A stretch of 46,337 nt of DNA from a virus (Duplodnaviria; Heunggongvirae; Uroviricota; Caudoviricetes), in IMG/VR virus record IMGVR_UViG_2740892428_000001, positions 1 through 46,337 of that record. The stretch is one strand, 5' to 3'. A program made the position numbers and the translations under genes. This document shows positions 1 to 46,337 of this stretch, one piece after another (within the stretch, counting starts at the first letter, position 1; every line of letters starts with the position of its first letter). The notes below the pieces were generated by a model, which saw only the letters and a list, made by a program, of their open reading frames with translations, was not told the origin of the DNA and made no database searches.

Positions 1-234
1 ATGAAATCAAAAGACACCCTAAAGTGGTTCCCCGCGCAGCTTCCTGAAGTCAGAATTATCCTGGGAGATGCTGTCGTGGAAGTGGCAAAACAGGGAAGAC
101 CTATCAATACCAGAACATTGCTTGATTACATTGAAGGAAACATAAAGAAAAAGTCATGGCTGGATAACAAAGAATTATTACAAACAGCGATATCAGTTCT
201 TAAAGACAACCAAAATTTAAATGGTAAAGTGTAA
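1..234 (+). CDS. ydfK: YdfK/YnaE-like small prophage protein (77 aa)
   Basis: 77-aa ORF starting at window position 1; resembles the small cold-shock-inducible YdfK/YnaE proteins that sit beside pin in E. coli Qin/Rac prophages (recalled, not searched). Confidence 0.45.
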   Translation: MKSKDTLKWFPAQLPEVRIILGDAVVEVAKQGRPINTRTLLDYIEGNIKKKSWLDNKELLQTAISVLKDNQNLNGKV

Positions 235-613
235 TAAACACCCCCTGAAAAATAATTTTTCAATGCATTAAAAAATATCAACAACTACGTTATGCCGCAA
301 CAACCTACTTTTTTACCATTTTTCCACTTTAACAACTTTTTGCTCCACTTTTCCAAGACCAAACAAATTGAAATCTGGCTAAAACAACATACAACACTAT
401 TATTCGTCTTTCTCGAGTCCGCCCGGAGTTCGAAAAACAAACCGAGTTAAAGCCATTTTTCAAAAAATCGATTTTGGGTTACACCAAAATTACGGGACTG
501 CATCCGAATTTGTTTATTTTCGAACGTATACATACAAATATGTGCAATAATAAGCGAAATAATTTTTGGATATGCATTATGATATGTACACCAATTTCGT
601 ATAGAGTCTCACT

Positions 614-1204
614 ATGTCTCGAATTTTTGCTTACTGTCGGATATCAACTCTGGATCAGACCACCGAAAATCAACGCCGGGAAATCGAAAGTGCAGGTTTT
701 AAAATCAAACCTCAGCAAATAATCGAAGAACACATTAGCGGCTCAGCAGCAACCAGTGAGCGTCCTGGTTTTAACCGGTTGCTTGCTCGCCTGAAATGTG
801 GTGATCAATTGATTGTGACAAAACTGGATCGCCTTGGTTGTAATGCAATGGATATCAGGAAAACAGTGGAACAACTGACCGAAACAGGTATCAGAGTGCA
901 TTGCTTAGCATTGGGGGGCATTGACCTGACCAGTCCAACAGGAAAAATGATGATGCAAGTAATTTCAGCAGTCGCTGAATTTGAACGAGACCTTTTACTT
1001 GAACGCACTCATTCCGGGATAGTAAGAGCCCGGGGCGCAGGGAAACGTTTTGGTCGACCACCTGTGTTAAATGAAGAACAGAAACAGGTGGTATTCGAAC
1101 GAATTAAGTCAGGTGTAAGTATAAGTGCCATTGCCCGGGAATTCAAAACCTCGCGGCAAACCATTTTAAGAGCCAAAGCAAAACTTCAGACACCTGACAT
1201 ATAA
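614..1204 (+). CDS. pin: serine recombinase, Pin/Hin/Gin-type DNA invertase
   Basis: 196 aa; N-terminal catalytic motif YCRISTLDQ with nucleophilic Ser, resolvase/invertase core, C-terminal HTH ([16 protein letters not shown]); sits beside the tail-fibre genes as in Mu, P1, e14 and Qin. Confidence 0.85.
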
Positions 1205-1431
1205 AAAATAATCTCGGTGTGAGATGCTTTACGTCTTCCAAGCCCCCTTCCTTGCCGTAAATGGAAAGATACATCTAATTATAGAATTTATATGTTTTAC
1301 CCTACGGCCGTGCTGGCCATTCAATATCCTGTGCAGTTGACGTATCAACACGGTTCAGCAACACCCGATACTTTTTCCAGGCTTCCAGCAACGGGGTTTC
1401 TTCCTCCGTTGCATATACAGCTCACCTTTTT

Positions 1432-1725
1432 TCACCCACGATTAACCAACAGCCAGACCAGCAGACACGCCACCACCGGCACAGCAAAATCTATCAGGCT
1501 TGCCACATCCCAAACACGCGGATCAAAACCGCCCCACCACGGCATGTTAATCCGCTTGCCATGCCCGAACATTTCAATCCAGCGATATTCTGCCTGGGTG
1601 TGTTCACGCGCAATGAAGAACGTACAACCGGCTATCGCCCCGTAAACCCAGTTTCCGGTAAAAAGACCAATCATTACCTGCGCAGCCACAGCACAAAGCG
1701 CATGAAGAAAAGGTGTTATATCCAT
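1432..1725 (-). CDS. hypothetical small membrane protein
   Basis: 97-aa ORF with two hydrophobic segments (ALCAVAAQVMIGLFTGNWVYGAIAGCTFFIA and LIDFAVPVVACLLVWLLV); family not recognised. Confidence 0.4.
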   Translation of the reverse strand: MDITPFLHALCAVAAQVMIGLFTGNWVYGAIAGCTFFIAREHTQAEYRWIEMFGHGKRINMPWWGGFDPRVWDVASLIDFAVPVVACLLVWLLVNRG

Positions 1726-1735
1726 TACTCCTCCT

Positions 1736-2440
1736 TTATCCGATATCGCTTTGGGAAGTTGATAACAACTTCAATTCTGACTCAAGTTCATCAACTCTTT
1801 CAGTCAGTTTCTGGATATGGTGAATCAGTGGAACAACCAGACGTTCGTACATTACACCTTCGGCAACAAGGCCATTGCTGGAAATGGTTTCCGGTGCATC
1901 ATCTTCGTTGGCTGGTCGCCAGTGAACAAACTGAGGGGCAATTTCTCCTACTTCCTCGGCAATCAATCCATAGAATCCCCAGTCACGCCTGTCATTTTCG
2001 CATTGCGACCTGTACCACACAGGGCGCATCCTGAAAATGAGATCGGCGTGCTCTGAATCTATCGTCTCTACTGAATGTTTATAGCGGATAGACGATGTTG
2101 ACCGCAGCACAGACGAAATTGCAGGGTCAGGATTAAGATAAAGATTTGCCGCCGCTGTAGTTGTGCCCAATCCCCATAAATAAAACGCTTCACGGCCAGT
2201 CAGCGGGTAAAAATCTCCGCCATAACGACCACTTTCCAGATCGTTCACTTCCACTTTGTTTTTCAGCTTATTATCCACTTCTGTTTTTGTGTATCTGGTA
2301 CTGATATCCTGCTTTGCACTGTCCATATCAGTCTGAAGCGTTGATACTTTTACGTTAATTGAGGAAATATCTTCCTTTGCCTTACTGACATCTCCCTTTA
2401 GCGTTTTGATGTCATCAGGAATTACTGTCGATGTAGCCAT
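1736..2440 (-). CDS. tail-fibre-like protein with C-terminal intramolecular chaperone (peptidase S74-like) domain
   Basis: 234 aa; N-terminal coiled-coil-like segment; C-terminal region (RPVWYRSQ...DWGFYGLIAEEVGEIAPQFV...GLVAEGVMYERLVVPLIHHIQKLTERVDELESEL) matches the pattern I recall for the endosialidase/tail-fibre self-cleaving chaperone domain. Confidence 0.55.
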   Translation of the reverse strand: MATSTVIPDDIKTLKGDVSKAKEDISSINVKVSTLQTDMDSAKQDISTRYTKTEVDNKLKNKVEVNDLESGRYGGDFYPLTGREAFYLWGLGTTTAAANLYLNPDPAISSVLRSTSSIRYKHSVETIDSEHADLIFRMRPVWYRSQCENDRRDWGFYGLIAEEVGEIAPQFVHWRPANEDDAPETISSNGLVAEGVMYERLVVPLIHHIQKLTERVDELESELKLLSTSQSDIG

Positions 2441-2449
2441 TTTTCTTCC

Positions 2450-2731
2450 TCACATCCAGCTACGGAGTTGATGCTCAACAGCAACCGCGTGTTCATCGAA
2501 TAATGACGATATTTGCGAATCATTAATGATGCGCACATTTACAAAATATCCGTCCTCCTTAACACATACCGGCTCGCCATCTTCAGTAAGTTCTCCGGTT
2601 TCTTTGTACACATTACCTATCACGTCAATAAGAATATCATCCTGCATCGACTCGTCATCATAATAGCCAATGCTCTCCATAAAGGCCGAAAAGTCGGCCC
2701 TGTCTGCAAATTTGAGTGTTAAATCTTTCAT
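2450..2731 (-). CDS. hypothetical protein, translationally coupled to stf
   Basis: 93-aa acidic ORF whose start overlaps the stf stop by 4 nt (2728-2731); no recognisable domain. Confidence 0.4.
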   Translation of the reverse strand: MKDLTLKFADRADFSAFMESIGYYDDESMQDDILIDVIGNVYKETGELTEDGEPVCVKEDGYFVNVRIINDSQISSLFDEHAVAVEHQLRSWM

Positions 2732-5130
2732 TTAATACTCCCCCCCATTTGCGCATCAGTTAATTCTTTATGCCAGAGACGAAGATTTCTCAAATGGCCG
2801 AATAGATGACGAGTTCCCGATGTGGCTTGACCTCCAATTCGAATAAAGGTCCGTGTTTTTACGCCCGTCCACTCCGTTTTCATAGTTTTAGTAGCCTCAC
2901 CGTTAGAAACTACTCGTTTAGTACCATCAGAATAAATATTAAAACCACCAATGAATTTTCGAACATCAGTTCGACCAGCAAACACACTAGAAACGTAAGT
3001 ACTTGTCGACGCTTTATAAGTTTGCATATAAAGCTGACCGTAATATTTCTCAGTTGTGTTAAAAGCGTATGTAATTGACTCAATAGGTGGCACACCAGAA
3101 AAATCAAAAATACGCGGTGCTACATTAGGAGGAATATCGCCCCAATTTCTATTAACCTCGACAAGACACGTAAGCGGTCTATTATAGATATTATTTTCAG
3201 TTGGGATCGTCACCATATCACTGGAGCGGGTTGCGGGTGCAGTTGTCGTAATAACAAAAGATGAAGCACATCCGCCGTTTTCAAATTGTGGTGTTGCAAG
3301 GTAAATATAATCTCCCGCTTCAGTTATACCACCTTTTTTCGGCGCATACTGAATCATTGCGCCAATTAAGGTTTCACCTTCAACAGCTTCTATAGTTGCC
3401 TCATAGAAAATCCACCCTGTAACCGGATCTTTAGTTGCAGTAGCTGCTATTCTATTGGCTGCTCCGCCAGTTTTTTCTATTATCAGAGTTCCGAAAGTTA
3501 AATAAGCATCTCCTAAAAATGTATAAACCGACCCATCGTATTTTTCAAAACGCAAACGACAACGAAGACCATCAGGAGCTTTAACCCTGCATGAAACAGT
3601 GCAATACTTATTATCGCCACTAACATCAATCCCCCGGGATGCACTGCATGTATGCAGACTAAGTGCAGATGATTGTCCTGTCATATTATCTTTTGTTCGC
3701 ATTTTGGCATATGAAAAACCAAATTCATCAACACCATTATTAGTTTTATCGATATTGCTGGTACTCGTCCATTCAGCGGGAGTATTGGATTTAACAAAAT
3801 AGTTAGTGCGCTGTCCTTCAATCAATAAACCTTCTTTTTCAAATCGTGGTTCATCAATTTTAGCAACACTAAATACGCCTGATTTATTGATATATGTGGC
3901 AGTTGATGCGCGTTTAAACTTAACAACCTTGTCGCCAGGCATCGTTATTTCATCATCACCAATAACAATTTTTTTATATGACGGCGAAAAGCCCGTAATC
4001 ATATCCAGTGAATCGTTAAACGGTATCCACACATCAGGCAGTGGCTGTAAGACATATTTATACGGCTCTGCTGCCTGGCTTGCATACTCTCTGGCTGCGT
4101 CTTCACTTGCTTTAGCTGCTGTCTGGCTTGCTGCCGATGCTTTCGCCGAGTTCGCCGCTGCAGTCTCGCTTGTCTTTGCATTGGTTTCACTGGTTTTTGC
4201 TGCTGTTTGACTGTTGGCTGATGCAGTGGCAGAAGCAGCCGCCGCGCTTGCAGAACCAGCTGCAGCACTCTCGCTTTGGGCTGCTGCATCCTGACTGTTT
4301 TTCGCCGCAGTTTCGCTGGTTTTGGCATTCGTTTCGCTGGTCTTCGCTGCCGTCTGGCTGGACTTTGCGTTAGTTTCACTCGTCTTCGCAGCTTTCTGGC
4401 TGTTAGCCGCAGCAGTTGCTGATCCAGCTGCTGAAGTCGCAGAACCGGCTGCCGCGCTCTCGCTTTGGGCTGCTGCAACCTGACTGTTTTTCGCCGCAGT
4501 TTCGCTGGTTTTGGCATTCGTTTCGCTGGTCTTCGCTGCCGTCTGGCTGGACTTTGCGTTAGTTTCGCTCGTCTTTGCGGCTGTCTCGCTGTTTTTCGCG
4601 TTGGTTTCTGATTTTTTGGCTGCTGTCGCGGAGTTTGCCGATGCAGTCTGCGAGGACGCTGCCGCCTGTGCGCTGTTAGCTGCATTCGTTTCTGAGGTTT
4701 TCGCCGCGTTCTTCGATGATGCCGCTGCAGTTTCGGATTTCTTTGCCGCCGCTGCGCTCTGAGAGGCGGCTTCGGCGTTGCGTGCCGCTTCTTCCACCAT
4801 TGCCTCAAAACGACGCAATGCCTCCGGCATGACATCATCTTCCGTCATGGCACCGAGAAAATCATTCAGCGTACCTGGTCTGGAACCTTCATAGACGGTA
4901 ATGGTTCCGGCATGTGAAGGCGGAAAACCTTCAACCAGCAGGGTGACGCTGTACTGGCCATGCTCAACATCCATGCTGTAACGCCCGGCTTCATCCGGAT
5001 TTTCAGAGGCCACCGTGTTCACCAGTACCGTGGTGCTGTTACGCTTTGCCTTCAGTTGAATAGTGCAGTTCTGTATTGGTTTTCCCGCACCATCTTTCAG
5101 CACACCTGAAATCTGTACTGCCATATTCAC
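2728..5130 (-). CDS. stf: side tail fibre protein, mosaic: lambda Stf-like N-terminus plus Ala/Ser/Thr-rich repeat shaft plus unrelated C-terminal domain
   Basis: 800 aa; N-terminus (MAVQISGVLKDGAGKPIQNCTIQLKA...) near-identical to lambda Stf as recalled; central TAAKTSETNAK-type low-complexity repeats; C-terminal ~330 aa unrelated to lambda Stf. True start may be the Met 2 codons downstream (5124). Confidence 0.85.
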   Translation of the reverse strand: MNMAVQISGVLKDGAGKPIQNCTIQLKAKRNSTTVLVNTVASENPDEAGRYSMDVEHGQYSVTLLVEGFPPSHAGTITVYEGSRPGTLNDFLGAMTEDDVMPEALRRFEAMVEEAARNAEAASQSAAAAKKSETAAASSKNAAKTSETNAANSAQAAASSQTASANSATAAKKSETNAKNSETAAKTSETNAKSSQTAAKTSETNAKTSETAAKNSQVAAAQSESAAAGSATSAAGSATAAANSQKAAKTSETNAKSSQTAAKTSETNAKTSETAAKNSQDAAAQSESAAAGSASAAAASATASANSQTAAKTSETNAKTSETAAANSAKASAASQTAAKASEDAAREYASQAAEPYKYVLQPLPDVWIPFNDSLDMITGFSPSYKKIVIGDDEITMPGDKVVKFKRASTATYINKSGVFSVAKIDEPRFEKEGLLIEGQRTNYFVKSNTPAEWTSTSNIDKTNNGVDEFGFSYAKMRTKDNMTGQSSALSLHTCSASRGIDVSGDNKYCTVSCRVKAPDGLRCRLRFEKYDGSVYTFLGDAYLTFGTLIIEKTGGAANRIAATATKDPVTGWIFYEATIEAVEGETLIGAMIQYAPKKGGITEAGDYIYLATPQFENGGCASSFVITTTAPATRSSDMVTIPTENNIYNRPLTCLVEVNRNWGDIPPNVAPRIFDFSGVPPIESITYAFNTTEKYYGQLYMQTYKASTSTYVSSVFAGRTDVRKFIGGFNIYSDGTKRVVSNGEATKTMKTEWTGVKTRTFIRIGGQATSGTRHLFGHLRNLRLWHKELTDAQMGGSIK
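4268..4645. repeat. in-frame tandem duplication (2 x 189 bp) inside stf
   Basis: 4268-4456 and 4457-4645 are near-identical over ~125 bp (ctctcgctttgggctgctgca...gactttgcgttagtttc); period 189 bp = 63 codons. Confidence 0.8.
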
Positions 5131-5182
5131 TCCACAAATAAAAAAGGCACCATTTCTGGTGCCCGTATCTGGGTTATAAAAT

Positions 5183-8100
5183 TCAGCTAATCGTGATGCC
5201 TGCAGTGGCTTTCTTCATCACCACAACCAGCAAATCGCTGATACTTGCTGTGGGATACCAGTCATTTACCAGCCATGCTGACACCGAAAACTCCAGCGTC
5301 ATGTGACCGTGACCGGCAGGCATATCAATAACGCCACTGTAAATCAGCGTATTATCCAGCGCGGTACGGTTATAAATTTCAGCACCGTTTTTCCGCACTA
5401 TCAGACGGCATGAGGAGTAAATATCAGTATGCTCTCTCTCATGTTTAGCGCCGCTGAATGCCACCGCCGGAATAACAATCTGCCGGTCAAACGGCTGATC
5501 GTCATAAATCCTGACGGTAATGGTCCCTGATGGCCACCGTTCCGGTGCACGGGAGTCCCGGGGGAAAGCTTTGCCCACTGTTTTAACGAGATCGCCTTCA
5601 ATCTGGTTCGCGGACAGTTTTCCCAGAACCCGGCAGTTCTCGTTAATCGTGACGTTGTTGAGCGTCCCGGAGTTCGCATTCACGTTACCGCTGATATCCG
5701 CATTTTTAGCGGTCAGCTTTCCGTCTGATGTCAGGGAAAATACCGGAGGACTGCCACCACTGGTAATGGTGGGGGCCGTCAGGCGCTTCAGGAACACGTC
5801 GTTCATGAATATCTGGTTGCCCTGCGCCACAAACATCGGAGTTTCATTCCCGTTTGCCGGGTCAATAAACGCGATACGGTTAGCGGCAACCAGAAACTGA
5901 CTCAGTTTGCCTTCCTCCGTGTCCTCCATGCTGAGGCCAAGCCCCGCGACATAATGCCTGCCGTCTTCGGTCTGCTCAATTTTGACGCCCCACATGGCAT
6001 TCCATTTATCGTTGGCGTCTTTCCACTCTTTCGAAAACTCCTCCAGTTTGCTGGCGTTATCCTCCGTCAGCTCGACTTTTTCCAGCAGCTCCTTGCCGAG
6101 ATGGGATTCGGTTATCTGGCCTTTGAAAAAATCCAGGTAACCTTCCGCATCATCGCTCGCCCGACCAACAGCCTCCACGAATGCCGATTTGCCGACGGTG
6201 TTCACACTGCGGATATAAAAGTAATAATCACGGCCCGGTTTGATATTGGTACTGGCGGCTATCCAGTACAGCGCCGTGCCAAGATAGCGGGCTGTGGTTT
6301 CAACCTGTCTGATATCAGCAACCCGCTTTTCCGAGAACCAGAACTCAAACTGTACCGTCGGGTCATAAACGGCAAGATGCGGCGTGGCGGTTATCTGAAA
6401 ATAGCCCGGCGTCAGCTCAATCCGCGACGGTGCTGCCGGTGCGGCAATCCGGAACGATACCGATGCCGGATCGCCCTGCTGTCCCCACGCATTTGCCGCC
6501 CGGACTGTCAGCCTGTAGTTCCCCAGCGCCAGCTGCCTGAAGCGGTATGTGTTTTCCGTCGTCCTGGCCGTGCTGACCAGCCGCTCACTGCCGTCGTCCG
6601 CTGCCACGGTCAGGCGAAGCATAAAGCTCACCCCCTTCACCACCTTCGGCGTGTCCCAGCGCGCCAGCACCTGATATTCCCCGCTGTCTGCGGTGACTTC
6701 GGCAGTCAGGTGCTGCACTGCTGGCGGCGTGACACCATTCACCGTGCCGCTCTGGTCGCCGTCAAAGTGCGCCCCGTTATCCACGATGGCTTCTTTTTCC
6801 GGTACATGCTGCACGGCGGTGATGGCATACGTGCCGTCGTCGTTCTCACGGATACTCACGCAGCGGAACAGGCGCTGGCGCAGCGTCGGCAGCTTCAGCC
6901 CCCACACGCTGTATCCGGCAACGCCGTCAGGAACACGACTCACTTTTACCTTCACGCCGTCGGTGACGGACTGGACCTCCACGCTGACCGGATTGCCACT
7001 TCCGTCAACCAGGCTTATCAGCGTGGTACCGGAGGATGGCAGCGTGATTTCACGGTCGAGCGTCAGTGTCCGCGTCTGGCTGTTCACCGCCAGCACGCGC
7101 CCGCCGATGCTGATACCCGCATAGTCATCATCGCAGATTTCAATGACATCGCCCGGCACATGGCGAAGCCCTTCTGCGCCCACGCTGAAGTCCACGGTCT
7201 GCGTTTCCAGCAGTTCCGTTTTAATCAGCCACAGCCCGGCACGGTGTGCCTGCCCCCGACTGGTACAGCCAAAGGCATCCATCTTCGTGACGTTACGACC
7301 GTAACGGGCAATGGCCTGCGTGTCCTCCACAAGCTCTGTTGCCGTTTCCCAGCCGTTATCCGGGTCAATCCAGTTCACCTCAACGGCATTATGACGGTCC
7401 TTCAGGGCGCTGAAGCTGTAGCGGAACGGCGCGCCATCATCCGGCATCACCACATTACTGCGGTTATAGGTCCACACCTTATCCGATGGCCGGTCCTGCA
7501 CGAACGTCAGCGTCTGCCCGTTCCATACCGGCATACAGCGCATCGCCGAGCAGAAATCACTGAGCACATCCCACGCCTTGCGCTGTGTGGTCAGGTACGC
7601 ATTACAGGTAATGCGCGGCTCCGTGCCGCCAAAGCCGTCCGGCACTGACTGGTCGCAGTACTGGCCGATGACATACAGCGCCCATTTATCCACATCCGCC
7701 GCACCAAGACGTTTCCCCATGCCGTAGCGCGGATGGGTCAGCATATCCCACAGACACCAGGCCATGTTGTTGCTGTATGCTGGTTTTAACGTTCCGTCCC
7801 AGATACCGCTGTATTGTCGCGTCTGCGGGTTATAGTTCGACGGCACCTGCAGAATGCGCCCGCGAAGATGATAATTACGACTCACCTGCTGGCTACCGAA
7901 CTGCTCCGAGTCCACCTGTACGCCGACCAGTGCCGTGTTCGGGTAGCACTGTTTCACATCGATGATTTCGGTGTATGACGACCAGAGCGTTTTGTTCTGC
8001 AGCTGGTCTGTGGTGCTGTCCGGCGTCATCCTGCGCATCCGGATATTAAACGGGCGCGGCGGCAGGTTATCCACCACCACTGAGGCCAGATACTGCGAGG

Positions 8101-8578
8101 TGGTTTTACCCTTAATGGTGATGTCTTTTTCCGTCACCCAGCCACCGTTACGTTGTATCTGAACCAGCAGGCGGACTTCCGATGGATTCCTGTCCCCCTT
8201 TGAGGTGGTTTCCACCAGTGCCTGCACACCGAAGGTAAAGCGCAGACGGTCGATGTTTGCCGACGTGATGGTGCGGGTGATCGGCGTGTCATATTTCACT
8301 TCCGTACCCAGCACCGTCTCGGAACCGGAGGATTCAAACCCCTCCGGCGGAGTCTGCTCCTGCTCACCGGCCCGGAACACCACCGTGACACCGGCGATGT
8401 TGGTATTCCCTTCACTGTCCAGCACCGGCGTACTGTTCAGCAGCACGCTTTTTAATCCATCCACCGGACCTTCTATCGGCCCTTCGCTGATGGCATCGAT
8501 CACACTCAGTAACTGCGTGGATTTCAGGTTGTCCTTCGCTTCGCGCGGGGTATGCCCCTTATTGCTGCCTTTACCCAT
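5183..8578 (-). CDS. J: tail tip / host specificity protein J
   Basis: 1131 aa; N-terminus [24 protein letters not shown] and overall sequence match lambda J as recalled; position between I and stf. Confidence 0.95.
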
Positions 8579-8638
8579 TCGTCATGCTCCATAAACGACA
8601 AAACCGCCCGCAGGCGGTTTCACATAAAACATTTTGCA

Positions 8639-9310
8639 TCAGCGACCAATCACCACAACCTGACCACCATCCCCTTCGTCTGCCGTGCTGATCTCCTGAG
8701 AAACCACCCGCGACCCCACACGCATTTCACCGTACAGAACAGGCAAAACATTGCCCTGGGCAACCATGTTATCCAGTGAGGAGAAATAGGTGTTCTGCTT
8801 ACCGTTATCCGTTGTCTGTGTGCGGGGAGTTCTGGCTTTCGGTGCCAGCATCTGAGCCACACCGCCGAGCACCATACTGGCACCGAGAGAAAACAGAATG
8901 CCGGTCATACCACCGGCCCCAATGGCTGTCCCCCATGCTGCAAGGGTGGCTCCGGCGGTAAAGAATGATCCGGCAATGGCGGCTGCCCCCAGGACAATCT
9001 GGAATACGCCACCTGACTTGGCCCCGGCGACTCTGGGAACGATATGAATCACAGCGCCGTCAGGCAGAGCCTCATGTAACTGCGCCGTTAATCCGGACGT
9101 GCTGACATCCTGCCCGGCAATACGTACCTGATACCAGCCGTCGCTCAGTTTCTGACGAAACGAAGGGAGCTGTGTGGCCAGCGCCCGGATGGCTTCAGCC
9201 CCCGTTTTCACACGAAGGTCGATGCGGCGGCCAAATCGTTGTAAATCCCCGTAAAGGCAGATGCGTGCCATGCCCGGTGACGCCAGAGGGAGTGTGTGCG
9301 TCGCTGCCAT
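8639..9310 (-). CDS. I: tail tip assembly protein I
   Basis: 223 aa, same length as lambda I; glycine-rich hydrophobic C-terminal half; overlaps the K 3' end as in lambda. Confidence 0.9.
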   Translation of the reverse strand: MAATHTLPLASPGMARICLYGDLQRFGRRIDLRVKTGAEAIRALATQLPSFRQKLSDGWYQVRIAGQDVSTSGLTAQLHEALPDGAVIHIVPRVAGAKSGGVFQIVLGAAAIAGSFFTAGATLAAWGTAIGAGGMTGILFSLGASMVLGGVAQMLAPKARTPRTQTTDNGKQNTYFSSLDNMVAQGNVLPVLYGEMRVGSRVVSQEISTADEGDGGQVVVIGR

Positions 9311-9951
9311 TTGTCGGTATACCTCTCTCGTTTGCTCAGTTGTTCAGGAATATGGTGCAGCAGCTCGCCGTCACCACAGTAAATGGCGGCATGATTCGGC
9401 ACAGATGAACCAAAACAGCACAGCAGCACATCGCCCGGCTGCGCCGCTGACAGCGGCACCTGATACAGCCCTGTGGCCTCCAGATTATCCAGATAGAGAT
9501 TCTGACCGTTACGCCACCAGTCATCCTCACGATGAAAATCCGGCATCTCAATCCCCGCCAGATGGTAAGCATCCCGGAACAGCGTGTAACAGTCCGTCAC
9601 CCCGTGCTCAAAGAGCCGCCCGGTGAGATGCGGCACACAGCGGAACTTATGAATCGCCCCCCGGCAGACCAGCCACCACGGCAAATCACTCTGCACCTGC
9701 AGTCGCCGGTCGGCCTCACTCAGCCAGGGCAGACCACCGGGGTGGCTGTGCACCAGCGCCACAATCTCACCCTGCATTTCTGCCCGCAGCCAGTCCTCCG
9801 GCGACATCCGGAAATACTCCTCCGGCTCACCGGAGATATTTACGCAGGTAAGATATCTGTCTCCCTCCGGCGTTCTCACCACAAAGCCGCACGACTCCGC
9901 TGGCGCACATCGCCGGGCGTGCGCCAGAATCGCTGATTCTGTCTGTGTCAT
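9208..9951 (-). CDS. K: tail tip assembly protein K (NlpC/P60 plus JAB/MPN-like)
   Basis: ORF of 247 aa with HSHP and Cys/His motifs; the lambda-annotated K is ~199 aa, which would correspond to an internal start near 9807; the longest ORF starts at 9951 just after the L stop. Confidence 0.85.
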   Translation of the reverse strand: MTQTESAILAHARRCAPAESCGFVVRTPEGDRYLTCVNISGEPEEYFRMSPEDWLRAEMQGEIVALVHSHPGGLPWLSEADRRLQVQSDLPWWLVCRGAIHKFRCVPHLTGRLFEHGVTDCYTLFRDAYHLAGIEMPDFHREDDWWRNGQNLYLDNLEATGLYQVPLSAAQPGDVLLCCFGSSVPNHAAIYCGDGELLHHIPEQLSKRERYTDKWQRRTHSLWRHRAWHASAFTGIYNDLAAASTFV

Positions 9952-9956
9952 GGGAT

Positions 9957-10655
9957 TTACTGCGAAAGTTTGTTAATGGAAAGGAAGCCGCCAAAGTTGC
10001 CGACGTTATTGCGAAACTTACAGCCACTCAGGCATTTGCTGCATTTATCCTTCGTGATATCGGATGTAGGCTGGTCATATTCATCAGCGACAGCCGGACC
10101 GTTATAACCGCACTCATCACCGCGATAGGTCCAGGTGCAGGTATTAGCCAGCATGATGCGCCCCGGAAAAACGGCACCATCCGTTTCCGTCGGTGTGGAC
10201 AGTACAAAAGAGGCACTGACCGCGCTCAGTTCGCTGCACTGCTCGATGCGCCAGCGGCTGATCACCTCCTGCTCCGGATCGGCGTCGCTGTTTCCGTTGA
10301 CGAAGTTCACTGCATCCAGAAAACGGGCGTAAACCTTACGCCTGACCACCGTTCCGCCGACCAGACTCTGCAGATCTTCCGCCATCCCGGTGACCATGCC
10401 GTACAGGTTAGAAACCGTCAGCGTGGGGCGCGTACTGGTGCCTTTGCCATTCAGTTCAAAACCACTCCCCTGAATGGGATACGCCTGATACTGCCGCCCC
10501 TGCCAGGTGACCGGCTCACCTTTTTCGTTCTGCTCATTACAGAAAAAATAACGTTCTCCACCAACCTCTGTCAGATCGATTTCCCAGAGCACCACGCTGG
10601 CCGACTGCTCCGCACGGGTGCATTCATTCAGTGTTTCCTGCCGGATATCCTGCAT
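9957..10655 (-). CDS. L: tail tip assembly protein L
   Basis: 232 aa, same length and sequence pattern as lambda L; Cys-rich C-terminus (CSKCLSGCKF). Confidence 0.9.
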   Translation of the reverse strand: MQDIRQETLNECTRAEQSASVVLWEIDLTEVGGERYFFCNEQNEKGEPVTWQGRQYQAYPIQGSGFELNGKGTSTRPTLTVSNLYGMVTGMAEDLQSLVGGTVVRRKVYARFLDAVNFVNGNSDADPEQEVISRWRIEQCSELSAVSASFVLSTPTETDGAVFPGRIMLANTCTWTYRGDECGYNGPAVADEYDQPTSDITKDKCSKCLSGCKFRNNVGNFGGFLSINKLSQ

Positions 10656-10984
10656 CAGTTCACCACCTGTTTAAACTCTGCGCTGAACTCAACACGCAAC
10701 ATACTGACCCGCGACGACCATTTTGCGCAGGTCACCTTTATCTGCCGGTAGCCATAAGGCGGCGTCCACAGAAAGGCCTTCCAGCCCCCGTGCTCAGCCA
10801 GAAACGACTCCAGCGCCGCGGCCTCCCAACGGGGAACAGAAAGCGTCACGCTGTACGTTTTCAGGTCGGCATTCAGCCCGGCAGGCGCTCGCTGGGAATA
10901 GCCATCACCAAAGCGCACCTTCCTGACGGAAGGGGCCGAAGCCACATCCATACCGGGTTTCACTTTCCAGCGGAAGGTTTTCAT
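10655..10984 (-). CDS. M: tail tip protein M
   Basis: 109 aa, same length as lambda M; stop overlaps the L start; start overlaps the H stop. Confidence 0.9.
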   Translation of the reverse strand: MKTFRWKVKPGMDVASAPSVRKVRFGDGYSQRAPAGLNADLKTYSVTLSVPRWEAAALESFLAEHGGWKAFLWTPPYGYRQIKVTCAKWSSRVSMLRVEFSAEFKQVVN

Positions 10985-13527
10985 CGTCCACCTCCGGAGA
11001 ACAGACCACCATCACGCATCTGCCCGGTCACAACATCCATTGCCGCCTTACGGGCTACGTCATAAACCGCCTTCAGCGCCTGTGGCCCTATTTGACCGTT
11101 CGTGCCGTCGTTGTTAATCACCACATGGTTATTCTGCTCAAACGTCCCGGACGCCTGCGACCGGCTGTCCGCCATGCTGCCCGGTGTACCGACATAACCG
11201 CCGGTGACATAGCCGCGCATCAGCCGGTAAAGATTCCCCACGCCAATCCGGCTGGTTGCCTCCTTCGTGAAGACAAATTCACCACGGTGAACAATCCCCG
11301 CTGGCTCATATTTGCCGCCGGTTCCCGTAAATCCTCCGGTTGCAAAATGGAATTTCGCCGCAGCGGCCTGAATGGCTGTACCGCCTGACGCTGATGCACC
11401 GCCAATGGCGCTGCCTATACTTCCGACAATCCCCACCATTGCCTGCTTAAGCAGAATTTCTGTCATCATGGACAGCACGGAACGGGTGAAGCTGCGCCAG
11501 TTCTGTTCACTGCCGGTCAGCATCGCCGCCATATTCTGTGCAATACCATCAAAGGTCTGCGTGGCTGCACTTTTTACCTGCGACATACTGTCCGTGGCGC
11601 TCTCTTCCCACTCACTCCAGCCGGACTTCAGGCCTGCCATCCAGCTCCCGCGAAGCTGGTCTTCAGCCGCCCAGGTCTTTTTCTGCTCTGACATGACGTT
11701 ATTCAGCGCCAGAGGATTATCGCCATACTGTTCCTTCAGGCGCTGTTCCGTGGCTTCCCGCGCTGCCTGCCGGTCAGTCAGCCCCCGGTTTTTTGCCTCA
11801 ATGGCGGCCCGTTTTGCCCGTTGCTGCTGTGCGAATTTATCCGCCTGCTGCGCCAGCGCGTTCAGGCGCTCCTGATACGTAACCTTGTCGCCAAGTGCAG
11901 CCAGCTGGCGTTTGTACTCCAGCGTCTCATCTTTATGCGCCAGCAGGGATTTCTCCTGTGCGGACAGCTGGCGACGTTGCGCCGCCTCCTCCAGTACCGC
12001 GAACTGACTTTCCGCCTTCCACAAATCCCGGCGCTGCTGGCTGATTTTCTCATTCGCTCCGGCATGCTTCTCCAGTGTCCGGAGTTCTGCCTGAAGCGTC
12101 AGCAGGGCAGCATGAGCACTGTCTTCCTGACGATCGCCCGCAGACACTTTCACGCCGGACTGCTTCGGCTTTTTCAGCGTCGCTTCATAGTCCTTTTTCG
12201 CCGCCGCCATCAGCGTGTTGTAATCTGCCTGCAGGATTTTCCCGTCTTTCAGTGCCTTGGTCAGTTCTTCCTGACGGGCGGTATATTTCTCCAGCGGCGT
12301 CTGCAGCCGTTCGTAAGCCTTCTGCGCCTCTTCGGTATATTTCAGCCGTGACGCTTCGGTATCGCTCTGCTGCTGCGCATTTTTGTCCTGTTGAGTCTGC
12401 TGCTCAGCCTTCTTTCGGGCGGCTTCAAGCGCAAGACGGGCCTTTTCACGATCATCCCAGTAACGCGCCCGCGCTTCATCGTTAACAAAATAATCATCCT
12501 TGCGCAGATTCCAGATGTCGTCTGCTTTCTTAAACGCAGCCTCTGCCTTAATCAGCATCTCCTGCGCGGTATCAGGACGACCAATATCCAGCACCGCATC
12601 CCACATGGATTTGAATGCCCGCGCAGTCCTGTCTGCCCAGGTCTCCAGCGTGCCCATGTTCTCTTTCAGGCGGCGGGTCTGGTCATCAAACCCTTTCGTT
12701 GCGGCCTCGTTCGCCGCCTGCAATGCCCCGGCTTCATCGCCGGAACGCTGCAACTGAGCAACATACGCAATCTGCTCCGCCGTCACGTTATGGAACTGGC
12801 GTGCCATCGCCGTCAGCCCCGACGTCGGGTCTGTGGTCAGCTTCCCGAAGGCTTCAGCGACCTTGTCCACCTCCACGCCGGATGCAGAGGAGAAACGCGC
12901 CACACTCTGGCTGATGGACGCAATCTGAGCCTCACCGCTTACCCCCGCCTTAACCAGTGCGCTGAGTGACTCGCTGGTCTGGTTAAACGTCAGCCCTGCC
13001 GCCTGCCCGACTCTGGACAGGACCAGCATACGATCTGCCGTCAGACCCGCCTGATTGCCGGAAAGGACCAGCGTTTTGTTGAAATCGGACAGGGTTGAGT
13101 TGCCCTGATACCAGGCATACGCCAGCGCACCGGTCGCCACCGCCAGCGAGGTGGCCCCCACCATCGGCAGGGTGATCGCACCGGCAAGCCCCCTGAACAT
13201 GGGGATCATCCCGCCGAAGGAGTCCTTCACCTGCCCCCCCTGTTGCAGCAGGATCAGCCACGGACTTTGCCCGCCTGCAAGCTGCGTGGCCACGTCGGTG
13301 AACTGTGCAGGCAGCATACGCATGGCGGCTTTATACTGCCCGACGGAAATCCCCGCTTTCTGTGCAGCCAGCGCCTGTCGGCTCAGCGACTGTTCAACGA
13401 CTGCCGCTGTTTTTTTCGCATCACTTTCCGTACCGGAAAAATGACGCCTGACTCTGGCCATCTGCTCGTCAAATCTGGCCGCATCCAGACTCAAATCAAC
13501 GACCAGATCGCCTACCGGTTCAGCCAT
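10981..13527 (-). CDS. H: tail tape measure protein H
   Basis: 848 aa (lambda H ~853); long coiled-coil Ala/Gln-rich middle, Gly-rich C-terminus; position between T and M. Confidence 0.9.
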   Translation of the reverse strand: MAEPVGDLVVDLSLDAARFDEQMARVRRHFSGTESDAKKTAAVVEQSLSRQALAAQKAGISVGQYKAAMRMLPAQFTDVATQLAGGQSPWLILLQQGGQVKDSFGGMIPMFRGLAGAITLPMVGATSLAVATGALAYAWYQGNSTLSDFNKTLVLSGNQAGLTADRMLVLSRVGQAAGLTFNQTSESLSALVKAGVSGEAQIASISQSVARFSSASGVEVDKVAEAFGKLTTDPTSGLTAMARQFHNVTAEQIAYVAQLQRSGDEAGALQAANEAATKGFDDQTRRLKENMGTLETWADRTARAFKSMWDAVLDIGRPDTAQEMLIKAEAAFKKADDIWNLRKDDYFVNDEARARYWDDREKARLALEAARKKAEQQTQQDKNAQQQSDTEASRLKYTEEAQKAYERLQTPLEKYTARQEELTKALKDGKILQADYNTLMAAAKKDYEATLKKPKQSGVKVSAGDRQEDSAHAALLTLQAELRTLEKHAGANEKISQQRRDLWKAESQFAVLEEAAQRRQLSAQEKSLLAHKDETLEYKRQLAALGDKVTYQERLNALAQQADKFAQQQRAKRAAIEAKNRGLTDRQAAREATEQRLKEQYGDNPLALNNVMSEQKKTWAAEDQLRGSWMAGLKSGWSEWEESATDSMSQVKSAATQTFDGIAQNMAAMLTGSEQNWRSFTRSVLSMMTEILLKQAMVGIVGSIGSAIGGASASGGTAIQAAAAKFHFATGGFTGTGGKYEPAGIVHRGEFVFTKEATSRIGVGNLYRLMRGYVTGGYVGTPGSMADSRSQASGTFEQNNHVVINNDGTNGQIGPQALKAVYDVARKAAMDVVTGQMRDGGLFSGGGR

Positions 13528-13954
13528 ACCGGACTCCTCCTGCGATCCCTTCTGATACTGTCATCAGCATTACGTCATCCTCCGTCATGTCCGCCACATC
13601 CGGGGAAGCGGGGATAACTTCATTCCCGTCCGGGCCAAAGCGGACACCTCCGGCAAGCCCTGCCGCTTTCTGCATCAGCACATCATCTTCAGGCTCTTCG
13701 TCAGCCTCGCGCCGGTTCAGCAGACTGAAATCCAGCGGATGCATATCCGGATCGCTGAAAAACAGGCTGAGCACGGTGTACGTCAGCCCGGAAAAGTGCA
13801 TATCCAGCAGAACATCATGAAAATAATGGGTACTGTAAAAGCGGTGCCAGTCGGCATACTCCGTGGATGACATCCCGGCAAGCATGGCACGCCAGTCGGG
13901 TCGCCCCATCTCACGCGCCAGTTTCAGGGCAAAACTCAGCTCACCGTCGAACAC
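13520..13954 (-). CDS. T: T segment of tail assembly chaperone G-T, expressed by -1 frameshift from G
   Basis: -1 frame ORF overlapping the G 3' end; sequence after the slip site reads ..GKVFDGELSFALKLAREMGRPDW.., matching lambda gpT as recalled. Confidence 0.8.
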   Translation of the reverse strand: MFDGELSFALKLAREMGRPDWRAMLAGMSSTEYADWHRFYSTHYFHDVLLDMHFSGLTYTVLSLFFSDPDMHPLDFSLLNRREADEEPEDDVLMQKAAGLAGGVRFGPDGNEVIPASPDVADMTEDDVMLMTVSEGIAGGVRYG

Positions 13955-14358
13955 TTTCCCGCAGAAACAGGCTCTGCGGGCCCGGCGTCCTCTGTCTGTT
14001 CAGGGGCATTATTCACCACAAACTCATACATACCAGACAGCCGGTACACCACGTTTTCAGCATGAGAAATTGCCTCCGTGGGCCAGGTGGTAAGCACTTC
14101 CTGTTCAATCTGTTTAACGGCTTCATTCATGGACGGCATCTGCGTCTTCTGCGGATGGTTATGCCACAGGGACATCGCCACCAGAAACGCGCCGGTTCTG
14201 ATGGCGTCTTCCACAGTAAACTTCCGGTTGCTGTCTGACTCCGCCTGTTCTGCCTGCCGTTTCATCAGGGCGAGATGCTCAATGCGCTGCAGGGCTGACA
14301 GTTCAGAAAGCGTGACGGTCACACCGTTATGTTCAAATGATTCGGTTTTCAGGAACAT
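13936..14358 (-). CDS. G: tail assembly chaperone G
   Basis: 140 aa, same length as lambda G; C-terminus ..PVSAGKCSTVS contains the slip site. Confidence 0.9.
   Translation of the reverse strand: MFLKTESFEHNGVTVTLSELSALQRIEHLALMKRQAEQAESDSNRKFTVEDAIRTGAFLVAMSLWHNHPQKTQMPSMNEAVKQIEQEVLTTWPTEAISHAENVVYRLSGMYEFVVNNAPEQTEDAGPAEPVSAGKCSTVS
13954..13960 (-). other. programmed -1 ribosomal frameshift slippery heptamer G GGA AAG (G/G-T)
   Basis: Minus-strand GGGAAAG exactly at the G codons ..A-G-K.. eight codons before the G stop; shifting -1 here joins G to the T frame. Confidence 0.8.
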
Positions 14359-14373
14359 CGCTGACTCTCCGGA

Positions 14374-15114
14374 TTAACTGGCGGTGACGGTAATTTCTGC
14401 AACCGCAGCAAACTCACCATTACCGGATACAACCGGAATGTTGACCTTGCCTGCAGCAACGCCGTTCACGGTGATGGTCATACCACTGACCGACACGGTG
14501 GCTTTTGTTTTATCCGCAGACACCGCACGAAAGCTCTTGTCGGTTACGCCCTCCGGCTGGAAGGCCACGGTCAGCGTGGTGCTCTGCCCTTTCACCACCG
14601 AGGTGCTGGCAGGCGTCACGGTCATGCCGGTTGCCGCTGTTACCGTGCTGCGATCTTCTGCCATCGACGGACGTCCCACATTGGTGACTTTCACCGTGCG
14701 GGTGATCACTTCCTTCGCCGTCACCGCCTTACCGATACTGCTGACCCAGCCACGGAACACATCGACCGTGCCGTTCGGGAAGCGGATTTTATAGGCACGG
14801 GTATCGCCTTCATTAAACCACGCCAGCAGCGCCTGCTGCCCCTGCTCTCCGGGCATCCACGCCAGCGTGAAGCTGGTATCTCCGGCAGATTTCTGCCCCT
14901 GCCTGGTCGCAGTCCAGTCTGCATCTTCATCATCGAGATAGCTGTCGTCATAGGACTCAGCGGTCAGTTCGCCGGGCGTCAGGTCTTTAACTTTTGCCAG
15001 ACGCGACCAGTCAACGTCTGAAAGCGGATTCGCATAAGGGTCACCGCTCCCCTTATAAACCCACAGGGTGGTCCCGGCACCTTTCACCGGCATTGTAGGA
15101 TTTGGTACAGGCAT
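14374..15114 (-). CDS. V: major tail tube protein V with C-terminal Ig-like domain
   Basis: Start set at [22 protein letters not shown] (246 aa) as in lambda V; the six-frame ORF extends 10 codons further upstream (to 15144). Confidence 0.9.
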
Positions 15115-15121
15115 AGCGTCC

Positions 15122-15517
15122 TCACATTTCATAGGTAATGACATAAGTCAGATCGGCTGAACTCCACAGGCCCGCATCATCGTCGCGCCGGTAGTCATAG
15201 CCGCTGGCCACCATACTGGTGATCAAATCTGACAGTGCCGGGATATCGCTCATCACCGGATAAATCCGGGACTCCATCCACGCATCCAGCTCTGAATCCG
15301 GCACCTGAGCAGGCAGGAAAACTTCGATATGCAGCTCCGCCTGCCAGGTATCGCTGTCCAGCTCTTCGCCCGTGTATTCAGCGCCGGTGAGATAAACGGC
15401 AACTGCCGGAAAATCCGCCTCATCAAAAACAGCGGGGCGACCATCAAAAAACGTCGCCCGGGTGTCATGCTTCTCCAGTGCATCCAGTACGGCTGCACGG
15501 AGTTCAGTATGTTTCAT
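15122..15517 (-). CDS. U: tail terminator protein U
   Basis: 131 aa, same length and position as lambda U. Confidence 0.9.
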
Positions 15518-16092
15518 CGCTTTATTACCATCCTCAGTTGATGCTGCAGCGCATAGCCCAGCTCTTTCGGAAGACGTTCACGCCGTATCCGCTCAATATT
15601 TTGTTTAAACGCCGTGGTCAGCGGCACCGCCATCGGGATTTTCACCACATCAATGGGGTAACGGTTTTTCCCGGCCACACGCTGCATGACATGCCACCGG
15701 CCATTTTTCAGTTGCTGAATAAACGCGCCGGGAATACGACGGTTACCCACCACAAGCACGCTGCCGCCACCTTTCAGGGATGAACGCTGCCCCTTTTTAC
15801 GACGCCTGCGGCGCGAAAGGACAACCCGCGCATTACCCAGCTTGATTACGGGCAAATCCCCCCGGTTAACTTTGATTCTGGCCTGCGGATTTTTGACCGT
15901 GGCCCTTTTCAGCCTGGCCCTTTCCTTTACCAGTTTCCGGCGTACCTTTGTCTCACGGGCAACCTGTGACGCCGACTGCGATATCGCGGATGAAGCAACG
16001 CGGTTAATGGCCATTGCGGCGGCACCAGGCACCGCCGTTTTGCTGATACGGCTGAGGTTTTCAACGGCCTGCTCAAGACCTTTTATGGCCAT
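15514..16092 (-). CDS. Z: tail completion protein Z
   Basis: 192 aa, same length and position as lambda Z; basic central region. Confidence 0.9.
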   Translation of the reverse strand: MAIKGLEQAVENLSRISKTAVPGAAAMAINRVASSAISQSASQVARETKVRRKLVKERARLKRATVKNPQARIKVNRGDLPVIKLGNARVVLSRRRRRKKGQRSSLKGGGSVLVVGNRRIPGAFIQQLKNGRWHVMQRVAGKNRYPIDVVKIPMAVPLTTAFKQNIERIRRERLPKELGYALQHQLRMVIKR

Positions 16093-16103
16093 ACATCCCC
16101 CTT

Positions 16104-16457
16104 TCAGCGGCGACGGTTAACGGCAGGCGGTACGCCCCGTCCAAGCCAGAGATGACAGCTTCCGCCATCATCCGTCGAAATCCGGTCTATCCAGAAGTTT
16201 TCCTCACCGATGGTCAGCGTGTCGCCGCGCCGCAGCTGCCGCACATCATCAGTCCGGACAAACAGGGACGGGCTGGAGCCTTCAACGCGCACGCCCTGTC
16301 CGGCATAGCTGATATTTTCAGGGTCATCAAAAACACCACGTATTACTGCGCCGGACTGCTCACCGGATGTCATGGTGGCTGACGTTCCCATGTACCCGCG
16401 TATCGTTTCATCGGCGCGGGCAATGGCAGCATCGAACAGGTTATCGAAATCAGCCAC
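16104..16457 (-). CDS. FII: head-tail connector protein FII
   Basis: 117 aa, same length and position as lambda FII. Confidence 0.9.
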   Translation of the reverse strand: MADFDNLFDAAIARADETIRGYMGTSATMTSGEQSGAVIRGVFDDPENISYAGQGVRVEGSSPSLFVRTDDVRQLRRGDTLTIGEENFWIDRISTDDGGSCHLWLGRGVPPAVNRRR

Positions 16458-16468
16458 AGCGCCTCCCG

Positions 16469-16867
16469 TTATTGCATTCTGGCCAGGCCACGTTCTGTCA
16501 TTTCGGCTGCCACACCGGCAGAGACACGAAACGCCGTTCCCGGCAGCACAAATGCCACAGGTTCATCCCGCGTGGCGTGAAGTGCATCAGTATGCAGCTT
16601 CACCAGTGCCACGACCGTGACCAGTTCAGACGTATCCAGAATCACGGTATCCGGCTGCGCTGATCCCACCTCATTTTCATGTCCGGTCAGCACATTTTCC
16701 CGGCTGAGAGGGGTGTCCTGACCGGCAGTTTCATCCGTGTCATCAAGCTCCTCTTCCAGCTCTGCCACACGGAGCACCAGTTCTTCTTTCGTCCCCGTCA
16801 GGCTAACATCACGGTTCAGTTGCTCACCCAGCACCTGAAGACGGGCAATCAGTTCATCTTTCGTCAT
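16469..16867 (-). CDS. FI: DNA packaging protein FI
   Basis: Start set at MTKDELIARLQ (132 aa) as in lambda FI; the six-frame ORF extends 13 codons upstream (to 16906). Confidence 0.85.
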   Translation of the reverse strand: MTKDELIARLQVLGEQLNRDVSLTGTKEELVLRVAELEEELDDTDETAGQDTPLSRENVLTGHENEVGSAQPDTVILDTSELVTVVALVKLHTDALHATRDEPVAFVLPGTAFRVSAGVAAEMTERGLARMQ

Positions 16868-16908
16868 GGACTCCTCCACAAAGAGAAAATGGCCCCGAAG
16901 GGCCATGA

Positions 16909-17934
16909 TTACGCCAGTTGTACGGACACGAACGCATCAGGGTCAGCCAGCAGCATCAGCGGTGCTGACTGAATCATGGTGAACTCACGCGCCGGATCGC
17001 CGGTGGTCACCCAGTTTTTCGGGTAGCGGGCAGAAGCGTTAATACCTTCGCGCTGTGCGTCCGCATCCTGAATGCAGCCATAGGTGCGCAGACCGCGTGC
17101 CTGAGTGTTCCCCAGCACCATCGTGTTGTCCGGAAGGAAGTTCTTTTTGACGTCGTTTTCCACGTACTGTCCGGAATACACGACGATCGCCGTATCGCCA
17201 TACATCCCCTTATAGGACACCGCTTCGCCCAGGTCTTTTACCGCTGTCTCCAGCTCGGAATTAGAGCCGCGACGGGTATCCAGCTTCTCCTTGACGGCTT
17301 TGAAGGAACGGAACAGCGCCCAGCCTTTCGGATCGAACACGATGATATTCACCACACCGCTGGCGTTCAGCGCGTAGGCTTCGATATCGTCGGTCGGGTC
17401 ATACGTGGACTTGTCACGCTTGCTCCACTCCGTGCCGCCGGACTGCGTGATGTTATTCTCCTCACTGCGGCCCATATCCACCTCAACCGGATCGAAGGCT
17501 TCACCGGTCATGGTGTATTTGCCCTTAAGCACGGCAGAAACTGCCTGCATCTCTTCGACCTGAGCAATGGCCAGCTCTTCGTCACGCATGTTCTGCATGA
17601 TGATGCGACGGCGGCGGTAAGCCGGGTCCGCCAGATTCTGCGGATCTTCATCCGGCAGGCGACGCAGGGTCATCTGCGGATTCACTTCATGCTTCGGCTT
17701 GACATATCCCGGCGTAAATTCAGAGGTGGAGCCGCCACGGGAACGGATAACCTCACCGGAAACAATCGGCGAAACGTACAGCGCCATGTTTACCAGTCCC
17801 GGAATTTGTGAGAGATAGACTTTCTCCGTGGTGAAGGGATAGCTCTCACGGAAAAAGAGACGCAGAAACAGCGGATCAAACTTAAATTTCTGCTCATTTG
17901 CCGCCAGCAGTTGGGCGGTTGTGTACATCGACAT
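16909..17934 (-). CDS. E: major capsid protein E
   Basis: Start set at MSMYTTAQLLAANEQKF (341 aa); near-identical to lambda gpE as recalled; the six-frame ORF extends 9 codons upstream (to 17961). Confidence 0.95.
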   Translation of the reverse strand: MSMYTTAQLLAANEQKFKFDPLFLRLFFRESYPFTTEKVYLSQIPGLVNMALYVSPIVSGEVIRSRGGSTSEFTPGYVKPKHEVNPQMTLRRLPDEDPQNLADPAYRRRRIIMQNMRDEELAIAQVEEMQAVSAVLKGKYTMTGEAFDPVEVDMGRSEENNITQSGGTEWSKRDKSTYDPTDDIEAYALNASGVVNIIVFDPKGWALFRSFKAVKEKLDTRRGSNSELETAVKDLGEAVSYKGMYGDTAIVVYSGQYVENDVKKNFLPDNTMVLGNTQARGLRTYGCIQDADAQREGINASARYPKNWVTTGDPAREFTMIQSAPLMLLADPDAFVSVQLA

Positions 17935-17989
17935 AAAAAAATCCCGTAAAAAAAGCCGCACAGGCGGCCTTTAGTGATGAAGGGTAAAG

Positions 17990-18322
17990 TTAAACGATGC
18001 TGATTGCCGTTCCGGCAAACGCGGTCCGTTTTTTCGTCTCGTCGCTGGCAGCCTCCGGCCAGAGCACATCCTCATAACGGAACGTGCCGGACTTGTAGAA
18101 CGTCAGCGTGGTGCTGGTCTGGTCAGCAGCAACCGCAAGAATGCCAACGGCAGCACCGTCGGTGGTGCCATCCCACGCAACCAGCTTACGGCTGGAGGTG
18201 TCCAGCATCAGCGGGGTCATTGCAGGCGCTTTCGCACTCAATCCGCCGGGCGCGGTTGCGGTATGAGCCGGGTCACTGTTGCCCTGCGGCTGGTAGTGGG
18301 TAAAGGTTTCTTTGCTCGTCAT
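17990..18322 (-). CDS. D: head decoration protein D
   Basis: Start set at [15 protein letters not shown] (110 aa) as in lambda gpD; the six-frame ORF has 2 extra codons (to 18328). Confidence 0.9.
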
Positions 18323-18331
18323 AAACATCCC

Positions 18332-18937
18332 TTACACTGGTGTGTTCAGCAAATCGTTAACGGCATCAGATGCCGGGTTACCTGCAGCCAGCGGTGCCGG
18401 TGCCCCCTGCATCAGACGATCCAGCGCAGTGTCACTGCGCGCCTGTGCACTCTGTGGTGCTGCGGCCAGAATGCGGCGGGCCGTTTTCACGGTCATACCG
18501 GGGGTTTCTGCCAGCACGCGTGCCTGTTCTTCGCGTCCGTGAGCCTCCTCACAGTTGAGGATCCCCATAATGCGGCTGTTTTCTGCCGCAACCGCTGCGG
18601 TGATCTGCGCGTTCACGTCCGGCTGCGCCGCGCTGGCGTTCTCGCCCTCCGTCGCTGGCACCACGTCAGTAACGTCAGCCTGCGAAGCAGTGGCTGAAAC
18701 AGTTGTTGATTGAGCCTCTTTGGTCATTCGCCCTCCTGAGAGACGGGATTTACGTGCATCCAGTGCATCACGCATGACGGTGATCGCATCGGTGCTGTTA
18801 ACAAGTTCATCAGCCAGTCCGGCATCAATGGCCTCCTGACCGCTGTACACTGCAGCCTCGGTATCCAGCACAGCCTGCACGGACAGGCCGGTATATGCCG
18901 ACACCTTCTGCGCAAACATCTGGCGGGTTGCGTCCAT
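18332..18937 (-). CDS. Nu3: scaffolding protein Nu3, in-frame internal start within C
   Basis: Internal Met at MDATRQMFAQKVSAYTGL gives a 201-aa product, the length I recall for lambda Nu3; same frame and stop as C. Confidence 0.55.
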   Translation of the reverse strand: MDATRQMFAQKVSAYTGLSVQAVLDTEAAVYSGQEAIDAGLADELVNSTDAITVMRDALDARKSRLSGGRMTKEAQSTTVSATASQADVTDVVPATEGENASAAQPDVNAQITAAVAAENSRIMGILNCEEAHGREEQARVLAETPGMTVKTARRILAAAPQSAQARSDTALDRLMQGAPAPLAAGNPASDAVNDLLNTPV

Positions 18938-19631
18938 CCGGGACTGCAGTGTCTCCCGGACGTCATCCGGAAGATGGCTGTAGGGGTTGCCATCCACCTT
19001 ATGGCTGCCGCTGTAAATCAGCGTGATTTCCACACCCTGTTTCTCCAGCGCAGCACCGTAATTACTGTGAGCCATCATGACGCCGATGGAGCCTGTCCGG
19101 GCGGTCTGCGTGACCAGACGCCGGGAGGCGGCACTGGCAAGCAACTGACCTGCACTGCAGTTCATGTCGTTGGCAAGCGCCCATACCGGTTTTATGTCAC
19201 GCACACGGGCGATGATGTCAGCGCAGTCAAATGCCCCCGCCACCATCCCGCCGGGCGTGTCCATATCGAGCAGAATGCCGTCCACCATCGGGTCGCTGGC
19301 AGCCTGTTGCAGACGGGCGATAATGCCGTTGTAACCGGTCATCCCCGAATACGGCTGCAGCGCCCGCGTCCGACTGACCAGCGTGCCGGACACCGGCAGC
19401 ACGGCGATGCCGTTCATGACCTGATAACTGCGGGCCTGTCGTGGTCCGTCATCATCAACGGATAACGCCAGCGCCGCGGGTGCCTCTCCGGCAGTCAGGC
19501 TGTCGCCGGATACCGCATCCGTCAGGCGGCTGATCCCAAGCTGGCCTGCAAGCGCACAAAAGAAAACCCGCGCATAGGCGGGTTCAAGCATCAGCGGCTC
19601 ATTAAAGGCCATACTGGCAATATGCGGGAGA

Positions 19632-19651
<20 letters not shown>
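18332..19651 (-). CDS. C: head maturation protease / scaffold protein C
   Basis: Matches lambda gpC from (V/M)TAELRNLPHIASMAF; a GTG start at 19651 gives 439 aa; the six-frame ORF extends to 19765. Confidence 0.85.
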
Positions 19652-23332
<3,681 letters not shown>

Positions 23333-23358
<26 letters not shown>

Positions 23359-23878
23359 TCAGCAACCCCGGTATCAGTTCATCCAGCGCGGCTGCTTTGT
23401 TCATGGCTTTGATGATATCCCGTTTCAGGAAATCAACATGTCGGTTTTCCAGTTCCGGAAAACGCCGCTGCACCGACAGGGGGATCCCGTCGAGAATACT
23501 GGCAATTTCACCTGCGATCCGCGACAGCACGAAAGTACAGAATGCGGTTTCCACCACTTCAGCGGAGTCTCTGGCATTTTTCAGCTCCTGTGCGTCGGCC
23601 TGCGCACGCGTAAGTCGATGGCGTTCGTACTCAATAGTCCCTGGCTGGAGATCTGTCTCGCTGGCCTGCCGCAGTTCTTCAACTTCCCGGCGCAGCTTTT
23701 CGTTCTCAATTTCAGCATCCCTTTCGGCATACCATTTTATGACGGCGGCAGAGTCATAAAGCACCTCATTACCCTTGCCACCGCCTCGCAGAACGGGCAT
23801 TCCCTGTTCCTGCCAGTTCTGAATGGTACGGATACTCACACCGAAAATGTCAGCCAGCTGCTTTTTGTTGACTTCCAT
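23333..23878 (-). CDS. Nu1: terminase small subunit Nu1
   Basis: 181 aa; MEVNKKQLADIFGVSIRTIQNWQEQGMPVL (winged HTH) matches lambda Nu1 as recalled. Confidence 0.9.
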
Positions 23879-24055
23879 TGTTCATTCCACGGACAAAAAC
23901 AGAAAAAGGAAACGACAGAGGCCAAAAAGCTCGCTTTCAGCACCTGTCGTTTCCTTTCTTTTCAGAGGGTATTTTAAATAAAAACATTAAGTTATGACGA
24001 AGAAGAACGGAAACGCCTTAAACCGGAAAATTTTCATAAATAGCGAAAACCCGCG

Positions 24056-24067
24056 AGGTCGCCGCCC
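24056..24067. other. cosN cohesive-end site (12-nt overhang sequence), internal to the prophage
   Basis: Plus strand aggtcgccgccc is the reverse complement of the lambda cohesive end GGGCGGCGACCT; flanks match the lambda left end (toward Nu1) and right end (cgggtcctttccggcgatccgacaggttacg in reverse complement). Confidence 0.85.
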
Positions 24068-24266
24068 CGTAACCTGTCGGATCGCCGGAAAGGACCCGCA
24101 AAATGATAATAATTATCATCTACATGTCACAACGTGCATCTACGCCATCAAACCACGTCAAATAATCAATTATGACGCAGGTATCGTATTAATTGATCTG
24201 CATCAACTTAACGTAAAAACAACTTCAGACAATACAAATCAGCGACACTGAATACGGGGCAACCTC

Positions 24267-24461
24267 ATGTCAACGAAGAACAGAACCTGCAGAACAACAA
24301 CCCGCAACATCCGCTTTCCTAACCAAATGATTGAACAAATTAACATCGCTCTTGAGCAAAAAGGGTCTGGGAATTTCTCAGCCTGGGTCATTGAAGCCTG
24401 CCGTCGGAGACTAACGTCAGAAAAGAGAGCATATACATCAATCCAAAGTGATGATGGATGA
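24267..24461 (+). CDS. small ribbon-helix-helix (Arc-like) protein, YlcI/DUF3950-like
   Basis: 64 aa; NIRFPNQMIEQINIALEQKGSGNFSAWVIEACRRRL resembles Arc/Mnt-type RHH; genes of this kind sit next to cos/Nu1 in E. coli cryptic prophages (recalled). Confidence 0.5.
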   Translation: MSTKNRTCRTTTRNIRFPNQMIEQINIALEQKGSGNFSAWVIEACRRRLTSEKRAYTSIQSDDG

Positions 24462-24711
24462 ACATCCCGGTTTCTTTACCTCCCCTCCCACCCCGCACAG
24501 GACTGGCGAGCGTGTGGGACAAATATGTGAGTCATAAACGCCTTATCCTCAGAAATGCAGTTGGCATCCGAACAGGACGATATTGTAAATTCACCTAATT
24601 ACGAGGCATTGCAGTAGTTGAATTGTAGTTCTGTATTAGCCTGACAGTGACAGAATGCGATATTGACTCTGTCACAGGTGAAATAGTTTGAATGGTTAGC
24701 AGTTATGGTGA

Positions 24712-24918
24712 TCAGTCAACCACCAGGGAATAATCCTTCGAATTCTTATCGTGCTTCACCAACGCTGCCTCAATTGCCCTGAATGCTTCCAGAGACACTT
24801 GATGTTCTATACATGCAATTACAACATCCGGATAACTCATAGAAATGGTGCTAGTGAGCATAGTTTTTACACGGACCTGATCCAGGGATGAGTCATCAGT
24901 GTATTGATCTTTATGCAT
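24712..24918 (-). CDS. hypothetical protein (possibly a truncated prophage gene remnant)
   Basis: 68-aa ORF; no motif recognised; 300 bp of apparently non-coding DNA upstream. Confidence 0.3.
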
Positions 24919-25213
24919 TTTGTCGCTCCATGCGTTTGCTCTTCACTTGCGGCTAAAAATATAACGTCAAATCACTCAGCATGAAAGTGTGAAAGTTTCA
25001 GCGCGTTTCCCTTACATAATCTGTCGTTTGTATTCTCTCCAGGCATACCGAAAAGACTAGGTATTGTCACACAACCAATACCACCGACTATCGAGATTTA
25101 TATCTATTCGGTAATGTTTAAATATAACAAAACCCCGTAAAAACGAGGTTTATGGGTAAATTGTATTGTTGAATAGCATCTGACAAGAAATTGATGCTAA
25201 TACTATAAACAGA

Positions 25214-25387
25214 CTAGATTAAATCAATCTTGATATCATAGCTTTCAAGACCAGTCATTTTTTCCCGTGCAGTAAACTGGATACTGGTAACTTCTTTCCC
25301 GGTCTTTTTCTTAAGCTCAATGATTTTTTTTGTTATATATTCAGAAATATCTGCTTCTGTTTTTGTTTTTAACTCTTCAATGTTCAT
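25214..25387 (-). CDS. gnsB: GnsA/GnsB-family small protein
   Basis: Start set at MNIEELKTKTEADISEYI...FTAREKMTGLESYDIKIDLI (57 aa), matching the GnsA/GnsB pattern as recalled; the six-frame ORF extends 31 codons upstream (to 25480). Confidence 0.55.
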   Translation of the reverse strand: MNIEELKTKTEADISEYITKKIIELKKKTGKEVTSIQFTAREKMTGLESYDIKIDLI

Positions 25388-25559
25388 CATTTCCTCTTTT
25401 AGTCTGTTATGACTTTCCTGGTACACAGTAGTGTCAATTATATGGAGCAAACGTATAAAAGATAAGATGAAACATCGCAATAATCAACATACGACGGTCT
25501 AAATTTCACACAAACAGATAAAGATGATTATCATTTATTATCAATGCATTAGAATCAAA

Positions 25560-25790
25560 TCAATTCAAGAGTCTCATTGCTGCTTCCAGAATTTCTTCTG
25601 AAGTTACATGTCGATCCGCTGCTACATAAATGACTTTATGATCTCCGGTCAGAGATGGAAACCCTGCAGCCATTACAGTGAGGTGTGTTGTTTCGCCATT
25701 TGGATATTCACGCATGATGGTGTTAACTCCGGTCATCACTGGCACTACCATTGCTGGTTCAGAGTTAAAAAAAACTATTATTTTTTTCAT
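25560..25790 (-). CDS. hypothetical protein
   Basis: Start set at MKKIIVFF (76 aa); the upstream part of the six-frame ORF overlaps the cspI terminator hairpin, so the internal ATG is preferred. Confidence 0.35.
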   Translation of the reverse strand: MKKIIVFFNSEPAMVVPVMTGVNTIMREYPNGETTHLTVMAAGFPSLTGDHKVIYVAADRHVTSEEILEAAMRLLN

Positions 25791-25832
25791 AATGTTACCG
25801 TAATATGTGAGTATCCATCGACTAGACACTAA

Positions 25833-25858
25833 GCAAAAAAGCTCCCGAAGGAGCCTTC
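25833..25858 (-). terminator. intrinsic terminator downstream of cspI
   Basis: Minus-strand GGCTCC-TTCG-GGAGC stem-loop followed by TTTTTT. Confidence 0.55.
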
Positions 25859-26061
25859 ATTTTCACTTTCTTAAATCTAACGACAGACGGCTAACATTTA
25901 AGTATTGTGAAATATTATCAAATGTAATCATCATTGATTTACAAAAGATACATTTTGCCCCGAAAGGATTCCTGTCAGAAACATCAAAAGATGATGTTCT
26001 ATACTGAGAACCATGGCAACACGGGCATCTAAAGTGAATATGGTTTGTAATATTTTCTACC

Positions 26062-26274
26062 TCAAAGTGCCACAACATGAACAGCCGCGGGGCCTTTAGG
26101 TCCGTTCTCAATACCAAATTCGACTTCCTGATTCTCAGTTAACGTTTTGAAATCGTTGCTCTGAATAGCTGAGAAATGGACAAACACATCTTTGCTACCA
26201 TCTTTCGGCGTGATGAAACCAAAACCTTTTTCAGGGTTAAACCATTTCACTAAACCAGTCATTTTGTTAGACAT
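26062..26274 (-). CDS. cspI: cold-shock protein family (CspI-like)
   Basis: 70 aa from [38 protein letters not shown] (RNP1/RNP2 motifs); long AT-rich 5' region upstream as in csp genes. Confidence 0.8.
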
Positions 26275-26637
26275 CATTATTACCTTTTGAAGAAGTTAGC
26301 CCTTGGGCAGAATGGTCCGAAAAAAAATATCAGAGAGAAAAACCAACAAGGAAATCTCAAGAGGTACAAATAATAAAATTATAACAATGACTGCTTCAGA
26401 TAATTTTGTAACAAACCAGAACACCATTAACGCATGATTAACCAACCATAGCAAGGATTACTTTTGTAAAGAAAAACACACGAATGAAACAATAGCTTTA
26501 TTTATTAATAAAACGTGTCATTCTGTCTAATGACCTTTTATCTTACCCTTAAGATTTCAAGGATTTTGACTCATGGAAGAGTCCTTTTTATTTAAATTTC
26601 ACATTCAGCGCTAAAAATAATCCGATTTAATATTAAT

Positions 26638-27130
<493 letters not shown>

Positions 27131-27134
<4 letters not shown>

Positions 27135-27664
27135 TGTTCTATCCCCCAGCAGGTTAATGCACTCTCCTGGTCACGACGAATAACCTGACCGTAACAATTA
27201 TTTGAACGAATGCGGCAATCACGTCCACCGTCCTTTATCCACCAGCGAATCGCCTCGCATGCGCCTTTACGATCACCGGCATTAAGCCGCTTATAAAACG
27301 TCGACGGAAAACACTTACCAGGGCCAATGTTATAGGGACAGAATGACGCGATACCGGCTTTCTGTGGCTCGGTCAGTGGAACTTTTATATTGCGCTCCAC
27401 CCATGCCAGCGCCTTATCCCGCTCAATGGCGTTAACCTGGGCGCATTTTTCCTTCGACAGTTTCATTCCCGGAATAACAGGTTTACCGTCCACCATCGTT
27501 GCTCCCCGACAGATGGTCCATATGCCGGAGCCATCGCGGTATGCAGTGGTGTGATTCCCCTCTTTTTCATCCAGAAACTGATCGAGAATGTCAGGGGCAG
27601 GAGCACTGGCGGCAATCAGTGCCAGAACAGCGGCCGACAGGCTGTATCTGATTTTTACGTTCAT
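27131..27664 (-). CDS. R: endolysin, T4-lysozyme-like (GH24), probable SAR type
   Basis: 177 aa; catalytic E-x8-D-x5-T pattern (EGNHTTAYRDGSGIWT); weakly hydrophobic Ala-rich N-terminus (SLSAAVLALIAASAPA) typical of signal-anchor-release endolysins paired with pinholins. Confidence 0.85.
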
Positions 27665-27777
27665 GGATATTTATCAGGATTTATCGGCTTCAAATCCCCG
27701 GATATGTTAAATCTTACCTCACCAGTGATGGGCACTGGCGGGAGGAGGATGTCAATCTGATAAACACCGAGGCGACT

Positions 27778-28038
27778 ATGGATTACACAAATCTACCAAA
27801 ACAAACTTTTGCTGATTTAATCGCACTCAGGCAAGCAGTCGTAGCTCTAATCAACTTGTTGCCGGAGAAGGAAAAGGAATTAGTTAAAGCGCTTCTTAAC
27901 AGAACTGCCGCCGATTTTTCATCATATCCACTGACAGATGACCTTGCGGACCTTCCTGAATTAATTGCAGCGTCCGCCATTAAGCTTACTGAAGAGATTT
28001 ACCCTCCTCAAAAATCTTCACAAAATTCCTGCGAGTAA
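27778..28038 (+). CDS. hypothetical protein, antisense-oriented inside the lysis cassette
   Basis: 86-aa ORF with a GAGG RBS 5 nt upstream of the ATG; 3' end overlaps the convergent 27986-28537 gene. Confidence 0.35.
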   Translation: MDYTNLPKQTFADLIALRQAVVALINLLPEKEKELVKALLNRTAADFSSYPLTDDLADLPELIAASAIKLTEEIYPPQKSSQNSCE

Positions 28039-28537
28039 CTTCAATGCAATAATCGTAAAACGCCGCAAACTGCTCATCGCGGCGTTTTTTTTCATCTTCA
28101 GAAGGAATCAGCACCAACAATTTTTTATTCAGATCAGCGACGCTGCTCTCCAGTTTTTCAATGGGCGATTCAATATCATCTTTTTCTGACCGCAATGCCG
28201 TCGGTGGCGTCTTCAGAGAACCTGTAATTCTTCCCGGTAGCTTTCCTTTGTAGGTTATCCACACATTCTGCGCCTCTAAAATTACCGGGCGCTTTTCCGG
28301 CGACAGCTCATCTCCTTCACATAACCCGGCAGCAACATCCAGGAAGAACTGTCTGATGCTCCTTCTCGCTGCTGCCTCATAAAACTCCAGCGCGGCACCT
28401 TCAACACGGTCCAGCGAGATGTCCAGGTCAAAAATTTCACCGTCAAAGCGTTTTTTGTCCCGTAAGGCTACAGTTACCGCCACTTTATTCTCAAAATTGC
28501 GGACTCCTTTCACAACCAGTTCATAGTCTTGTGTCAT
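27986..28537 (-). CDS. hypothetical protein inserted between holin and endolysin
   Basis: Start set at MTQDYELVVKGVRNFENK (183 aa), 4 nt after the S stop; the six-frame ORF extends to 28558; no catalytic motif recognised. Confidence 0.5.
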   Translation of the reverse strand: MTQDYELVVKGVRNFENKVAVTVALRDKKRFDGEIFDLDISLDRVEGAALEFYEAAARRSIRQFFLDVAAGLCEGDELSPEKRPVILEAQNVWITYKGKLPGRITGSLKTPPTALRSEKDDIESPIEKLESSVADLNKKLLVLIPSEDEKKRRDEQFAAFYDYCIEVTRRNFVKIFEEGKSLQ

Positions 28538-28541
28538 TGGA

Positions 28542-28757
28542 TTACTCTCTTCTCGCAACCTTACGCCTGTCTTCTTTAATCTTGAAATAAAGGTTTGTCA
28601 GATACGTCAGCAGGCCAAAAACCAGACTACCCAGCACACCGATTGCAGCCCACTGTGACGGAGTTACTTTATCGAGTAACTGCAATGCCCAGAAACCAGC
28701 ATTACCAGCCGATGTGCCATAGGCGATACCTGTTGTTAACTTATCCATTGATTTCAT
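28542..28757 (-). CDS. S: class II holin (phage 21 S-like pinholin) with dual-start motif
   Basis: 71 aa; [66 protein letters not shown]: two TM segments and Met1-Lys-x-Met4 dual start; resembles S21 as recalled. Confidence 0.8.
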
Positions 28758-28975
28758 ATCCTCACCCCGATGTACACAGATGGTGCAATATGTTTGAAAA
28801 GATCGGAGTCTATGGGTTAGTTTTTATAGCAAACGTTGTTCTCAACGGCGCTAAAAAACAGACACATTAAAAATGTGGGTAATTATTTTAAAAGAAAATC
28901 ATATATTAAATAATAATACGAGATATGTTTTCATATTTAGTGTACTGTATACGGCTATTTATACAGGAAAAGCCT

Positions 28976-29146
28976 ATGTCAGAACGTAAAGACTCAAAAT
29001 CACGCCGTAATTATCTCGTTAAATGTTCCTGCCCAAACTGCACCCAAGAGTCAGAACACAGTTTTTCAAGAGTACAAAAAGGTGCCCTTTTGATCTGCCC
29101 TCATTGCAACAAAGTATTCCAGACAAATCTTAAAGCTGTAGCTTGA
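28976..29146 (+). CDS. small zinc-ribbon protein (CxxC...CxxC)
   Basis: Start set at MSERKDSK (56 aa) with an AGGAAAAG RBS; motifs CPNC and CPHC; followed by a bidirectional terminator. Confidence 0.35.
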   Translation: MSERKDSKSRRNYLVKCSCPNCTQESEHSFSRVQKGALLICPHCNKVFQTNLKAVA

Positions 29147-29205
29147 TTGATTTTATTCGTAACAAGTATTTTTTATATTTTAATAACATATTTAAAGCAG
29201 ATAAT

Positions 29206-29234
29206 AAAAAACCCGCCTGAGCGGGTTTAATATT
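29206..29234. terminator. bidirectional intrinsic terminator
   Basis: aaaaaa-CCCGC-ctga-GCGGG-tttaatatt: GC stem flanked by an A-run and a T-run. Confidence 0.6.
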
Positions 29235-29509
29235 GTGGTGCTTTTTGTGGGAGTCATCCACTTACGCACTTTGTTTTGCTATGCCAGCAGTTAGCTTCTG
29301 CTGTAAAACTATTCATGCAGCAAACCTGCACTTCACCACAATGGTTAGCATACTTTTCCTGATTAAGTTATTGCCAAATATGCTGGCCATTGTTTCATGT
29401 ATTGGACCTCCTTACTATTTATTAAAGAGATCCAATATTCACCACTCTGTCTGTATCTCCACTCAGGCATCAGCCTTCTTCGTTATCGTATACAGACAAA
29501 CTATGAATT

Positions 29510-29725
29510 TTAATCAGTAATTATGACATTTGCTGCTGCAGGACCTTTAGCACCACTCTCTACAGAGAAGGTAACCTTTTGACCTTCAAATAAGGTTCGA
29601 AAATTATCATTCTGAATCGCAGAAAAATGCACAAACACATCTTTACTACCATCAACAGGAGAAATAAAGCCAAAACCTTTATCAGCGTTAAACCATTTTA
29701 CTAAACCAGTCATTTTATTTGACAT
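29510..29725 (-). CDS. cspB: cold-shock protein family (CspB-like)
   Basis: 71 aa [53 protein letters not shown]... Confidence 0.8.
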
Positions 29726-30025
29726 TCTACATTCCTTAACTTGAGCCTTTCGGCATAAATGGCTTGTATAACAGAAACGACTTCGTACTTAATTGGAGAG
29801 ACTCAAAGAAGGAATAAGTGAATAACACCTGAAATGAGAACTGCTTTAGTAAACTACTTCGTATATCGTCTGTTCTTCAAACCGACGCAATCATTAACGC
29901 ATAGTTGAACATATGAAGCAATGTTTATTTTAGACATCCAGCCATCTTCAACCCCATCAAAAAACTATAGCTTTCTTCAGGAAGGTGTGTATAGTGCGCC
30001 CAGTTATCAGTATTAAGGAATTTTT

Positions 30026-30238
30026 TTGTCCCGTAAAATGACAGGAATTGTCAAAACCTTTGACGGCAAAAGCGGCAAGGGTCTTATCACCCCATCCGAT
30101 GGTCGTATCGATGTCCAGCTTCATGTTTCAGCGCTCAATCTCCGCGATGCAGAAGAAATTGCCACCGGATTACGCGTGGAATTTTGCCGGATAAATGGTC
30201 TGCGTGGCCCTTCAGCTGCCAATGTTTACCTTTCATGA
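30026..30238 (+). CDS. cspF: cold-shock protein family, divergent paralogue (CspF/CspH-like)
   Basis: 70 aa [26 protein letters not shown]...; apparent TTG start with an AAGGAA RBS. Confidence 0.7.
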
Positions 30239-30530
30239 GCTATATTAAAGCTTTAATTTCAGGCCCCATCGAATCAAACATGGAGAGTTTTCATGGATAA
30301 CCCCGTCTGTCTTGATGACTGGTTGATTGGCTTTAAAAGCTTATGCTGTACTTTGACCGTAATAGCTCTGCTAATAATGTAATAAGCAGACTCATTGTAT
30401 CTAGGGACATTGTACTGGAAGAAAACATTTTAAACATCAGGCAGAAAACAAAGTCACCCGATAAATAATAAGTAAACAAACATGAATCCCGAAATGAGAT
30501 TCAACATCTCTATTACCCTATTTAAAGCAC

Positions 30531-30560
30531 AAAAACCCGCTCATCAGCGGGTTTTCTACT
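30531..30560 (-). terminator. intrinsic terminator just downstream of a pR'-like promoter (tR'-like)
   Basis: Minus-strand CCCGC-tgatga-GCGGG followed by TTTTT; also has an A-run on the other side. Confidence 0.55.
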
Positions 30561-30600
30561 TTTTCTTAACGTCGGGTATACAAAGCCCATTGTTGAAAAC

Positions 30601-30628
30601 ACTTTATCCATATTTTTTGAAAAATGCA
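30601..30628 (-). promoter_or_regulatory. candidate late promoter pR' (sigma70-like) immediately downstream of Q
   Basis: Minus strand TTGCAT -N17- TAAAGT about 35-60 nt downstream of the Q stop and about 50 nt upstream of the terminator. Confidence 0.35.
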
Positions 30629-30660
30629 AGCATTACGTCGCCATCTTCGGCGAAAATCAT

Positions 30661-31455
30661 TTATCTCGTCACTTTTCTTAATTGCACCTCAGCATATGCT
30701 TCTTCCTGCCAGCACTTTGTAACCAGTTTATCAATGACATCTGCATATCCTGTGTACCACTGATAATCAGTCAGGGCTGGTACCAGCTTCTGGACATGAC
30801 ACCGCGCCAGTGTCGTTGGTAAACGACTAAACCGGTTTCCATTGCAACGCCCACAAATCTTATAAACAGGCGCGCCATGAAGCCGGGTCCTTTTTTCATC
30901 CAGGACAATACCTTTACCCTTACACCCTCTGCACGCTGTGCTGACTTCTCCCTTACCATGGCAATGCTGACATAGTTCCTTCACCCACTCTTCCTTGATA
31001 ACAGATTCCCCGCTTCTGGAGTGTTTCACCACTTCGCGCAATACATTATGAAATCCAGTACCTGCACAATGCTCACAGCGAGCCTTACTTGCCGCAGACC
31101 TGGAATAATCAGCAAAGGCAAAATTCACAAGGTAAGGGATGATCTGTAACCGGATTTCTTCACTCAATTTATTCAATGTCGGGTTATCCAGTGCCATCGC
31201 GTAATTGAGCAGACCTTCAATCGCAAACTGAGGATCCTGAACACCAACTTTTGCCAGGAATAAGGCAAAACCCAGTGGTGCTTTCGACTGCACCATCCCC
31301 TGCGCAGCCATCACATCCGTAATCGTTAAACCACCCGAGCCTGTCGCCGGTGCGTCATCACTCAATTTTGGAGATTTTGGGGAGTAATATTTTGGTAAGG
31401 CTTCAAGGTTCATGCTCGTTCTCCACTTACGCCAGTACGCCTGTTGCCAGCGCAC
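30661..31455 (-). CDS. Q: late-gene antiterminator Q (zinc-binding, phage 21/82-like family)
   Basis: 264-aa ORF with multiple CxxC/HxxH motifs (CEHCAGTG, CQHCHGKG, CRGCKGKG, CGRCNGN); position upstream of the lysis cassette; true start may be the downstream Met (MNLEALPKYY, 31413). Confidence 0.8.
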   Translation of the reverse strand: MRWQQAYWRKWRTSMNLEALPKYYSPKSPKLSDDAPATGSGGLTITDVMAAQGMVQSKAPLGFALFLAKVGVQDPQFAIEGLLNYAMALDNPTLNKLSEEIRLQIIPYLVNFAFADYSRSAASKARCEHCAGTGFHNVLREVVKHSRSGESVIKEEWVKELCQHCHGKGEVSTACRGCKGKGIVLDEKRTRLHGAPVYKICGRCNGNRFSRLPTTLARCHVQKLVPALTDYQWYTGYADVIDKLVTKCWQEEAYAEVQLRKVTR

Positions 31456-32422
31456 GATCGATAAAACGAAATATCAGCTCCAGCTGGGAGCCATACTTCT
31501 CTTCAAATGCCACGGTATCCGCATGCAGCTCGTCGTGATGCTTTCTGCACAAAGGCAACACAAAGAGGTCATGCGCTTTTGTTCCCATTCCACCCTGACC
31601 GTGACCTATCAGGTGGTGGGGATCATCAGCAGGCTTTCCACAACATGCACACGGCTGTGTCTTAACCCAGCGCGTGTACTTTTCATTAACCCAGCGGCGA
31701 CGTTTTGGGCGTAACATAAAAGACTCCGGCGACTCCGGATCCACTTTCAGCGCCAGCACCTTTTTTGCCTTATCCTGGATGATGCTGGTGGCAGGAACCG
31801 AAGGCACAAGGTCACTTTCCCGGGTGACAGACGGCACAACAGGCTTTGGTAATCTCAGTGCCTTACGGGCTGCACTTTCCGGTAAGGCATCCGCCAGGTC
31901 ATTACGAATCAGCCACCAGCACAGTTCCGGCATTGTCACAACGTGACTATCATCAAAACCGAGATCCCGACGCACAACAGACAACACCCAGCGGGCACAG
32001 TTATCCGTTGCCATTGATTCCAGCCGTTCCGTGAACTGATCGCGCAGCTGGTTATCGCAGTGCCAGCACAGACGGATTGCGCCCGTAGCGTGTCGCATTG
32101 TTGTCATATTCTCGCTGTGCCAGTCGGAATGAGGCCACTGGCAGCCTTTTTCACGAAGTAACCAGCTTTCAAGACATTCCACGCCACCAGCACGACGGAT
32201 CACTGCCTCATTGCGGAACACGGCCCGAACGGCAGGATCATCCGCCAGCGGTTGTGATGCCGCCGGAACGGCACCACTGGCGAAAGATGAATAACGTTCC
32301 GGCTCAGGCTCCAGCAGGACACGCCCCTGCATAAACAAGGGCATCAGCTCTGAACCTGGTCTGAACAATACGATCCCCATACGCGGGGCAATTTCAGGGG
32401 TCAGTAGTGCTCTCACGGTCAC
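31427..32422 (-). CDS. DUF968-family prophage protein with C-terminal HNH-like Cys/His motif
   Basis: 331 aa; C-terminal CACCGKPADDPHHLIGHGQGG...LPLCRKHHDELH; resembles YdfU-type proteins found next to Q in E. coli prophages (recalled). Confidence 0.65.
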   Translation of the reverse strand: MTVRALLTPEIAPRMGIVLFRPGSELMPLFMQGRVLLEPEPERYSSFASGAVPAASQPLADDPAVRAVFRNEAVIRRAGGVECLESWLLREKGCQWPHSDWHSENMTTMRHATGAIRLCWHCDNQLRDQFTERLESMATDNCARWVLSVVRRDLGFDDSHVVTMPELCWWLIRNDLADALPESAARKALRLPKPVVPSVTRESDLVPSVPATSIIQDKAKKVLALKVDPESPESFMLRPKRRRWVNEKYTRWVKTQPCACCGKPADDPHHLIGHGQGGMGTKAHDLFVLPLCRKHHDELHADTVAFEEKYGSQLELIFRFIDRALATGVLA

Positions 32423-32423
32423 C

Positions 32424-33239
32424 TCAATGAACGGTATCGAGCAGCTTTAACAGCTCAGGGAATCGGGATTCGAAGAAATGCGGCTGCGTCTCGCGCGGAT
32501 TTGCAGGACTGGTGATGTTCTTGCCGAACATGCAGCCTTTCGCGGTCAGCGACCAGAATTTTTTGATGTTGTTAATCGCGGTACGACTGTATCGTTCGCG
32601 TTGTTCAACGATCCCCAGCTTCGCCATCTGGTGATATGCCTGATTAGCCGTCAGGCGGATACCATACTGCTTCAGCAGTGCACTCAGCGACAGCGTAGGG
32701 CGGCTTGAACCATCTGGCGCATCAGCAGGTGCATCAATGGCATAGATCGGCATAAGTTCAGGAAGACCAGCTACCTTTGATAATTTCTGGTATGCACCAA
32801 GTTTCGAGGAGTTTGACAGATTTAGAGTCTTTGCTGCTGATTCAAGCAGAATGACCCCGGATTTAATTTTGTCGGATGTGGTTTCTTCTGGTGATGAATT
32901 ATGAAGCGCATCAAAAGTACGTATCACTTTTAAGCTGAATGCCGGGCTGATCCACATTGCATATGCATAGACCAGCTCTTTACAGACATACGTCCCACCA
33001 TTGCGCCCCTGAATGGTGATGACAGGAATACTACGGGAATCTCCCGTAGTTTCTTCTTCCAATAATTCCACAAGAGCCTTCGTTTCAGGACGACGCATAA
33101 ACTCGTGAACTTCCAGCGAACGGGAGGAGCGATTCTCACCAGCGGCAAGAAGAGCAGCTTTCTGAAGGTCGTTAAGACAGTAGTTAGATTCGAAGTACTG
33201 GCGCACAGAAACGCCATCAATTACAAGCAACTGATTCAT
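32424..33239 (-). CDS. KilA-N domain protein
   Basis: N-terminal NQLLVIDGVSVRQY...GRNGGTYVCKELVYAYAMWISPAFSLKVI is KilA-N-like; ATG at 33239 has a GGAG RBS; the six-frame ORF starts 4 codons earlier on GTG. Confidence 0.65.
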   Translation of the reverse strand: MNQLLVIDGVSVRQYFESNYCLNDLQKAALLAAGENRSSRSLEVHEFMRRPETKALVELLEEETTGDSRSIPVITIQGRNGGTYVCKELVYAYAMWISPAFSLKVIRTFDALHNSSPEETTSDKIKSGVILLESAAKTLNLSNSSKLGAYQKLSKVAGLPELMPIYAIDAPADAPDGSSRPTLSLSALLKQYGIRLTANQAYHQMAKLGIVEQRERYSRTAINNIKKFWSLTAKGCMFGKNITSPANPRETQPHFFESRFPELLKLLDTVH

Positions 33240-33401
33240 TGGTTTCTCCACAAATTTTTATCCACGAGCGGGACTGCACTCCCTTTTCGTTGATGCAGGA
33301 TGAACTTACTGCGATTTTTAATAGTTATCAAGGATACACTGTTCATAAATACAGTATCTTTAACGAGGTAATACCCAAATTTAGGGTGTTGCTCAATTCC
33401 G

Positions 33402-33797
33402 TTACCGAGTTGCTAATTTGCAACTCGCTTTTTCGTACTTACTGATAGTGATCTCGACCTTCCCCTCCGGGATAACCGGTCCCCACTCCACCAGCATTCT
33501 TTTCACCTGACTGTCGTCTTCCCACACCCCCGCGTGGGTCAGGGCGTCAAACAGCGCCTTGTTATAGTTGTCCAGATCGCGGATCCGGTTATCCGGAGGA
33601 AACAACACGATCTCCACTGAAGCAGGTGCCGACGTTGGTTTCGGCAGACGACGTAACTGCTCAACTATTGCTGCACACGCCGCGCTCTGGAATTTTCGCC
33701 CCGCCGCGCTTATCAGGCTCTTACCAGCAAACGCCCCTTTGTTGGGGTGTCGCCAGTACGTGTTCACGCTGGGCGGAAAAGGCAGGATCAGCTTCAT
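33402..33797 (-). CDS. rusA: Holliday junction resolvase RusA
   Basis: 131 aa; RIRDLDNYNKALFDALTHAGVWEDDSQV matches the RusA catalytic Asp-rich region. Confidence 0.85.
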   Translation of the reverse strand: MKLILPFPPSVNTYWRHPNKGAFAGKSLISAAGRKFQSAACAAIVEQLRRLPKPTSAPASVEIVLFPPDNRIRDLDNYNKALFDALTHAGVWEDDSQVKRMLVEWGPVIPEGKVEITISKYEKASCKLATR

Positions 33798-34120
33798 ACT
33801 TTCAGGCCTCTCTCATGTAACCAATGGGCTGCACGCAGCCTGGCGTTTTCCTCACCGGCAAGCAGTGAGCGGATAATCCCGACCGCCTCGCTGTCGTCGT
33901 CCTTCACCACGGTATGAAGCGTGATCCCCCGGGCCACACCACGCTTTATCGTGATGACGCCTTTTTTCTCCAGTGCGCGAAGATGCTCCACCGCTGCATT
34001 CACTGAACGGTATCCCAGCATGGTTGCCACCTCCTGATTGGTTGGCGGGAAGCCACGTTCTTTCTGATAAGAAATCAGCATATCCAGCACCTGCTGCTGG
34101 CATTGAGTTAACGTCGTCAT
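33794..34120 (-). CDS. LexA-type winged-helix DNA-binding domain protein without peptidase domain
   Basis: 108 aa; LTQCQQQVLDMLISYQKERGFPPTNQEVATMLGYRSVNAAVEHLRALEKKGVI closely parallels the LexA N-terminal domain; no S24 Ser/Lys peptidase part. Confidence 0.6.
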   Translation of the reverse strand: MTTLTQCQQQVLDMLISYQKERGFPPTNQEVATMLGYRSVNAAVEHLRALEKKGVITIKRGVARGITLHTVVKDDDSEAVGIIRSLLAGEENARLRAAHWLHERGLKV

Positions 34121-34770
34121 GCCGCCATCTCCCTGACCAGTTTTTCCGCCTGCTGGCGAACCTGCGCCAGAAACGCCTCACCACATGCCTCAAGTTCATC
34201 GCGCCCGATGTAGCTGATTGCCGGTCCCTTCCAGGTCTTGTCGAAAACAGCAATAGCACCAGCGAAGAAAGCGCCTGTCGGCACCTGCTTCTCATCTTTC
34301 GGGATAAACCAGGCAGGCAGTTCAAAACCAATACGCCCGCGAATAAAAGCAATATGATCTGCATCTTCCGGCCACCACACTTCGCTGGTGGCAGCTTTGA
34401 TCAGGAAAACATAGCGCCCGCCTTTATCACGCATGGCACTGGCATGTTTCATGATGTAACGCATGCCGGTGATGTATTGCCCCTCATGCTGACTGGCGCG
34501 GCTGTATGGGGGATTACCAAAGGCAGCACCTTTAAGCTCCGCAAGACGTTCTGACCAGTCATGCGCCAGCGCGTTGTCTTCCGCAGTGTAATAAGCGGCA
34601 CATTTGGCGTTATCACCATCAGTGAACAGATCCAGAACAAACGGGCCAAACAGGGTGTTAATTCCCCAGAAAATGTTATCCGGCGTGCGCCACTGATCGC
34701 CCACTTCCTTCAGTTCATGGGCTGGTTTGTTCCGCAGTTCCACCAGCGCCTGGCAATATTTATTACTCAT
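34117..34770 (-). CDS. phage DNA N6-adenine methyltransferase (Dam-like)
   Basis: NPPY motif (FGNPPYSR); ATG at 34770 with a GGGGG RBS overlapping the upstream stop (TAATG); the six-frame ORF extends to 34803. Confidence 0.8.
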   Translation of the reverse strand: MSNKYCQALVELRNKPAHELKEVGDQWRTPDNIFWGINTLFGPFVLDLFTDGDNAKCAAYYTAEDNALAHDWSERLAELKGAAFGNPPYSRASQHEGQYITGMRYIMKHASAMRDKGGRYVFLIKAATSEVWWPEDADHIAFIRGRIGFELPAWFIPKDEKQVPTGAFFAGAIAVFDKTWKGPAISYIGRDELEACGEAFLAQVRQQAEKLVREMAA

Positions 34771-35264
34771 TAAGCCCCCACGAAATTCCCTGACAGATAC
34801 CACTCTTCACCCGATGCAGCGCGCTTGCTGCTTTTCCGTAAGCACCGCTCACGACGTGCCAGAAAATTGTTTCGTTCTGGCTGGGAGTGGCTTTCACGGA
34901 ATGCCGCCATCCACACGGTTGCAGCACGACGGTATAAGCCCCTTGACTCCAGTTCTTCAGCCTGGCGGGTCAGGCACAAAATCACCCGGGGATCGTTAGT
35001 GCCGACATAGAAATTGCGCACAGGTCTGGTTTCACGAACTGGTTGTGGTTCCGGCTCCTGCGCTCTCTCAGTCAGGCGTGGGAAATGTCTGCGTGTATCT
35101 CCTTCACAACGGTGAGCCACACGCCCACTCTGACGTAACTTGCTTGCTGACTGCAGAACGCGCTGCCGTGAGTAACCTGCAAAAGCATCCGCAATGTCTC
35201 CGGAAGTACACCCCGGATGGGCTTCAATGAATTTCTGAACTTCATTCAAAAGACTCATGATCAC
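34770..35264 (-). CDS. hypothetical regulator-like protein (winged-helix-like N-terminus; possible PerC-like motif)
   Basis: 164 aa; the C-terminal LESRGLYRRAATVWMAA resembles the PerC-family signature as I recall it (weak); start overlaps the replication-gene stop (ATGA). Confidence 0.4.
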   Translation of the reverse strand: MIMSLLNEVQKFIEAHPGCTSGDIADAFAGYSRQRVLQSASKLRQSGRVAHRCEGDTRRHFPRLTERAQEPEPQPVRETRPVRNFYVGTNDPRVILCLTRQAEELESRGLYRRAATVWMAAFRESHSQPERNNFLARRERCLRKSSKRAASGEEWYLSGNFVGA

Positions 35265-36067
35265 CCCCTGAATCCTGCCGGGATCTGGCTGTAGTCCACG
35301 TTGTCGTAACTGGCTTTGAAGTACGGGTCCTCACGTCTGGCTGCAGATACCGCAGGAACTTCCCAGGATTCTTCGAAATGACGATCCGGGCCAAAGAACG
35401 TGACAGCCTGTTTCACAAATTGTGTGCCGCTGTTACCCATCGCAGATACCCAGCCCGCGTAGCGTTTCACACCTTCCAGCATGGTTTCGGGGTTTACCCC
35501 CTCATTCAAACGGGCTTTCCAGGCTTTGAAGGCTGCAGATTTTGAATTGCCACCAGCACGTTTGGGATATACCAGCCATGCCTGCTCAAACTCCGGAGAG
35601 TATTCCGGTCGGTTTGAACGAACTCGCACGGACTCATCAACTGATGCACCAACAGCTATTGGTTCATTGACTGGTTCAAAAGAGTGACTGGTTCTGGGTG
35701 AATCTCCTGCACTACCCCCTGGTGCAACTCCTGCACTACCTGGTGAATTTGCTGCACCAGATAGTGAATTATTTGCACTACCCCCTAGTGAATCTCCTGC
35801 ACCATCAAGATGAAGGAGATAGATATTACTTGAGTTACCTTTTTCACCTTTCCGGGTGACTTTTTTTACCAGCCCGGACTCACAAAGGGCCGCAATATGA
35901 TTCATCACAGAACGTTTGCTAATCTCGCACTGGTCAGCAATATGCTGGTAGCTGGGCCAGCACTCACCCTGATCGCTGGCATTATCAGCCAGCTTGATCA
36001 GAACCAGTTTTCGCAATGGATTACCCACTCGAATTTTCATCGCTTTAACCATCAGCTCCATACTCAT
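35261..36067 (-). CDS. replication initiator / replisome organiser (O-like), N-terminal HTH
   Basis: 268 aa; N-terminal HTH (NPLRKLVLIKLADNASDQGECWPSYQHIADQCEISKRSV); Gly/Ser/Ala-rich linker encoded by the iteron-like repeats; C-terminal domain. Confidence 0.6.
   Translation of the reverse strand: MSMELMVKAMKIRVGNPLRKLVLIKLADNASDQGECWPSYQHIADQCEISKRSVMNHIAALCESGLVKKVTRKGEKGNSSNIYLLHLDGAGDSLGGSANNSLSGAANSPGSAGVAPGGSAGDSPRTSHSFEPVNEPIAVGASVDESVRVRSNRPEYSPEFEQAWLVYPKRAGGNSKSAAFKAWKARLNEGVNPETMLEGVKRYAGWVSAMGNSGTQFVKQAVTFFGPDRHFEESWEVPAVSAARREDPYFKASYDNVDYSQIPAGFRG
35694..35803. repeat. iteron-like direct repeats (candidate replication origin) inside the initiator gene
   Basis: About four imperfect ~23-28 bp direct repeats of the unit (GGTGAAT)CTCCTGCACTACC(CCC)TGGTG, followed by a short AT-rich stretch; lambda ori likewise lies inside O. 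Confidence 0.5.
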
Positions 36068-36288
36068 GCTGCACCTCCGAGATGCTTCATGTTTTTTCCG
36101 GAGCGAAAGGCTATAAGCGGCATACTGACGCGGTAATTACGGCCCAGCGGTTCACAAATCACCTTCTGACATTCACGGTCAACCAGGCTAACACGTAGAA
36201 CATGCCCTGCAGGTGTGGTGTACCACTGACCCGGACGAGGACAACGGAAAGTCTGATTGGTAAACCGTTTGAAAATATTCCGGATCAT
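36064..36288 (-). CDS. hypothetical small protein, translationally coupled on both sides
   Basis: 74 aa; ATGA overlaps with the upstream Rha stop and the downstream initiator start. Confidence 0.35.
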   Translation of the reverse strand: MIRNIFKRFTNQTFRCPRPGQWYTTPAGHVLRVSLVDRECQKVICEPLGRNYRVSMPLIAFRSGKNMKHLGGAA

Positions 36289-37433
36289 TTGCGCCCCCTT
36301 ACCTCTGAAGGGTTCAGCGACAAATTTATGAGGCAGGCCAGCGCCGAAGCATCATTAATATAGTCATACAAGCTAACAGCCAGCGGAGATTCGGCTTTTG
36401 CCAACATAGGATAAAGCTGCTGCAGCCAGACCTGATGAATTGATGAAATGTAGGAATAGAGAACGCTGGCGTTATGTGCAACGTCGCTCGGTACAGGGGG
36501 TTTTGAAAGCTGTTTCTCCATCTGGTTAAAGGCATTGATATATGCCTCTTTGAACTGGGCAGCACGTTTACCCGTGAAACCCATAGCAAGAAACGCAAAG
36601 CCGTCGCGGGTTATTTGATAGCAAGGTAGTTTGCGGCCTGATGCGTCGATGTACTCACTGAGCTGAAAATTCAGCTCAGTAAATTCGGCAGAGCATTCAA
36701 GAGACGCAATTTTTTGAATGACATTTTTGTGTTGTTTGCCGAAATAACTAGCAACAGCCAGAGAAGAAGTAACAACTTTGTCTGCAATAATGCAAAGTTC
36801 AGGTTGTACTAAGGCAGGGATCGTAGCCATGATGGCAGCCTCCGTATGCAATGGATAACTTCCACCACCGGAAACGCCAATTTCGCTGGTGGTGAACTGA
36901 GCAGGGTTGGCGTAACCGGCGCATACGGAAACCGGCGCACCTTTCGGTGCCCCCACCCAGCCCACCATAATTTGGGTATAGCTGAGTTGTAGCAACAAAA
37001 AAGACGCTAACGCGCCAATTGTCGCCGTATGCAATTCCAGGACGCCAATCCCGGCACCCGCTTTATAAGGTGCCTGAACAGTGTAACGTCCCGGAATGGC
37101 AGAATCAATGTGCTGGTGGTCCTTCACACTCAACAAAATCACGCCTGAATTTCCACAAAGGACTAAAGCACTCATGCGGGTAGTCTTTGCGAAGATAGAT
37201 AACGCGCTGTGTTTCTGGTTCCCAACGAATAACATGAACATAAAGCCCTCTTCCGTCACGAAACCAGCGGTTAAGTTCCTGCACAACTCGCCCCCCACAG
37301 TCAGGTAAAGTTCTCTGTGGTTACTTACAGCCAGGTGATTTGGTAATCTGCATTCATGCCGTAACAACAGGTGTTCAGAGACGCTGACCACCAGCTGTTG
37401 CGACAAACGGTTATTTGCCGTTAAACTGTTCAT
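36285..37433 (-). CDS. Rha-family phage regulatory protein; long ORF whose N-terminal ~200 codons are of uncertain coding status
   Basis: The C-terminal 182 aa (from MATIPALVQPELCIIADKVVTSSLAVASYFGKQHKNVIQKI, internal ATG at 36830 with a GGAGG RBS) is Rha-like; the frame stays open up to an ATG at 37433 that overlaps the YdaT-like stop. Confidence 0.45.
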   Translation of the reverse strand: MNSLTANNRLSQQLVVSVSEHLLLRHECRLPNHLAVSNHRELYLTVGGELCRNLTAGFVTEEGFMFMLFVGNQKHSALSIFAKTTRMSALVLCGNSGVILLSVKDHQHIDSAIPGRYTVQAPYKAGAGIGVLELHTATIGALASFLLLQLSYTQIMVGWVGAPKGAPVSVCAGYANPAQFTTSEIGVSGGGSYPLHTEAAIMATIPALVQPELCIIADKVVTSSLAVASYFGKQHKNVIQKIASLECSAEFTELNFQLSEYIDASGRKLPCYQITRDGFAFLAMGFTGKRAAQFKEAYINAFNQMEKQLSKPPVPSDVAHNASVLYSYISSIHQVWLQQLYPMLAKAESPLAVSLYDYINDASALACLINLSLNPSEVRGRK

Positions 37434-37981
37434 GCGTTAGTTTCTCCACAGACACAAAACGCCACGACGCCCGGAGCTGCACACTCGCGGGCGTCACTCT
37501 TTTCTGGAGCGCAAAAGATTTTGTAGACCAGTGCTGCATGCTCCTGGAGCTTCGAAATTGACAGATACAACTCATCATTAATTGCTGTCTGCTCGTGTGG
37601 CTCCACTACCCCATCTTCGATTGCCGAACGAATCTGTTTTGAGTAACTCCCGATCTGTTCGATGACTTCCAGCAGGCGCTGGTTTATATCGGCGTTCTCA
37701 ACTTCCTCAATGTCAGGAAGCGATACAAACACCCCACCTGCAGACTGTGCGACAGCATCCGCAATGTAGTGAGTGCCAGCCGCGCGCTGTAAAATCATTG
37801 CCCATCCCAGCGGGAAAATCTGATTGCCATCTGCACGAAGGCGGTTGAATAAAGCGTTCTCTGTTACATCCAGCCACTCAGCAGCTTCAGCGTAACCCCC
37901 CGGCAACGCCGCGATAGTTTTTCTGACAGCTTTCACGTACCACTCAGGCTGTTTTTCCACTTTCCAGTGATGCTTACCCAC
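37430..37981 (-). CDS. YdaT-like protein (candidate CII-type regulator)
   Basis: 183 aa immediately downstream of the cro-like gene; resembles YdaT proteins of E. coli cryptic prophages as recalled. Confidence 0.45.
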   Translation of the reverse strand: MGKHHWKVEKQPEWYVKAVRKTIAALPGGYAEAAEWLDVTENALFNRLRADGNQIFPLGWAMILQRAAGTHYIADAVAQSAGGVFVSLPDIEEVENADINQRLLEVIEQIGSYSKQIRSAIEDGVVEPHEQTAINDELYLSISKLQEHAALVYKIFCAPEKSDARECAAPGVVAFCVCGETNA

Positions 37982-38234
37982 GGCTTACCTCCTGTTCCTG
38001 TGGTTTAAACCCATTCTGGTTTTGGCTAGATTGAAAACGTGCCGGATAAAGAATCTGCATTTCGCTGATTTCACCCTTAAAAAAATTGGCCAGACGCTCT
38101 GCAAGATCGATAGATGGAATTTGTTCCAGTCTCTCAATACGACTCAGCGTTGCTGGATTAACCTGAACGCCCGCAGCAACATGCTGCAAAGTAAACCCGT
38201 GCGCCTTACGCACATTTCGTAATGGTGATTGCAT
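37974..38234 (-). CDS. cro: Cro-like XRE-family HTH regulator
   Basis: 86 aa; HTH (GFTLQHVAAGVQVNPATLSRIERLEQ); divergent from cI; GGAGG RBS 5 nt upstream of the ATG. Confidence 0.75.
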   Translation of the reverse strand: MQSPLRNVRKAHGFTLQHVAAGVQVNPATLSRIERLEQIPSIDLAERLANFFKGEISEMQILYPARFQSSQNQNGFKPQEQEVSRG

Positions 38235-38245
38235 ATAACCTCCAC

Positions 38246-38313
38246 ATATTGCGTGATGAGCATATTATTTCACGCAAATATTTTGCGCAAGTTGATTTGC
38301 TTAACGCGCAATA
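38246..38313. promoter_or_regulatory. OR-like operator/promoter region between cro and cI
   Basis: Dyads ATTGCGTGATGAGCATA (38248-38264) and TTTGCTTAACGCGCAAT (38296-38312) fit TTGC-N7-GCAA; candidate pR on the minus strand with -35 TTGCGC (38285-38290) and -10 TAATAT (38262-38267). Confidence 0.5.
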
Positions 38314-38331
38314 AAGAAATGTAATAAACGC

Positions 38332-39024
38332 ATGAACATAGGAAACCGAGTCAGACAACTTCGCCAGGCGAAGAACATGAAAATCGCCGATCTCGCTGAA
38401 GCAATAGGAGTGGATGCGGCGAATATCTCGCGCCTGGAAACAGGTAAGCAGAAACAATTCACTGAACAAGCCCTGAGTAATATTGCCAGGAGCTTAGGTG
38501 TTGATATTGCTGATCTCTTTACCTCAGACGTCAAAAGTAATACTGTATGTAAAAACAGTATTGGTGAGGATGTTGCGCAGGTGAAGGATGTATTCCGTAT
38601 TGAAATGCTGGATGTCAGTGCCAGTGCGGGAAATGGCCTTATCCAGGGCGGTGATGTCATTGATGTGATTCATGCCATTGAATACAGAACTGATAATGCT
38701 GTATCGATGTTTGGCGGACGACCAGCCAATCACATTAAAGTTATCAACGTTCGTGGGGACAGTATGTGTCCAACCATTGAGCCAGGAGATCTCATCTTCG
38801 TTGATGTCAGTATCAATCAGTTTGATGGAGATGGTATCTATGTATTTGGTTTTGATGATAAAATTTATGTCAAACGACTGCAAATGATACCTGACAAACT
38901 ACTGGTGATATCTGATAACCAGATTTACCGTGAATGGGGAATTACCAGCGAAAATGAACACCGGTTTATGGTCTTTGGAAAGGTCTTAATCAGCCAGTCA
39001 CAAACCCTTAAACGACACAATTAA
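38332..39024 (+). CDS. cI: CI-like repressor (N-terminal XRE HTH, C-terminal S24 LexA-like peptidase domain)
   Basis: 230 aa; HTH (MKIADLAEAIGVDAANISRLETGKQ); C-terminal GDSMCPTIEPGDLIFVD...KIYVKRL with the Ser and Lys of the S24 autocleavage dyad. Confidence 0.9.
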   Translation: MNIGNRVRQLRQAKNMKIADLAEAIGVDAANISRLETGKQKQFTEQALSNIARSLGVDIADLFTSDVKSNTVCKNSIGEDVAQVKDVFRIEMLDVSASAGNGLIQGGDVIDVIHAIEYRTDNAVSMFGGRPANHIKVINVRGDSMCPTIEPGDLIFVDVSINQFDGDGIYVFGFDDKIYVKRLQMIPDKLLVISDNQIYREWGITSENEHRFMVFGKVLISQSQTLKRHN

Positions 39025-39044
39025 CCCTTACTTCCTCATCAATT

Positions 39045-39070
39045 AGCCACCCGAAGGTGGCTTTTCATTA
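39045..39070 (+). terminator. intrinsic terminator after cI
   Basis: AGCCACC-cgaa-GGTGGCT followed by TTTTCATT, 21 nt after the cI stop. Confidence 0.6.
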
Positions 39071-39078
39071 CCCATCAA

Positions 39079-39132
39079 ATTGCATATCTCGCAATAAAAA
39101 CACTTGCATAATGCGCAACTTCATTTTATCTT
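39079..39132 (+). promoter_or_regulatory. OL-like operators and pL-like promoter
   Basis: Two 17-bp dyads ATTGCATATCTCGCAAT (39079-39095) and CTTGCATAATGCGCAAC (39103-39119) fit TTGC-N7-GCAA; -35 TTGCAT (39104-39109) and -10 TATCTT (39127-39132) on the + strand. Confidence 0.5.
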
Positions 39133-39533
39133 TCTTTCCAGACCAACAAACAAGGTACTAACAAAATTTGGTTGTAACACGGCGTATGGCACATGCGTCG
39201 TTAGCGGTCTGGGGACGTTAAAGGGGACAATCCACTCCTTGCTCGGGCAAACAAACCAGGTAGCCGGAATGTGCAAGTCAATGATGATGCTGATAAGACG
39301 CCTAACCAGCGCGGCGATCCGGTTTGACGCCTGGGAAGAGACCAGGGTGCAACGATGAGGGCATTTATGGAACCGCGACAAAGTGTGGTGCCGTAACTGG
39401 CTAAGTGCTCTCAGCGTTGTGGTAATCCGCGAAATGGCGCGGCGGTAAGTATGGCGGGGTTACTCTTTCCCCGTTGAGGACACCGGATTGTCAGGTTGAC
39501 CATACGCCTGAGTGACAACCCCACCACAACAGC

Positions 39534-39580
39534 CACTGCTTTGGCGGTACCAGTTTGTACACTTGCTTCCGGCTGGTACC
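39534..39580 (+). terminator. terminator-like hairpin inside the early-left leader
   Basis: Perfect 10-bp stem GCGGTACCAG/CTGGTACCGC (39534-39543 with 39563-39572), 19-nt loop, then TCTTTTTA. Confidence 0.4.
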
Positions 39581-39581
39581 G

Positions 39582-39666
39582 CTCTTTTTACAAAACAGAG
39601 AAGAGCATCACCGGACGACGGGCTCATAACCCAATCCATCCGGGCGGCTGCCACCGCAGGTGTTCT
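39582..39666 (+). other. 85-nt multi-branched stem-loop element (candidate cis-regulatory RNA or sRNA)
   Basis: 13-bp closing stem AAAACAGAGAAGA/TCTTCTCTGTTTT enclosing GC-rich sub-hairpins (GCGG-ctgcca-CCGC); lies about 60 nt upstream of the first early-left ATG. Confidence 0.3.
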
Positions 39667-39726
39667 TCTCTGTTTTGTGGAGAAACCAACCGGCCTTGCA
39701 GGGTCGATATGATGAGGAGCAGCAAA

Positions 39727-40089
39727 ATGGCTAGCGAACGCAGTACTGATGTGCAGGCATTTATCGGGGAGCTGGACGGCGGCGTATTTGAAACCAAAAT
39801 CGGCGCAGTTCTCAGTGAAGTCGCTTCCGGTGTGATGAACACGAAAACCAAAGGTAAGGTCTCGCTCAACCTGGAAATCGAACCGTTTGATGAGAACCGT
39901 GTGAAAATCAAGCACAAACTCTCATATGTTCGCCCGACTAACCGCGGGAAAATTTCCGAAGAAGACACCACCGAAACGCCGATGTATGTCAATCGCGGTG
40001 GTCGCCTGACTATTCTGCAGGAAGACCAGGGACAATTACTGACTCTTGCCGGTGAACCTGACGGAAAACTCCGCGCAGCAGGTCATTAA
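39727..40089 (+). CDS. hypothetical early protein (YfdP-like, 120 aa)
   Basis: ATG with a GAGGAG RBS 7 nt upstream; the six-frame ORF extends upstream (39496) through the structured leader, which I discount. Confidence 0.5.
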   Translation: MASERSTDVQAFIGELDGGVFETKIGAVLSEVASGVMNTKTKGKVSLNLEIEPFDENRVKIKHKLSYVRPTNRGKISEEDTTETPMYVNRGGRLTILQEDQGQLLTLAGEPDGKLRAAGH

Positions 40090-40154
40090 TATCGTTCTTA
40101 ATTAACTGATTATTTATCTCATCACTGAATATCTTTATATAGTGAGGACTTATT

Positions 40155-40979
40155 ATGTCTCAGAACTTAGACGCAACCGCAATTAATCAAATCCATGCCC
40201 TTATTTCTGCTCAGGGTGTTAATGAAATTATCAGTAAGATTGGTGCCGATGCTGTGGCATTGCCTGAGAATTTCCGCATTCATGATCTGGAAAAATTTAA
40301 TTTAAATCGCTTCCGTTTCCGTGGTGCGCTTTCCACTGCCAGCATCGATGACTTTACCCGTTATTCTAAAGATCTTGCAGATGAAGGCACCCGCTGCTTT
40401 ATCGATGCTGATAATATGCGTGCCGTCAGTGTACTTAACCTGGGTACTATTGATGAACCAGGTCACGCAGATAACACCGCCACTCTCAAACTGAAAAAGA
40501 CAGCACCGTTCTCTGCTCTGTTGTCTGTTAACGGCGAGCGTAACTCCCAGAAGTCACTGGCAGAATGGATTGAAGACTGGGCCGACTACCTTGTGGGCTT
40601 TGATGCTAATGGTGACGCTATTCAGGCAACAAAAGCGGCTGCGGCAGTCCGTAAAATCACGATTGAAGCAAACCAGACCGCTGATTTTGAAGATAATGAC
40701 TTCAGCGGCAAACGCTCCCTGATGGAGTCTGTCGAAGCGAAGACCAAAGACATTATGCCAGTGGCATTTGAATTTAAATGCGTTCCGTTTGAAGGCCTTA
40801 AAGAACGTCCGTTTAAATTACGCCTCAACATTATCACTGGCGATCGTCCTGTACTGGTTCTGCGCATTATTCAGCTGGAAGCAGTGCAGGAAGAAATGGC
40901 TAACGAATTTCGTGATCTGCTTGTTGAGAAATTTAAAGACAGCAAAGTAGAAACCTTTATTGGTACTTTCACCGCCTGA
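40155..40979 (+). CDS. DUF2303/YfdQ-like protein
   Basis: 274 aa with a GAGGA RBS; size and position match yfdQ-type genes of E. coli prophages (recalled). Confidence 0.55.
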
Positions 40980-41106
40980 TTTCATTACTGCAAATGCCCC
41001 TGCGGGGGCATTTATGGAAACATAATTTACTCAATAATCGCCGGATGGTGATGGCTTCCTTTTACCAGAATTCAGCGCGGTACAGCGCATATACGTGGAG
41101 AACAAT

Positions 41107-41643
41107 ATGTCATTTATTAAAACTTTTTCCGGGAAGCATTTTTATTATGACAGGATAAATAAAGACGACATCGTTATTAACGATATCGCGGTTTCCCTTT
41201 CAAATATCTGTCGCTTTGCAGGACATCTTTCACACTTCTACAGCGTCGCCCAACATGCGGTGCTTTGCAGCCAGCTGGTACCGCAGGAATTTGCTTTTGA
41301 AGCGTTAATGCATGATGCAACAGAAGCATATTGCCAGGACATCCCCGCACCACTGAAACGCCTTCTTCCTGACTATAAACGGATGGAAGAAAAAATAGAC
41401 GTCGTCATCCGTGAGAAATACGGATTACCCCCGGTTATGAGCACGCCCGTGAAATATGCCGATCTCATCATGCTGGCAACCGAACGCCGCGATCTCGGGC
41501 TTGATGATGGCTCTTTCTGGCCTGTACTGGAAGGTATCCCGGCGACAGAGATGTTCAAAGTTATTCCACTGTCACCAGGCCATGCCTACGGGATGTTTAT
41601 GGAACGTTTTAACGAGTTATCGGAGTTACGCAAATGCGCATGA
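41107..41643 (+). CDS. HD-domain phosphohydrolase (YfdR-like 5'-deoxynucleotidase)
   Basis: 178 aa from the ATG at 41107 (GGAG RBS); HD motif (SHFYSVAQHAV...LMHDATEAY); the six-frame ORF starts 4 codons earlier on GTG. Confidence 0.7.
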   Translation: MSFIKTFSGKHFYYDRINKDDIVINDIAVSLSNICRFAGHLSHFYSVAQHAVLCSQLVPQEFAFEALMHDATEAYCQDIPAPLKRLLPDYKRMEEKIDVVIREKYGLPPVMSTPVKYADLIMLATERRDLGLDDGSFWPVLEGIPATEMFKVIPLSPGHAYGMFMERFNELSELRKCA

Positions 41644-41996
41644 ATGTTTTCGAAATGGAAGGGTTTCTTCGCGGGAAATGTGTACCGCGAGATCTGAAAG
41701 TGAACGAAACAAATGCTGAGTACCTGGTACGTAAATTCGATGCGCTTGAAGCTAAATGTGCGGCACTGGAAAACAAAATAATACCAGTGTCAGCTGAACT
41801 ACCACCAGCAAATGAAAGTGTTCTGTTATTTGATGCTAACGGAGAAGGCTGGCTGATTGGCTGGCGTTCTCTCTGGTACACCTGGGGACAAAAAGAAACC
41901 GGAGAATGGCAGTGGACATTTCAGGTCGGGGACATTGAAAGCGTCAATATCACTCACTGGGCAGTAATGCCAAAAGCACCGGAGGCTGGAGCATAA
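41634..41996 (+). CDS. DUF551-like protein (YfdS-like)
   Basis: 120 aa; C-terminal ITHWAVMPKAPE resembles the DUF551 signature; start overlaps the upstream stop. Confidence 0.55.
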   Translation: MRMNVFEMEGFLRGKCVPRDLKVNETNAEYLVRKFDALEAKCAALENKIIPVSAELPPANESVLLFDANGEGWLIGWRSLWYTWGQKETGEWQWTFQVGDIESVNITHWAVMPKAPEAGA

Positions 41997-42616
41997 TGAC
42001 CACATTTACCGATAAAGAACTGATTAAAGAAATCAAAGAGCGTATCAGCAGCCTAGAGGTTCGAGACGATATTGAGCGCCGTGCTTATGAAATTGCTCTG
42101 GCATCGCTGGAAGAGGAGCCGGTGGCATGGCTACATTCAGACAATGGCTTAGGTATTCCAGCAATAACCAGGAGTAAAAACATTGCTGACAGTTGGTTAT
42201 CAAAGGGCTGGTATGTTCAGCCGCTATATATAGCCAAGCCAGTGCCGGTGGTGCCAGATGCTCGTCCGTCTTTAAATAATGGCATAGTCGGTTTTGATGA
42301 AGGCTGGAACGCCTGCCGCGCCACCATGCTTCACGGTGTCAAACCTGTAAGCCAGACTTACAAGTTGAACAAGCTGTCTGGCAACTCTCCGGTAACTCCG
42401 GATGGTTGGATAAGCTGTAGTGAGCGAATGCCGAACGATAAACAATATGTTTGGTGTTGGGGTAAGTCTTACGGCTGGACTGAGTGCGATACCTTCGAAG
42501 GGTATTACGATTGTTCGAGAAACAAATGGTGGGCAGTTACTGACAATGGGGAAGAACCGGCATCGAAAGTAACCCACTGGATGCCGCTACCGGAACCGAC
42601 GCAGGAGGTGAAGTAA
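41996..42616 (+). CDS. DUF551-like protein (YfdT-like)
   Basis: 206 aa; C-terminal DGWISCSERMP...VTHWMPLPEP resembles DUF551; stop overlaps the next start (TAATG). Confidence 0.55.
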   Translation: MTTFTDKELIKEIKERISSLEVRDDIERRAYEIALASLEEEPVAWLHSDNGLGIPAITRSKNIADSWLSKGWYVQPLYIAKPVPVVPDARPSLNNGIVGFDEGWNACRATMLHGVKPVSQTYKLNKLSGNSPVTPDGWISCSERMPNDKQYVWCWGKSYGWTECDTFEGYYDCSRNKWWAVTDNGEEPASKVTHWMPLPEPTQEVK

Positions 42617-42810
42617 TGAACAACTTAATGACAACTAAACAAGTCGCCGACTTCTGTGGCGTTTCAGTATCGACAGTTCTTCGCTGGAACAGCGTAAACC
42701 GGAGAACTGGCCAGAAATACAGACCTGATTTTCCAGATCCTGATATTAAATCATGCCCAAATAAATGGGCGTCACGCAAGATTTACAGGTTTGCAGGAGT
42801 TATTGAATGA
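42616..42810 (+). CDS. AlpA/Xis-like excisionase or small HTH regulator
   Basis: 64 aa; MTTKQVADFCGVSVSTVLRWNS resembles the AlpA-family HTH; position just upstream of the integrase module. Confidence 0.6.
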   Translation: MNNLMTTKQVADFCGVSVSTVLRWNSVNRRTGQKYRPDFPDPDIKSCPNKWASRKIYRFAGVIE

Positions 42811-43350
42811 CGTATGTGAACAGACACGTCTATGGCACGGTCAGCGTCTGTCTGAGCGATACAGGCACGGACGTTGCTATCCACAAGCATTAATTATCAG
42901 GAAACTGGGACCGCTCCCCAAGCATGATGTATTGAAACGAAGACATTTACACAATGATAGAAAAAATACTAAAATAATGATTCAACTCAAAGAGTTGATG
43001 TACATAAAATGCCTCACCGGCATAGGTGAACATTTTCATGGGTGGGGAAAAACATGATGTGGACCACACTTCCCCCTCTAAAAAGAGGGGAAAGAGTATG
43101 GTTTTGTTGTACACTAAAGGCCATATGGTTTTTTATTATGTTTGGATAAGATAAATGAATGTAATAGCATTTAATGAAATAGAATCTAGCATCGCCGCCA
43201 ATGATCAGGTTGATTCTATCTGCATTGAATTAACAACATTTAATCAAGATAATGTCATTTCATTTGAAAGTAAAAAGAAAAATAAAGAAATTCTTGATGC
43301 ATTTTTTGAAATAATAAATACTGATATAGTTTTCGACTAGGTAATTAGCA

Positions 43351-44946
43351 ATGGCTGAAGCAGCAAAAAAAACTCCACAAAAGCTGAATGAAAAAAAAGG
43401 CTCAACATCAGCATCATCACTTGAGATTGTGAATTCACGACAATCAAAAGATATTTATCTTGGATTGTGTGGATATGTTGGATGTGGCATGAGAACGATA
43501 AACAAAATTATCGAAGAGATATCCAAAGAATGGGGGTATAATGTTGTACACATCCGCATAAGTGCGCTTATGGAAAACCCATTATATTTTGAGCCAGCAG
43601 CACTGGAGGTATCCGAAAGCACACAAGTTAATAGACATTTAAAACTCCAGGATATTGCCAATAAGCTTCGTAAACATTACAAAAAAAATGAGTTGCTTGC
43701 AGAAGCTGCTATTGCAGCAATCGCAGCAGAGAAAAATAATATTGATTATAATAATGATGAATATAAAGGTACTGTCTTCATCATTGATCAATTCAAAAGG
43801 CCGGAAGAAATAGAGTTATTCAGAGTTATATATCAGCATAATTTCTATTTATTAGGAGTTTTGCGCGATTTAGATTACCGAATTCCGAATCTCATTGCTG
43901 ACGAATCGACAAAGGACGACCTTCATTTAATTATCAATATTGATAATAAATCCTCTGATCCGTATGGACAAAGAACCGGGGAAACCATTCTTGATTCAGA
44001 TTTTTTTATTAAAAATAACTTCAGCCAAAAAAGTGAATTAAAGAAGAAGATTGATCGGTTTTTCGGTCTTATTCATGGCAAAAATGGTTTAACACCAACT
44101 TTTAACGAGAAAGGTATGTATGCTGCCTTTTCAACATCATTACAATCAGCTTGTTTATCACGTCAAGTAGGGGCTGCACTGTTTGATGATGAAGGGAATT
44201 TGCTTGCCGTGGGTAAGAACGACGTACCTAAAGCTGGTGGCGGGTTGTATAGCAGTGATGATTTTGATAACGATCATCGATGCGTTCACAAAAGTGGTAA
44301 GTGTTATAATGATGCAAACAAGCTAAAAATTAAAGACCGTATAAAAAGCATATTATCAACCGAAGTAAGAAATGTATTAGGTATTTCCGCAGGACAAACT
44401 GTTGCCGATATTAATATAACACGACTTCTAAACAAATTAGATAATATTGCAGAAGGCATTTACAAAGACAGCAAAATATCAAGTGTAATGGAGTATTCCA
44501 GATCAATTCATGCTGAAATGGACGTCATTACATCAATGGCTAGAAAACAAAACGGCGATACTAAAGATAAAATTCTTTTTACGACAACCTATCCCTGCCA
44601 CAACTGTGCAAGGCATATTGTCGCAGCTGGAATAAAAAAAGTAGTATATATAGAGCCATTTGATAAAAGCCTTGCTCTTGATCTGCATAATGATGCAATA
44701 ACAAAGAACGAAGAATCATCCAAAGTAATATTTTGTGATTTTGAGGGGGTATCACCCCGCCGCTACCATAAATTTTTCAGACCAACGGATGAACGTAAAG
44801 ATGATAAAACAGGGACTGCAAATAAATTTAATGCTCGCTACAAAAATCATATAGATGTTCAATATCTTGATGATTATAGAAAGTATGAGACTGTTGTAGC
44901 TAAGAAATTTATAAACGAGATTGCTAAACCAGAGTCTCAGCCATAA
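43351..44946 (+). CDS. kinase-like / deoxycytidylate (CMP/dCMP-type) deaminase fusion; candidate AvcD/DCD-family nucleotide-depleting anti-phage protein
   Basis: 531 aa. N-terminal P-loop-like segment GLCGYVGCGMRT (aa 38-49) and hhhhD segment VFIIDQF; C-terminal deaminase fold with SACLSRQVGAALFD, zinc-binding H387-A-E389 and P415-C416-H-N-C419. Confidence 0.7.
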   Translation: MAEAAKKTPQKLNEKKGSTSASSLEIVNSRQSKDIYLGLCGYVGCGMRTINKIIEEISKEWGYNVVHIRISALMENPLYFEPAALEVSESTQVNRHLKLQDIANKLRKHYKKNELLAEAAIAAIAAEKNNIDYNNDEYKGTVFIIDQFKRPEEIELFRVIYQHNFYLLGVLRDLDYRIPNLIADESTKDDLHLIINIDNKSSDPYGQRTGETILDSDFFIKNNFSQKSELKKKIDRFFGLIHGKNGLTPTFNEKGMYAAFSTSLQSACLSRQVGAALFDDEGNLLAVGKNDVPKAGGGLYSSDDFDNDHRCVHKSGKCYNDANKLKIKDRIKSILSTEVRNVLGISAGQTVADINITRLLNKLDNIAEGIYKDSKISSVMEYSRSIHAEMDVITSMARKQNGDTKDKILFTTTYPCHNCARHIVAAGIKKVVYIEPFDKSLALDLHNDAITKNEESSKVIFCDFEGVSPRRYHKFFRPTDERKDDKTGTANKFNARYKNHIDVQYLDDYRKYETVVAKKFINEIAKPESQP

Positions 44947-44952
44947 CTGTTT

Positions 44953-44993
44953 CCACTCCTTATTTCTGTAAGGATAAGGAGTGGTATTTTTAT
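44953..44993 (+). terminator. intrinsic terminator after the deaminase gene
   Basis: 11-bp stem CCACTCCTTAT/ATAAGGAGTGG with a 10-nt loop, followed by TATTTTTAT. Confidence 0.6.
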
Positions 44994-45098
44994 AAGTATA
45001 ATGACTGCCTCTTCATAAATCAGCAAATCGAAATATCAGCAACCAGTTAATTATAATCCAAGAATCATTACTATTTTCTTACTCTGTATGTCCATTCA

Positions 45099-46337
45099 TT
45101 ATTCAATAGGCTGTCTGTTGGAACCTAAATTAGTGTAAGTAAGAATCGAATCAACCCTATCCCACCATGCCTGATAGGCTTTACGCTGTTCTTCTAGATA
45201 ATCACTCTTATCATAAACTTGCCATACCCCTGGCAGTTTATGACCGAGCATTATTTCAGCAATATGAGGCGCAGTAAGATCAGAAAAGTTTGTTCGTGCT
45301 GTTCGTCTCAAATCATGAAGAGACCAATGAGGAAATTGATACCCCAAACGCCGCCATGCGTACTGCATTAAATTGTAAGGCAGCGACTGCAATGATGTCC
45401 GACCAACTGGCTCCTTGCTTCCTTCCTTGGTAAAAAGCATATCGGAACCGTTGTTCATAGAGATAACGTATTTTATAAGCTCTTCAACCGGTTCAATAAT
45501 GGGGCGCTTTAGCGGTTCGCCTGTTATATCACCTGTCTTATGTCGTTCTGGCGGTACAGTCCATACCTTATTAATGAAATCAAAATCATCCACCCTGGCA
45601 GTAATCAGCTCTGAACTACGACAGCCGAAATGCAGCAATAGTTTAATGAAGGCCCGGTATTTGGGAACCATTCGAGAACCATCGATCGCAGCATAAAGAA
45701 TTTTAATTTCATCGTGTGTCAGAAACCGTTTCTTCTGACCTTTACGGATATCCATATCTTTACCCGTGATGTCCGACAGCGGGCGAGTTTCAATAAACTT
45801 TCGCTTATACGCCCAGACATGGGCCTGCTTTGCGTTAATTAGCAATCGGTCTGCTATTGCCGGAGTCTTAGTGCTAAGAGGCTCCAGGACCTCTAACCAA
45901 TCATGCAATGTAGCTGCATCATGAGGGATACTCCCGATTTTAGAGAACAGATGCAGTTCAAATGAGCGGAGTATCTGCTCAGAACCTTTTTTATTTTTTA
46001 CACAATATGCTTCATACCAGGCACGGATCACAGACTCTACCGTCATGGCTTCAGTAGCTTTGCGTTTTTCTGCCTGCCTGACCAATCGTGGATTGCGGTT
46101 TGACTCAAGTTCACCACGAAGACGGATAACTTCTTCTCTGGCCTCTTTTAATCCAGTTGCCGGGTAAGTTCCGATATCAAGTCGCTCGCCTTTCCCTGCC
46201 CATTGATAACGATATTGGAACACTACGCGACCTTTCGGTGATACTCTGACAGACAGACCATCACGATCTGATTTAACCAAAACCTTATCGCGTTCCTTTC
46301 CAACGACTGAACGCAACCACGCATCAGACAGCGCCAT
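45099..46337 (-). CDS. int: tyrosine integrase (P4-like family); 5' end may continue beyond the window
   Basis: 412-aa ORF running to the window edge; N-terminal arm-binding-like region (GLSVRVSPKGRVVFQYRYQWAGKGERLDIGTYP) and C-terminal catalytic region with R...HxLRR...Y (HDLRRTARTN...GH...Y). Confidence 0.85.
   Translation of the reverse strand: MALSDAWLRSVVGKERDKVLVKSDRDGLSVRVSPKGRVVFQYRYQWAGKGERLDIGTYPATGLKEAREEVIRLRGELESNRNPRLVRQAEKRKATEAMTVESVIRAWYEAYCVKNKKGSEQILRSFELHLFSKIGSIPHDAATLHDWLEVLEPLSTKTPAIADRLLINAKQAHVWAYKRKFIETRPLSDITGKDMDIRKGQKKRFLTHDEIKILYAAIDGSRMVPKYRAFIKLLLHFGCRSSELITARVDDFDFINKVWTVPPERHKTGDITGEPLKRPIIEPVEELIKYVISMNNGSDMLFTKEGSKEPVGRTSLQSLPYNLMQYAWRRLGYQFPHWSLHDLRRTARTNFSDLTAPHIAEIMLGHKLPGVWQVYDKSDYLEEQRKAYQAWWDRVDSILTYTNLGSNRQPIE

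Follow-up and report, generated by a model that had tools for sequence, protein, structure and literature searches.

An AvcD-type anti-phage deaminase module in the xis–int cargo slot of a lambdoid E. coli prophage, with an upstream element that looks protein-coding

In the window, that is, the whole stretch of 46,337 nucleotides that was analysed, a lambdoid prophage of E. coli carries a known system in its variable xis–int cargo slot. Judged by profile matches and alignment, the deaminase gene of this slot is not new and belongs to the already described AvcD/dCTP-deaminase phage-defence family. The module consists of two parts and spans about 43072 to 44994 (Table 1). We consider it very probable that an AvcID, or “dCTP deaminase”, anti-phage module carried as prophage cargo is the best explanation of the locus. 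The second part of the module, an element in the position of avcI, looks protein-coding, with clear signs of a conserved 61-residue protein.

Table 1. Features of the cargo slot and of the 531-aa enzyme (positions in the window).
Feature	Position	Strand	Basis
Excisionase-like HTH protein, 64 aa, left flank of cargo slot	42616..42810	+	94%-identical phage cdtI counterpart annotated excisionase
Hairpin CCCCCTCT-AAAA-AGAGGGG, left edge of portable module	43072..43090	+	Cross-context homology begins there
Invariant upstream element TTTTGTnGTAnAnTnA	43102..43117	+	Conserved across prophage, plasmid and ICE contexts
avcI-equivalent element, 61-codon ORF (phrog_9966)	43155..43340	+	AvcI position, orientation and size
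avcD-type anti-phage dCTP/dCMP deaminase gene	43351..44946	+	ATG start, 531 aa
Walker-A-like loop C40-G-Y-V-G-C-G-M-R-T49	43468..43497	+	Family pattern CGxxGxG[IMV][KR][ST]
Walker-B-like D146-Q147 (IIDQ)	43786..43791	+	Invariant in family
H387-A388-E389, zinc ligand His and catalytic Glu	44509..44517	+	Alignment, invariant
P415-C416-H417-N418-C419, zinc-binding PCxxC	44593..44607	+	Alignment
Intrinsic-terminator-like hairpin, directly after avcD stop	44953..44994	+	13-bp stem and T-run
Tyrosine integrase, right flank, next to host yjjG, prophage end	45099..46337	-	Arm-binding, central and catalytic domains

A sequence-only reading of the window had placed a 531-aa ORF here and proposed a match to the AvcD/DCD family. 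The ORF is present as it stated, on the plus strand and with an ATG start, and the match is supported: NCBIfam NF041025, “anti-phage dCTP deaminase”, gives 464.5 bits against a curated equivalog cutoff of 400, in an alignment that spans model positions 2–437 of 437, and the PADLOC dCTPase profile also matches (546.5 bits, E 2.7e-164). Pairwise comparison with a characterised AvcD, as the same reading had proposed, shows 62% identity over the full length with the experimentally tested protein of ETEC H10407, for which dCTP/dCMP deamination and phage protection have been demonstrated. An identical protein, WP_001589610.1, is named anti-phage dCTP deaminase in RefSeq already. The gene occurs in prophages and in IMG/VR contigs, and the INPHARED phage collection contains no full-length match to the protein. 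AvcD homologues are known to differ in their defence spectra.

The protein comprises a P-loop-kinase-like N-domain (residues ~30–245), a zinc deaminase domain (~250–480) and a C-terminal helix (509–525), and so has the two-domain form of the family, a kinase-like N-domain and a zinc deaminase C-domain in more than 350 aa. This fusion, which had been read from the letters, is borne out by profile matches and by the predicted structure, in which an adenylate-kinase-like N-domain is joined to a dCMP-deaminase domain. In the PDB, the sequence search matched no AvcD structure and nothing but single-domain dCMP deaminases, so the evidence on the fold comes from prediction. The motifs that had been picked out were all located: GYVGCGMRT at 41–49 (no Lys, Arg48), HAE at 387–389 and PCHNC at 415–419. 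In a 35-sequence family alignment, the invariant columns are C40, G41, G44, D146, Q147, H387, A388, E389, P415, C416, H417 and C419; within the Walker-A-like loop, G46 is nearly invariant and T49 falls in the column of V. cholerae S52. The published inactive mutants are V. cholerae S52K and D162A/Q163A, and AW1.7 G29A/C30A. Within the loop, Gly and Cys stand next to each other at G44-C45 alone, which makes this pair the likely counterpart of AW1.7 G29/C30, a correspondence drawn from the motif and not from an alignment.

In the deaminase domain, HAE and PCxxC align with the active site of T4 Cd, and the spacing from E389 to C416 to C419 (+27, +3) is that of V. cholerae E384, C411 and C414, residues whose mutation abolishes activity, in agreement with the roles of catalytic Glu and zinc ligands that had been assigned to them. 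The V. cholerae protein P0094, taken as a stand-in for VC0175 in the numbering, matched at S52 alone, with later positions offset; it is therefore another V. cholerae paralogue, and motif spacing was used instead. The allosteric motif of dCMP deaminases, G[YW]NG, is lost. The protein has G288-K-N-D291 at this place, with G288, N290 and D291 invariant, and V. cholerae has GCND.

The deaminase gene does lie, as had been noted, between an excisionase counterpart and the integrase gene, with which it is convergent. The further claim that it stands alone in this gap is wrong, since the 61-codon ORF on the same strand ends 10 nt before the avcD ATG. The GC content of the cargo region is low, 0.34–0.35 compared with about 0.46–0.58 for the prophage. 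The module is also mobile: the window copy is prophage cargo, and its relatives reside on ColE1-like plasmids, ICEs and IMG/VR viral contigs. Some RefSeq records are without the small ORF and without the excisionase.

Regarding its borders, the hairpin at the left edge is possibly an insulating terminator, and the invariant element TTTTGTnGTAnAnTnA may serve as promoter or as 5′ leader. The latter includes a -10-like hexamer, TACACT, at 43110–43115 (TAAAAT in relatives), with no convincing -35 to pair with it, and the promoter scan and cross-context alignment revealed no convincing sigma-70 promoter inside the portable module. A good sigma-70-like site emerged from the promoter scan at 42946–42975; it was not adopted as the module promoter because cross-context alignment places it outside the portable module. 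The terminator that had been credited to the gene is recognisable in the hairpin directly 3′ of its stop, whose stem and T-run were located at 44953–44984. In the closest relative a compensatory arm change preserves this hairpin; in more distant ones the position is occupied by GC hairpins unrelated to it.

The small ORF, of ~186 nt, accompanies the deaminase gene in every related locus, in the arrangement of avcI: same strand, immediately 5′, about 150–220 nt, with a coincident small ORF. ETEC p58 (186 nt, 12-nt gap) and 12 other distinct relatives, including L115, match this arrangement, with gaps of 3–76 nt. The TAG stop overlaps an AGGT Shine-Dalgarno-like sequence of avcD, and within the window subfamily an AGG(T/A) sequence of this kind is invariant, 8–12 nt before the avcD ATG. 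The frame of the ORF contains no stops at 26% GC, while the other frames contain 8 and 14. Substitutions at codon positions 1/2/3 number 35/26/77 among independent pairs of the subfamily (p 1e-7), and pN is lower than pS in all its pairs, as expected under purifying selection. Thirty clusters align nearly gap-free at 22–82% identity, with M1, N16, F50, I53, I58 and D61 invariant, and the peptides of this subfamily, ETEC and P. mirabilis included, are 61–63 aa long and end in ...I(I/V)(F/L)D.

As an RNA, the element of the window is folded no more stably than shuffled sequence (z -0.26), and RNAalifold finds almost no conserved structure among eight subfamily members. Therefore, the RNA-antitoxin step lacks support from the sequence analysis here. 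A search of Rfam at permissive thresholds gave no known RNA family over avcI, with two sub-threshold chance matches only, among them an isrC-like one at 42997–43118 on the minus strand (E 0.39).

Beyond this subfamily, the small ORFs beside the deaminase gene make up a protein family: 57 of 80 diverse loci have a member of it, synonymous sites are saturated, and the C-terminal motif is shared. The small gene is upstream of the deaminase gene in 38 loci, downstream in 19, and never elsewhere. In the W-type family, to which the ...LxW peptides of the Vibrio systems belong, conservation peaks over the final ~17 codons, abutting an invariant terminal Trp and the stop; the small proteins also carry conserved motifs at the N-terminus and, centrally, NV[IV]xF. 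The evidence that the window subfamily is homologous to the W-terminal family is weak (E 0.035; hhalign P 0.0016, probability 16%). We see an even chance that the avcI locus is not only a non-coding RNA, and that it is a conserved small-protein gene (about 53–66 codons) or a dual-function coding RNA. Such a gene would lie on the same strand as the deaminase gene, adjacent to it on either side, and its product would have a central NV(I/V)xF, a C-terminal amphipathic helix and an end in an invariant Trp (most lineages) or in ...I(I/V)(F/L)D (the enterobacterial subfamily of the window). If so, the type III (RNA antitoxin) model would be incomplete, and the 61-aa product would be an unrecognised component of the system.

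How, then, would the module act? Enzyme activity, trigger, RNA antitoxin function and defence phenotype are taken here from characterised homologues. By homology, avcD and the upstream avcI element would be expressed constitutively from one transcript, and the abundant, short-lived avcI transcript would keep AvcD inactive post-translationally, AvcD being an enzyme in which a degenerate P-loop-kinase-like nucleotide-binding domain is joined to a zinc dCMP-deaminase domain. Shutoff of host transcription by an infecting phage would lead to decay of avcI, and the freed AvcD would convert dCTP and dCMP to dUTP and dUMP, so that the dC pool would collapse and phage DNA replication would stall. The literature consulted describes AvcI solely as a non-coding RNA, and RNA-antitoxin behaviour (binding, inhibition and decay on transcription shutoff) is published there for Vibrio systems only. 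V. cholerae mutants insensitive to AvcI are E123K, A126T, K201R, K511E and Q514R, and the element of V. cholerae N16961 measures 174 nt.

It is tempting to ask whether the enzyme is the same and its control another, with the 61-aa product as a partner of the deaminase (an inhibitor, a stabiliser or a sensor), instead of RNA or alongside it, in a type II-like or mixed system. We regard this as possible but on balance doubtful. The open frame, the codon-position bias, the pN and pS values and the nearly gap-free clusters with their six invariant residues all favour it, as do the lack of conserved RNA structure in the window subfamily and the occurrence of the small gene on either side of the deaminase gene and nowhere else. 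An AF2 model of the product, of low confidence, shows a disordered N-part and a C-terminal helix, which is the expectation for a partner that folds on binding. Moreover, translation knock-outs of AvcI have been published for the V. cholerae element only; the ETEC and P. mirabilis “ORFs” were merely co-expressed, and each inhibits no enzyme but its cognate one. Against a protein partner, inhibition by the V. cholerae element persists when its ATG is turned into TAA or its RBS is missing, and AvcI RNA is reported, as related in a 2023 paper, to bind and inhibit AvcD in vitro. The system is activated by rifampicin and not by spectinomycin, which argues against a labile protein antitoxin, and the link of the window subfamily to the W-terminal family is weak.

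A more speculative reading, which we find improbable, makes the small ORF a cis-acting leader whose translation, possibly with nascent-peptide pausing at the stop, would set avcD translation or the processing or stability of avcI RNA, with no free functional protein as its purpose. It would fit the peak of W-type conservation just before the terminal Trp and stop, the overlap of the TAG stop with the Shine-Dalgarno-like sequence in the window subfamily, and the level of avcI, 20–60 times that of avcD from one transcript, whose cause the literature leaves unexplained. However, where the small gene is downstream of the deaminase gene, as in 19 loci, it cannot be a leader, and the conserved motifs in the middle and at the N-terminus of the small proteins also speak against this role.

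Finally, a metabolic dCMP deaminase of the prophage feeding dTTP synthesis (as T4 cd), or a prophage-stabilising toxin–antitoxin pair with no defence role, is very unlikely: the C-terminal part has the fold and the motifs of dCMP deaminases, the T4 enzyme included, the prophage also encodes a 5′-deoxynucleotidase, yfdR, and toxin/antidote logic could conceivably stabilise the element, but the TIGR02571 ComEB score is far below its cutoff (40.3 bits against 219), the same module is found away from phage genes, on small plasmids and ICEs, and tested homologues protect against phages. The dCMP deaminases of housekeeping or viral origin (S. mutans 2hvv, T4 Cd 1vq2, cyanophage S-TIM5 4p9c, PBCV-1 bi-DCD 7fh4 and ComEB) have no counterpart of the extra, ~250-residue kinase-like N-domain; their allosteric dCTP/dTTP site is intact, and their role is in dTTP synthesis, not in depletion. 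What places the protein in the defence family is its kinase-like fusion, together with the lost G[YW]NG and the equivalog-level match.

Returning to the AvcID module as the preferred reading, the window shares with AvcID, and with ETEC AvcD in particular, the two-domain enzyme, the catalytic and P-loop residues, the absence of the dNTP allosteric motif, an element of ~186 nt that abuts the deaminase gene upstream on the same strand, and carriage by mobile elements. It differs in its location, the xis–int slot of a prophage, whereas AvcID is found on a genomic island or a small plasmid, and its peptide end is that of ETEC and P. mirabilis rather than that of Vibrio. The E. coli AW1.7 and U09 dCTP deaminases of Tal et al. 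belong to the same HMM family (PADLOC dCTPase, NF041025). In these, mutations of the kinase motif and of the zinc site each abolish defence, the genes were cloned with their native upstream regions, and activation was connected with the action of phages on the host RNA polymerase, with which they interfere. At 576 aa, the AW1.7 protein is longer than that of the window (531 aa), and it was described as a single-gene system, with the upstream element unmentioned.

Type III toxin–antitoxin systems (ToxIN, CptIN, TenpIN) resemble the published AvcID model in that a toxin is held by an abundant unstable RNA and freed on transcription shutoff. AvcID differs from them in having no tandem RNA repeats, an absence on which its authors themselves remarked, a toxin that is not an endoribonuclease, and an “antitoxin” region that is a conserved ORF. 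The same applies to the window, where the toxin is a deaminase and reading through the 186-nt element revealed no tandem repeats. Bacterial dGTPases and human SAMHD1, which also defend by depleting nucleotides, and the vertebrate (d)CTP deaminase CDADC1 differ in chemistry (triphosphohydrolase) or in architecture (tandem deaminase domains, no kinase domain).

The deaminase gene itself is of little consequence, as the family was described in 2021–2022 and has curated HMMs and a RefSeq name. The useful outcomes are the correction of the annotation to a two-part module and a possible gap in the published AvcID model: the supposed non-coding RNA antitoxin shows purifying selection at the amino-acid level from Gammaproteobacteria to Simkania and Bdellovibrionales, while swapping sides of the deaminase gene. 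Should the peptide exist and have a function, models of infection sensing by AvcID would need revision, as would the single-gene definition used in defence-system finders, and complementation by “AvcI” with an RBS-equipped ORF would need to be reinterpreted.

The product of avcD is an AvcD-type anti-phage dCTP deaminase. A profile search placed Pfam dCMP_cyt_deam_1 unambiguously over residues 252-434 (E 7e-15), the PADLOC dCTPase model matched at E 2.7e-164, and the NCBIfam equivalog NF041025, "anti-phage dCTP deaminase", was covered over its whole model with 464.5 bits against a curated cutoff of 400; the phage family phrog_9198 also matches the window protein end to end. The experimentally studied AvcD of ETEC H10407, encoded on the 5.8-kb plasmid p58, is 61.8% identical over 529 residues, and the identical RefSeq protein, WP_001589610.1, already bears the name anti-phage dCTP deaminase. 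With more than 5,600 clusters at E below 1e-10, this is a very large family. Of 5,426 complete E. coli genomes, 49 contain 80% or more of the avcI-avcD stretch, and 41 contain 80% or more of positions 42600-45100. Purifying selection on avcD is strong, with pN 0.05 versus pS 0.46 against a 90% relative. Overall, avcD is an already known and already annotated defence gene, ordinary prophage cargo.

Each of the three motifs quoted in the sequence-only reading is confirmed: GYVGCGMRT occupies residues 41-49, HAE 387-389 and PCHNC 415-419. Columns without variation in an alignment of 35 sequences include C40, G41, G44, D146, Q147, H387, A388, E389, P415, C416, H417 and C419, so that the catalytic Glu and the zinc ligands of HAE and PCxxC never vary, and the IIDQ motif is likewise invariant in the family. 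Spacing from E389 to C416 to C419 (+27, +3) equals that of E384, C411 and C414 in V. cholerae, and T49 shares a column with V. cholerae S52. The V. cholerae enzyme, DcdV/AvcD, is inactivated by S52K (Walker A), D162A/Q163A (Walker B), E384A and C411A/C414A (Hsueh et al.), and that of E. coli AW1.7 by G29A/C30A and by two zinc-site Cys mutations (Tal et al.). Since the motifs match mutant-tested residues and the family pattern, the proposal that this is a described system of the AvcD/DCD type is supported, in agreement with the NF041025 score and the ETEC homologue. The P-loop is indeed non-canonical and without Lys, as had been proposed, but this is not peculiar to the window protein: a degenerate P-loop, CGxxGxG[IMV][KR][ST], is a family trait, and many relatives have Lys where the window protein has Arg48. 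Ordinary dCMP deaminases carry an allosteric G[YW]NG, for which the window protein has GKND (288-291) and V. cholerae AvcD GCND. A second AvcD-type paralogue (P0094, 521 aa) occurs in V. cholerae strains and is nearer to the V. parahaemolyticus protein P0071 (551 aa) than to VC0175; its numbering equals that of VC0175 only as far as S52.

ORF analysis returned avcD with the boundaries first read from the sequence, and a terminator-like hairpin does follow its stop codon. GC content around the gene is 0.34-0.35, versus 0.46-0.58 in most of the prophage. The excisionase-integrase interval was rightly taken for a cargo slot: in phage cdtI (NC_009514.1) it is occupied by an unrelated gene of 710 aa, encoded on the opposite strand, and the slot is therefore a variable cargo site. 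That cdtI gene, orf33 (hypothetical protein, 3819-5951 of the fetched locus L116, minus strand), may be a further defence or exclusion gene of this hotspot. The last feature of the window is the start codon of the integrase; on the chromosome of E. coli O111:H8 SF4-1, which is identical, the integrase is followed by the host gene yjjG (10124-10801 of locus L001). The prophage is integrated beside this pyrimidine 5'-nucleotidase gene, and it also carries a YfdR-type 5'-deoxynucleotidase (41095-41643, plus strand). This clustering of three deoxynucleotide-metabolising genes in about 7 kb (yfdR to yjjG, about 6.8 kb in SF4-1) is probably a coincidence. In some bovine and pig E. coli (matches H38-H40, e.g., NZ_AP042480.1), an IS4-like IS421 insertion splits avcI-avcD, so that the match falls into two pieces spanning about 3.2 kb. 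Elsewhere in the prophage, a serine invertase beside tail-fibre genes suggests invertible host-range switching.

Features of the window, and example members of the small-ORF family in fetched deaminase loci (L numbers)
Feature	Position	Strand	Remarks
Pin/Gin-type serine invertase (Resolvase + HTH_7) and adjoining tail-fibre and tail-fibre-chaperone genes	614-1204; 1736-2440; 2728-5130	+; -; -	
Excisionase-like helix-turn-helix protein, 64 aa	42616-42810		left of avcD; 94%-identical phage cdtI counterpart annotated excisionase
Hairpin CCCCCTCT-AAAA-AGAGGGG	43072-43090		left edge of portable unit; cross-context comparison
Invariant element TTTTGTnGTAnAnTnA	43102-43117		inside portable unit; cross-context comparison
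Small ORF (avcI-equivalent)	43155-43340	+	61 codons, ends 10 nt before avcD ATG
avcD	43351-44946	+	ATG start, 531 codons; ORF analysis
Terminator-like hairpin	44953-44984		13-bp stem and T-run, just 3' of avcD stop codon
Tyrosine integrase	45099-46337		right side, convergent with avcD; arm-binding, central and catalytic domains
Small-ORF member, L023	2792-2974		family noted across L008-L085 and the window
Small-ORF member, L115	1248-1424		
Small-ORF member, L071	4522-4758		
Small-ORF member, L034	4544-4834		

The sequence-only reading had avcD sitting alone, and in this it was wrong, for a 61-codon ORF lies immediately upstream and has counterparts in relatives. On ETEC p58, a 61-codon ORF lies 12 nt upstream of the deaminase gene; the corresponding ORFs have 62 codons in an E. 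coli ICE and 60 in a 4.6-kb plasmid, and independent gene callers place a 58-84-aa gene there in five further relatives. In the original description, the antitoxin DifV/AvcI is immediately 5' of the deaminase gene, in the same orientation and co-transcribed; its minimal length is 152-174 nt, and it coincides with a small ORF. In each of the homologues from V. parahaemolyticus, P. mirabilis and ETEC, a small ORF of this kind lies upstream and inhibits its own enzyme. RefSeq is inconsistent here: the SF4-1 record (NZ_CP077442.1) omits both the excisionase and the 61-codon ORF and shows a gap of 734 nt in their place, and that of strain GB089 (NZ_CP013663.1) lists the ORF as hypothetical protein WP_040091656.1.

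By comparing relatives in other contexts (conjugative elements, Rep3 plasmids), we delimited a portable unit that starts at about 43072 and ends with the avcD stop codon, beyond which lie lineage-specific GC hairpins; the window and its 90% relative have a common one, with a compensatory arm change. The closest relatives retain the left-edge hairpin, and others have A-run/T-run sequences in its place; the hairpin may protect the module against read-through transcription from the xis operon. As a whole, avcI-avcD is a two-part module of about 43072-44994. A sigma-70-like site of good score at 42946-42975 falls outside the portable unit by the same comparison. A match to the Hfq-binding sRNA isrC (Rfam) at 42997-43118 on the minus strand, opposing the region just upstream of the small ORF, scores 20.7 bits against a gathering score of 39 (E 0.39) and is most likely due to chance.

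The small ORFs beside deaminases form a protein family whose synonymous sites are saturated. Among 80 deaminase loci, one genome per species, the longest same-strand ORF within 320 nt upstream had at least 50 codons in 80%; the opposite strand gave 24% and shuffled sequence 18%. A C-terminal motif, roughly A-(I/L/K)-x-x-(I/V)-L-x-(R/A)-A-x-K-L-x-W-stop, recurs in products from Vibrio, Shewanella, Pseudomonas and Pantoea through to Simkania and Bdellovibrionales. Trp is terminal in 35 of the 80 upstream ORFs (one, in L068, without the remaining motif) versus 4.4% of 2,465 control ORFs. Where residues are conserved, the choice of codons is as expected under coding selection: Ala at -6 is written GCA 9, GCT 7, GCG 7 and GCC 6 times (entropy 0.59, 0.37 and 1.94 bits at codon positions 1, 2 and 3), Ala at -14 uses all four GCN codons, and Leu at -3 uses CTA, TTA, TTG, CTC and CTT. 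Nine close pairs differ at 136/104/207 sites in codon positions 1/2/3 (p 8e-9). A profile built solely from upstream ORFs found small ORFs directly downstream of the deaminase where the upstream one is missing (E down to 2e-15). Counted over the loci, a member lies upstream in 38 and downstream in 19; among six-frame ORFs (705,000 residues), no significant match lay away from deaminase flanks. The published V. parahaemolyticus AvcI RNA spans such a Trp-terminal ORF from start to stop codon, as its probe primers begin ATG GTT ACA AAT TTA AAT and end CAG AAA ATT CGT TGG TAA; another V. parahaemolyticus allele ends ...SLIDQASKLGW.

The window's small ORF falls into a divergent subfamily from enterobacteria, which also takes in the elements of ETEC and P. 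mirabilis and whose members have 61-63 residues and end in I(I/V)(F/L)D. At 26% GC the window's ORF has no in-frame stops, versus 8 and 14 in the other frames. Three independent subfamily pairs differ at 35/26/77 sites in codon positions 1/2/3 (p 1e-7), and pN is below pS in all pairs (e.g., 0.12 versus 0.73 for L111/L112). Thirty database clusters, all labelled hypothetical protein (phrog_9966 in PHROGs) and without a Pfam or NCBIfam family, align nearly gap-free at 22-82% identity, with M1, N16, F50, I53, I58 and D61 invariant. Predicted folding of the RNA is no more stable than that of shuffled sequence (z -0.26), and for eight members RNAalifold returned a single 6-bp helix. For the peptide alone, structure prediction gives a disordered N-terminal part and a helix at 37-55 (pLDDT 52.7). 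The TAG stop overlaps the invariant AGG(T/A) Shine-Dalgarno-like sequence of avcD, which suggests translational coupling. A relationship to the W-terminal family is hinted at by sequence comparison: the ORF is the best match in the window to that profile, at E 0.035, and hhalign aligns the two groups (P 0.0016) on NV(I/V)xF at equivalent profile positions.

For the window, the analysis shows that the enzyme belongs to the family, has its motifs intact and is under strong purifying selection, and that the module is mobile and consists of two parts. By homology, an abundant, unstable avcI transcript would hold AvcD inactive post-translationally, phage shutoff of host transcription would deplete it, and the freed enzyme would turn dCTP and dCMP into dUTP and dUMP, starving phage replication. 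In published AvcID work, avcI is depleted by rifampicin, not by spectinomycin, and T7 mutants that escape the defence map to gp5.7, an inhibitor of RNA polymerase.

Is AvcI, then, an RNA or a peptide? The literature consulted, including a 2025 review, describes a non-coding RNA; the coding point may have been made in other papers. AvcID is activated by arrest of transcription, not of translation; in V. cholerae, inhibition persists when the ATG is replaced by TAA or the RBS is absent, and in vitro the AvcI RNA reportedly binds AvcD and inhibits it. The RNA antitoxin model probably stands. Translation knock-outs, however, are reported only for the V. cholerae element, and the published small-ORF comparison comprised four ORFs only, with no similarity noticed. 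In our reading, the avcI locus also encodes a conserved peptide, which could be a partner protein or, alternatively, a cis-acting leader. This protein-coding signature in a supposedly non-coding antitoxin is the only part of the analysis that might surprise specialists.
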